Origin: Cyanophora paradoxa CCMP329
Lineage: Eukaryota > Plantae > Glaucophyta
Assembly: GCA_004431415.1 (NCBI GenBank)
Contig: QPMI01000180.1
Span: 126,476 to 190,475, forward strand
Direction: 5' to 3'
Length of the DNA: 64,000 nucleotides
Of this stretch, positions 1 through 64,000 are shown in pieces. Below the pieces are notes generated by a model. The model had not been told where the DNA came from, ran no database searches, and was given only the letters and a program-made list of their open reading frames with translations. How positions within the stretch are numbered: the stretch's first letter is position 1; the number at the start of each line of letters is the position of its first letter. Both the position numbers and the translations under genes were made by a program.

Positions 1-1972
1 GCAGCGCCTCCACCGCCTCCCGCACGCCCCGGCCCCCGCCGCCCCCAGCCCCCCGCCTCGCCATCCTCTTCGTCGTCGTCGCCCTCCTCCTCCTTGGCCG
101 CCCCCTGCGCGCCCGCCTTCAGCGGCGGCCGGCGGCCGGCGAGGCCAAGGGAGGGCAGCACCGTGGCGGGGCCCCGGGTTGCGGCGCGGGCGACGGCGCG
201 GGTGGCGGCGGCACGCAGGAGCCGGATGACCGCGGGCGGAGGGCGGTGGCGCCGGGGCGCGCGGCGGCGGCAGCGGCTGCGGCGGCAGCGGGAGGGCGCG
301 GAGGGCGGCCCAGTCGCGCAGCTCCTCGAGGGCCTTCACCACCCCCGCGTACGCCGCTGCCGCCCCGTGAGGCGAGCCGTACAAGGCGGGGCCCAGGGAA
401 GGCCGGGCGGGCGGGCGGGGCGCACCGGCGGCGAGGTGCGGGCGGGCGGCGGCGAGGGAGGCGGCGTGGGAGAGGGCGGCGCCGCGGGAGCGGGGGGACT
501 GGGCGAGCCCCCAGAAGTAGCCGGTCACCTGCGCCCCGGCGCCCGCTGAGCGGCGGGGCGGGGCGAGACGAGGCGGGCGGGAGGGGCCGCACCAGGTCTT
601 CAAAGGTCGGGAGGAGCTCGGGGTCGACCTCAGCGCGCCCCATCCCCGCCGCCGCCTCGCGCGCCGCCTCCCGCCACCCGCCCCGCCGCCCGCCGCCGCC
701 CTGCACCCGCCCTCGGCCGCCTGCAGGGGGAAGGCGGGCGGGGCGGGCGGGCGGGGCGCACGAGACGGCGGCGCGGAGGGTGTGGGGCCGGAAGGAGCCG
801 AGGATGCCGGCGCGGCGCATCTCGCCGAGCTTCTCCAGCGCCCCCGGCACGTCCCCGTCCCGCACGTGCCGCGCGATCCCCGCGTTGAAGTACTGCCCGC
901 CCCCGTCGGCCGGCGCGGCGGGCGGGCGGAGGCGGGCGGCGGGGGCGGGGCGGACGGCGTGGCTGTGGCGGGCCCCGCGCAGATCCCCGCCAGCGTCCGC
1001 AGCAGGTCCCGCTGCACCTCGGCTCGTCCCGAGGCGGAGGGGGCGGGGCGGCGGGGCGGCGGGCGCACGCGGCGGCAGCGGAAGGCGCAGTCGATGGCCT
1101 CGAGGAGGAGCTCGTCGGCCGGGCGCCCCTCCTGCGCCGGAGTGAGCGCGCGAGGCGGAGGCGGCGGGAGGGGCGGGGCGGGGCGGGCGGGGGCGCCTCG
1201 TAGAAGACGGCGAGGACGGCGAGGCGGCCTGCGGGTTGCTCGCGGCGAGGAAGCGCCGCGTGATCGCCGCGTACGTCCCCGGCAGCACCGCGACGCGGCA
1301 CAGCCCCGCCGGCGCCTCCCGCACCCGCCGCACCAGCTCCCACGCCGCCCGCCCCGCCGCGTCCATCGCCCCGTCCAGCGCAGCCGCCCCGGCGCCCCGC
1401 CCCGGCCCGGGCGCCAGCTCGGCGGGGAAGAGCTCGTGCTGCTCGGCCCGCCGCGCCGACGCGTCCGCCCGCCGCAGCACGAACGCCACCGCCTCGTGCA
1501 GCAGCGCACCTGCCGCCCGCCCGCCCGCCCCGTCGGCGCCCGCCCCGCGGCCGCCCGGGCGCTGCGCCGGCGCGTGCGCACCGCTGGGGCGGTAGGCGGA
1601 GCGGGAGAGGATGAGGTCGAAGGCGGCGTCGAAGGAGGCGCCGTCCTGCTCCTTGATCGCCGCCAGGAGGAGCTTGTGCGCGACCGCCTCGATCGACTCG
1701 GCGTGCTTGAACTGGGCGATTCGCGCGAGCGCCGGCCCGACCCGCCGCGCCTCCAGCTCGTGCTGCACGTAGCGGATGTCCAGCCTGTCCGAGTTGCGCG
1801 GCACCACGACGCCATCCTTCGCGAGCCTGCTCGCAGCGGTCCCGGCCGAAGCGCGAGACGGACCGTCGCCGCCCAGCGCCGCGCTCGCTGCGCCGCGCGT
1901 GCCGCCGAACGCTGTGCTGACCGTCCTGCAGAGCACACCGCGCGCGCGGGCGAGGCGCCAGGCGGCCAGCAT
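1..1972 (-). CDS. PPR-like, probably mitochondrion-targeted protein (multi-exon; 3' end probably runs off the window start)
   Basis: ATG at 1972 gives an Arg/Ala-rich, acid-free N-terminus (MLAAWRLARARGVLCRTVSTAF). Helical repeats include YFNAGIARHVRDGDVPGALEKLGEMRRAGI, which resembles the PPR consensus. Confidence 0.55.
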
Positions 1973-2363
1973 CGACCCGACCGGACGCTGCAACTGGCTG
2001 GATTGGTCGCGGCGGTGCGGTTCCGGCTAATCAACAGCTCGGTGCCTACAACCGAGCAGGGCGCAGCAAGCTCATGGAGATCATCGCCGTCGGGGTATCG
2101 AATAATTGGGCGCCGGCTGGCTAGCGCTCGGCATGCGCATTCGCCGGAGCGGCGATGTCTGCAGCTGCAAGCGCATCGCGATCGGTTAGGGCGATCGCTC
2201 GCAAGCGTTCAGGCCCCGGCGCGCTAGCCCGCGAAGGCAAGCGCTGGCTAGCGCCCGTCGCTTTCGCGGCGCAGTGCACATGGTGGCGCCGGCAATTCTG
2301 ATTCCCAGAACAACACGGATTTACTTGGGCCGGCACGGCGGCCGGCGCCGGGGAGGGGCGCGC

Positions 2364-3996
2364 TCAGTCGGCGGGGGAGGACCGGTAGGCGAACTCGTCG
2401 TAGGGGCGGCGGGTGTCCAGCCCCTCGCAGCGCAGGTCTGCGGCCCGCGCGCGTTGAGACGTGCCTGCCGCGGCCCGCAGGAAGACGAAGGGCGCGCGCA
2501 CCGTGGGCCTGCAGCGCGTGCTGCACCTCGGCGTCCGCCTCCCACGCCCCTGCGCCCGCGCCGCGCCCACGCCACGGTCGGGCGAGGACCCTCGAGCTCG
2601 CGCGGGCCGGCCGGGGCGGCGGACGACCGAGGCTCCGCCGGGAGACTCACGGGTGCGGCGGCCTCTAGACGCGAGTCGGCGCACCGGGCCCGCCCGAGGC
2701 GCCCTTCGCCGCCGTCGTCTGGCCTGTGCGGGTGTCGGTTGTGCGGAGCCTGGAGGGGCGCGGGGGCGCACCGTAGCCGCCCTGGGGCTGCGCGCTCGAC
2801 GCCCACCCTGCGCGAGGCGGCGTGGGAGGGCGCCGCGGCGATTCACCGTCGGGCGCGGCAGGCGGGGCGCATGCGCACCTCCCGTCTGCTGGGGCGGGTA
2901 GGGTGACGGGGCCATCTGGGGCGGGTACGGGCCGGACGCCGGCGGGTACGAGGCGGTTGTGGGCGGGTAGGAGGCCGGGGCCGGGAGCTGCGGCTGCGTG
3001 TACCCAGGTGCAGCCGTGCTGTACGAGGTGCTCGTCGTCGTGGTCTTGTACCCCGCTGTGGCCGTGGCAGGCAAGCAGGCTCAGAGGCGCAGAGGGGCCG
3101 GCGCCGACGCAGGGTGGGCAGCTCGAGGCGGACCCGGGCCGGTGGTGACAGTCTGCCGCCGGCCGAGGACGCACTAAGGGACGCGAAGAGGGCGGGCGCA
3201 GGGGGCGGCGCACGGTGGGACCGTAGTACTCCATGTAGCGGGGCGCCGGCCCGCCCTGGTCGCGCAGGACGGCGTACGTGGGCGGGCCCGCCATGACGGG
3301 CACCCGCTGGCGCGCCGCGCTGTCGACCTCGTGCTCCCGGTACATCTCCGACCCGCCCTTCGCCCCTGCCCACGGCGCGTCGGTGAGCGCACTGCGAAAG
3401 GCGTGACCGGCACCCGCGCACCGATGGCGAGGCCGGCGACAGCGCCCGTGATGGTGCCCACCGCTGCTCCGAGCGTCCCCGCCGCGCTGCGCGGCCGAAG
3501 CGCGCAGCCGATGTCAAGAGAAGGCTTCGGGGGGAGGGCGCGCATGCGCGCGCGCGAGCGCGAGCAATTCGCAAGAATGCCCGACGTGAAGAGGACCTCA
3601 AACAAGCTGCATTCGCGCTCCGAGACCGCGCGCGGGCAACGGAAGCGCTCGGCGGCGCCAAAATCGGACACGCACAAGGCGCCGAGCTTGCTGTGGTGCT
3701 GCTTCTTCGGATGCGCAGTCGGCTCGTACGTGTACGGAGTCGCCACGGTCGTCGCCGGCGCCACGGTCGTTGTTGCAACCGGCGCCCCGCTCCGCAGATA
3801 CAAAGGCGTCTCCCGAACGTACGTGCCCTGTTCGAAGGAGATTGGATCGGTGCTCTAGGGCAGCGATCTCGCGCGCCGCACCTTCGCTTGCGGAGCGCCG
3901 GCGCCAAACGTCTCCGTCGTCGTCGTGCGAGAGTACTGGCTCTGCGACGTCTATTAGCGCGCTCCGACGCGGGGAGCGTGGGCAGCGCGCCTGCAT
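2364..3996 (-). CDS. Hypothetical Pro/Tyr/Thr-rich protein with a glycine-zipper-like hydrophobic segment (multi-exon)
   Basis: Coding-like exons ATTTVAPATTVATPYTYEP, GTLGAAVGTITGAVAGLAIG, YREHEVDSAARQRVPV and ASYPPASGPYPPQMAP, ending EFAYRSSPAD*. Probable start is ATGCAG followed by a GC-AG intron. Confidence 0.5.
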
Positions 3997-4117
3997 CGTG
4001 TTTGCGGCGGGGTCCCGGGTTCGATCGGGAGGGGTAGGTGGAATCTGATCCGGGGTAGGCGAACTAAGCTTACAGTTGCTCTGCCACCTTGCAGGCTTCT
4101 CACAAATCTCTCGAAGA

Positions 4118-5719
4118 ATGACGTGCGTACCGCCGATTGGAAGCTCGGTACGTACGCGCCGTTCGCCGGAAAATGCCGCTGCGTTCGTCTCACATGCTCT
4201 CGCGTGCAGGTCTGGGACTCGCACTGGAGTCGATCTAACTACAGACCGTGGGGCGGTTCGCGCGCTCGCGCAACCTGAGCGGCCGCCGCGCCGCGCGTCG
4301 CGCGCTGTTCCATGTCGCGCCTCGGCCCTCCACGCGCGCGCAGCGAGAGACTGGACCCGCACGCACGGCCAGGGCATCGACAACAGGCTCCCGGAGCGGC
4401 CGCTGGACAGGGTTATAGTGCCGGGCCACAGTGCGTGCTTGAGATTCTCGGCTGCGGATATGTGCCCTCTAGTTCTCGAGCTCGCCGACGTTGCAGTTTG
4501 CTCACGCACACGCTCGCGCAGCGACGACGCTCTCCGCGGGAGGCCCGCAGCTCGCGCAGCAGCCGTACGGCGTCGCGGGCGCCGGCGGCTATTCTTACGG
4601 CTACGCGCCCCGGCCCGCGACGGCGCCGATGCATATGCATCTGTACAGCGCGCCGCTGTACAGCAGCAGCAGCGCGCCTCTGTACAGCAGCGGCGCGCCG
4701 CTTCGTGCGCGGTCTCCCTGCCCCGCCCGAGTGTTCTGGGTTCCTCCTCACGGCGCGCGCGCCGCAGCCGTCGGCTACGGCGGCGCTCCGTACGCGTACA
4801 CGGGTCCGGGAGCGAGCTCTGGTACGTACACGTACACGTACGGCCGGGGCGCGCCGCTGCAGCAGGGCGCGCCGCTGCAGCAGGGCGCGCCGCTGCAGCA
4901 GGGCGCGTCGTTCACCGTCACGGCCCCCCCGGGTGCCGCGCTGCCCTTCCCCGTGCCGAGCGCCGGCAGCCGGCAGTCTCTCGGCGCGCGCTGAACGGGG
5001 CCTGCAGGTCCCTCGGGTCCGGCCGGCGTCTCCGGCGCCGGGCCGGCGGGGGAAGGCCCGCCGCGTTCGGGCGTGCGGCGCGCCCTCTTCTCCGGCGGCC
5101 CGCGCGGCGGCCCGCGCAGCGGCCGCCCGCCCCGCCGGCGCCGCAGCAGCGCGCCGGCCCGGAGCCGATGGGCGGGCCCGGGCAGAGCCCGATGGTGCGC
5201 CGGCCGCGCCGCGGCCCGCGTCCCCGCCGGACCGACTGGCCGCGCCTCCGCAGGGGCCGCGCCGCCGCCGCCGCCGGGGCGCTCGCGGCTCGGGGGCTAC
5301 GCGCTGCAGTTCGAGAGCCCGCCGCAGGAGTCGCCCCCGCAGATGCGCTCCCGCTACGCCGACGCCTACGCCTACGGTGCGCGCCCTCGAGCCCAGCCGC
5401 GCCCGCTCGACCCTGCCGCCCCTGAGGCTCGGACGCAGGGCCGGACCCGGGCTCTCCGTCGGGCCCGGAGCAGTGGACGACGGGGCAGGCCTACCGCGGG
5501 CCCCCCGCCCTCTACCGCGCCACGGCCGCCGGCGACGCCTCCTACCAGCCCCGCGTGCGCCTCGTTCTCGCTGCTCTCCTGCGCCGGGCGAGGGCGAGGA
5601 CAAGGGCGGGGGCGCAGGGGGCGGAGGCCTGGCACCGGGCGCAGGCGCAGGCGCAGCCGGCCACCGAGGGGGCGCCCTTCTCGCGCCCCGTCCGCGGCGG
5701 CGGCGACATCCCCGCCTGA
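4118..5719 (+). CDS. Hypothetical low-complexity Tyr/Gly/Pro-rich protein (multi-exon)
   Basis: Spliced reconstruction MTSGTRTGVDLTTDPRDWTRTHGQGIDNRLPERPLDRVIVPGH...YGVAGAGGYSYGYAP...GGYALQFESPPQESPPQMRSRYADAYAYG...GGGDIPA*. An AT-rich patch at about 5790 separates it from the convergent gene. Confidence 0.45.
4847..4907 (+). repeat. 18-bp coding tandem repeat (GAPLQQ x3)
   Basis: GGCGCGCCGCTGCAGCAG occurs three times in tandem. Confidence 0.8.
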
Positions 5720-5809
5720 GGGCCTCCTCCGGCGGTCCCCAAGCGACCCCCGCGGCCGCCCCGCCCCGCGTCTGGCGACCGTCGGACTGTACATATATAT
5801 TTCACTGGG

Positions 5810-7654
5810 TCACTGGGGGTGCCGAGGCGCGGGGTCGGGGGGGAGGGCAGAGGAGGACGGCGGGGGCAGGGCGCGGCGGAGGGCGGGGGCGGCGAGGCCG
5901 GCGGGTCCCGCAGGGCGACGCGGCGGAGGCCGGGCGGCGGCGGCGGCGCGGGCGAGGGAGCCGGCGGCGTGCGGGGAGAAGCCCGGCCCTCGGCCGCCAG
6001 CCGCAGCTCCTCCAGCAGGGGTACCGCAGCAGCGCCGAAAAGTCGGCGGGGGCCGGCGGGGCGGGGCGGCGGGGCCGGCGGGGCGAGCGAGAAGGGTTGG
6101 GCTGCGGTGCGGGGCCCGGCGCCGGGCGGGCGGGGCGTGGGCAGGGCGAGGAGGTGGAGCTCGAGGGAACGCAGGCCCGGGGCGGCCGGCAGGAGCGGGA
6201 GGGCGGCCGGGGCAGCAGCAGGCGGGGCCCGAGGGCGAGGGCCCGCAACCGCCCAAGGCGCCCCAGGGCCGCCACGTGGGCGGGGCGCGCGGCGAGCGGC
6301 GCCGAGGCGAGCCGCGCGGGGGCGCGCAGCGTGAGGGAGGCGAGGGAGGGCAGGCCCCCCGCCGCCGCGAAGTACCGCCCGTCCGCCTTCGAGGGGGAAC
6401 CGGTCGGGGTGGGCGGGCGTGGGTCCGGAAGCTAAAGCGGAAGGGGGCACCTCGGCGTAGGGGGCGGGCCCGTCGAGGGCGGGGGCGGGGAGGGCGAGGG
6501 CGAGGCTCTCGAGGCGCGGCGCCGCCCGGCAGAGCGCCTGCCCACCGACTCTCAGCCTCGAGCCTCGAGCTGGACGCGCGCGGAGCGGGGCGGGGCGGGC
6601 AAACGTGAGCGCACGGCGAAGGCGTCGGGGGCGAGGGGGTGGTCGGAGAGGTCGAGGTGCGCGAGCTGCGCCAGGGAGGCCCCCGCTGCGAGCTCCACGT
6701 CCTCCCACCCCACCTGCCCCCGCGCGCCCCGCCCCCAGTTAGCTATATATGGTTTATCAACGAACGCGCTAGCGCAAGCGATATCGATGTCAGCCTGCTA
6801 AGATCTAGACTTTAGAATATCAGCCGCTCAATTGCAAGACCTAGCTATAGAGGGCTTGGGCGGAGCCACCTGGCAGCGGAAGGCGAGGCGAGCGAGGGCG
6901 GCCTGCAGCCCCATGAACTCCCGCACCCGCTCCCGCATCCCCTCCAGCTCCGCGCCCTCCCCACCATTCTCCCCTGCGCAAAAGGCGTCGACTTCTGCGT
7001 ACAATCGCCGCGGCGCGACTGACTGCAGGCTTAAGGCTGTAATTGCAGGGCCACGGGCAAGCTTTAAGCCTTGAGCTTGGAGCGATTATGAGCGGCTCCC
7101 GACTCCCCGGGCCCGGATCGGAGTCCAAGCCCGGCCCGCTAGCGCACCGGGATTGATGACGCAGCGAAATGAGAGGTGGTGGAGCGGGGGCACGGCGCAG
7201 AGGGCAGCGATTCCACGCTCGCTCAGCCCCGAGCGCGCGCCACACGCCCCATCCATGATGCACTCGATTTCCAGATCGAGGGAACGTGCCCCAGCTGCGC
7301 ATCGCGCCAACCGCAACAGCCGCCGATCGTTCAAGCGCCGCCTGCACTCTGCTTAGCGCTAGCGAATTCGACTGGTTTCTTTTGAGCTAGCTATAGATGT
7401 ATGGAATCGACGCACGACCAGCCCTGCGCATGCGCGAAAGAAGTTTTTTGCAGGCACCGCGAAATTCGCAGGGCCGGGCCTCATGATCATGATCAAGCTC
7501 GCACCTCGGGAAGGGAGACGTGGGCCCATTGGAGGCGCTGGACGAGGTTGCGGAAGCGGCGGCAGACGGCTGGGAGATCGCCATCAACCTGCGGGAGCGG
7601 CAGAAGGAGGAAGACGCTCTGCAGAATCTCGTCCGGCAACGAGTCGATTGTCAT
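5810..7654 (-). CDS. F-box/LRR protein whose N-terminus is missing from the ORF track (3' end approximate)
   Basis: Exon 7654-7505 translates to MTIDSLPDEILQSVFLLLPLPQVDGDLPAVCRRFRNLVQRLQW, a canonical F-box. Downstream exons give LRR-like LSERGIAALCAVPPLHHLSF, LAQLAHLDLSDHPL, APRLESLALAL, PGLRSLELHL and PLLEELRLA. Confidence 0.7.
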
Positions 7655-7968
7655 CGCCGCGCGCGTCGAAACAGCGCAGCCCAGGCCTGGCAGCCCAATG
7701 CAACTGCAGTGTACTACTGCAGTACTAGTCCCCCCCTCCCCCCCTCCTCCTCCCTAGCTATAGGCCTCAAGCTCCCCTACTAGGCTAGGCCTCTTCCTCC
7801 GTGCACGATGATCACGTGCACGGCCCGGCCCGGCGCATGCCGGAATCTCCTCGCGATCGATCCCCTCCGAGGCTCTAACGAATTCGAATTCGCGAATTCC
7901 CCTGCGAGCAGGCTGCCACTTCCCAGTTCGCCAACCGTTGAACACAACAGTTGAACGGCGGCCTATAG

Positions 7969-9409
7969 CTAGGGGAGGGACTCGAGACGGACGGGGACGC
8001 CGCGGGCGCGGAGGGCGGCGGCCGCCGCCTCGCGCTCCTCGAGGGTCAAACCGCCCCACGCCGCCCGCTCCCGCCACGCCAGCGAGCAGCCGGCGGGCGG
8101 GTGCAGGCCCCACACCAGCGGCGAGGGCGCCCGCAGGAGGGCCAGGGAGCGGAGGGTGCGGGGCAGGGCGGCAAGGACGGGGCTCGCGGCGAGGCTGGAG
8201 CCGCAGTCGAGGGTGAGGGCGGAGAGGCGCGGGGCGGCGCGGAGGGCGTCGGCAAGGCGCGTGGCGACGGCGGCGGAGGTGAGGGGCTGGAGCAGCGCGA
8301 GCCGCTCGAGGCCCGGGGCGTTGGCGGCGACGAGCGCCGCCGCCCAGAGGTCCGCCTCGGAGGCGCGGGGCCCCTCCCGCAGCGCCTGCACGTCCAGCGC
8401 CCGCAGAGACGGGAGCAGGGGCCGCGGCGAGGCGGCATCGGGGGCGGCCAGGCCCGAGAGGCGGAGGGTGAGGGCGCGGAGGCCCGGGAGGGCGGCGAGG
8501 GGCGCGAGGCGCGAGGCGGCGAGGGGCAGGCGGTGGCGGAGGGTGAGCGAGGCGAGGCCGGCGGCGGCGGCCGGCTCGGCGGCGAGGGGCGCCAGGTCGA
8601 GGGCCCGCAGGACGGAGCCGTCCGAGCCGGCGCCGAAGGCGACCTGCAGGCCCCCGGCCCCGAAGAGCGCGTTCCGCCCGCTCCAGCAGTCCTCCAGCTC
8701 GAGGGACCACTCCCGCGCGGCGCCGGCCTCGCCGAAGACGCCGGCCCAGGAGGGCACGAAGCAGCGCTCGAGGCGGAGGGCCGCCAGGCGGGGGCACGCC
8801 CCGCCACGAGGGCGAGGGCCGGCCCCACGGCGAGCTCGAGGCCGGGGCTGCCCCCGAGCCGCACCCGCAGCTCCCGCAGGCCGCGCAGCCCCGCGGCGGC
8901 CCGCACCTCGTCGAGCACGCGCTCGGCGGCGGCGGCCGGCGGCCCCGGGTCGGGCTGCAGCCGCAGGTCCAGCACCTCCAGCAGCGCCGGCCGCGGCAGC
9001 GCCGCCAGGACGCGCGCCACCGTCCCGCTCCCGCCCATCATCTCCAGGTGCCGCAGCCGCACGAACCACTCCGCCTCCTCTGCGGTGACCGTCAGCGGCC
9101 GGCCCGCGCGCGACCGCGCGATGGCGAACGAGCGCGGCGCCCACCGTTGAGCAGGCGGAGGAGGAAGTAGTCGTCCGAGTCGTACGTCACGCGAGAGCAG
9201 AAGGAGAGCGGCCCGCCCGCGCCGTCGATCAGGGCACGGGTGCGCCGGCAGGCCGCGCGGAGAGCGCAGACGACCCGCAGGCCCGCCATCGACGGGGAAG
9301 CGTGCGCGACGCGCTCGATCACGCCCTCGAGCAGCTCGTCGGGCAGCTGGAGCAGCTGCGCCGCCGCGACGGCCTCCGTGTCCCCGCTCGCCCTGGGCGG
9401 CGGCTCCAT
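7969..9409 (-). CDS. F-box/LRR protein with an apparent 1-nt frameshift near 8800
   Basis: F-box LLQLPDELLEGVIERV...LRAACRRTRALI and LRRs RLRHLEM, LLEVLDLRL, CPRLAALRLERC, LRALDL, PGLERLAL. There is a GT-AG intron at about 9147-9080, and the frame changes inside a G-run. Confidence 0.75.
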
Positions 9410-9865
9410 CGCACGCCCGACGCCGCGCTGCCTTGTGCGAGAGACTAGGCCGCTGGGCGCTACGCTGCGGGCGCTAGGGCGCTTCGAATTCACCTGAGAT
9501 TCGCTGAGAACGAAGAGGGGGTATAGATTCAGTAGAGCGCCAGCGGCCGGCAGCGGCGATCCGAGTCGAGCGAGAGACGAGATCGTGAGAATCTTCGTCC
9601 TTGAGCGCCGTGCGTGCGGCGCGAGGGCGTTCGCGGTGCGCTCTAGCCGCGCGCGCCCGCCGGAGCTGATTCGAATGCGCGCCGCAGATCTTCGGAAGCT
9701 AAGGAATTGAAGGACGCGGCGCCGCACGACGCGTGCCAGCGGCGGCGACGGAGCAGCGCAGCGTTCGTTTTTCGAGCGCGTCCGGAGACCGAGAACGGCA
9801 GCGGAAGTTGCAGCGGAGCTCAGGCTGCGTCGGTAGCTTAGCTCAATCGCACGGAGCGGCGCAGC

Positions 9866-12600
9866 ATGCTGCAGGTGGACGATGAAGAGATCCGGCGCTG
9901 CATGGACCTGCTGGCGTCGACCGCGGGGGGGCCGGCGCAAGAAATTCACTGCGTCGTGGCGGCCAACAGGCTCTGGAAGATCTCCTGCGAGTCGGGTGCG
10001 CGGCGCCGCTCCCGCCGGACGAGGCGGCGCGCCGAGGGCGGGGCGCAGCGTTCTGGGCGGAGCGGATCGGCGTGCTGGGGGCGCTGAGGTGCCTTGTGGA
10101 GCTCGCCGCGCAGACGCGCTCCGTGCTCGCGGTCGGCGAGGTCCTTGGCTGCATCTGGTGCCCCCGCGCGCCCCCCCTCGCCCCCTAGACCTCCGGATCC
10201 CCGCCTGCGCGCGCGCCGGGCGCCGAGGGGCATGGCGGCCGGGCAGGAACTGCAGCGCGTACACGCGGAACAAGCCGCTGCTGGTGGAGCTCGGCATCGT
10301 CGCCGTACTCCCGCAGCTCCTCGCCCGCTTCCCCGCCGAGGCCCGCCCCGCCCCTTCTATGCCGCCCCGCCCCGGCCTACGGGGCCCACACCGCGCGCGC
10401 GATGCAGGCGCGGGTGGAGGAGTGCGTGTCGGCGATCCTGCAGAACGTATCCGAGTCGCGCTTCCGCACCGGCGAGCGCAACCCGTACCAGGCCCGCCCC
10501 GCCCCCGCCCCGCGCCCCGCGCCCCACTCTGCTCGGGGGCCGAGCGCGCTGCAGGTGCGCATCGCGGAGGAGGGCGGGCTGGCCCTCGCAGCGGCCCTCT
10601 GCTCGCCCCCGCGGGACCTCGAGACGCGGCTCCGCGCCGCCCTCACTCTCGCGAACCTCGCCATGCACCGTCCGCCCCCGCCCCGCCCGGTCCCGCACCG
10701 TCCCCGCCTCCGCTGCCCCAGACTCACTCGCGGGGGGTGCAGCGGAGAACGCGCGGGCGATGGAGCGTACGGGGGCGGCGGGGCTGGTGGAGCGGGCGGT
10801 GGAGGAGGGGCGGGAGGAGCGCCTGCGCGACTTCTTCGGATCGTGGCTCTCCCTCATGCCATTCGTGCCGCTCCTCGAGGCGCCCCTCCCCGCCGCCCGC
10901 CTCCTCGCCGCCTTCTCCCTCTCCCGCCTCGCCCTCAAGCGTCCGCACCCGCGCCCCTCCCCGCCGCGCCGCGCCCCCGCGCGGAGCTGGAGCGAGGCGG
11001 GCGGGGGGGCCGGGGCGGGGGCAGCGCGGTACCGGCGGCTGCTGTGGCGGGCGATGGCGCTGTGCAACGGGGTGGCCCCGCTGCGTGCCCTCGCCGCGGA
11101 CCCCGACGAGCGCGCGGCCACCCTCGCCAACCGCGTCCTCCTCACCCTCCGCATCCCCGGTGCCCCCCGCTCCCATCTCCCCCCCGCCCGTCGGCTGAGG
11201 CGAGGGGTCCGGGGCGGGGCAGGGCTGATGCGGGCGGGCCCGGCGCCGGAGGGGACCCTCTCGCGTGACATGCTCGCCCTCCTCCGCTCCGGCGACGTCC
11301 GCCCCCGCCCCGCCCCGCCCCGCGACCCGCTCGCCGGGTCGGGCCCGACGGGGGCCGGCGCAGGGCGCGGACGTGGTGCTGCTGGCGGGGGGGCGCTCCT
11401 TCCCCGCGCACCGCGCCATCCTCGCCGCGCGCTGCCCCGCCCTCGCCGCCCGCTTCTCCACGGGGGCCGCCATGGCCGGCGGGCCCGCCGCCGACCTCCG
11501 CTCCGACCTGTCCGCCCCGCCCGCCCCGCCCGCCCGCCTGTTCCGCGCCCCGGACCGCCCCGGACGGGGCGGGCAGGTCGGAGTCGGCGCTGGAGGCGGT
11601 GCTGGAGCACGTGTACGGGGGCGGCGCCCGCCTCGCCCCGGAGACCGCCGCCGAGGTCCTCCAGGTACCCCCCCCCCCCCCCCCCGGGCCCGGGGCCGCC
11701 TCGGGGGCGACTCGAGGCGGTGGCAGGCGGCGGACCTGCTGCAGCTGGCGGAGCTGAAGGCGGCGGCGGAGGAGTACGTGGCGGAGAGCGTGCAGGAGGA
11801 GAGCGTCTGGGGCCTCCTCGCCGCCGCCGACCTCTACTCCGCCCCACGCCTCCGCGCCGCCTGCCTCGCCTTCGCCGCCAGGTCCCCGCCCGGCCCCGCC
11901 CGCTCGGGCCCCGCTTCTTCGTCCGAAGCGGGGCAGGCACGTGGGGCGGGAGTCGCTGGAGGCGCACCTCGGCGAGCTCGACCCGCGCACCGCCGCCGAC
12001 CTCCGCGCCGTCCGCGCCCCCGCCCGCCCCGCCCGCCTCGGTCCGAGCGCGCGGGCAGGCGCGGGAGGCGGTGGAGGCGGAGGCGCGGGCCGGCGGGGCG
12101 GGGCGGGCGCGCCGGCGCGGGCGCGACCGCTGGGGCGACGACGCCGCCGAGCTCCTCGGGCCCACCCAGGTCCCCGCCCGCCCCGCCCGCCCCGTCTTCT
12201 TCTCGCAGGGCGTCGAGGCTGGCGGGGCGGGGCGTTGCAGGGTGCGGCGGGCGGCGGGGCGCTGGAGGCGCACGGGCGGGCGGCGGGGCGGGTGCTCTCG
12301 GCGCGGGAGGCGGCGCTGCTGGCGGAGCGGGAGGAGTCGGAGGAGGAGGAGCGGGGGGCCGGGAGGCGGCGGCGGGGTTCGAGGAGGAGGAGGGGGGGCG
12401 GGGCGGCGCTGGACGAGGCCTTCCACGAGGCCGCAGACGTCCTCTCCTCCCAGGGCTCCCCGGGGCCCCGGCCCCGCCCGGGCCGGGGCCCCAGGCGGGG
12501 CCCCCGGCGGCACGCCCTCCCCGGGGCCCACGGGCCGCCCGCGGCCGGCCCCGGCACCCCTCCCCGCACCACTGAGCCCCCGCCAGCCGCTGTGCTCTAG
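9866..12600 (+). CDS. Armadillo-repeat plus BTB/POZ-BACK protein (ARIA/ABAP1-like architecture)
   Basis: ARM-like NKPLLVELGIVAVLPQLL and RIAEEGGLALAAAL...AALTLANLA; BTB ADVVLLAGGRSFPAHRAILAARCPAL; BACK AADLLQLAELKAAAEEYV...AADLYSAPRLRAACLAF. Confidence 0.8.
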
Positions 12601-13041
12601 TTTGACTTCTTGGAATTCAAGGGCTTGGAGCCTGGCGGTATGTCGTCACGGTCGTGCGGCAATCATCGGATCGCGAGCGCACCGAGCGGCTAGCTAGCGT
12701 CACAGTTGCATGCATATGCGGCGGCGCGGCCGCGGGCGCTCCGGGCATGCGCGCGAGCTCGAGCTGCCGCGCGCGGCCGCAGTGCGCATGCGGCCGCGGG
12801 CCCGGGGCGGCGCGCGGCCGCTTTCCGAGTTCGAACCTAGGCCCAGGCCTGGGCCCCGAATGGCTCAGTGCGTTAGGATGCCAGGATGCGTGCGAGCCGC
12901 GCAGTGGTGCAGCAGCTGAGCGTTCGCCTATAGCGCACCAGGGGGGTATTCCGAACCTGACTTGCGGCTTGCCCTGCAGTTGCCAGGCTGCGACAGCTGT
13001 GCAGCTTTCGCTCATGCTCGCAACCTGCCCGTGATCAACGC

Positions 13042-15386
13042 ATGGCCGGGGAGGTCGATCTGCGGCACGCCTTTGTGCGCCTCCTCCGCGAGAAGGAGCT
13101 CGAGGCTGCCCGGGCGGTGAGTACGCGCAGGCCCTTTATCGAGCTCGCATAAAGATTGCATCGGTGTGCAGATACACAGCGAGGGCGCACGGCTGGCGTA
13201 CAACCGCGCCCTCGTGTCGGTCGCTCTGGAGGCGCAGCCGCTGGCGAGCGCGGCAGCGGCTGCGCGCCTCGTCGGCGTGGGGAAGAAGATCGCGGGGGAG
13301 CTCGCGGCGGCCCCGAGCTCGGGCGCGGGGGCCTGGGCGCCGCGGGACGGCTGCTTCGCGTGCGCGGCGCCGGCGATCCTCGTCGCGCTCCTCGAGCACG
13401 AGGAGCGGCAGTCCATCGGGCGGTTTCTCGCGGTCTCCGGCGCGCCCGTGGGCTCGGCGGGCCCGGCCAGGCGGGCGAACTCGAAGGCGGCGGGCCTCGG
13501 GCCGGTGCCTGCGTCTCGGGAGGAGGTGGCGGCGCTGGCGGCGGGGCGCAGCGAGGAGGCGCTCGGGGAGGGGCCCGAGAGCCCGGCCTCCCGCCGCATC
13601 GACGACCTCGTGCGGCTCGCCTTCGTCAAGGTGCCCTCGGGCGCAGAGCCCCGCGCGCCCGCGCCCCCTCGCGCGCGCCGCGTTTGCAGACGCCGGCGGG
13701 GGCGGCAGCGGCGGCAGCGGAACAAGCGGGAGGCGTTCGAGCTGACGGAGGCGGGGCGCGCCGTCGCGGCCGACATGCGCGAGGCCGCGCGCCGCTGGCC
13801 GGGCCCCCGGCCGCCCCCGGGGGCCCCTGGAGGCACAGCCGGCGGCCGGCCCGTCGGCGGCGGCGGCCGGCGCCGCGGGGCCGGCGCGGGACGTGATTGT
13901 TCTCGACAGCGACGACGAGGAGGGGGAGGGGTGGAGGGGCGGCGGCGGCGGCTCCTCCGGCGCCCCGCGCCGACCCCGCGCGCGCCCCGCCCTCGGCGGC
14001 CGCGGCGCCGGCGGGTCCGCCCTCCGCCGCGGGTCGCGGACGGCCGGCGGCGGCGGCAAGGCGGCGGCGGAGGCGGAGGCGGGAGCGGGGCCGGTCGAGC
14101 GGGGCGCGGGGACGGAGAAGCGGCGGCGGGGCAGCTTCGCGGCGGCGCGGCTGCCGTGGCGCGTGGTGAAGCGGGCGCGAGGCCCCGACAAGCTCGGCGC
14201 CGCCCTCGCCGCGGCGGCGGAGGCGGAGGAGGAGGCCGAGCGCGGGCCGCCGCCTGCGGGCCCGGCGAGGTGCGCGCCGCGCCTCCCCTGCCCCCCCGCG
14301 ACCCGTGCGCCCTTTGAGTTGAGCTGGCGGCAGGGGCTGTACGGCGGGGGCGCGGCGGTGGTGCGGGGCCCGGCGGCGGCTGGCGGGACGGTGGCGGTGG
14401 TTGTGGATACGCGGGAGGGCGGGGGCAGCGCGGGGCGTCTGGAGGCGACGCTGGCGGCGCTGCGGGAAGCCGGGGTGCCCCCGGGGGCCCTCCTCGTGCG
14501 GGAGCTCCCCACTGGCCTCGGCGACTACGCCCTACTCCTCCTCCTGCCCCCCGGGCCCGACGACGACGCCCAGTGCGCCCGCTCCTTGCGCCGCACCGGC
14601 GCTGCGCCTTGTCCACCTGCAGCGAGCCTTATGCCGTCGCCGCAGGGAGCGGCTGCTGCCCTTTGCCGTCGAGCGGAAGCGCGCCGACGACTTTGCACTG
14701 AGGCGCGCCCCGCCCCTGCCTTGCCCGGCCCGCCACGCGGCACGCGGCCTGGATCCCCGGCTGACGGCCTGGCGCGCGTGCAGCATGGTGGACGGGCGCC
14801 TCGCGCGGCAGCGCGCCGCCATGCTGCGCCTCCGGTCTGCCCCACCCCGCCCCGCCCCCGCCTCCGCTCCGCCCCAGGAAGCGGGCGGCCGAGGCGCCAC
14901 CTGGGGCAGGGCGGAGCGGGGCGTGCGGCCGGTGCTCGTTCTCGAGGGGACCCCGCCGCCTACGCCGTCACCAGGCCCGTCCCGCCCCGCCACGCTTCCC
15001 CCGGCCCGCCTGGGGGTGCGAGCTGGGGCGGGGCGGGGGCGGGCAGGTGCGGGACGGGTGCGGGGCGTGGGGGCGTGCGGGCGGCCCAGCGCGGCGGCGG
15101 TCCTCGCGGCGGTCTCCGACCTCGAGGCGCGCCCCCCGGCTCTGACGCTCCGCCCCGCCCCGTGTCGTGCCGGGCCCGATGCGGGAGGGCGCAGGCTGCG
15201 GGCTTCCGGGCGATCCGGGCGGGGGGCTTCGCGGAGGCGATGCGCGCCGTCGCGAACCTCCGCCTCGAGGCCGCCGACGCCCTCCTCGCAGGCTCCCTCG
15301 CGCCCCTCCCCTCGAGCCCCTTCCCCCACCCCGGCCCCGGCCCCGGCCCCGGGCCCGGCCCCAGCCCCAACCCGCCGGCCTCCTAG
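13042..15386 (+). CDS. MUS81: Crossover junction endonuclease MUS81 (ERCC4 family)
   Basis: N-terminal HhH AYNRALVSV...LVGVGKKIA, winged-helix FELTEAGRAVA, and ERCC4 nuclease motifs VVVDTRE, LGDY and VERKRADDFALSMVDGR. Confidence 0.8.
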
Positions 15387-15509
15387 CAGGACGAAGCAGA
15401 GCAAAGCAAGCAGGTTGATCACGAATCGGGGCGGGCGGGCGGGCACCGGCCGGTGCCGGCAGACAGGCGGGGATGGTTCCAAGGGCGGGCGGCTGGGCGG
15501 GCTAGGCGG

Positions 15510-16523
15510 CTAGGCGGCGGCGGCGCGCTCGCGGAGCTCGTCGGCGATGAACTGCTCGTCCACGCCCCGCGCCTCCCGCGACTTCTCCACGTACCTGCCG
15601 GGCCCGGGGCGCTTGTTCGGGCGGCGCGGCCGGCAACAGCGACGGGGGGGCGGGGGAAGGGCCGCGCACGCGTTGATGGCGTACTTCTCGACGTAGCCGG
15701 CGGCGAGGGAGGGCAGCGCGACGATGTCGAGCACGGCGCTCTGCGAGTGCACCGTCCTCGTCGCCTCCCCCTCCACCGCCCGCACCACCGCCACCTCCTC
15801 GATCTGCATCACCGCTGCGCCCCCGCCGCTCGCCTTCGCGAGCGATCCCGCCCCGCGGGGCCCCGGGGCGCGCGCACTGGGCCAGGTGACGTTGGTGCAG
15901 ACCGTCCGCATGCACTGCTTCGCCCGGTCGATCTCGATCTCCTGCGCCCGCCCCGGCCCCGGCCTCAGGAGGCCCCGCCCTGCGCCGCGCCGCGCCCGGC
16001 GGGCTCCGAGGCTCGCGCACCATCTTGAACTGCGCGCGGGGGCGGCGCGTGAGGGGCGAGGCGGGGACGGGCCGGCGCGCGGCTCCGCGGCGGGCGGCGC
16101 ACGACGAAGGTCTCGAGGCCGACGAGGCGCCTGACCCAGGAGGGCGCGAGCACCTGCCGGGGCGGCTCGTGCGGGGGCGGGGGCGGGCGGGGCCGGCGGG
16201 GGCGGCGCGCATCGACGTGGATGATCTTGACCTGGCGCTCGATCCCCGTCGCCTCGTCTATCGACTCGGACTCCGTCTCCGTCTTCAGCATGTACGGCAT
16301 CTTCGGGTTCGTCGGGAACCGCCTGAAGAACGCGGCGCAGACGACCTGAGCGGCCCCAGATCAGAAGCGGGACAGCGCAAGAACGATATCGATAGGCAAT
16401 GACGCACATCCCACTCAGCATCGTAGACGTACTGCGAAAGCGTTAGCTGAGATCGTTAAAAGAGCTAGAACACGTACGCACCGGCTCGCATGCGTGCGAT
16501 GTGCCTCTCTTGCCTTCCGCCAT
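15510..16523 (-). CDS. PRELI/MSF1 (Ups/SLMO-like) lipid-transfer domain protein
   Basis: Spliced YVYDAEWDVVCAAFFRRFPTNPKMPYMLKTE...APSWVRRLVG...EIEIDRAKQCMRTVCTNVTW...IEE matches the PRELI/MSF1 pattern. Confidence 0.75.
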
Positions 16524-16951
16524 TGATCGATCGTTTGGTGTGCGCTACGCGGGAAGCTGAATTGCGGCGCTCGTGCGCCCCGGGCAGCTGACAGAGCCTG
16601 CGATCATTCATTAGCGGGGCTGGAGGAGCAAGCACCGCAGCTGGCAACGACGCCGGACGGCGGGCACCGCGAATCAGACGAGGCGCGGTCCCAGGCAAGA
16701 CAACCACAGGCTACTAGGTTAGCGCTAGCTACAAAGAGCAGAAGAACGGCCGGCGAACTGCTGGGCCGGCGATTCCTGCAGCGAACCTCCTAGTGTCTGT
16801 ACCCCCGCTGAGCCGCGCCCCCCCCTTTTTGTTCAATTTCGCGCTCTGCATGCAGCTGGATCTAAAACTACGGCTAGCCACTGGGCCTCTGTTGCGTCCG
16901 GGAACAGAGTCCAGGAGCCTCGATTCGGATATGCACACGCGGGGCCCCCCC

Positions 16952-18889
16952 TCACAGGTCCTTGAAGAAGCTGTTCTGGGGCTTCGCGTTCGCGGCGGCC
17001 GCCGAGCCGCGCTTCTGCTTCCGCTTCTTCTTCCTCCCGCCCCCGCCGCCGCCGCCGTCCGAGTCGCTGTCGCTGTCCGAGTCGGGCGCCGCGCGCGCCG
17101 CGCCGCCGCCGCCCCTCGCGGGGCCCGCCGCGGCCGCCGCTGCGCCCTCGACCTCCATGCCGCCCCCCCGCCCCTCGCCCTCCTCCTCCTCCTCCCCCTT
17201 GCCGTCCTCCTGCGCGCGCGCACGGCTCGGAGGCGCGCAGGAGGAGCCGGCGGCGGGGCGGGCGGGGGATGCGGGCGGGCCTCCATGAGGTAGGCGATGT
17301 TCCAGAACTTGACTGTGTTGTCGTGGGAGCAGCTGCCGAGGACGCGCTTGTCCCCGGAGAGCGCCACCCGCTCGATCGGGAACTCCCCGTGCTCGCCCAC
17401 CACCTGCGGCCCGGGGCACCGCCCCCGCTCGGACCCTGGTCTGCCTCGCCCCGGGCCCCGGGCGGCGCACCCCCAGGAGCTTGTTGGGGTGCACGGAGAC
17501 CACGCTGCGCACGTGGGGCCTCGGCAAGGGCGTGGAGGGGCGGGGCGGGGCGGGGCGGGGCGCGGGGCGGGGCACCGTATGAGGCCGTCGGAGGAGCCCG
17601 TGCATATGACGTCCTCGTCGATCTGCCCCCGGCCTCAGTCGAGGGCAGCCGCGCGGGTGCGCGGCGGGCGGAGGGCGGGGAGGCGGGCCTTGGCGATGGT
17701 GTCGATGGACTGGGGGTGCCCGGGGAACCGATCGCTCACGTCCCCGAAGTCGCCCCAGCTCCTGCGCCCCGGCCCCCGCCCCGTCCGCCCGGCCCCGCGC
17801 TCCGAGCGCCCCCGAGACCCCGCCTCGGGGCGCACCATATCTGCAGGATGCCCTCCTGCGAGCCGCAGACGACCTTCTTGCCGTCCTGCGAGGCGCCTCG
17901 GCGGGGGCGGCGGGGCGGGGCGGGGCGGGGCGGGGCGGGGCGGCGGGGCGGGCCTTGAGGAGGGCGCAGGAGAGGAGCTCGTCCTCGATGTTGTCGCTCA
18001 TCGCCTCCAGCTTGTACTTCCGCACGTGGTACACCCCCAGCGTCCCGTCCCCGCTGCGCCGCCTCAGCCCGCGGCGCGGCACGGCGGGGCGCGGGGCGGG
18101 GCGGGGCGGGGCGGGCGGGCCTGGCGGCGACGAGCATCTTGGCGTCGGCGTTGTAGGCCATGTCCGCGATGAAGTCCTCGTTCTCCGTGTACGTCAGCAC
18201 GCACTTCTGCGTCCGCAGGTCCCACAGCTGCGCCCCGGCCCCCGTCCCGTCAGCCGCGCCGCCCCCGCGCGCGCCGGCCGGCGGCGGGCGGCGCGGGCCT
18301 TGATAGCGCCGTCGTCGTCACCGCTCGTGAGCATGTTCTCATCGATCTGCAGCAGCACCGTGATCGGCGCCCTGCGCCCCTCGTGAGCGCCTCGCCGGCG
18401 CCCCCGCGGCGACCACGCGCTCACTCGTGCGCCTTGCCCATCTTCCCCACAGACTTCCCCGCCGCAAGATCCACGTACTGTATCGAGCGATCCGCAGACG
18501 CCGTGTACAGCCCTTCGCCGGCGGCGCGTCAGGGGCGCGGCCAAGTCGCGAGCGCGCGACGAGCGGACCTGCCCCGTCGTGCCTGAAGCGAACAGCGCGG
18601 CACGAATCCCTGTGCGAGCTTATTGACGCGAGCTCCTTGTTCCCTGACTCGGCGTATTCGTAGCTGCGCCGCGCCGATCAGCCTCGAGCGCGGTGAACCG
18701 GGCGACCCGGGGGGCAGGCGGGGCGGAGCGGGCCCGGGCGCACATGTGCACGTGGCCCGTGATCAGCCCGACGGCGCAGACGTTGCGCGTGGGGTGGAAG
18801 TCGAGCGCGAAGGGCTGGTCGTTGAAGCCCAACTCCGGGGGCTCCGACGGTGGATCCGCGTCCACATCGGGGTTCTGTGCAGGGTCCAT
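16952..18889 (-). CDS. WDR55: WD-repeat protein 55 / JIP5-like
   Basis: Motifs FALDFHPTRNVCAVGLITG, LTSGDDDGAIK, GDGTLGVY, DGKKVVCGSQEG, WGDFGDVSDRFPGHPQSID, GEHGEFPIE and SCSHDNTVKFW, with an acidic/basic tail ending NSFFKDL*. Confidence 0.9.
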
Positions 18890-18985
18890 TCGCTTACGTG
18901 CCTGCACCAACGCGGTGGCCACAGACTTTTTTTACGAGGGGATACCGCTTTACTCGCAAACCCCTCCTGCAGCGCGGCGGCAACC
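18890..18985. promoter_or_regulatory. Very short bidirectional promoter region between WDR55 and PFDN5
   Basis: The divergent ATGs at 18889 and 18986 are separated by 96 bp. Confidence 0.6.
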
Positions 18986-19883
18986 ATGGCGGGTGCGTCT
19001 GAATGGCCTCGCTCGTCTCGCTCGTTCGTTGACCGCGCGGGCGCCTCAGACAAGGCGGGCGGCAGCGATCAGGGCATCAACATCACGCAGGTGCGGCCGT
19101 CGCGCTGCCTCGCGTCGCCGACATCGTCGCGGCGTGTGCCATTCGATCCCGCACGAATGCACTCGCTGACTCGCGGCGCAGCTATCCATCGAGCAGCTCA
19201 GTATGCTCAAGCGGCAGCTAGAAGAGGAGATTGAAACGCTCACAAACTCTTTCACGCAGCTGAAGGTTCGCGCGCCCGCCATGTGCCCGCTTGGGGTCAT
19301 TGAGCCGGTTCTCGCGGCGCAGGGAGCACAGAACAGGTTCGTGGAGTCCAAGCTATCGCTCAACTCCATCAGCGCGAAGACAGCGGGTGCGCCGAGCGCC
19401 TCTGGATGCGCTCGCGGACAGCCGATTACCCTGCAACCCAGGCCAGCCCATCCTGGTGCCGCTGACGGGCTCGCTGTACACTCCCGGCGTGCTGGGGTCG
19501 AACGAGAAGGTGCTCATCGACATCGGCACCGGCTACTACGTCGAGGCAAGTGCCCGCGCGCCGGCCGGACGGGCGGGGACGGGCGCGCCGGCGGGAGGCG
19601 GCGTTAGGGGGGCGGGTGGGCGGGCGGGCGGGCGCGGGGCGCGGGGCCTGCGGGGGCTGACGGGCGGGAGCAGAAGCCGGTGAAGGAGGCGCAGGACTTT
19701 ATGGAGCGGAAGATATCGTTCCTGAAGGACAACCTGGAGAAGCTGCAGGAGCCGATCCTGCAGAAGCGCAAGAACCTCGAGGCCGTCGTCGGCGTCCTCC
19801 AGATGAAGATGCAGATCGCCCAGCAAGTAGCCGCCGCCCGCGAGAAGCAGGGCGCCGCCCCCGCAGGCTCCCCCGCCAGCTAG
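18986..19883 (+). CDS. PFDN5: Prefoldin subunit 5 (alpha type)
   Basis: [53 protein letters not shown]|K and AQDFMERKI. Confidence 0.95.
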
Positions 19884-21371
19884 CCCCCTCTCAACACATC
19901 CCACTCGTTTCTTTCCGAGGCCTCTCGTCGCGCGGGGGACCCAGGGAGGGCCCTCGCCGGGGCCGCCCGGTGCCGCTGCCGCTCTGCTGGCTGCGAGCGA
20001 GGCCCCGGGCGACGCCAGGGCCGCGGGGCCACTCGGATCAGCGGCGGCGCAAGGGGCCTCGAGGGCAGCCACCAGCCCGGAGGCCCCCGGGCCCATTCCG
20101 ATGGAGAATACGATGAACTTGGAACTCACTGCTAGGCTGGCTTATGCGAGCAGAACATCGAGCTCGAGGTTCAGAGGGCTCAGATCCAGAGGGTTTGCGG
20201 GCTGTCATCGTGAACACAGCTATAGCTATAGCTCAGCGGCTATAGCTATCGCGACCGTCGGACGTCGACTCGGCGACCATATAAAGCTTAAGATTTTCGG
20301 ATTCGTGATTCATGATCCATCATGGCATGGCATGCACACGCCGTGTGACGCTGGCCATATGCATGGCCAAGGATCGGGAAGCCTTGAATCGATCATGATC
20401 ACCGTGGCACGAATTCCGAAGTTCGAAGGGTCTCAACAACGTAACTGCTCTGATCATGATGAGTCTGATCATCATGGCCCGGTGCCACGGTGGCATGAGC
20501 TCGAGCTCATGCATGCAGCGGCTCACTGACTCAGTGAGTCAGCGGCTCAGCGGCTCGATTTGACTCAGTGTGGCCTGAGGCAAGTTTCCGAGTTCATGGG
20601 ACTCATTCAATGATTCCGAGTTCCGAAGTTCCGAAGTTCAGCCACAGCCTCAGGGCCTGCCAGGCTGGCAGCGTACGCGTTAACGTTCACACATGCAGGC
20701 CCCGGCCCCCCCCGCGGCCGCGGGCCCCGCAGCTGCGGCCCAGTGCACACATCATGTGTGCACAATGGCAAGGCAACGATAAGCTGAAGTTTCACTCTGA
20801 CACGCCTTCTACTGCTGATCCTATACTTGACGAAAATCTCCAAAACTGGAGGGGCACGGGCCTGCTGTTCTATCTGACTATGACTGACGCGAAGTGCTAC
20901 GTATATACGGTCGACTGAAGACTGATCAGAAGGGGGGCTGTCACAAGCTATATATGTAAAATGCATGTAAAAGAGGTCAAAGAAATTATGCTTGGCCAGT
21001 CCGGCACTGGTACCTAAAGGAGCCTTAACTAGGTACACGCGTTTTGGAACAAAAAGTACAAGTCTTACAAAGCAGAGGTTGGTACAACGGGTTACATGAG
21101 CGAAATTCGCTTGCTTTTGAAACGAACCACCCAAGAGAAGGAATTGAACAAAATGAACAGGGGCGAGGCTAGAGGATAGACTACGCACAATACTGCTGTA
21201 CAGTAGCACACTGTGAATGAGGGGTTATTATGTGGCAGCGGGCCGAAGCCGCGCTGTTTCCCGGCGCCCATCGGCGTTCTAGCCTTGGCGGGGGGAGGGT
21301 GAGTCTCAAGAAACGTCCATCTTCGATGTCGTTTGGCATCGGCCGCGGTTGCGGCGGGGCCGAGAGGCCCG

Positions 21372-23122
21372 TCAGAGGGCGGCCTCGGCGGGGGCGAGGC
21401 GGGCCCGCTTGGCGGGGGAGGCGGCGGCGTCGGGGCCCTCCTCGGGGGCCGGCGCGGGGTCGTCGCTCGGGGGTACGACGACGAGGGCCGGGGCGTCGGC
21501 GGGGCGGCACGCCGGCGAGGCGGGGCGCTTGGGGGCGGCCTGGAGCTCGAGCATGGCGAGGACGGCCGACTGGAGCTCGTCGAGGGGCCCGCGGGCGTCC
21601 CCCTCGAGCGCCGGCAGCATCGTGAAGGACGAGCAGCGCGACACGTGCGTCGCCGCCCCCTCCGACGGGCACGGCGACGCGCTCCCCGGCTGCCGCAGCA
21701 GCTCCGCGCCCGCCCCGGGGCTCCCCGGGCACCCCGCAGGGACCCGCTGGTCCTCGCACGCGCTGCCCACGCTGCCGGGCGGCGTCAGCCGGCGCGGGGC
21801 GGCGCGGCGGGTGCGCGGGGCGGCACCTGCTGGTGCGCGAGTGGCTGCGGCGCCACGCGTCCGAGTCCGAGTCGCTGGGAGGGGCCCGGCGTCAGCGCGG
21901 CGCGCCGGGGCGGGGTCGGGCGGCGGGCCAGGGCGGGAGCGCTCACTAGTGGAAGGCGTCGCCCTTCTTGAGGCACTCGTCCTCGGAGAAGGTGCTCCCC
22001 CGGCGCGAGGCCGCCGCTGCCGCCCGTCTGGTCAGCGGCGCGGCAACGCGGTGCCCCGAGCGGGGCGGGGCGGGCGGGCGCACTGCTGTGGAGGAGGCGC
22101 TCGATGGCGCGGTCGCCGTGGTGGGCGCGCAGGGCCTCGAAGGGCGCCGGGGAGAAGGCGACGGGCACGGGGGACGGGCAGGACGAGACGACCGAGGCCG
22201 CGGACGGGCTGAACGCGCGCTCCTGCTGCTCCGGCACCTGCTGGTGCCCGTCCGGCGAGTCCCGCCGCGTCCGCTCGCCCCCGTGCGCCAGCAGCTGCTG
22301 CCGGCTCAGGAACCGCTGTGCCGACGCCCGCTGCGTGACCGGCCGGCTCGGCTGGGGGACGGCGCCCACGGCGCCCGGGGCCGGGGAGGCCAGCTTCTGG
22401 GCGGCCACGGCCTTGTCGTCATCCGAGGACGGCAGGGCCTGGATGTGGGTGATCACGGAGACAGCTGCGGCTTTGGCTGCGGCCGCCGCCGCGGCGGCCT
22501 GGGCGGCTGTCCCGGTGCCGTTCTTCCGCTTCGGCCTGGCCGGCGGGATTGTGATCCCTGCTTGGCCCGTCTTCTGCACTTTGAGGAAGAACTTTTGGGC
22601 GTGGGAGCGGATCTGCATAACGTTCTTGGTCTCAACGTGCTGCTGAATGCGCTTCCAGTCCCGCTCATAGAGTCTGCGCGCGCGGTAACGCACGATAAGG
22701 AATGGAATGCGAGGAAGAGATTGACCGGGAGGGACATGGACATGTCCGCAGGAAATAAGACGGAAGGGGAGCTTAAGAAGGTCTCTAGAAGTGCGGGGAC
22801 GAATAGAAGGCAGGGGTGCGCACTTGAGGCCCTCGATGAAACGTGCGTGCTCCTCGTCCGTCCAGACCTCTCGAGGCTTCGTGATGGTGTACGGCTTCCT
22901 TGGCTTCTTCATGGCCGAGCTGTCAGCAAGGGCAGCCGCCGCCGCCGCTGCGACTGCTGTCACTGCCAGTGGACGAACATGCTCCGCGCCGAACGGTCCG
23001 GCCTGCTCGTGTATCGCCGATTGCGTCATCGTTAGCGAGCTGATGCCAGGCGCAGTGGGCGAGGCTGAGTCTCCCGTACTGTTACGCACCAATTGTGCAG
23101 AAGACAAACTTGCTTGCGCCAT
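21372..23122 (-). CDS. Single-repeat SHAQKYF-class MYB transcription factor, RVE/LHY/CCA1-like
   Basis: KKPRKPYTITKPREVWTDEEHARFIEGLK|LYERDWKRIQQHVETKNVMQIRSHAQKFFLKVQK...IPPARPKRK is the LHY/CCA1/RVE signature, including the PPxRPKRK extension. Confidence 0.9.
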
Positions 23123-23314
23123 CCCGGGCTCTGCGCGGCCGGCAAACGCGTAGTCCGCGTCAGACCAGCTGCTCGTAGGTCCCCGACGCTGGGGAGGTGC
23201 CTCTAGAAGCGGCGCAGCCGGCAGGCGGGCCCGTTCAGACGGATGATTGACTTCCGGCGGGAACCCGCTGCGCGCAGTGGCGGACGGCTGCCGAATCACG
23301 CGCACCTCGGTTAT

Positions 23315-23322
23315 AAAAATCT
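23315..23322 (+). promoter_or_regulatory. AAAAATCT (CCA1-binding-site consensus) overlapping a TATA-like TATAAAAA
   Basis: Exact 8-mer in the divergent MYB/cyclin B spacer. Function is not demonstrated. Confidence 0.3.
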
Positions 23323-23920
23323 CCTTGGTCGGACGATGTGCCTCCAGACGCCGACGGAACGCCCAGTCCCTCTTGCCACCAAATGCTCGCCGGAGCTCCC
23401 TCTACGCCGCTGTCGGCTGCGATGCGACAAGGATCGACGTCGGTCGGTGCCTTTGTCCTGCAGATAACGCAAGCGGGCGGACCTGGTGATTTTTGCGCTG
23501 GAACTGGGGACTGGCGCCTTTGTTCGGGATTCAGGGAGGGTACGCGTCGTCAAGGAATCGAGCCGATCGCATCAGCTTGCGAAAGTTGATCGCGCAAACG
23601 CGACGCGTCGACGCACGCCTCCCCGAGTTTGGAGTGTGATGCGCACGCATCGGACAGCTCAGGGAAGGGAAGATCGGACCGGATGCCGCATGCGCAGTGC
23701 CACGGTACCGGTACCGGTGCAATGCGCTCGCTTCGACCCCCTGCGACGCGCGGCGTGGAGGGATCCGGCAATTTCATACGTCTGCGCGTGCATGTTTGCT
23801 TCGAAACGAGTCGTCCTGCACCGACGTCGACTCTATCGCGGCGGCAGTCGCTCCGACATGAAATTGAGCGTACCCTGGTAAGAGCACATCCCCTCGCTTT
23901 TGTTTCATTGTACCCAAGCT

Positions 23921-23932
23921 TTTGAACCGTTG
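23921..23932 (+). promoter_or_regulatory. Adjacent CHR-like TTTGAA and MSA-core CCGTTG (CAACGG on the minus strand) upstream of cyclin B
   Basis: TTTGAACCGTTG ends 46 bp before the cyclin B ATG. Both motifs are known G2/M promoter elements. Confidence 0.45.
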
Positions 23933-23978
23933 CCAAAAGTTAGCAGCGTCCGGCTTTAGCTGAAAGCCAAGCCCAGAC

Positions 23979-25436
23979 ATGGCGGCGCTCAACGACGAGA
24001 ACAAAAAGCCGGAGGTCATGATGGCAGGTGGCAAGGTCCCGGCCCTGGGGCTATCTGCGCGGACCGCCCTCGGCAACGTCACAAATAGCCTCGCCGTGTC
24101 CTCCCGCGACGGCAAGACCAGCAAGGTAATCGCTTCCTCGCCCCTTTCGGGCGGCAGCGCGCGCTCCCCGCCTTCTGCGCGGCGTTTGAAATCGAATCGC
24201 AGATCGGCGACTCCAAGATCCCGAAGCCCCAGACCGCCCGAGGTCCTTCAGCTTTTCGTTCTAACCGTTGCATAGCTCACAATTTCGCAGCCGGCCATGT
24301 GCCCGCTGTCCCCGCGGATGCCGCCTCGTCGTTTTCGGCGCGGATGTACCACGCGATGGAGGCCGAGCCCACGACGGAGTGCCGCATGGTTGATGCCGTT
24401 CGCAACGAGATTCAGCGCATCGATAACAACGATCGCCGCGACCCGCAAGCCGTGGCAGACTACGTCAACGACATCTTCCTTTACCTGAAGGAGCTCGAGG
24501 TGGGGCACTTTTCATGCGCTATCGGTGATGCGTGTGAGTTTTCTCTAACGAATACATGCGCCGGGCAGATCAAGGAGGCTGTTCCCTCCAACTATATGGT
24601 CGCGCAGAGCGACATCAACGAGAAGATGCGCGCTATCCTGATTGACTGGCTCGTGGAGGTCCACCTCAAGTTCAAGCTGGTCCCGGAGACTCTCTATCTC
24701 ACCTGCAACATCATCGACCGCTACCTGTCCCAGAAGTCGGTCACGCGCCAGCGGCTGCAGCTTGTTGGTGTCACAGCTATGCTCATCGCGTCCAAGTTCG
24801 AGGAGATCTACGCACCGGAGGTTGGCCTCTTATTTACATATATTCGCCCCTCCCCCGCAGCTGCAAGGGAACTGATCGAATTTTTCTTTCTGCTCTTTTC
24901 CAGGTCCGGGATTTCGTTTACATCTCGGACAAGGCGTACACCCGGGACGAGATCCTCGAGATGGAGGGCTCCATCCTCGGCACCCTTAACTTCAACCTGT
25001 CGGTTCCGACGGCGCTCATGTTCCTCCCCCGCTTCTACAAGCTCGCGAACGTGCTGGACATGGAGACCCAGTATCTTGTCCATTACTTCTTGGAGCTCAC
25101 CCTTCAGGACTACAAGTTCTTGAAGTACATCCCGTCCCTCATCGCTTCCAGCGCCCTCTACCTTGGCTTGAAGTACAAACGCCACATGAACCCCTGGGTC
25201 CGCCTACCCATCCTATTTCCTTTGCTGGGGCTGCCACTGAGATTTCTACGCAGTCGAACACCCTGCAGTACTACACTGGCTACTCCGAGGCGGCGCTGCG
25301 CAACTGCGCGAAGGAGATGGAGGATGTGGCAAAGGCTGCGCCCACTCGTTCGCTCACTGCAGTCTACAAGAAGTACAGCGGCGCCAAATTCAACGAGGTC
25401 GCGAAGATCGTCGCGGCTGGCGTGGAGTCCTCGTAA
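23979..25436 (+). CDS. CYCB: Mitotic cyclin B
   Basis: D-box RTALGNVTN; cyclin box DINEKMRAILIDWLVEVHLKF...LQLVGVTAMLIASKFEEIYAPE; C-terminal LTAVYKKYS. Confidence 0.93.
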
Positions 25437-26151
25437 ATCCAATCCTCCCGTTCCTGGCACCTTGCCATGTTTGGCCCTTTCCCTCGGGCCCCTGTTTTCG
25501 AGCTCTGATCCCTCCTCATCGATTCGTCCCGATCTCCTCTGTCCATTACCTTCCTGGGTGTCGCTAGGGCGAGCGGTTCGCCCATCTACTTCGTAACCTT
25601 AGCCGGATCAGCTGTCTTTTGCTGCTCTGAAGCTTGTCCCTGTATCCTTACGCGAGCTGTTGCTCCATGCTTAGATAGCAGTGTGAAATATCAAACAACC
25701 TACAATCTCCGACTCTTTCTACCCGACTCAACATTCCAGCGGCCTCAAGGCGCTTCGCCTGGGCCCCCGCCTTGCGTTTCTTTCGACGCTTGGGTGTCCT
25801 CGCCATGATGCACTAGCTGGCGCGCCGCCCGGCGCTGGTGCGCCGGGCGTTTGTGTGGCACTATGGTTACTGCACAAAATGGTGATGGGGGGGGCCCGGG
25901 TCTCATACAAACCAATGCTACCATGGGTACCCCCCCCCCTACTCTGCTTTGGACAGATTAAGGACTTTCCAGTTCGACATCTGATTTGAAAGGGCCGAAT
26001 GCGAAGCTAGCATTACATAAACCCCTGATCCTTAATTGAAGTCGAGTTGGGTCAAATTTGATGTTGGGTTTACTTTAATGCTAGAAGTACAGGCTAGAAG
26101 TACATGGTTGATGGCCAAAGCTTACTTCTATCTTGGGAAAATTGTCGTAGA

Positions 26152-27060
26152 TCAGAAGACTTCCTGATCTCTGCCTAAAATCCTCCTGACCTGATCTGGA
26201 AGTGTGCTCAACTGGCGGATCTTTCCAGCGTAGGAGGACATAAGCCCTGAAACTGGTTCACTCTGCAGGATGGCCTGGAGCCTGGACACAGGTGGCTGCA
26301 GGTGAACACTGTTCCCTTTGTTGCTCTCAATCACGTACGTCAGCATGCCTGTGATACGTCAGTAAAGAAATGGAAGAGGTGATCAGCAAGGTACGGACCT
26401 GGATCAATCTCTTTTCCGGTCAGGAACTTGACCAGAGCAGATGCATAATCTCGGCAATCATTTGCCCCGAGCCAGTATGTGGCCTCGTAGGATCTAATTA
26501 TAAGCACATGCATAAGCAAACACAGAAGTTTATCGGGGTGAATGACCGGCCTGTTAAACTCCTGGATCTCCTGTAGCGTCTTGTCTGTGGTGCCGACAAA
26601 AGCCCAGTCCACGGGATGCAGACGATTTTCCTGCAAGGTTGCATCAGAGCCACGCAACTGCAAAACAAAACACTGCTTGCCTGGATCATGGCTGCTGTCT
26701 GACCTCGGAACTGCACTATGTGATCAGGTGGAATGCCTTTACCACAATTTGTGCAAAAACACATACTTTCTCAGTGTCTCCCCCTGCCTGGGGAACAAAA
26801 TCGAGCACAACAGCCTCTTCAGCCTTTCCACAAGCAGAGGGAAGAACGATCTTGACTCCAACATGCTCCTATTAGAAATGAGCGGTACGATGTGAGTCCA
26901 GAAATGTGCGATGCGACAGGCCCAAGATGGAGCATATTACCAGGTAAATGAGCGGTAAGATGTGGGTCCAGAATCCCAGATCAAGTGGGCGCTTGCACAG
27001 GAGGACGTAAGCTTTTGGCGAAGCTGCACGCTCGGCGAGGCTCTCGGGCTCGGGCTGCAT
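26152..27060 (-). CDS. Permuted papain-like (PPPDE/LRAT-like) hypothetical protein, lower GC than its neighbours
   Basis: Spliced KRPLDLG...|EHVGVKIV...VLDFVP...WAFVGTT...YWLGANDCRDYASALVKFLTG. His precedes Cys, as in permuted NlpC/P60 proteins. Confidence 0.6.
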
Positions 27061-27265
27061 GTTCGAGTTTACGCGGGTCACAACTGGTTGCAGCGCTGGC
27101 AAGAACGGTCGCGCACCGAATGCGATACAGCGGCGACCGTGCTCTGGCGCGTGGTAGGAGACAGGGGAGCTGTGATTCCTGGCCAGCGCGCGGGGTGAGC
27201 GGATCAAGATCTACCGACCGCATCTAAGGCGCACGGATCAAGTTGTACACCGGCCCCTGCGAAGA

Positions 27266-30200
27266 ATGGCGTCAATGGAAGCGACGAAGAAAATGATGGG
27301 CGATAGCGTACGCGGAGATCCAGATCTTTGATACTGGCTGGAATCTTTGGCCGGACACCCCAGCTGGGGTCGTACTGAGACAGACGCTCCCATTGACATG
27401 ACAGATCAGTCTGTAAATTATACACGGCTTGCCCGAACGCGGAACCCACGGCCGAGACCGAGGCCGAAGTCTTCTTGATACCGGAGCCGATACGAGAGCA
27501 GATGCTCGAGCAGCCTGCGGAGGCCTGCCGGCGCAGAGTCGCTGCCGACCACCACGATGCCATCGCGGCTCAGGCCGGGCGGGGCGCCGCAACGACAGCA
27601 ACGAAGCTTAGACGTCACGCAAGGAGCCCCTGGCTGGAGCGCGGTACTAAAAGCTGGGGGGCCGTTGGCCGGTGCCGCGGGAGCTCGGCGAGTGGAAGGC
27701 GGGGCTGGCGCGGCCTGCAACTGTCGCAGCCAACCGTGTACCCACAAAAGACGGGTACGTGTGCGTCGTTCGAATGCCGCGAAGCGGCTGCGGAGAGAGG
27801 CGGGAGCGCCGGTATTAGAAGCATCACACCCTGTAGCATCGGCTAGGTGGCATGGAGCGCCAGCGCGTTGGACTTGGGCGCCTCCCTGCACGTCCGCCTG
27901 CTTCCGCGGAGCGCCCGAGCGAGGAAGTCTGTTGCCGCAGCGTCTGCGATAGCTTCCGAAACGCTGGGGAGCGCTGCATCGCTCTGGATCAAATGGGGCT
28001 CGCCACCTACTCCGTCGCTGCAGAGGGCGCATGGACCTCGCTCGTACCTTCGAGCATGCGGCCGCTGACGCTCTCGCAAGTCGCGCATTCCTTCGTCGGT
28101 GCGACGTTCGGCCTGCGACCTGATGCCTTCTAACTTGGCCGCCCCTAGGCCGCGTGCACACGCGCGAGTCCCTCGAGACTCGGCCTGCGACGGGCGACGC
28201 GTACGCAGGGGCGGATAATGCAGAGACTGTGGATGCCGGTGACGGCACTCCAGAACGGCTGCAACGCGGCGCGGAATCAGACGCTGAAGAGCTCGAGGAG
28301 GGCTTGGTCCCCGAGACGCCATTGCTTCCAGTCCCGGCTGAAAGAGGAAGCCAACCGGTGTCGCCCGCGCAAGATCCAGCGATGCTGGCCCGCACGGGAA
28401 CGCCCTCCCCAAGGGAGCATTTGAAATCCCCAGGTGCTTTTCAATAACGGGCCTGCGACACATCTCTCTGCATTACTGACGTCGCCTTTGAAGGCACGTG
28501 TGAACCGGGCAACGAACGGCAAGCCGCAAAAATTGACGAGGCTGTCAAAGCAAAGCATGGCAACCGTCTAGCGAAGCGGGCACGGGTTGAAGTCGGCCCC
28601 GAACGGCAAGAGCAAGGACCAAGAGCGGACGCACAACCTGCTGGCAACAGCAGCGTCTCATCGGCAGTCGTTGACATGGGCGATCTGTTCTCGACGGGCA
28701 GCGGGCGGCCGGTGACTGTGTCGGCTGCGAGCCTGGCACGGGCGCAGGGAGCATTTGAGGGCAGCAGCAGCAGCAGGGGCGGCGGCGGCGGCGGCGGGGG
28801 CGGCGGCGGCGGCGGCCCATCGGCAGTCGTCGACATGGGCGATCTGTTCTCGACGAGCAGCGGGCGGGCGGTGACGGTGTCGGCTGCGAGCCTGGCGCGG
28901 GCGCAGGGAGCATTTGAGGGCAGCAGCAGCAGCAGGGGCGGCGGCGGCGGCGGCGGGGGCGGCGGCGGCGGCGGCCCATCGGCAGTCGTCGACATGGGCG
29001 ATCTGTTCTCGACGGGCAGCGGGCGGGCGGTGACGGTTTCGGCTGCGAGCCTGGCGCGGGCGCAGGGAGCATTTGAGGGCAGCAGCAGCAGCAGGGGCGG
29101 CGGCGGCGGCGGCGGGGGCGGCAGCGGCGGCCCATCAGCGGTCGTCGACATGGGCGATCTGTTCTCGACGGGCAGCGGGCGGGCGGTGACGGTGTCGGCT
29201 GCGAGCCTGGCGCGGGCGCAGGGAGCATTTGAGGGCAGCAGCAGCAGCAGGGGCGGCGGCGGCGGCGGCGGCGGGGGCGGCGGCGGCGGCCCATCAGCAG
29301 TCGTCGACATGGGCGATCTGTTCTCGACGGGCAGCGGGCGGGCGGTGACGGTGTCGGCTGCGAGCCTGGCGCGGGCGCAGGGAGCATTTGAGGGCAGCAG
29401 CAGAAGCAGGGGCGGCGGCGGCGGCGGCGGGGGCGGCGGCGGCGGCGGCCCATCGGCAGTCGTTGACATGGGCGATCTGTTCTCGACGGGCAGCGGGCGG
29501 GCGGTGGCGGTGTCGGCGGCGAGCCTGGCGCGGGCGCAGGGAGCGTTCGGAGGAGCCGACGGCGGCGACGGCGGCGCTGCGCTGGACCCTGGAGAGGCGG
29601 TGCCCTGCGCGCCGCTTGGGGGTTTCTCGACGGCGAAGGGTCGGCCGCTTGGGCCCTCGACGGAGGCGCTGGCGCGTGCTGCGGCGGAGCTCGACGGGGC
29701 CGGCGACGCGAGTGCCGAGCTCGCCCTCGAGCTGCAGGCCCTCCAGCGCACCGCCGCCTCCTCCCGCGCCCGCTCCGCCGCCGCCGCCGCCAAGCGCGCC
29801 GCCGCCGGGCGCGCCTCAGGCCCCGACCCGAAGCCGCGCGGGCCGCTCGTGCCGCGCCGGGAGCCGCCGGAGGCTCCGGGCGGCGCGACTCCCCTGGGCG
29901 GGTGCGGGGAGACGCCGGCGGCGCGGGGCGCGGGGCGGGAGGCGGTGCTCGGGAGCACGCCGAGCCCCGCCCCGAACCGCAACCTCTTCGAAACGGAGAA
30001 CGAGTTCCGCTCCTCCGCCGGCCGCGGCCGCTTCGTCGCCCCCGCACCCCGCTCCACCCCCCGCATCTCCCTCGGCACGCCGGCGCCCTCCCCGCCGTCC
30101 CCCGCAACCCCCTCCGCCTCTCTGATTCTGCCGCCGCCCTCGCCGGCGGAGACGCCTGCTCCGAGCGCCGTGCGGGGGAGGCACCTGGGGTACAACCCCT

Positions 30201-33200
30201 CCTCGGCGGGCAAGACGCAGCCCGTGGGGAGCACCGCCCTCAAGCGCCCCTTCGTGCCCCCGAAGCAGCGCGCGCCCCGCCTCTCCTCGCCCCTCGTCCG
30301 CGTCGCCCTCTCCCCGCCCTCCCCCGCCGCCCGCCAGGCCCCCTCCCCGGCCTCCAAGAAGGCCGGCGCGATCTTCCAGCTGGGCGGTGCGCGGGGCCGG
30401 CGGCCACCGGCGGCGGGGCCGAGGGCCTTACGGGGGCGCAGGGGAGGGGCCCCGGCTGCGCCTCTCGGAGATGACCCGCGAGCCGCCCCGGCGACTCTCC
30501 CCGGCCGAGCTCATCCAGCGGCACGGCCTGTGCGCGACCCGCCCCGCCCCGCCCCGCCCCGCCCCGTCCGCGACGGCGGCGGCGAGCGGCGAGCGGGGTC
30601 GCAGGGCGCCGGAGGTGGTGCACATGACGAGCGAGTCGGCGGCGGGGTACCGCTTCGTGGAGGCCGGCGGGGACGGGCGCCGCGTCGGGCCCGACGAGCT
30701 CCGCCGCGCCCTCCTCGCCTGCGGGGCGCGCGAGTCGCTGGCGCCCCCCGCCTGGGTCGCCAACCACTTCCGCTGGATCGTCTGGAAGCTCGCCTCGCAG
30801 GTGCCCCCTGGCCCCGCGCCCCGCGCCGCGCCGCCTCGGCGCCCCCGGCCGAGCCGGGCGCAGGAGCGGAGCTTCCCGGAGCTCTTCGCCGGCCGCCGCC
30901 TCACGGCCCGCGTCGCTCTCGACCAGCTCCGCTACCGGTGCCCGCCCGCCCACCCGTCCGCCCGCCCCCTCTGGGCGCGCCGGCCGAAAGCGGGGCAGGT
31001 ACGAGCGGGAGGTGAACCGGGCGGAGCGCCCCGTGCTGCGCAAGATCCTCGAGCGGGACGAGGCCCCCTCCCGCCACATGGTCCTCTGCGTCGCCGCCAT
31101 CCGCCACCTCGGCGCGCCCGCCCCGGGCCCCGGGACCGGTGCATGCCCCGCCCCCCGCCGCCGGCTCGTCGGCATCACGTCCCGTAGCGCCGGAGCTCCC
31201 GCCGGGCTCGCAGGAGGCGTCGCAGGAGGGGCGCGGGCGCGGGCGCTCCTCGACGGGCCCCACGGCGGGGCGCGCGGAGATCGAGGTCACGGACGGCTGG
31301 TGCGCGCGCCCCGGCGGGGGCGGGGCGGGGCGGGGCCGAGGGCGGGCGGCAGGTACTCGGTGGGGGCGGTGCTGGACGAGCACCTGACGGCCCTCGCCCG
31401 CCGCGGCGCCATCTACCCGGGCCTCAAGCTCCGCGTCGCCTGCGCAGCGGCCCGCCCCGCCCCGCCCCGCCCCGTCCGCGGCGACGCCGACGCGGGGGCG
31501 CAGCTCTCGGGGCCGCAGGACGGGTGCAGCCCGCTGGAGCCGGCGGCGAAGAGCGTGCGGCTGATGCTGCACGTGAACGGGACGCGGCGGGCGCACTGGG
31601 ACGCCCGCCTGGGCGCGCAGCGGGTCCCGCTCTTCTCCGTGCGCCTCGCCTCCGTCAAGCCGGACGGCGGCGTCGTCCCCTGCGTCTACGCCCTCGTGCG
31701 CCCCGCGCCCGCGCCCGCTGCCCCGCTGCCTTGCCAGCCGCCTTGCGGCGCCGACGACTGCGGGGCAGGTGGAGCGGCAGTACCCCCTGGTGTACGTGGA
31801 GACCCTCCCCGAGAACGGCGGCCGCGCCCGCCGCACGCCCTTCGGCGAGGAGGCCGCCCGCCGCCGCCACGAGGTCCCCGCCCCCCGTCCCCGGCCCCGC
31901 CCCGGCCCGCCGCGGGCCTGACGCGCCGCGCAGGCGGAGGCGATGCAGCGCATGCAGCGGGCCCTGCAGGAGCGGCGCGCCGCGGCCGCCGAGGCCCGCC
32001 GCCGCGAGCAGGAGCGCATGCAGCGCGCCGGCGCGTCGCGGCCGGCGGCGGCCCCGCAGGCCAAGCGGCGGCGGCGGTCCCTCGAAGGCGCGCGGGGCGG
32101 GTCGGGGCCGGGCGGGGCGGGGATGCGGTGCGGGCCGGCTGAGCGGGGCGCAGAGCTGGAGGAGCTGAGCGACGGGGAGGAGATCGCCGCCGTCCTCGAG
32201 GCCGCGCACGACCCCGACGTGCCCCCGCCCCCTCCGCCCCGCGCCTTTCCTCCGCCCCAGCAAGCCGGCCCCGTGCGCAGGCCGTGTACGCGCGCCTCAG
32301 CCGCTCCCAGATCCGCGAGTACGAGCGCCACCTGGTGCGTTTCGCCGCCGCCGGCGCGTTGAGAACGCGCGGCGCGAATGCGGCGCGGGGGCAGGAGACG
32401 AAGGCGCGGGCGGCGCGGGAGGCCGGGGAGGGGCTGGACGACGAGGCGGCGGCGCGGGCGTTCCTGGAGGAGGCTGCGGCGGAGGGGTGCGGGGCGGCGG
32501 CGCGCGACGTCGTCCCCTGCCTCCGCCTGCGCCTGCGGGAGGCCTTCCAGCCCTCCGCCCCCCCTGGCTCGCCCTCGGCCCGCCTCGGGCGCCCCCGCCG
32601 CCCCCTCCGCCGCCGGCGCCGCCTACGTGAGCGTCTACCGGGCGAGCGACGAGGCGCTGGCGGAGCTCGCCGAGGGCCGTTTCTTCCGCGTGCGCCCCGC
32701 CCCCGCGCCGCCCCGCGCCGCTCCCCGTCGCCCGTCGACCCGGAGGCAGGTGTGCCTGCTGCACCCGCCGCGCTCGGCGCCGCGGGCGTGGGGCGGCGGG
32801 GCGGGCCTCCTCACCCTCACCGCCCGCTCGACGACGCGCTGGGCGCCCCTCGCCGTCCCCCGGGGGCCGCCGCCCCGGATCCGCCCGTGGCGGGGCTCGA
32901 GGGGCTCGAGCCCGGCGAGAGCGCCCGCGCGGCAGCCGACCTCGGCGCCCTGCGGCGCGCCGCGGCTTCGGGCGGTGGCGACGGGGGCGGCGTCGGAGGC
33001 GAGTTCGACGCGGCGCTGGTGTTCCTGGCGGGGGCGCCCCCCGGCCCCCTCTTCTTCGCCGGCGAGACGGGCGACCTGCTCGCCGTCACCCTCCGCGGGC
33101 AGGACCTCTTCGACCCCGCCCTCCTCCGCGTCCGCGGCCCCGCGCCCTGCCCCGCGGGGGCGCTCGCTCAGCTGACGGGCGGGGCGGGGCAGCCGCTGTG

Positions 33201-34554
33201 TGCGCTGGCGGGGGCGAACCTGCAGCTGCGGGCGCACGACGCGCGCCTCGGGCTCCTCGCCGCCGACGCCGGCGAGTACACGGCCCTCTCCGCCGCCCCC
33301 CGCCACCGCGTCCGCCCGCCCCGCCCCGCCCCGCCCCCGCCTTGCGCCCCTCCGACGCCGGCGCAGCACCTGCGGGAGGCGCTCGCGTCGCTGCAGGCCG
33401 CCCTTCGCGCGTGCGCTTTCTCTGTTGCGGCTGCCGCAGCCGCGGGGGCGCTGAGCGGCGCGAGCGGCAGGGACCCGGGGCTCTTCGAGGAGGCGGCGGC
33501 GCGGGCGCAGGCCCTCCTCGGCTGCCCCGTCGCCCCCGACGCGCCCCTCTGCCTCCCCTCTCCCTCCCCGGGCCCTGGGGCGGCGCGGTTGCCCGCCTCC
33601 CCGGCGCCTCCCCGCTTGGGGCCGCGGCGGCCGGGACTCTCTCCCCGCCTCGACCCCGGCGGCTGGACGCCCGGCGGGTGGACGCCGGCCGCGCGCTACG
33701 CCGCCCCGTCCAGCGCGCTCCGCACGGCGGCGGGCGTCCCGGCGTCGCCGTACGGGGCGCGGCCGCCGAGCTCGCCGGTCCCGCAGCTGCAGTGGCGCAC
33801 CAGCGACGTCGCCTGCGACCCGCCGCCCCCGCCCGAGCCGGCCGAGACCCGTGCGCGCCCGCCGCAGCCCCGCGCCGCAGCCCCGCGCTGCGCGGGGCCG
33901 ACGGCGGGGGCGGCAGCGGGGTGCGGGGCCTCGCAGGGGGACCTCGCGGACTCGCAGCTCGCCGCCCTCGCCTCCTTCGCCGTCGCCGCGTGCGCGCCGT
34001 ACCCCTCTGCCCGCCCGCCCCGCCCCGCCCCGCTCAAGCGGGTCCGGCGGGCAGGCGGGCGACGGCGTTCGAGGTGCGGCTGGCGGGGGCGGGGGGCGAG
34101 GAGGCGGCCCCCGTCGTGGAGCTCGTCCTCGAGGAGGCCGGCGGGCGCCCCTGGCGCGTCGAGGCCCCCGGGCCCCTCGCCGCCCGCCTCCTCCGCTCCC
34201 TCGCCGGCCCCGCCCCGGCCCTCGAGCGGGGGGCGGGGGCGCTGGAGGCCGGGACGGGGCGGCGGCGGGGGAGCTGGGGAGGAGGAGTGGGAGGCCTTCG
34301 CGGGAGCGGCGGCGGGGGCGCTCGGGCTCTTCGCGGGGCAGCGGCCGCTCCTCCACGCCGCCCTGGACCTCGTCGCCCTGCCCCGCGGCGCCGCCCCGGG
34401 GCCCGAGGCCCTGCCCCTCGCCCACTCCAACCTCCGCGCCCTCCGCGCCGCCCGGCCCCTCCGCCTCTGGCTCGCCGCCGACCTCCGCCTCCCCGGCGAC
34501 GAGCCCGAGGGCGGCCCCGCGGGGGGCGGGCCCCGGCCCCTGCCCCTCCCCTAA
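27266..34554 (+). CDS. BRCA2: BRCA2 homologue (5' start uncertain; firmly coding from about 28150)
   Basis: BRC repeats (LFSTGSGRAVTVSAASLARAQGAF); helical/OB1 motifs WVANHFRWIVWKLAS, QLRYRYEREVN, LRKILERD...HMVLCV, IEVTDGWY and LHVNGTRRAHWDARLG; OB2/tower VERQYPLVYVE. Confidence 0.92.
28660..29550 (+). repeat. Six near-identical 156-159-bp tandem units, each encoding a BRC repeat plus a poly-Ser/Gly linker
   Basis: Unit ATGs at 28676, 28835, 28994, 29150, 29309 and 29468. A divergent seventh BRC (GFSTAKGRPLGPSTEALARA) lies at about 29620. Confidence 0.95.
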
Positions 34555-34694
34555 CCACACACAACCTGGACTCCAACAATCCTGAACAGCGCGTTCGGGC
34601 AACAGGGCCAGGCGCGGAAGAGAGCAGGGGGTGGGGCGGGGGAAAGTGCTGGGAAGGGGGGCAGGAGGGGGCGGTAAGGAGCGGGGGCCACATG

Positions 34695-36602
34695 CTACAG
34701 CTCGAGGAGGAGGACGTCGCCGGTCGGGGGCGGGGCAGCCGTCCGCCGGCTGCGGCGCGGCCCCGCCGCCGGGGCGGCCGCGAAGCGCCTCCGGGCAGAC
34801 GCCGCCACCGTTCGGGGCGCGCGGGGCGGGGCCCACGGGGCGCGCGGGGAGGCGTGGGCGGGGCGGGAAGCGAGGAAGGCGGCGCGGGGGGCGCGGGCGG
34901 GGCCGGAGGAGGGGCGGGGCGCGGTGCGGCGGGGGCCGCGGTGGCGGGGCGGGCGGAGGAGACGAAGAGGAGGGACTTGGCGCGCTCGTAGATGGGGAAG
35001 GCGCAGGCGGAGAAGAGGGAGCTCCAGAGGAGGCGCGAGTTGAGGCCGGCGAAGAGCCCGCCCCGCACCCCGTCCTCCCGCGCCACCTGCCGCAGCGCCT
35101 GCGCGCCGAGCAGCGTCGGCGGGCCGCTGGGCGGGGCGGGGCGGGGCGGGGCGGACGCCGGAGATGGAGGTGCCGCGGGCGATGCGGCCCGTCGCGAAGC
35201 GTGTCTTGACGACGTCCATCGGCGTCGTCAGGAAGGCCGAGAAGGCGCCCGAGGCGCAGCCCTGCGCCCCGCCCCGCGTCGGCGGCAGCGCGAGGCGGGA
35301 CGGGGCGGGGCGGGGCGGGGCGGGGGGGGCGGACGATGGCGGTGTGCTGCCAGGGGGCGAGCTCGCGGCCGCGCACGTCCACCAGCTCCTCGTACGCCGC
35401 CTCCTCCCCCTCCTCCCCCGCCTCCTCCCGCTCCCGCCGCCGCCGCTGCTCCCGCGTCGGCCGCCGCCGCGCAGGCGCGGCACGCGGCGGCGTGCGCACG
35501 AGGTGCCGGCGCCAGATGATGGCGAGCTTGAGCTGCTCGTACGCGCAGAAGTTGAGCGCCGTCGAGGGGATCTACGGCGCGTGAGGCCCGCGCCTGCGCC
35601 CGGAGGCGGGGCGGGGCGGGGCACGTTGCGGAGGAGGGTGGAGGCGTAGCCGCGGTAGAGGCCAGAGATCCCCTCCGCCTCGATCGTCGCGGCGAGCACC
35701 GCCCCGAGCGAGGCCGCCGGCGGGCCGGCCACCGCCGCCACTTGCGCCGTCGCCACCGCCGCCCCGGCCGCCTGCATCTTCTGCTTGAGCACCTCCTTCG
35801 GTACGAAGATGATGCTGCTCGCCGTGTTCCCGCTGCCACGCGCGTCGGCCGGCGCGCGGGGAAATCGCGGGGCGGCGCGGACCACGCGGCCGAGACCATG
35901 TTCGCCAGAGGGGAGAGCTGCCGGAAGCGGTCCCGCGGGATGCGCCTCAGCAGGCTCGACTTCACGAACCTGCCCGGGGCCCGCGGTGAGCGCGGCGGCA
36001 CCCGAGGGGCGCGGGAAACGCACTCGTACGTCCCGAAGTAGAGCATGGAGGAGGGCATCGCGCCGACCGCGCCGGGGACAACGCCGCGATACCTGGGCGC
36101 GGCGTGAGGCCGGCGCCGTCGATCCGTGCGAGCTCCGGCGCATACAGGGCTATGATGCCGTCCTTCCGCACTATGTCGCCCATGGACCGCAGCGTGCCCT
36201 TGAACCTGCAGAGAACGTGACGCGCGCTCTTTCTCCCTCTTCGGCACTGCGTACTCTTTCGGGTTGTGCTGTCGGAGGGTCTTCACGGTGTCGAGCGGGT
36301 GGAGCAGGAAGTTGCTGGGGCGGGCGGTCAATCAGAGCGTACAATGTCATCGGACGCCTAGAGGGACGGCCGGAGAAGGCGGCGAGGGCGTCCGCGAACC
36401 TGCCCATGCCGGCGATGCCGCCCGCCAACGCCGCGCGAAACGCGACGTCCCGAGCCGGCAGCACCTTCGCATCCTTCGACGACGTCATGCTGCGCCGGAT
36501 CGGTCCGCTGTCACACGCGATCCTGTACGCCTCCCTGGCGCCAACCCCCCCCTTCGTTCGCAGCAAGTTGGTGCTCTGTCGACGTCTGTTTGGCCTGCGC
36601 AT
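34695..36602 (-). CDS. Mitochondrial carrier family (SLC25) protein, SAM-carrier-like
   Basis: Three PxD/ExxK signatures (HPLDTVKT, VPKEVLKQKMQ, TPMDVVKTR), plus ALAGGIAG and GLYRGYASTLLRNVP. An alternative start exists at 36488. Confidence 0.88.
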
Positions 36603-36651
36603 GCTGCCTGTATCTTCAACGGGTGCCTCGCGCTCCGCTACCTAGCCGGCG

Positions 36652-38020
36652 CTAGCTGCGCGGGGGCGCGGCGGGGGCAGGCGGGGGGCCGAAGGGGGGC
36701 AGGCCCCAGCGCTCGGGGGTGAACTCCTCGAGGGAGTCGACGAGGAGGTCGGCCTCGGCGTAGTCCGCCCGCCGCAGGAACCGGTTGTGCGCGTCGAACA
36801 CCGCCGCCACCTGCGCCCCGCCCCGCCCGCCCGCCCCGTCGGCCCCCGCTCTGCGGCACGCGCGCGCGCAGAGGGGCGCGGGGCGCGCCTTCATGCCCGC
36901 GGCCTTCGCGCCCTGCGCCGGCGTCAGGCGCGCGAGCTCGAGGCGCGCGAGGGGGCGGCGGGGGAGGGCGCGCCCTGAGGCCGGCGACGGAGTCCTCGAA
37001 GACGAGGACGGCGCCGCGCTCGGCGGGGGGCACGCCGAGCCGGTCCGCCGCCAGCTCGAAGATGTCCGGCGCCGGCTTGCCCCGCTTCGCCTCCTCCCCC
37101 TGCTCGAACCTCGCGCCGGCGACGGGGCGCAGCCCGGGCGGGGCCGGCGTTGGGCCGCACCGTCACGAGGACGGGGAAGGCGGCAGCAAACCAGGCGGCC
37201 ATCGACGCTGTCTTCAACCTGCCAGGCAATGTAAGCGGCCCAGTCCATAGGGAGGGTGGCGAAGAGAGACGGAGCGGCGGCCCCGTCTCCATCGAGGGGA
37301 GGCGGGAGAGCGGGTGGCTGCGGAGCAGCGGGGCTCACCTGACGTTCTTGAGCGTGCTGCTGGTGGCCACGCCCTGCGCGGCTTTCAGGCGCGGGGCCCC
37401 GGGGCGGGGCGGCGGCGCGGCTCGGGGCGGGGGCCGGCCTTGGGGATGCCGTGGGCGGTGAGGTGGTCCACGAGGCGCCGGGCGCCCGGCATGAGCTCCG
37501 TGCGCGCGAAGCGCTGCGCCAGCAGCTCGTCCCGCTCCTGCGCGCCGGCCATGATCAGGCACGCCGGGCTCGCGCGCGGCTGTGCGTGCTCGGACGCACC
37601 GCGAGGTACTGCGCGGGGCTCAGGCTCAGGTTGAAGTGCGCCACGAGCTTCTCTGCCGTGGCCTGCGCGGTGATGCCGACGAGTTCCGAGAAGACCTCGT
37701 CGACAGAGCGCCCGGGGCAGAGCCTGCTCGCTGGTTCGACGCGGCCATGCATGGCGCCCGGACGCTGCACGGCCTACCTCGAAATCATGATGCGCTCGAC
37801 CTCATAGTAGAAAGGCTCCGTGTTCTGATGCGCGCGTTAGCGGAGGTGCAGCGCGTGTCGCAGAGCGGGCCGCGCGCGCGGCAGTCCGCACCAGCAGCGT
37901 CCCGTCCTGGCGTGGACCAGATCAAAAATCAGATCAAAGAAGAGCAGCACGCGCTGCAGCACCCCGCACCAGATCAAAAATGACCGCGGCGATCGCTGGC
38001 GGCGGTGCCGCTGGCGCCAT
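36652..38020 (-). CDS. HAD-superfamily phosphatase (HDHD1/pseudouridine-5'-phosphatase or GPP-like)
   Basis: Spliced motif I VIFDL|DGTLL|NTE, plus LMPGARRLVDHL, GVATSS, GKPAPDIF, LVFEDSVAG, AKAAGM and SLEEFTPERWGLPPF. Confidence 0.88.
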
Positions 38021-38393
38021 TCGGACGCCTGTGAAGCTTCTCTGGATGTTCAGCGACGACTTCCCTTGTCGCGCTAAGCCAGCCGGAGCTCAGGGCAAGA
38101 CCTGAAGGCCAAGATTCCCCGTGCCGCTCTCTGCTGCGCTGCTCGCTTCTGCGCTGCTGCGCTTTTGATGCTGTGGTACTGCACTGCCACGTTGGTCTGC
38201 TCAAGCTTGGCCACGGCGCTTGACCCTTCACAACGTGGGGGGGGGGGAGCGAGGAGGGGGTAGGGCGCGATTGAGCTGAGCGCGCCAGGCAGCAAGCGCC
38301 GGCCTGCTATCTCTGCCGCCATCGACCGCTCTTCTAGCCTAGTTAACGTCGTGGCCGTTGATTCACGACAGCGTCGCAGCCTCGCACGCATAC

Positions 38394-40096
38394 ATGCAAA
38401 CCGACGCCCATCAGCCAGCCGAGCTGGTCTTCAAGAGGTTCGACTACCGCACGCGGCGCGCGAGCACCCGGCACGCGAGCGGCTGCTCACGCCGCGGCGC
38501 ATTCGCGCAGTGACAATGTCGCGCCGATATGTCCCGAGGTCCTGGCAGCGATTGCGGACGCGAATACGGGCTGGGCTGCGAGTTACGGTGCACGCGGACG
38601 CGTACGCCCGTTCGCGTACAGGCATTGCGCACCTATCGCATGTGAGCGCAGGCGGCGATAAGTACAGCGAAATGCTGAAAAAGAAACTGTCGAGCATCTT
38701 TGAAACGGTTAGCGCGGATGCGCATCGCTCGCTTCGCTCGCTCAACGCGTTCTTATCATGAGGATAATCTTATCGCGCGCTTAAGCTTCACACGCGGCGG
38801 GCAGGAGGTGGAGGTGTGGCTGTGCAGCACGGGGACGGCGGCAAACTCGCTGGCGCTCTCGGGGCTGGTGCCGCCCTATGGGACGGTCTTCTGCACGGAG
38901 GAGGCGCACATAACAACGGACGAGTGCGGGGCGCCCGTGCTCTTCACGGGCGGGGCCAAGCTGCACCACGTGCCGCACGCGGACGGAAAGATACTGGACC
39001 TCGCCGCCCTCGAGGCCGCCCTCGACGCCCACGACTCCATGGTCCCCCCGCCCCCGCCCCGGCCCCGCCCCCTGCGCCCTGCCGACGGCCGTGGCCGGCA
39101 GGCGCCGCACTGGAACGCCCCGTCGGCGGTCTCGATCTCGCAGCTGACGGAGAACGGCACGGTGCGGCCGCCTGCATGGCCCCACCTGAGCGCTGCCGGG
39201 CCCCTCCGACGCGGGGCAGGCGTACACGGTGGAGGAGGTGCGGGCGCTGGGCGAGCTCTGCCGGCGGCGCGGCCTGCGCCTGCACATGGACGGCGCGCGC
39301 TTCGCCAACGCGCTGGCCTCCGTCGGGTGCAGCCCGGCGGACATGACCTGGCGCGCCGGCGTCGACGTCCTCACCCTCGGCGGCACCAAGGCCCGCCCGC
39401 CCGCTCGCCCGCGCTTTCCCACCTACACCCGACGCGAGCCGCTGAGCGGGGCGGGGCGCGGGGCGCAGAACGGGGCGCTGGCGGCGGAGGCGGTGGTCTT
39501 CTTCGCGGGCGGGCCGCAGGGCTCCCGCCTCGCCGCCGACTTCCCCTTCCGCCACAAGCGCGGCGCCCAGCTCCTCTCCAAGACCCGGTGCGTCCCGCCA
39601 CGGCCCCGCCCCGCCCCGCACGCACGCACGCACGCTCTGCCGCGCCGGCTGCTGAGGCGGAGCCCCGGGGCGCGGGCGGGGCAGGTTCTTCGCGGCGCAG
39701 TTCCTGGCGCTCCTCACGGACGACCTCTGGCTCCGCAACGCCCGCGCCGCCAACGCCGCCGCCGCCCGCGTCGCCGCCGCCCTCCGCCGGCACGCCCCGC
39801 CCGAGCCGGCGACCTCCTCCTCCACCCCCGGGGCCAGCGGCGAGGGGCACGGGGACCCCGCTGGGGCGCCGGCGCGGCCGCGGGTGGCGTACCCCGTGGA
39901 GGGCAACGAGGTCTTCGTGCACATGCCGGCGGCGCTGGCGGAGGCGCTCGCGGCGGGCGGCGCGCTCTTCTACCCCTGGGGCGCCCCCGGGGGCGGCCTC
40001 TACCGCCTCTGCACCTCGTGGGCGACAACGGGGGCCGAGGTCGAGCGCCTCGCCGCCCTCCTCGACGCCTTCTACCGCCCCGCCGCCCCCGCCTGA
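38394..40096 (+). CDS. ltaE: Low-specificity L-threonine aldolase of the proteobacterial LtaE type
   Basis: FKSDN...PEVLAAIADAN...SYGGD, TGTAANSLAL, AHITTDECGAP and LHMDGARFANALASVGCSPADMTWRAGVDVLTLGGTK|NG (PLP lysine). Confidence 0.9.
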
Positions 40097-40453
40097 GCCC
40101 CCCGCGGCCGGGCTCCGGTCCCCCGCTCAGTCCCCCACCGCTCGCTTCTCCCTCTTCCGCGGGCGGCAGCCCGCCTGGCCCGGTGGCTGCAGCCCGATCC
40201 GACGGCCCTGACGTCGACCGACCTCCAGGCCCGGGCCATCGATATCCACGGCCGGCGTTTACGTGCACCGGCTCACCCAGTGGGCCAGTACTGCAGCTGG
40301 TCAGGTCTGTTCCCGGCCCCACCCCGAACCATGGCCAGTGGCCAGCCTGGCAGCCCTGCAGCTGGGCCCTCGAGCTCAAGCCTATAGCTATAGCTAACGC
40401 CAACTAAACGCTTTCAAGAAAAGTGAATTCGAAGTTGCAGCCGCGGGTTGTGT

Positions 40454-40528
40454 GGGGTACAACGTTTACGCGTGTTGCGGGGTACAAGCGTGCTGGTTGT
40501 GGGGTACACCCGCAGTGCCGCGGGGTAC
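40454..40528 (+). repeat. Four GGGGTAC motifs at 21-25 bp spacing, upstream of a (TA)n TATA-like tract at about 40594-40604
   Basis: GGGGTAC starts at 40454, 40479, 40501 and 40522. Confidence 0.6.
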
Positions 40529-40737
40529 CGTAGTACGTTTTGGCGGGAGCTCGAGCGTGGCGCTAGGCCTGTAGGCTCGACGTCGCCAGCGTTTATATAT
40601 ATATCTAGTTATAGCTAGTTGGCTGAGCACAAGTGCACGTGCGCTCGGCGTTTCCAGCGCGCTCGCGGCTGTGCGCATTTCACATTTCGTAGCACGTGCA
40701 CTTTGCGAGCATGCAGCGAGGGCTGTTTCGAAAGCGG

Positions 40738-43274
40738 ATGGCGGAGCAGCCGCCAGATCCGGCGCCGCACTGGTCCGAGCGCCCGGAGAGTCTCAGCCCG
40801 CTCGAAGCGCTCCCCGACGCGGTCCTGCAAAATATCGTCGAGCTTATCGGGCTGCGCGACGCGTACGGCGTCTGCAGCCTGCGGGACGTCAGTCGGCGCG
40901 TGCGGGAGGTCGTCGAGGGCGCCGAGTGGCCGGAGCTGGCGCTGCGGGCGGATCCGGAGGAGGAGGACGTGCGGTGGGATCGGCGGCCGCGCCAGTCGCT
41001 CCACATCTTCGAAGTTTCGAAGCTCCTGTGGCGCATATCGCGCTCGGGCGGCGTCCGGCTGGGGACGCTGGTCGTCGACATCCCGTCGTGTGGCCACTCT
41101 GACCTCAGCTACAGCTACGAGCTGAACTTCTGGCTGCGCAAGTGCGTTTATCGCCGGCCTTCGTTTGACGCTCGGGCGCTCATCGCCCCGCGCTGCAGAT
41201 CCGGCTACAGGCCTAGCTATAGGTGGATCGACAACGACTCCGACCGCCCGGCGATGATTCTCGCGGCCTGCCTCTCCAAACTGCGCGGCCTCCGGTCCGT
41301 CCACATCCGGCACTGCGCCCCGCTCGAGCGGGGCCCGACCTACGACGAGCGGCGGGCGGACCCGAGGGATCGCCGCGAGTACGTCCTGGCTCTGCTGAAG
41401 GCGCTGGCGCCCTGCCGCGAGACTCTGGAGGAGCTCGCGATCGGTTTCACGCACGCTAAGCCCGTCCGCTGCCCCGCCGGATGCGCGCTCCTCCCGGTCC
41501 GCTGCTCGCCCGCTGCTCGGCTGAGCGCCCGCGCAGGGGACGACGACGAGTGGAAGCCGCTCCTGGCGGCGCTGCGGCCCTTCCAGTCGCTCCGGCTGCT
41601 CGACCTCTCGGGCTACTGCTTCTCGGCCCAGCCGATATTGGAGGAGCCCGAGGTGGGCTTCCTGGCGAAGCTCGCGAGGGCCCTCCCGCGGCTCCGCTCG
41701 CTCGGCCTGCGCGCCGGCTCCGGCGGGCGCATCAACGGCGTCGACGGCTACGCCGCCGCAATGTCCCTCCTCCTCGCCCCCAACTTCCCCCTCCTCGAGG
41801 TCCCCCAGGCCCCGACCCCCGCCCCGCCGCCCCCTCTGAGCGCCCCCCCAGGAGCTCTCGCTCCGGGGGTACGCCTCCCGCTGCGGCCGTGACTTCCTGG
41901 ACGAGCGGGGCTGGGACGATCTCCGCGACCTCTGCAGCCTGCCCCACCTCCGCAGCCTCAGTGCCCTCCCCACCCCCCAGCCCCCCATCCTCTCCCCCTC
42001 CGCCCCCGTGACGGCGGGCAGGGCTGGACCTGCGGGCGCTGGACGACCTCGACGCGACCTCCGTCGACGTCTTCGAGCTCGTCGCCGAGGGCGCCGCCGC
42101 CCGCCCCCACGCCGGGGCGCCCCTCGAGGTCCTACACCCCCCCCCCCCCCGCCCCCCCTTCCCTCTTGGGGGCCCTGGAGCTCCCTGCAGGGCTGACCGC
42201 GGGGCGGGTGCGGGCGGGCAGAGGCTGGCGGCCGCGTGGCGCGTCGTGTGGGAGATGAGCGAGGAGAACGTCGCCGCCCTCTGCCGCCTCGTGCGCCGCT
42301 CTTTGTACCTCCGCCTCCGAGGCTCGCCTCTCGCTTTCGATCCGCCGAGCGCGGCCCCTTGGCCGCAGACGTCGCTGCAGAGCCTGGCCCTGGGGCTGGA
42401 CCCCGCGAGGCTGCGGGGCGGCTACCTCTCCTTCACGGACCGCGGCGCCCTGCGCGCCCTCGGCGGCCTCCCCGCCCTCCGCCGCCTCCGCTCGCTGAGC
42501 CTCGGCCTCTGCCTCTACGAGGCCGGCACGGGCCCCGCCGCCGTCCAGGCCCTCGCCGCCCTGCCCTCCCTCGAGACCCTCGCCCTCTCCCTCGCGGCCC
42601 CGGTGGAGCAGGCCGGGCAGGAGGAGGCCGCCGCCGCCGTCCAGCGGGAGACGCTCGCGGCGCTGGCGGGCGCGGTGCCGGCCATGCACACCCGCGCCCT
42701 GCGCTCCCTCTCCCTCGTCCTGGACGGCGAGGAGGGGGACCCCGGGGAGCGGGCGGCCCTCTTCACCGCCGCGGCGCCCGTGCTCGAGCGGCTCGTCCTC
42801 CGCCTCTCGTACCCCCGCACGGCCCCCGGGGAGGTGGCTGCCCTCGCCCGCTGCCGCCGCCTGCAGAGCCTCCGCCTCCGCCTCTCCTTCCCCGCCGGCC
42901 CCGACCCCCCGCCCGGCGCGGAGGTCGCCGCGCTCCTCGCCCCGCTCGCCGCCCTCCCGCCCCTCCCGCCGCACGCCCGCCCCCACTCGGTCGAGCTCGA
43001 CCTCGCGGCGTGCCGGCCCCACGTGGAGCCGCGGCTCTGGCGCTACGCGGCGCCCGAGGCGGTCTCGGCGATGCTCCTCCCCATCCGCCACGGGCACCAG
43101 CGCCTGCTGGGCGGCATCCACGTCTACGCGCGCACGGCCCCGGAGCACCTGGAGCGCCGCTGCGAGGTCGAGCGGGCGGTCCGGGATCCCGAGCTGCGCC
43201 GGCGGACCCCTTTCAGGCCCTACCCCGACTCGGACTCGGACCCCGACGTGGACTCTGATGATGAATATGAATAA
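40738..43274 (+). CDS. F-box/LRR protein
   Basis: F-box LEALPDAVLQNIVELIG...LRDVSRRVREVV; LRRs LRGLRSVHI, LRLLDLSG, LPRLRSLGL, LRSLSLGL and LETLALSL; ends DSDDEYE*. Confidence 0.8.
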
Positions 43275-43815
43275 GCATGATGCTCCAATGAAGAGAGTAC
43301 ATGCATCTCGACATTGGCCGTAACTTTAGTAATTCAATATATAAGCTGAAGCTTAAGGCCCTGAGGCGCGGGCCGGGCCGGGCCGGCCGCGGGGGATCCG
43401 GCCGCGGCCCGGCGGCGCCGCGCCCGGCCCAGCGCTTGCAATTGGTCAAGCCCGTCAAGCTCAAGTCTGGTCGCCGGCTCTGTGTCTAGCTCAAGTCCTG
43501 CTGGGGTAGGGGCGCAAATCAGTTGACAGGCCTCGAGCTCCTGGTCTGCTGTAGCTAGCGCGTGTGGACTTGTTAACTGCCAGGTTACACGCCGCAGCGC
43601 TAGTCGAGTCAATCCAGCAGCTGCGCCGACCGCTGGGCCAATTCCGGTCGCGCGAGAGCGGCCTGGTTCCAGCAGCCAGAGCGAGGCCTGTCCAGCTCAA
43701 CCATGAGTCTCTTTTGTTGTCGAGTCAGCGCGTCGGCTGCCGGTGCGCCCATGCGCAGCTTCAACATATAGCACCGACTGTGAGGGCCCGTCTGCGGCTC
43801 CGGCCGGTCGCGGAG

Positions 43816-45462
43816 ATGTTCTCGAACATCCTCAAGAAGATGGGCCTCCCCGTGGGCGACAAGAAGACCACGCGGAGCAACGTGAAGAAGGTCCGCGGGC
43901 CCGCGCCGCTGGCCGGCTCTGGGGCGCCGCGCCGTGCTCATCGCGCTAGCACAGGTGGTCATCGCGCTGACCGGACTCGTGAACGCCGGGAAGACCTCGA
44001 TCGTCCCGGGCCTGCGCCAGAAGTGCAGCGCCTTCGTGGTCCGATCTGCCGCGCGGCGACGTGCGGCGGCGGCGCTCCCGGGGCCGACGCGGGGCGCAGC
44101 GGGAGAACCCGTTCCTGCTTGTGTGCAACGGGGACAAGCTGAACTACGTGCTCTCCGCGTTCGACCTCGCGGACGAGAAGGCGCGGGAGCCGTCCGTCTG
44201 GTCCAACTACCTCGCCGAGGCGCGCCCGCCGCCCGCCGCCGGCCTCGCGCCTCGCTGCGCCGCGGCGACTGGGCGCTGAGGGGGCGGGGCAGTCGTACGG
44301 GCTGATCATGGTAGTGGACAGCGCCGACCACGCGAGCCTCCCGCAGGCCCGCGCCGCCCTCCTCGAGATCGTCACCGTCCGCCCGCCCCGCCGCCCCCGC
44401 CCGCACCCGCCCGCCCGCCCGGTCCGAAGCGTCCCCGCAGGACCCCCGCTTCTTCACCAAGCCCATCGCCATGTGCGGCGGGAGGGGCGCGTTGGGCGCG
44501 CGGGACGCGCGGGGCCCGACGGGGCCCGGGGGCGCAGCCTGGCGAACAAGCAGGACCTGCCGACGGCGCTCACGATGGCCGAGGTCGAGGAACGGTGCGC
44601 GCGGCCGGCCTGCCCGCCCCGCCCCTCCCTGCCCCGGTGGCGACGCGGTGCGGGGGTGGGGCAGGCTGGCGCTGGGGGAGGTGCGGTGCACGTACATCAT
44701 CCAGGGCTGCGTGGCCCTCGCGCAGGAGGGCGACCCCTACGACGAGGGCATCGGCCAGGGCCTCCGCTGGATCGTCAACCACATCTACGAGCACTGTCCG
44801 GCCCCCGGCCCCCGCGCCCGCCGCCGGCCGGCCGCGCTCGCTGACGCGTGCCGGCCCCGGGGCGCGCGTGGCAGACGAGAGCCTGGCGCTGAAGGTGAAG
44901 CGGGACCTCGCCGTGCAGGCCGTGCGCGCCGCCCCCGGCCCGACGCGGCCCTGCGCGGCCCGACGCGAGCGCCGCAGGAGCTCGACAAGCTTCTCCGCCT
45001 CGTCAGCCGCAAGTGCGCAGCCGTGGGGGCCGCCCGGCGCGGCCCGGGGCGGCCCGGTGCGGGGCGTCGCGAACGCGGCGGGCGGGGCCCGGGCAGGAAG
45101 GGGCGGCGGCTGAAAGAGGGGCGGCGGCGGGCGCTGGAGGAGGAGATGGGGCGGATGCAGGGCCTGCAGGCGAAGAGCCACCTGCTGGACATCGCCGTCG
45201 ACCGCGCCATCCGCGACCTCCAGCTCGGCAAGGCCTGGGTCCGCCCCGGCCCCGCCCGCCCCCCCGCCCGCTCCCGGCCCTTCGTGCTGGCACGCGCCGA
45301 CGCGGGGCGGGGACAGCGGTTCGCGTCGGAGCTGGACCCCGACCCCTACGACGCCCCCATCCGCCTCGGCGCGCCCCACCCGCCCCGCCCGCCTCGCCCC
45401 GCCCCGCCGGGCGAGCGGGGCGCAGGCCAGGTGGCCCCCGACCGGTGGGCCCCGGGCGGCCC

Positions 45463-45498
<36 letters not shown>

Positions 45499-45806
45499 CG
45501 AGGAGGAGGAGGAGCGGCGCGAGGAGGGGAGGAGGAGGTGCGCGGGGCGGCCGGCACCGCGGGCGGCGAGGGGCGCGGGGCGGAGGGCGCGTGGCTGCGC
45601 GGCGGCTTCTCGGGCTCGGGCGAGCTGCGGCCGGGCGCCGACTCGGCGTGGCCCCTCGGGCCCCTCGGCATCCCCGCCGCCCACCCGCCGGTCCGCGCCC
45701 CGCCTGGCCACCCGCCCCGGCCGGCCGTTGACCCACGCGGGGGCAGGAGCCAGTACGCGCGGCAGCGGGCGCTGATGGCGCAGGGCGGGCCCTGGTGGCA
45801 CGCCAG

Positions 45807-45844
<38 letters not shown>

Positions 45845-46971
45845 CGCCGCAGCCGGCGCCTCGGGGGCAGGAGGCGGGGGAGGAGCGGGAGGGGGAGGAG
45901 GGGGAGGGGGACGGGGGCGACGACGGCCTCTACGCCCTGCAGGAGGCGAGCCACGAGGGGGCGACGACCCTCGGGGCGGGCGGCGCCGGCCCGACGGGGA
46001 CGGCGGCTACCCGACGAGAACGACGACGAGGGCGACGAGGAGGGCCGCTGGTGCGCACGCCGCCGCGCGCCCGAGCGCGGGCCGGCAGGCGGGCGAGCGG
46101 GGCGGGGGCAGGCGGGGCGAGGGGGCGGGGAGGCGGGCGAGCTCGAGGAGGCGGAGCGGCTGCGCGAGCTCGCCGACGCCCACCGCCGCGTGCGGCCCCG
46201 CGCCCCGCCCCGCCCCGCCCCGCCCCGCCCGCCCCTCGCCGGCGGCGAGCGGCGGGGAGGCAGGGCGAGGAGGAGGCGCGGCGGCGCCTCGTGGAGGAGC
46301 GGCGCGCCCACCGGAGCGAGCTCGCCGCCCGCGAGGTCCGCCCCGCCCCGCCTCAGCCCGCCCCCGCCCCTGTCCTGAGCTCGATCCGGGGCGCAGGGGG
46401 AGCTCGCAGCGGTGCGGGGCGGCTGCGGGCGCTGGCGGAGGAGTACCGGGCCGCTCTCGACGGCTTTGCCCGCCAGCTCGCCGCCCCGGCCCCGCCCCCG
46501 CCCCGGGTCGCCCTGGCGGCGCTGGCGGCGCTGGCGGGGCAGGGGGCGGAGAAGGGGGCGGGGCGGGAGGCGGCGGCGGCGCTGGCGGAGCTCGAGGCGG
46601 CGGCGGCGCGCGCCGAGCTCGCGTACCTCGCCACAGCGCGCCCCGCCCCGCCCCCGCCGCCCCGCCCGCGCCCCCCGCTGACCGCCCCGCAGGTCCGCCG
46701 CGACGCCGAGGCAGCCGGCGGCCCGGTGCGCGGGCGCGGGCGGGCGGGCGGGGCGGGGGGCGGGCGGGGCCTGAGGCGGGGCGGGGGCCGGCAGGAGCGG
46801 GAGGCGACGGTGGCGCTGGTGGCGCGGCAGGAGGCGCACCTGCTGGAGGCCCTCGCCGCCGCCCGCGCCCGCGCCGCCGCCGCCGCCGCCGCCACGCCTG
46901 CGGTTAACGGCGCGGGAGGGCGCGGCACCTCCCCCCCTGGCCAGGCCCCCCGCGACCGCGAAGCCCGCTGA
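43816..46971 (+). CDS. ARL13: ARL13-like ARF-family GTPase with a long coiled-coil/low-complexity C-terminus (3' extent uncertain)
   Basis: G1 GLVNAGKT, WSNYLAE|SYGLIMVVDSAD, G4 LANKQD, then GIGQGLRWIVNHI...LALKVKRD, the post-G-domain helix typical of ARL13. Confidence 0.65.
45464..45496 (+). repeat. (CAG)11 microsatellite, poly-Gln
   Basis: Read directly from the sequence. Confidence 0.9.
45808..45843 (+). repeat. (CAG)12 microsatellite, poly-Gln
   Basis: Read directly from the sequence. Confidence 0.9.
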
Positions 46972-47399
46972 GGCCCATCTAGATCTAGCGCTAGCATAAT
47001 TCAACACAGTACATCATGGCATGTGATCGTGGCGGCGTGCAGTTGCGCAGAACTAGTTGCGTCATGATTACGACTACCCCAGCTAGACCGGACCGGGGTA
47101 TAGAGTTCGAATTTCGCCGAGCCTCCGAGTCCAGATCGATATCAGAGCCTCTTTCTAGGTACGTACCACGTATCTCGTCCCCGATCTCTGCAGAACGCGA
47201 AACGGCGAGAAAGAGCCTCAGAGAAAGGTGTTTTTCGAAGTTTTCGGAACTTCGTCAATGGCGTGGAGAAAGAGCCTGCGTACACTGGTACCGGAATTAA
47301 TTGGGGTACGACCTTCGAAACTTCAATTCGGACGCTATAGCTAGGCTCGTCGCTAGCGGCGGGAGCCTAGCGCTGCATGCGCGCAGCCAGCGCTAGCTA

Positions 47400-47627
47400 C
47401 CGTGTAATACTTAATTACCGCGCTGACATAACTACTGCGCTACCATATTACTGCGCTCAAAAGTTTTAGAACGCAGTAATTTGGTAGCGCAATAAATGTC
47501 TTTTGTTAACACTTTTCTATGGGCGGATTGATAAGAACGCAGTAATTCGGTACCGCGCTAAAGCGCCTGCCGGCGCAGAAATTCTAGAACGCAGTAATTT
47601 GTGGCGCGGTAATTAAGTATTACACGG
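47400..47627. mobile_element. MITE / non-autonomous DNA transposon, Tc1-mariner/pogo-like
   Basis: Perfect terminal inverted repeats CCGTGTAATACTTAATTACCGCGC...GCGCGGTAATTAAGTATTACACGG flanked by TA on both sides. It is AT-rich, non-coding and has internal CGCAGTA repeats. Confidence 0.85.
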
Positions 47628-48046
47628 TAGCGCCCGCTTCGCATCGCTCCCGGCCGCGGCCCGCCGGCCGGGCCGCTACGTACATATCCTAGCTATAGCA
47701 GCTGCACTAGATCCGATATCTCATCTGCGTGCGCGCGCACGGATCCTTTGCAAGCGGCGAAACGAGCTCGAGAACTTCGGAAGCCGGCGCGCGTAGCACT
47801 AGTTTCCCAAGGGCTGGGCCTGAGACGTTTCTCCTCGTCACGGCGTTGCGACTGCCCGGCGGCAGATCTAGAACCTCGAAGTTTGCTCCAGCTGCGGCGA
47901 GTTTCTGAAGCGAAGGCTAGGCGGCGGCGGCGGCCGCGGCGCGCGTTTTCGGAGCCGGACCCGGCCGGTGCGATGCCGGCGCATCCGATCATCGGATCAG
48001 AGCCGCGCGGAGGGCCGCGTGCTGAGGGGCGGGCGCGCAGGGAACG

Positions 48047-49426
48047 ATGGACTTTATCAGGAAAAACTTGAATTTCGTGCAGAAGATCCGGGAGGGCGTC
48101 TCCCGGGGCGGCGCGGTGGCGCCCGCCGAGCAGCCGCCGGCCGAGGCGGGCCTGGCGCCGGCTCCCCCCGCGCTGGACGAGAAGCCGAAGCGGCTGCGGG
48201 CGGTGGCGGTGCGGGCGGCGCGGGGCTCGCTGCCGCCGCTGGAGGGGCCGGAGGGCCCGCTGGTGCTGGGCCTGGACGGCGACTCGAGCGCCGCCTCGTC
48301 TGAGGAGGAGCCCCTCGAGCTCCCGAGCTCCGGCCGCCCTCCGCGGCTCCGACTCCTCCGGCCGCGCCCACTCGCCCCGTCCCGCCGCCCCTCCGCCTGC
48401 TCCTCGGCTCGCCCCCGGGCCCGGGGCGCGGCGGCGGCGCTCGTCGCTGCTGGGCGAGGAGGGCGAGGAGGCGGCGCTGAACCCGTGCTTCGCCGGGCTG
48501 CCGCGCCTCGCCGCGCGCGCCACGGCCATCATATGGCGCGCCTCCCTCGCCGGCGTGCGGGCGCCCCCGAGGCGCTCTGCCCGCGCGGCCCGCGCCTCGC
48601 GCCGGCCCTCGACTACGCCCAGTACGAGGCCTTTCACCTCGGTCCGCCCCGCCCCGGCCCGCCGGCCCCGGGCCCCGCCGGCCCCCGCTGAGCGGCCGCC
48701 CGCGCGCGCAGGCCTGCACCGGGCGCTGACGCCGCCGGCGCTCGCCTCCGCGTGGCGCCTCTCCGAAGCCCGCGCCCTCGCCGCCGTGCGCCCCGCCCCC
48801 CGCCCGCGCCGCGCCGGGGCAGGCGCTGAGGCGGCGGGGCAGGCGAACTGGCGGTCGGACGCGGGGCGGGAGCGGCACGGGATGGGGCGGGACGCCTTCG
48901 AGCGGAGCCTGGTGATCGTGGCGCGGAGCGTGGCGGAGGAGATGGGCCGCCGCGGCCTCGCCCCCGCCGCGCGCCTCCTCGCCGCCGAGCACGGGCTGCC
49001 GGCCTGCCCCGCCTCCCTCTTCCTCCTCGCCCTCGCCGCGCGGATCACGACCGCGGGCCCCGCCTCGCCCCCGACCACGCCCTCCTCGCCGCCGGCGCCT
49101 GGCCGGCCGCCCCGACGCCGCCCTCCGCCCCTGGCACGGTCCGCCCGCCCCGCCCCGCCCCGCCCCGCTGCTGGGCGCTGAGGCGGGCCGCAGAGGTCGA
49201 GTTCAACGCGTGCGCGCTGTCGGCCCTCGCGGAGCTCCTCGGGCCCCGCCCCGCACGCCCCGCCCCGCTCCCGCCCCGCCTCTCCACGCCCGATCGCGAG
49301 GCGCCGCGGGAGGCGCTGGCGGAGGAGGCGGTGGAGGGGGCCGGGGGCGCCGCCCTCCAGAAGCGCGCCCTCCTCAACCGCCTCACCGGCCTCCTCGATC
49401 GCGGCGCCCGTCGCCCCTCCACCTGA
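48047..49426 (+). CDS. Hypothetical protein, tandem copy 1 (frameshifted relative to copy 2; possible pseudogene or assembly errors)
   Basis: Starts MDFIRKNLNFVQKIREGVSRGG and is nearly identical to 50538-51926, with several single-base losses in C-runs. Confidence 0.6.
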
Positions 49427-50537
49427 CCGCCGCCGCCAGCCGCCCCATGGCCAGTTACCACCCGCCTCCCTTTCGCGTTAAATTATCATAGTATTGGGAA
49501 ACGTAGCGCTGTTTCGAGTAATTAGGCTTCGGAATTGCTCTTGTTCGCATGTAGGCGCCGCCATCTTCAATTTAATTTATGATTGTACACGGTTGTACAG
49601 CTTCGAAAATTCGGCCGCCGCGCGCGGCGGTAGGCCTGTAGGCCGCGGCCTGTGCGAGGGCGTCGGCCCGGCGGGTCCGCCGCGTCGAGCTCGCGATGCC
49701 GGCGGGCGCGGCGACATCGCGGTCGACGTCGCTCCTATCGGTAGCTAGCTAAAGACTTCGAATTTGATCGCGAATTCGGCCTTCTCGTTCTTTGAAATTC
49801 GGGGACCAAGGCGACGTCGACATCGCGCCCTTCTAGATCTCGGATCCGGATTTCGGACACGCGTGTGTCCGGTACAATGTGTTCGGAACACGTTATACCT
49901 ACGAGCCTCCGAGCTTCGCCAACATGACGCGAAGTTGCGCACAAAGTTGCCACAAACTTGCCACAAAGAGGTTCCGCGAAAAAAGGGGTCTTGCCCTTTT
50001 TTACGTGGAGCCCGGTGGAGGAAAGAGCCTACGGCGGTCGAAATTTAACGCTAAGAGCCTGTACTTTGCTAGCTATAGCGCTCCGGCCCGGATCGGAGAA
50101 GCGCGCGGAACCGAGGACGAGGACGTCCAGAGTGTGAGGCCTACTTCCGCCCGCGCTCCTGCGAGCGCGCATCGCAAATCTTGACTTGAGAAGAAGCCGG
50201 CCGCGCAGCAGCGTGTCGTGCTAGAAGTGAAGAAGGCGCACACCCGCTATCCTAGCAGCTACTCCAGATTTCATCGGCGCGCGCGCGCGAGACAAACGAG
50301 CAAGCCGGCGCGCGTGTAGTTTCCCAAGCCTGGGCCTGAAGCGTTTCTCCTCGTCACGGCTTTGCGACTGCCCAGCGGCAGAACCCTGAAGTTTGCTCCA
50401 GCTGCGGCGAGTTTCCGAAGCGGCGGCGGCGGCGCGCGTTTTCGGAGCCGGCCGGTGCGATATTGATGCCGGCGCATCCGATCAGAGCCGCGCGGAGGGC
50501 CGCGTGCTGATCATGAGGGGCGGGCGCGCAGGGAACG

Positions 50538-51926
50538 ATGGACTTCATTAGGAAAAACTTGAATTTCGTGCAGAAGATCCGGGAGGGCGTCTCCCGGGGC
50601 GGCGCGGTGGCGCCCGCCGAGCAGCCGCCGGCCGAGGCGGGCGCGGCGCCGGCTCCCCCCGCGCTGGACGAGAAGCCGAAGCGGCTGCGGGCGGTGGCGG
50701 TGCGGGCGGCGCGGGGCTCGCTGCCGCCGCTGGAGGGGCCGGAGGGCCCGCTGGTGCTGGGCCTGGACGGCGACTCGAGCGCCGCCTCGTCTGAGGAGGA
50801 GCCCCTCGAGCTCCCCGAGCTCCGGCCGCCCTCCCGCGGCTCCGACTCCTCCGGCCGCGCCCACTCGCCCCCGTCCCGCCGCCCCTCCGCCTCCTCCCTC
50901 GGCTCGCCCCCGGGGCCCGGGGCGCGGCGGCGGCGCTCGTCGCTGCTGAGCGAGGAGGGCGAGGAGGCGGCGCTGAACCCGTGCTTCGCCGGGCTGCCGC
51001 GCCTCGCCGCGCGCGCCACGGCCATCATATGGCGCGCCTCCCTCGCCGGCGTGCGGGCGCCCCCGAGGCGCTCTGCCCGCGCGGCCCGCGCCTCGCGCCG
51101 GCCCTCGACTACGCCCAGTACGAGGCCTTTCACCTCGGTCCGCCCCGCCCCGGCCCCGCCGGCCCCGGGCCCCGCCGGCCCCGCTGAGCGGCCGCCCGCG
51201 CGCGCAGGCCTGCACCGGGCGCTGACGCCGCCGGCGCTCGCCTCCGCGTGGCGCCTCTCCGAAGCCCGCGCCCTCGCCGCCGTGCGCCCCGCCCCCGCCC
51301 GCGCCGCGCCGGGGCAGGCGCTGAGGCGGCGGGGCAGGCGAACTGGCGGTCGGACGCGGGGCGGGAGCGGCACGGGATGGGGCGGGACGCCTTCGAGCGG
51401 AGCCTGGTGATCGTGGCGCGGAGCGTGGCGGAGGAGATGGGCCGCCGCGGCCTCGCCCCCGCCGCGCGCCTCCTCGCCGCCGAGCACGGGCTGCCGGCCT
51501 GCCCCGCCTCCCTCTTCCTCCTCGCCCTCGCCGCGCGGATCACGACCGCGGGCCCCCGCCTCGCCCCCGACCACGCCCTCCTCGCCGCCGGCGCCTGGCC
51601 GGCCGCCCCCGACGCCGCCCTCCGCCCCTGGCACGGTCCGCCCGCCCCGCCCCGCCCCGCCCCGCTGCTGGGCGCTGAGGCGGGCCGCAGAGGTCGAGTT
51701 CAACGCGTGCGCGCTGTCGGCCCTCGCGGAGCTCCTCGGGCCCCGCCCCGCACGCCCCGCCCCGCTCCCGCCCCGCCTCTCCAGGCCCGAGGCGCCGGCG
51801 GGGCCGGGGGCGGGGGCGGGGCGGGCGGAGCTCGAGGAGGCGGTGGAGGGGGCCGGGGGCGCCGCCCTCCAGAAGCGCGCCCTCCTCAACCGCCTCACCG
51901 GCCTCCTCGACGCCCACCGCCTCTGA
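50538..51926 (+). CDS. Hypothetical protein, tandem copy 2
   Basis: Spliced ...YEAFHLG|LHRALTPPALASAWRLSEARALAA|ANWRSDAGRERHGMGRDAFERSLVIVA...LLDAHRL*. Confidence 0.65.
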
Positions 51927-53153
51927 TCGATGTTACGACCGCCATCCGGGCCTGCGACCCGGCGCAGGGGCACGTCTTAGATCTTCCTTCCGCTTATAAT
52001 TATAAAATTAACAATTTGCATTGGAATCTTCTTTGCCCTCGTTTCGCATGGGCCCTCGCATGCTGCGGCCTCTCTTTATGCAACGATAGATTTTCAATAG
52101 TAACTTGTGAGCACACTTAACTTTCCGCTTTCAGATCTCTGCTTTAGCTCTTGGATTGTGCATACTATCTTACATCACCGTAGTACAGTAAGTTGGCTAG
52201 TAGCCTTGCATTCGTTGTTCGTCTAGATCTATACTGCTAGATCTACACGCCCGAAGCTTTGATCATGAGGTCTAGGATTACTCAGTTATAATCTAAGCTG
52301 TATCTAACATATTATCATAGTATAGAGGCAGCCTGGCAGTGCGAGCAGTCTCAGTCAACCATGCATGTGGCTCTAGCTACACTATAATTTACATTATACT
52401 AGTCTAGTAAACGTATAATTATAACCAGGTTCCAGAGCCCCTACGTGCTGGCATTGCGTGAGGGGTCTTCAACACAGATTTTCTTCAGGACTCCGGGAGC
52501 AGGGGTGGGGCTTGCAATTGTGATCTTGAAGGCCTAGGGTGGGTTTGGACAAGCTGAGGGGACCGGGAGTATGGCCATGGTGCACGCGGCATGACCGTGC
52601 ATCAGGAACAAATTGATCATCGGATGGCCGCGGCCGGGCCGTCATCATGGCATGGGAAACTTGAAAACAAACTTGATTATCATTTCGAATCGATGAGCAA
52701 GAAATCACAAAATTAATTTAGTAAAGGGGGAGAAACTTGAAACTTGAAATCTGACTCAGAGATCCTGCACTAGCGCTAAGCTTAAGACTCTGAGAGTCAC
52801 TGAGTACAGTGTACTAGTCATCATTGGCACCGTGGCACTGCGCAGCCGGGCATGCCGCAGTCATGCTCATCATGGCATACCGCGCAGTGTCTATGATGCG
52901 ATCATCGGATCTTTGATGCAGGCCCAGGCCACCCTCAGCCCTCAAGCCTTGAAGGTCACTAGTACTGATCATGCCATGATGAGTCAAGGCCTCGCACCTG
53001 GCCCGTGGGGCTGGCAATCCATGCACTGCGGCAAGCAGCCGCGGGACGTCGAGAGACAACTCGGGCCGGATTGCAGGGATGATCGCGATAATCATAAAAC
53101 AAAATAAAATCTACACTTGACAGCTATATAGCTAGCTAGAGGCGCATCTTTGC

Positions 53154-54118
53154 ATGCCGGCGACGAACTCGTACCCGCAGCGCGAGTTCATCGAGTTCTG
53201 CCTCCAGCGGGGTCTGCACGACAGGCAGGGCTCGGTCCTGCCGGCGTCGGAGGCTACACTCTGCTTCTTCGCGGCGCACCTCTTCCGCCGTGGCGGCGTC
53301 GCCCCGCCATCCATCCGCACGTACATCACGGCCGTGCAGTCGCTGCACGTCGACTCCGGCTTCAGCACTTTCTGGGGCTCCATGCCGCGCCTCGCCCGGC
53401 TCCTCGAGGGCATCGCCCGCGTGGCCGACCCTCGCCCCAAACTCTGCCGCGACCCGATCACGCGCGGACAGCTCAGTGACCTCGCCCAGTATGCAGCCGC
53501 CCACCCGTCACCTGAGACGCGGCTCCTCTGGGCCGCCTTTTCCACCGCCTTCTTCGGCTTCTTCCGCTGCAGCGAGGTCTGTGCTGTCCGCCTCCCTGTG
53601 CCCGACCCGGCCCGGCTCTTCCAGCGCCGCGACCTCCGCTTCTTCACGGACGAGGGCGAGAGCTTCGCCCGCCTCCGCCTGAAGAAGTCGAAGACCGATC
53701 AGCGAGGCCAGGGCTGTGACGTCGACATTCCCATGTCGGCGGCCTGGAGTGCGCTCACTGCGCCCTCGAGGCCCTCGCCCTCTCCTGGACGGGCCCCGCC
53801 CGCCCTGACGCCTACATCTTCGCACATGCCGCCACCGGCCAGCCGCTGACCCGTTCGGAGCTGCATGCCGCCCTCCGCAACTGGCTCCACGCCCTCGGCT
53901 ACGCAGCCGACCCCCTGCTGCCGCACAGCTTCCGCATCGGCGCCGCCACCGCGGCGTTCGAGGCCGGCCTCCCTGACTACGCTATCCAGCTCCTCGGCCG
54001 CTGGCGGTCCGACGCTTTCCAGCTGTACATCCGTGCGCGCCCCGAGCTCGTCCGCCGCCAGCGGGGCCTCCTCCTCGCCAGCAGCCACGCGCCCCCAGCC
54101 GCAGTGCCCTCCAGCTGA
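53154..54118 (+). pseudogene. Tyrosine recombinase of a DIRS-superfamily retroelement, with a frameshift at about 53733
   Basis: Intronless. Motifs SIRTYITAV, AFFGFFRCSEV and RLKKSKTDQRGQG, then in the shifted frame HSFRIGAATAAFEAG...IQLLGRWRSDAFQLYIR (catalytic R, HxxR, W, Y). Confidence 0.88.
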
Positions 54119-54189
54119 CCTTCATTCATCACACACCTCTCTCCATGGGTGCCAGCGCGCGGCGCCCACTTCGCAGCCGCCGCCCGCCT

Positions 54190-54337
54190 CGGCGCCTTGG
54201 TCCTGCCTCTCCCCTGCTTCGCGTACCCTAGGCCAGACTGCCGTACCCAGGACAGGTGTTGCGAACTAGCCCTAGTTCACGTACCCCTCTGCCTGCTACG
54301 GACTCTAGCCCAGTTTCACGCTCAGGATTTTCACAGG
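54190..54337 (+). repeat. 148-bp direct repeat, copy 1 (B1)
   Basis: CGGCGCCTTGGTCC...GGATTTTCACAGG, identical by eye to 54629-54776. Confidence 0.95.
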
Positions 54338-54628
54338 CCCGAGGCAGTCCCCTTCTTGGCACCCATTTCGAGTTGTGTATGCATATACTAGATTAGCATA
54401 TGACCATGCTAGCGACGCAGAGCTCACAGCACTGCGGGAGTGTACCCTCTATTGCTAAGAGTAAACTCGCTAGGGTTGATTGATAGTAAAGTAGTTTACT
54501 TAGGTCAACCCGCGAGTAGACGTAGAGCAGCTGTACCCGAGGCACGACTGCCCGCCCCTCTTCAGTTGTTGTACCCCGAGTGCGCCGTCGCGCCTCGAGC
54601 TCTCCCACCCGACCCTACCCTATGTATA

Positions 54629-54776
54629 CGGCGCCTTGGTCCTGCCTCTCCCCTGCTTCGCGTACCCTAGGCCAGACTGCCGTACCCAGGACAGGTGTTG
54701 CGAACTAGCCCTAGTTCACGTACCCCTCTGCCTGCTACGGACTCTAGCCCAGTTTCACGCTCAGGATTTTCACAGG
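54629..54776 (+). repeat. 148-bp direct repeat, copy 2 (B2)
   Basis: Identical by eye to 54190-54337. Confidence 0.95.
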
Positions 54777-54943
54777 GTACGCGTACGTATGCTAGTCATG
54801 GAGAAATATGGGGGTCGAGGGGGTTACCAGCGGAGCCTGCGGGGGCCGGGAGTCAGGGGGGGGGTCGCTGGGGCGGGGTGCGCGCGGTTGCGGGGAGGGG
54901 CGCGCCTCGCCACGGCCGGCGCGGGCGCGGGGCCCCCCGGGCG

Positions 54944-57900
54944 TCAGACGGGGAAGACGGTGTCGTCCGGGGGCGCGGCGGTGCGGCGCATGGCGCGGAG
55001 GCCGGCGATGACCGACGCGCACGTCCGCTTCCAGCGCGCCGTCGCCTGCCACCGCCCGAAGTTGGCCATCACCTGCCGCCCGCCCGCCCCGCCTCAGCCG
55101 GCCGCCCGAGCGCAGGCCGCGGCAGGGGCCGCCGGGCGGGGCGGGGCGGGCCTGGTTGTAGTAGACGCCGAGCTCGGGGAGGCCCTCGGCGATGGTCTTG
55201 TACAGGGGGATGACGATGACGCGGAAGAAGAAGAGCTGGCCCTCCGCCCACGCCAGCTGCTGCTCGAACGCCGACCCCTTCGTGTCCATCCCCGGCGACA
55301 CCTTGAAACCCAGCGCCACCTCCCGCCTGCCCCCGCACGCACGCCTCAGGTCCGGGGCGCGCGCAGCGGCGCCGGGGCGGGGAGGCGCGGGCGGACCGGC
55401 CCTGGCGGAGGAACTCCTGGCGGAGGCGGCGGGACCAGTAGATGGCGTTGTCGAAGCCGCGGGCGGCGTTGGAGAGGTCGGCGCACTTGATCATCATCTC
55501 GCCGAGCAGGCGCGCCTCCTGGAACGAGAAGCCGCCGCCCAGCTTCGAGATGGCGGCCTCGGGGGGCGAGCCGGCCGGGAACGAGCGCGCGTACTCGCGG
55601 ATGTACGACGCGTTGCGCGTCACGTCCGTGGCGAGCACGAGGGCGCGCAGCATCGCCCGGAAGCGGGCGCGCTGGCGGGGCGCAGGCGGTCGAGGATGGC
55701 GGCGGGGCGGAGGGCGCGGAGGGCGGGCTCGAGGGGGCGCTGGGCCGGCGGGGAGAGGGCGCGGGAGGGGAGGTGGAGCGGGGCGGGCTCTCCGGGGTGC
55801 GCCCCAGGCCCGGGGCGGCGGAGCGGCCATGCGGGATGCCGCGGACGTAGGCGAGCGAGGCGCGCCGCCCGTCCCGCATCGGCGCGCGCTGCCCGTCGCC
55901 GTCGCGCGAGGGCTGCGGCGAGGGCGTCGCGCTGCGCGGGATGGACACAGGCGCGCGCTCGAGGGAGCGCCGGCGCTCGCGCTCGCGCTCGGGGCGCCAG
56001 CGGCGGGGCGAGGCCTCGTCGCCCTCCTCGCGCGGCTCCGAGGCCGCCGGCGAGGGGGCGTCCCCCAGGTCCACCACCGGCGGCGCCTCGAGCTCCAGGC
56101 TGTACGCCCGCCGCCGGCCCCGCTCCAGGCCCCGCTCCCGCCGGCTCTGGTGCGAGGCCGGCGCCGCGAACGGGTCCCGCGGCCGCTGCGGCGCCGTCGA
56201 GTCGTCGTACTCGTGCCCGTACGCCTGCGCCGGCCCCCCTCAGCGCCCAAGGCGGGGCGGCGGCGGGGGCGGCGGGCCCCGCACGCACCAGGTCCTCGTC
56301 CTCTGCCGCCTCCGCCCCCTCCAGCTCCAGCAGCTGCAGCGCGCAGTGCAGCTGCGCGGCGCAGCTTTCAGGCCGCGCAGGGGAGGAAAGGGCGGGGCGG
56401 GGCGGGGCGGGGCCCGGGCTCGAGCGCAAGCGGCGCGCACGTGCATCTTCTCGAGGGTGGAGACGGGCCCGTACTTGAGGAACGCCTCCGAGCGCGTCGC
56501 CTGCCCGCCCCGCCCCGCGTCGCCTCGCGGCCCACCCCACCGAGCGCCCCGCGGCCCGGCGCCCCGCGGCCAAGGCGCACCCCCTGGAAGAGGTTCGTGG
56601 TCCCCGGGTGGCTCAGGTCGTGGCACAGCGCCGCCACGATGCACGCCAGCTGGTCCTCCTGCGCCCGACGGTTGGACCCGGAGGCGGCGGGGTGGCCCCG
56701 GGCGGGGTGGGCGGGCCGGGTGCGCACCGGCGCGAGGTACCGCCGGCGGTTGCAGAGCAGGCGGATCATGACGTACATGCTGCGGGCGGATCAGGGTGCG
56801 CCGAGCGGCCGGAGAGGCGGGCGACGCACCAGTGGCAAACGTCGAGGGCGTGCTGGAAGCCGTGGAAGGGGGCGGGACTGTACAGCTGCCGCACCGCCTG
56901 CGGCGCCGGGCGTCACGCGGCGGAGGGCGAGCGCGGCGTATGCGGGCCGAGCGGGGCCGCACGGAGAGGAAGGGGCGGAGGACGGTGCGGGTGATGCCGA
57001 AGCGGGAGTCGAGGCGGAGGCCGTGCAGCATCGCGTGCAGGAACTCCTCGTGCCGCTCCGCCGGGATGCGCCACGTGCACAGGCACGGGTCGTCGATCTG
57101 CGGGGGCGGCGGAGCGCGTCGGGGCGGGCTGCGGGCGGCGGGCGGGCGGGCGGGCGGGGCGGACGATGGAGGCGAGGTCGACGTGGTCGGGGATCATCTC
57201 GGGCCCGCGCAGCTCCGCCGCCAGCGCCTCGGCCGCCGCCGCAACCACCGCCGCGATTTCCGACGGGTCCGGCGGCGCCGTGGAGGGCCGCCGCGAGGTC
57301 GAGATGGGCGGGGGCGGCTCGAGGAGGGCCGGGCCCGAGGCGATGGGCCGGTGCGCGAGGGGCAGCAGGTCCGCCAGGTGCTCCGAGCGCACGAGGAAGA
57401 AGCACGCCGGCTCGCCCCGGGGCGGGGCGGGGCGGGGGCGCCGGGCGCGGCCGCCGGGGCGACGGCCGGGGCGGGGGCCGCGGGGGCGGGGCGGGGGCGG
57501 GGCGGGTGCGGGGCCCCGGGCTCGAAGGTGAAGCCGCGGGCGCGGAGGCGCTCCTCGACGGCGGGGAGCAGGCGATGCGGCGGGGCGGCGCGAGGGCCTC
57601 CATGCGGCGCGCCCCCTCCACCCCCTCCCCCACGCCTCGAACAGCATCCGCTTCCGGCTCACCAGCCCTGCCCCCCCGCCCCGCCCGCTCTCAGCGCCCC
57701 CCGGGCGGGGTGGGGGCGGGGGCGGGGCGGGCGCGCCGGCGAGGCAGGGGCCGGTGTGGATGCCGACGCGGAGCTCGACGGGGCGGCCGTCGGGGAGGCG
57801 GGCGCTCTTGGCGACGGAGGTGAGGTCCAGGGCGAGGTTCGCGGCGCTCTCGAGGGCGCCGCGCTCGGGCGCGAGGACGAGGAGCGAGTCGACGCCGCCG

Positions 57901-60188
57901 CGCAGGCGCTCGAGCTTGCCGCGGTAGCGCTGCTCGACGCAGCGCTCGAGGGCGGCCATGGCGTCGTCGAGGGCGGCGGCGATGGGGCCCGGGTCGGCCC
58001 CCGCGGCCTCCGCCTCCTCGAGGCCGCAGACGCGCACGGCGACCACCGAGGCCTCCCGGTAGCGCCGCACCGCCCCGCCCCCTCCTCCCCGCCCTGCAGC
58101 AGCGACTGCCCGCCCCGCCCCCGTCAGCCGGGGGCGGGGGCGGGGGCGGGGGCGGGGGCGGGGCGGACGCGGGCGAGGGGCGCGGGGAGGAGGGCGGCGG
58201 TGAGGTGCTCGGTGCGGCGGCGCTCGAGGGCGAGGAGCCGCTCGCTCTCCTTGCGCTTGGAGATGTCCCGCAGGACGCCCACGAGGACCTCGCGGCCCCC
58301 GATCGCCGCCCGCGCCACCCCGACCTCCACGGGGAAGACGTCCCCCGAGCGCCGCTTGGCCGAGACCTCCACGATGTCCCGGAAGCGGCGCGCCCCCGTG
58401 CGGATGAAGCGCTCCACGAGGCGGTCGTGGATCTCGTTGAAGGGCGGCGGCATGAGCAGCGCGAGGGGCTTGCCGGCGATCTCGGCGGCGGTCCAGCCGA
58501 ACATGGCCTCGGCGCAGCCGTCGAAGACGACGACGCGCGACTCGCCGTCGATGGCGATGACGGCGTCGCGCGTGAGCGAGAGGTACGCCCGCCCGCGCTC
58601 CTCCGCCTCCCGCCCCGGCCCCGCCTCCGCCAGCGTGTACGTCACCTCCCCCCGCCCGCCCGCGCCCCGGCCCCGCCGCCAGCTCACGCTCACCGCCACC
58701 CCGCTCCCGTCCGCCCGAACCGCCTGCCCCCGCCCCGCGTCGGCGTCGGCCGCCCCGCGGGGCCGGGCGGGGGCGGGGCCGGGTGCGGGCGGACCTGGGT
58801 GGTGCGGGTCTGGCCCTCCTCGCCGTCGAGGGGCGCGGGGCCGAGCTCGCCCGCATCCTGCTGCCCCGACCTGCGCCCCGCCGCCTCGGTCGGGCGCGGC
58901 GAGGCCGGGTGCGGGGGCGGCCGGCGGCACCCGCGGCGGCGCTGGAGGCGCGGCAGCACGGCGGCGAAGTGCTGCCCGACGATCTCCGACGCTGCGCGGC
59001 CAGCTCGCCCCAGGCCCCGGCGGGCGGGGCCCGAGGCGGGCGGGGCGGGGCGCACCGGGCCAGCCGAGCAGGCGCTCGGCGGCTTCGCTCCAGTGGACGA
59101 CGCTACCGTGCTCGTCTGCGGCCGCCGTCAGCGGCCCCGGCGGCCCCGGCTGGCGGCCCCGGGGAGGGCGGACGGCGCACCGCAGACGACCGCCGCCTCG
59201 CGGGTGGCGAGCTGCAACGAGCGCGCGCTCTCCTCGCTCTCCTCCGCCAGCCGCCGCGCCGCCTGCAGCTCGCTCTTGTAGCTGCCGCGCCCCGTCAGCC
59301 CCGCCGGCAGCCGACGCCCCCGGCCCGCCCGCGCACCTTGTCTCCACCGCGGCCGCAGCGGCACACAGCGTTCCCGTTGCAGCTTTGCCCTGCAGGGCTG
59401 CGCTCGCAGGCAAGGAGCAGAGGCGGTCCGGGGGTGCCGCACCCGAGCGCAGGAGCGGGCGCCACAGGGCGCGGCGGCGGCCAGGAGATCTCCGGCGATC
59501 ATATAAAGCACGAGGGCATCGGCCGCGAGCACGACGGCGGCCAGCAGCACCATTCCGGAGCTGAGCCCTCCTCGCTCCGCAAGCGTCCGCAGGATCGCAA
59601 GCTGCGTGGCCACAAACACCGCTGCGCCGCGGGCTTCAGCGCCGACCGGAATTTCGAAGGGTCAAAGTTCGCAGAAGAAAGAGACTCACAGAGAACCGCG
59701 GCGGATCGTGCCGATATTCGCGGGGCGGGCGGAGAGTCGAACTTCACATCAACCTCCGGCCAGCTAAGCTTCCGGGGCGTTGGATGGATGATATGCGGGT
59801 TTGTTGCCGGTGACCTTGCCGCGGCTGGTGCGATCCGCTCCGCGGGTGCGACCGCGGCCTTCGACTCCGAGCTTTGCCGAACAATGAGAGGGGGACTCGG
59901 AGTCCTGAAGGCGTGGTTATTTCTCGGTTTCAAGGTGCTAGTATGTCCTGAAGAGTCGATTGAGCGCCTCCGGACTGTCGACCGTGCGTGGCCGAGCTTA
60001 CTGGTTGGAACCGCGCTTCCGGCCGGTTCGTTGCAGTCGGCGTCGCTTACGGTGATTGATGGCGAGCTGTGCTCGTGCTGCCGGTGCTGGCCATTCATAA
60101 CTTTGAGGCTGCGGCTGTCGGTTTGGCTCGGTCGGGGCTCGGCCGGACTGGCCGGATCGACGATAATGGGCCGGAATCCCGACACCAT
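54944..60188 (-). CDS. Membrane-anchored PAS-PAS-degenerate class III cyclase-class I cyclic nucleotide phosphodiesterase fusion
   Basis: Hydrophobic helices AAVLSVFVATQLAIL and MVLLAAVVLAADALVLYMI. PAS domains ADEHGSVVHWSEAAERLLGW and DAVIAIDGESRVVVFDGCAEAMFGW...RDISKRK. Cyclase fold LRVGIHTGP...AWGEGVEGARRME. PDE motifs PFHGFQHALDV, ALCHDLSHPGTTN, VLATD, IKCADLSN and EFLRQG. Confidence 0.85.
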
Positions 60189-60498
60189 TTCCGCTCTCAA
60201 TCAAGGCGCATGCATCCCCTCTGGAAGCCGCCCGTCGGTCGGCTTGTCGATTTGTTGTACTCGGGCAAGTCGTTGCCCCTAGCCCTGTTTTTTGTTTTTT
60301 TGTTTGGCTGGTGCAGCAGGCGTAGGGCCTTGGCCTCGCGCAGCCTTGTAGAATGAGTCGGCCTTGGGACATCCAGCGCACTCTTTAGCTAAAGGCGGCT
60401 GCCAGGCTTGCTAAGCCAGGGTGAGCAGGCTCTAGCTAACGGCGGCTGGCCAGGGCGGCTCAGCTGCCCAGCAACCGGCCTTAAGTAAAGCAAGAGAA

Positions 60499-63400
60499 AT
60501 GGCATCGATAGCTACAATCCAGGAGCACGACGTGCTCGAAATCGCTGAGCGGCCCGTGAGAACTAAACGAGCCCTCTCGATGCGAGCCGCGGCTGCATCC
60601 GCAGCGGCATCGATTTCCGCGGCACCGCTACCCTCAACAGCGGAAGTCCCGCCGGCCGAGGAGCCGGCTCAGCCAGCCCCTCCTTTGGACACGGAGCGCC
60701 TTCTCGTGCGGCGGCACTCGCTGCCCGCGACAGGCCCGGCGACGGAGGAGACCGACCTGATCTGGTCCCTGCGAGTCCAGTTCAATGCGCCACACCCTCC
60801 GGATCCCGAGACAGGACTTCCGAGAGATCGAGACGCGAACGCCGAGGAGTTCGACCCAGCGATCCACAGCGACGTGGCTCTGTGCCTGCGGTGCGTGGCC
60901 GGCGGTGCCCGTGTGGGGCGCGCGCTGACGGGGCGCGCCAGGGAGAGCATCCGGTTCGACCCGGAAGTGCGTGGCCTGCTGGCGCGCTTCTGGCGCCTCG
61001 CCGCCGGCCGGCGCCGCGAGATCGGCTTCGAGGAGTTCGCGCGGCTGGTGCGTGCCCCGCCGGGGGGCCTTTGGGGCGGGTGGCGAGCGGGGCGGCGGGG
61101 CGCAGCACGGGGCGCTCTACCGGGCCCTCACGGAGGCCTGGTCCGAGGCCGGCGCCGCCCGCGCCGCCGCCGACGACTGGGCCCTCGACTCGTGCGCCCT
61201 GCTCCGCTCCCCGCCTCGCCGCGCCGCGCGGGGCCGAGCGGGCGTGGCGCGGGGGCAGGATGGGGCGGGAGACGATGGGCCGCGAGCGCTTCTTCCGGTC
61301 GGTCTTCGAGGCGATCGACCTGTGGACGACGCGCGTCTCGCGGGCGAGCCCCGCCGGCCCCGCGCCGCCCCCGCGGGGCGCCAGCGGGCTGAGGCGGGGG
61401 CGCAGGACATGTACGTGGAGTTCGTGCGGGCCCTCCTCGGCGCCATCTCCCGCCCCGGCGCCCCGCCCCGCTCCGACGCCCTCCTCCCCTCGACCGCGCG
61501 CACCCGCCGCGCCCGCCGCGCCGGCCTCCTCTGAGGCCGCCGGGCGCAGAGATCGCGCCGGGGGCGGCGGCGCGGCACATCGCGAGCATCGCGCGGGCCG
61601 ACGCGGCGGCGCTGCGGCGCAAGCGGCGCGCCCTCAAGCTCCTCAGCTTCGTGCGGAGGCCGCGGACGCGCGGCAGGAGCGGCTCTACGCCGGGGTCCTC
61701 GCCCCGCGCGTGCGCCCGCCCCGCCCGCCCCTCCTCCCGCGCAAGGCGAGCGCCCCGGCAGGCCTCGGCAGAGGGGCGGAGGGCGGTGCTCGAGGGCCAC
61801 GGCCGCCGGTGCGCGGCGCCGTGCCTGCCTGCCTGCCTGCCTGCCTGCCTGCCGGGCCGGCCGGGGCGGGCGGGACGGGGCCGGCTTATGACTGGGCGGG
61901 GCGCGGGACAGGCGGAGGAGGACGCGTACGCGCGGTTCGCGTCGAGGCGGCGGCGGGAGGCCTTCGGGCCCCCCCGGGCCCGCCGCGCCGCCCCCGCCTC
62001 CGACGGCGACGACGAGGGCGACGATGGTGGGGGCGGGGGCGAGGGCGAAGAGGAGGAGGAGGACGGGGCGGGCCCCCCGGAGGTCGGGCCCGGCCTGCGC
62101 TTGTCCCGCTCCGCCCCGTGCCTGCCCCCGCGCGAGCCGCACCCGCCCCGCGCCATCGGTGCGCCGCTCTCGCGCCCCCTGCCGACGCCTTCTGCCGTCG
62201 TCGACGCTTCGGCAGGCTGGGCGCTGCTGCGGGCGCTGGGGCTCGCGGCCGGCGTGCTGCCGCCGGCCCCGCCGACGTGGCGACGATGCGGGCGGGCCAG
62301 CGGGAGGTGCGGGGCCTGCGTGCCGCCCAGCGCGCCCTCGCCGCCGCGCTCGCGCCGCTGCCGCGCTCGCCCTCGCGGGTGCGGCCGCCGGGCCTGCCGG
62401 GCTCGCCCTCGATGTCGCGGCCGCCGGTGGGCTCCCTCGGCGGCTCCGGCGGCTCGGGCGCCTCCTCGCCCGGCCCGCTCCCCCACGGGCTCCTTCTCCC
62501 GCCCCGCCCCGCCCGACCCGCCCGCCACGCCCCGGCCCCGGCCCCGGCCCCCGCTCGCCCTCCACCCGCACGCCCGCTCCGCCAGCGCCTCCTCCCAGCG
62601 CTCCACCGTGACCGCCCCGCCCCGCCCCGCCCCGCCATCCCGCGTCTGAAGCCCCCGCAGCGCACCCCGCGGGCTCCTTCCGCCGCGGCGGGGCCAGGGA
62701 GGCCGAGGGGGCCCTGCGGCGGGGGCCCCGGCGGAGGGGATGGCGGGGCTGTACGAGTGGCTCCCCGAGGCGGCGGTGGCGGGCATCGGGGGCTCATCGC
62801 CTCGCCCCGCCGGCCCCGCGCCCCTCCGTCCTCCGCCAGCTCTCCCTCGTCGGCCGCCCGCCTCCGCCTCCGCCTCCGCACCGGCCCCGGCCCCGGCCCC
62901 CGCCCCGGCCCCGGTGCCGCCCCGAGGGCCCTCTTCTACCCGGGGGAGCCCCATGCCGCCGCCGCGGGGCCGGAGCCTCCGCGCTCGCCGGCGCCGCCGC
63001 GCTCGGGGAGCCTCTCGGCGCGGCGCGCCCCGCCGGCTGCGCCCGACGCCGCGGGGGAGGCGGCGAGGGCCGCCGAGGAGCCGGCGGCGGGCCGTCGAGG
63101 CCGCCGCCGGTGCCGCCGCTGTGGGCGAGGGGCGGGCGCCGGGCGGGGGGGCCCGTGGCGAGCCCGGACGTGGGGCGGGCGGGGGCGACGTTCCGGGAGG
63201 TGCTGCGGCGGGTGGCGGGCCGGTGGAGGCGGCGGCGGCGGCGGCGGCATCCCCTTCGAGGCCGCCTGCCTCCTCGACGACCCCGCACTCCGCTCCCCGG
63301 CCCCGCGCCCCCGGCCCCGCCGCCTGCCCCGACCCCGCTCCTGCCCCGCTCCCCGCCCCCGCACCCCGCCCGCCGCCCCGCCCCGGGCCCCCCTCAGGGA

Positions 63401-63895
63401 CCCCCCGCCCGGCAGCCAGCCGGAAGCCTCGGCGACGCCGACGCCGCCGCGGCCGGCGACGGCGCGCCCCGCGACGGCGCGGCCGGCGACGGCGCGCTCG
63501 GTGAGGACGCCGCGGCCGGCGACGGCGCGGCGGGGCCCGGGCCGGAGGCGGGCCGGTGGAGGGGCGGCGGGCGCGGCGGGGTCGCCCTTCGCGGGGCGTG
63601 GGAGGCGACGCTGCCGCCGCCGTCGACGCGGCGGCTGCTGCGCTCGGGGGTGACCCCAGCGAGGCCGCCCCGCCTCCTCGCCTCCCTCGGCCTCTCAATC
63701 CGCCCCCGCGGGCCCCGCCGCCGCGCCGCGCCCCGCGCCCCGCCCCCGCCCCTCGAGAACCTCCTCTCCGCCCAGGGCCTCCCCGCCCGGCCCGCCACCG
63801 CCGGCCCCTCGAGCTCCTCGGCCCGCCACGTTCGTACCCACGGCCAGCTGCAGGCGCCGCCAGGTCAAAGCCCGGCCCCTTCTGTGGCCGTCTAG
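60499..63895 (+). CDS. Hypothetical protein: N-terminal helical domain plus long Pro/Arg/Ala-rich tail (3' end approximate)
   Basis: Spliced ESIRFDPEVRGLLARFWRL...FEEFARL|HGALYRALTEAW...DDWALDS...MGRERFFRSVFEAIDLWT...YVEFVRALLGAI. Confidence 0.65.
61823..61853 (+). repeat. (GCCT)n microsatellite, probably intronic
   Basis: Read directly from the sequence. Confidence 0.8.
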
Positions 63896-64000
63896 CTCTT
63901 CTGATCCCGTCCGGACGTGGTTTGTGAGAAACACGTTTGGTGCGCGTGGCAAGAAAAGCTAGGTCTAGATCTAGGCGGTTGCGAGTACTGCAAGCTTGTT

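Follow-up and report, generated by a model that had tools for sequence, protein, structure and literature searches.

What does a protein do that joins a nucleotide cyclase to a phosphodiesterase (PDE) when its cyclase looks dead? This question is raised by a minus-strand gene at positions 54944–60188 of the window, i.e. the 64,000 nt stretch of the Cyanophora paradoxa CCMP329 contig QPMI01000180.1 that was analysed. The gene is real and expressed and encodes one membrane protein. It runs from an ATG at 60188 to a stop codon ending at 54944 and comprises 19 exons encoding around 1349 aa, with 16 GT-AG and two GC-AG introns, all with CAG acceptors. Spliced RNA contigs, starting at 60260/60253, tile most of the gene, while none reaches from end to end. 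Exon 1 (59690–60188), which encodes a Ser/Pro-rich N-terminal region and shows a lower GC content than the remainder of the gene, has its splice junction with exon 2 covered by RNA contigs from two runs.

A single open frame requires the correction of around six single-base assembly slips. Four of these are deletions within 55676–57626 (behind 55676, 55762, 57562 and 57626) that disrupt the frame only in the window sequence, the extra base being present in DNA and RNA runs alike (behind 55762 in three of the four runs). A fifth, near 58080, was derived from length (61 nt in RNA, 60 nt in the window), and a sixth, near 57518, was assumed. A pseudogene was ruled out because the sequencing reads restore bases absent from the window. 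Single exons or stored proteins served as queries in the database searches, and the joined model was used only to check the frame, compute hydropathy and number the residues. The exon-by-exon profile scan gave PAS (E 4.6e-10), Guanylate_cyc (E 1.4e-6) and, in three exons, PDEase_I (E 2.8e-11, 1.6e-8 and 2.7e-4), two of these exons singly exceeding the Pfam cut-off of 24.8 bits (44 and 35). From N to C terminus, the protein consists of a hydrophobic hairpin, a degenerate PAS, a FixL-type PAS, a helix, a class III cyclase fold and a class I PDE. One gene with this span and order had been proposed in the first-pass annotation, and the RNA tiling, the frame repair by reads and the same layout in a paralog (P0006, see below) bear this out.

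Of the two hydrophobic helices proposed for the N terminus (59485–59705, by hydropathy), the second (aa ~190–212) is a strong transmembrane segment (Kyte–Doolittle 2.54) common to the gene and P0006, and the first (aa ~163–181) is marginal (1.78 here, 1.09 in P0006). The loop between them is very short, and the protein has no outside sensor domain. Of the two proposed PAS domains, PAS1 (58625–59200, exons 4–8) is degenerate, is split across five small exons, shows no haem His and had no match of its own in the profile scan; its assignment comes from homology to P0006, with 15 of 17 residues of one exon identical to a Pfam-positive PAS. PAS2 (58262–58597) is identified by profile, PDB match and alignment, its top PDB match being FixL (E 1.7e-17), with a weak match to DosP; a protein search with it returned only PAS-histidine kinases. 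The proximal haem His on the F-alpha helix is kept (His442, at 58429, aligned to the FixL His) and does not vary among the three Cyanophora fusions. Considering that haem binding is reported to be determined primarily by this proximal His (PMC10468136), PAS2 is probably a haem-binding sensor. The distal Arg by which FixL stabilises bound O2 is missing, its column holding Glu or Ile depending on the alignment, and the gating by gas proposed earlier is something we infer. The short coiled helix noted earlier lies at 58169–58261, between PAS2 and the cyclase, and aligns with its counterparts in P0006 and in a second paralog, P0024, where the equivalent segment gives a weak HNOBA-tail match.

The cyclase domain (57390–58105) was assigned to class III by profile, alignment and fold prediction (pLDDT 87.7; Foldseek TM 0.81 to Rv1625c), although the prediction leans towards this fold because its alignment consists mostly of intact cyclases. 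The class assignment of the first-pass annotation thus stands, and so does its view that the domain looks dead, i.e. has apparently lost cAMP synthesis. Neither both metal Asp residues nor the transition-state Asn/Arg together with the KGKG lysine, as required in one chain of an active class III cyclase, are present: the first metal Asp is replaced by Arg553 and the transition-state Asn by Glu669, while the second metal Asp (Asp601) and the catalytic Arg (Arg673) are kept. The purine-selecting Lys and Asp positions hold Arg597 and Glu662. The contigs show no alternative letters at the substituted sites. In place of the KGKG hairpin there is a stretch of 98 % GC (57420–57520) without a Lys codon. 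An intron at 57417–57514 was considered here but is less likely than a GC-rich coding loop, because branch point and CAG acceptor are missing and both RNA runs break within the segment at differing points; as translated, the 99-nt loop contains no stop in any frame. Seventeen conserved cyclase columns are lost in this protein vs four in P0006 (p=0.007), and its branch is the longest in the cyclase tree (1.75 vs a median of 0.76). In this unresolved tree the gene groups with another degenerate cyclase, which probably reflects long-branch attraction. A length-filtered protein search with the degenerate cyclase region returned no match.

The cyclase is followed by a low-complexity linker of around 75 aa (57165–57389), which shares an RNA contig with the first PDE exon and carries an RRxS motif (Ser781) that recurs at this position in each of the three Cyanophora fusions examined. 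The class I PDE is assigned by profile and residue alignment. Its N-terminal half (56289–57097) keeps His877, His881, His918-Asp919, Glu948 and His951, and its C-terminal half with the stop codon (54944–55749; spliced RNA contig 55737–55396 joined to 55325–55151) keeps Thr1172-Asp1173, Asp1222, Asn1225, the invariant Gln1279 and Phe1282. All catalytic residues checked are thus in place, i.e. the metal ligands H..H, HD and D already pointed out in the first-pass annotation, the general-acid His, E..H, the Gln and the Phe clamp. Its substrate is likely cAMP and possibly cGMP. What the earlier reading had missed is a low-complexity insert of around 170 aa within the PDE (55750–56224; RNA contig 56223–55750). 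It shares two short words with the insert of P0006 (score 104 vs a mean of 56 and a maximum of 100 for shuffles), one of them a PKA-type RRxS site (Ser1095).

P0006 (tig00000769_g4016.t1, EukProt), the closest relative, has the same hairpin-PAS-PAS-cyclase-PDE layout and shares a 3-residue cyclase insertion and the PDE insert. Its PDE exons are mostly 86–100 % identical to those of the gene (one 68 %, the last 72 %), in contrast to 40 % identity in the cyclase. Unlike the gene, P0006 keeps the first metal Asp, the purine Lys and Asp and one KG lysine, whereas its second metal Asp is a Gly. It is known as a predicted protein, from a gene model that retains an intron, and we found no paper on it; among solved structures, the PDEs nearest to it are 5vyd/7d7p and PDE9A. 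P0024 (tig00020960_g16603.t1; 28 % identity in the cyclase exon) likewise follows this order, from a FixL-type PAS with the His through the helix and a cyclase to a class I PDE, but differs in its intact adenylyl cyclase (AC), outside sensor domain, HAMP, single PAS and lack of a PDE insert. Intact-cyclase paralogs are thus present in Cyanophora (P0024 and P0027), and the gene, with its homologous FixL-type PAS, helix, cyclase and PDE, belongs to this Cyanophora PAS-cyclase-PDE family. A metagenome scan returned no match, and a genome scan only prokaryotic relatives with 25–50 % over parts of the query.

The first-pass annotation had taken a cyclase-PDE fusion of this layout as a candidate for an undescribed system, a view that finds no support. 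Diatom guanylyl cyclase (GC)/PDE fusions with N-terminal transmembrane segments have been published (Seminavis robusta; PMC4726125, PMC8027222), 130 proteins, mostly from diatoms, that contain both domains form an Atlas cluster, and P0024 is cyclase-first; novelty of a cyclase before a PDE is therefore ruled out, although the diatom papers mention both domains and leave their order inexplicit. The diatom proteins resemble ours in having two N-terminal transmembrane segments and, towards the C terminus, a class III cyclase together with a class I PDE, but differ in that their guanylyl cyclase sites are mostly conserved and an extracellular stretch is present, and PAS is not among the domains described in the accessible text; we found no close sequence match between them and the gene. 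Streptophyte CAPE and oomycete CAPE-like proteins also combine both enzymes in one membrane protein, but with the PDE first, central transmembrane segments and an active AC at the C terminus (PMC8115329), i.e. in the reverse order and without cyclase degeneration. The dead-cyclase layout mirrors that of E. coli DosP, in which a haem PAS, a cofactor-free PAS, a silent cyclase and a PDE are joined by helices (PMC11543664). In contrast to our protein, DosP is soluble, has the haem PAS first, and combines a GGDEF-type silent domain with an EAL domain that degrades c-di-GMP. Since the catalytic domains, here a class III cyclase fold and a class I PDE, are not homologous, the likeness reflects convergence and not membership. 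A literature search for PAS-pseudocyclase-PDE proteins or haem-gated cAMP PDEs, with coverage extending to few subscription papers, gave nothing relevant, and no eukaryotic description of the dead-cyclase layout was found in the literature searched. It is this dead-cyclase version for which we found no description, the cyclase/PDE fusion itself being already known.

The best reading, which we hold tentatively, is that of a haem-gated cyclic nucleotide sink relayed through a pseudocyclase dimer. In this mechanism, for which we infer haem binding, ligand, dimer relay, gating, substrate and phosphorylation alike, the protein would be a membrane-anchored dimeric class I cAMP/cGMP PDE that arose from Cyanophora PAS-adenylyl cyclase-PDE receptors by loss of synthesis. 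The PAS2 haem would bind O2, CO or NO, or sense the redox state; the helix after PAS2 would move the pseudocyclase dimer; and the shift of the dimer would open or close the PDE pair, by analogy with the silent cyclase domain of DosP, which is placed likewise. The RRxS sites in linker and insert may contribute kinase feedback. In favour of the haem-gated sink are the intact PDE catalytic set, with the PDE exons far closer to P0006 than the cyclase is, the class III fold and upstream helix kept despite faster residue loss, the FixL match with its invariant His, and the comparable set of domains in DosP. Against it, the distal Arg is absent, the linker may uncouple cyclase from PDE, no RNA contig covers the entire gene, and the fast evolution of the cyclase equally fits simple decay.

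The latter possibility, i.e. a constitutive membrane-bound PDE whose cyclase decayed after duplication to a mere spacer and whose PAS domains do not gate it, is in our view unlikely, though it deserves serious attention. The long branch with most catalytic residues gone, the low-complexity sequence in place of the KGKG hairpin, the flexible linker ahead of the PDE and the missing distal Arg all agree with it, but neither the fold nor the signalling helix has been lost, Arg673, Asp601 and the haem His remain, and there is no true frameshift or stop. Class III cyclases function as dimers via the signalling helix and the class III fold, and intact paralogs (P0024 and P0027) exist, which would suit a pseudocyclase that pairs with an intact family AC, damps it and brings the PDE adjacent as a local cAMP sink. 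Such pairing seems distinctly doubtful: because one metal Asp and the transition-state Asn are missing from its chain, the pseudocyclase could apparently supply neither half-site, and P0006 lacks the other Asp, so that pairing with it gives no chain with both. In Caulobacter PdeA, a degenerate GGDEF domain binds nucleotide without turnover and tunes the PDE, and the cyclase pocket here might do the same with ATP, GTP or a cyclic nucleotide. The conservative changes of the purine-selecting pair (Lys to Arg, Asp to Glu), the kept catalytic Arg and the Arg at the metal site, which could bind phosphate directly, would permit this; with the phosphate-binding KGKG lysines lost, we nevertheless consider it improbable. 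That the locus does not encode one working protein, because it comprises two genes, is a pseudogene or was assembled as a chimera with the paralog P0006, as could be suspected from the frameshifts in the window, the lack of an RNA piece bridging the 57407–57516 junction and a PDE part apparently identical to that of P0006, is very improbable, since the reads repair the frameshifts, one RNA contig runs from the last cyclase strand through the linker into the first PDE exon, the latter with the gene's own alleles and not those of the paralog, the loop is free of stops, and P0006 has the same layout in one predicted protein.

It is tempting to speculate further that the haem-gated sink would be a eukaryotic haem- or gas-gated class I cAMP/cGMP PDE in which the DosP design was reached independently, within a make-and-break family that is splitting into synthesis-only and breakdown-only members, but this broader picture is doubtful. 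If the gating holds, a photosynthetic alga would couple O2, CO or NO levels to cAMP/cGMP breakdown via a single protein, which would be a rare case in which a class III pseudocyclase controls the PDE of its own chain, and the protein might serve as a gas-switched PDE tool. If it fails, the gene is a further member of a large algal signalling family. The paralog series with intact, half-dead and dead cyclases offers an easy test of the role of the cyclase domain in such fusions.

The gene, on the minus strand at window 60188–54944, encodes a hydrophobic hairpin, two PAS domains, a helix, a class III pseudocyclase and a class I phosphodiesterase (PDE). What we infer beyond the sequence, with somewhat less than an even chance of being right, is a PDE that would work as a membrane-bound dimer, its rate being set by haem in PAS2 and the helix and pseudocyclase carrying the PAS2 signal to the PDE. 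The first-pass annotation, which had proposed a new 2TM-PAS-PAS-pseudocyclase-PDE module, was confirmed overall in its observations and supported in part in its interpretation. Of its two hydrophobic helices, which are nearly loopless, the second is strong (hydropathy 2.54) while the other is marginal (1.78); since the paralog (P0006, the predicted Cyanophora protein tig00000769_g4016.t1) repeats this pattern, a hairpin membrane anchor is plausible, and there is no outside sensor. Both PAS domains were recovered, i.e. a degenerate PAS1, the identification of which rests on homology, and PAS2, for which the FixL match has E 1.7e-17 and the DosP match is weak. His442 of PAS2 is invariant in three Cyanophora fusions (this gene, the paralog and P0024, tig00020960_g16603.t1) and in two database PAS kinases, and a published study names the equivalent PAS histidine as the residue on which haem binding primarily depends (PMC10468136); the distal Arg is missing from PAS2. 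At window 59069, in the PAS1 exon nearest in sequence to the paralog, a second letter (C>G on the plus strand) makes up about one-third of the depth in four of four runs and is probably the paralog's copy.

The cyclase exon matches Guanylate_cyc and also Rv1625c (E 7e-10), and its predicted structure (pLDDT 87.7) has a TM-score of 0.81 to Rv1625c, a result biased toward the class III fold because the input alignment held mostly intact cyclases. In class III chemistry, one chain gives both metal Asp (Asp1 and Asp2) and the other gives Asn/Arg. Compared with intact cyclases, Asp1 is replaced by Arg, the purine Lys by Arg, the purine Asp by Glu and the Asn by Glu, the KGKG hairpin is swapped for a stretch without any Lys codon, and Asp2 and the Arg of the catalytic set are retained. 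The contigs covering the substituted codons show no alternative letters, and the cyclase looks as dead as first described: with Asp1 and Asn lost, this chain is predicted to supply neither half-site. A constitutive PDE behind a decaying cyclase has a modest chance of being the correct reading; this gene forms the longest branch of the cyclase comparison and, of the columns that intact cyclases conserve, the paralog alone retains 17 and this gene alone four (p=0.007). That the gene product is a partner damping active cyclases is unlikely, and nucleotide binding in the allosteric pocket of this substituted cyclase is quite improbable.

The metal ligands noted earlier in the PDE are retained within the full set of residues checked (His877, His881, His918, Asp919, Glu948, His951, Thr1172, Asp1222, Asn1225, Gln1279 and Phe1282), whose catalytic roles we presume from PDE4. 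The substrate of this PDE may be cAMP or cGMP; the solved PDEs nearest to the paralog are 5vyd/7d7p, the choanoflagellate RhoPDE, and PDE9A. Within the PDE lies an insert of about 170 aa that has a homologous counterpart in the paralog (score 104 vs 56 ± 10 for shuffles); two words are common to both inserts, one of them a putative PKA-type site. RRxS is found in the cyclase–PDE linker of all three Cyanophora fusions, each count being weak alone (P 0.03–0.26).

The gene model comprises 19 exons from the ATG at 60188 to a stop ending at 54944 (1349 aa), with introns of about 50–80 nt in this GC-rich eukaryote, CAG at 18 of 18 acceptors, and 16 GT and two GC donors (57736 and 55151). The window sequence by itself gives no single open frame. 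An extra base behind 55676, 55762, 57562 and 57626 was present in DNA and RNA runs alike, coinciding with spots where reading frames needed shifting, and a fifth missing base follows from an RNA contig with 61 letters between 58180 and 58056 vs 60 in the model. These first five slips stem from the assembly and do not reflect lesions in the gene; a further one, near 57518, is assumed. Spliced contigs, drawn from two runs guessed to be RNA, join exon 1 to exon 2 and 415 nt more (ending at 58659 per model), connect PAS2 with the cyclase, and unite the last cyclase strand and the linker with the first PDE exon, which was placed by length and depth sums (37 = 21.7 + 15.3); the insert lies on one further contig and the last PDE exons on another, and the breaks sit in extreme-GC stretches or in parts common to gene and paralog. 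Since no whole-gene contig was found among those of the two runs and 57407–57516 has no bridging piece among the listed RNA pieces, the support for a single transcript is good but falls short of proof. That the locus is not one protein is very improbable.

Near 60215, the 5′ UTR holds two upstream ORFs of four codons each. A neighbouring plus-strand ORF, arranged head to head with the gene, begins at 60499, some 310 bp away from the ATG (60188–60499), and its first 164 codons have no Pfam match. Judged by the extent of its contig, the 3′ UTR seems to extend into the second of two identical 148-nt direct repeats (54190–54337 and 54629–54776), located 3′ of a frameshifted plus-strand tyrosine-recombinase ORF (53154–54118; Phage_integrase E 0.004, below the cut-off); ORF and repeats resemble one end of a retroelement of DIRS/Ngaro type.

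As had been stated, CAPE and the oomycete proteins place the PDE ahead of the cyclase (PMC8115329). Nevertheless, neither the fusion nor its cyclase-first order is unique: P0024 has AC-PDE, and TM-anchored GC/PDE fusions are known in diatoms, eight of them responding to pheromone in Seminavis, these papers describing both domains as C-terminal and naming GC first, with the order never stated outright (PMC4726125, PMC8027222). Both families also occur in an Atlas cluster of 130 mostly diatom proteins. The ESM Atlas also contains Bacteroidota clusters in which Guanylate_cyc and an HD domain are joined, and these may be a bacterial counterpart of the make-and-break type. For the haem-set PDE towards which we lean, the nearest functional match is E. 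coli DosP, in which a haem PAS, an empty PAS, a silent cyclase and a PDE are connected by helices (PMC11543664); both catalytic-type domains differ from those of this gene, which therefore lies outside the DosP family. A literature search found no description of a eukaryotic PAS-pseudocyclase-PDE.

Database queries were single exons or stored proteins, and the joined model entered neither searches nor fold predictions. Queried against 1.84 billion proteins, the cyclase exon matched just 12 at E<=0.001. Length filters and the reliance on shared words restrict these searches, and a blank is uninformative on other glaucophytes. The best match was the paralog, identical in layout; compared exon by exon, the two genes agree at 45 % of positions across PAS2, 40 % across the cyclase and 86–100 % across most PDE exons. 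Its residues correspond to the second letter set at 56986–57082 in the same runs, which together with its rank as top relative identifies the organism as Cyanophora paradoxa, and exon 56963–57097 differs from it by nine letters. Window 55389–55737 has about twice the depth of its flanks and no alternative letters, and 92 of 92 aa (55399–55674) are identical to the paralog, which points to a recent gene-conversion tract in the PDE. The paralog's gene model has a retained intron and probably also a frameshift beyond the cyclase purine Asp. Another Cyanophora protein, P0027 (tig00020723_g13506.t1, 2014 aa), combines TmcB-type TPR, PAS and an intact adenylyl cyclase. The paralog keeps Asp1 and has Gly at Asp2, and thus may be a second pseudocyclase-PDE. 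Judging from the residue states of P0024 (HAMP-PAS-intact AC-PDE), the paralog and this gene, the genome carries a graded series, from intact to apparently dead cyclase, ahead of a live-looking PDE.
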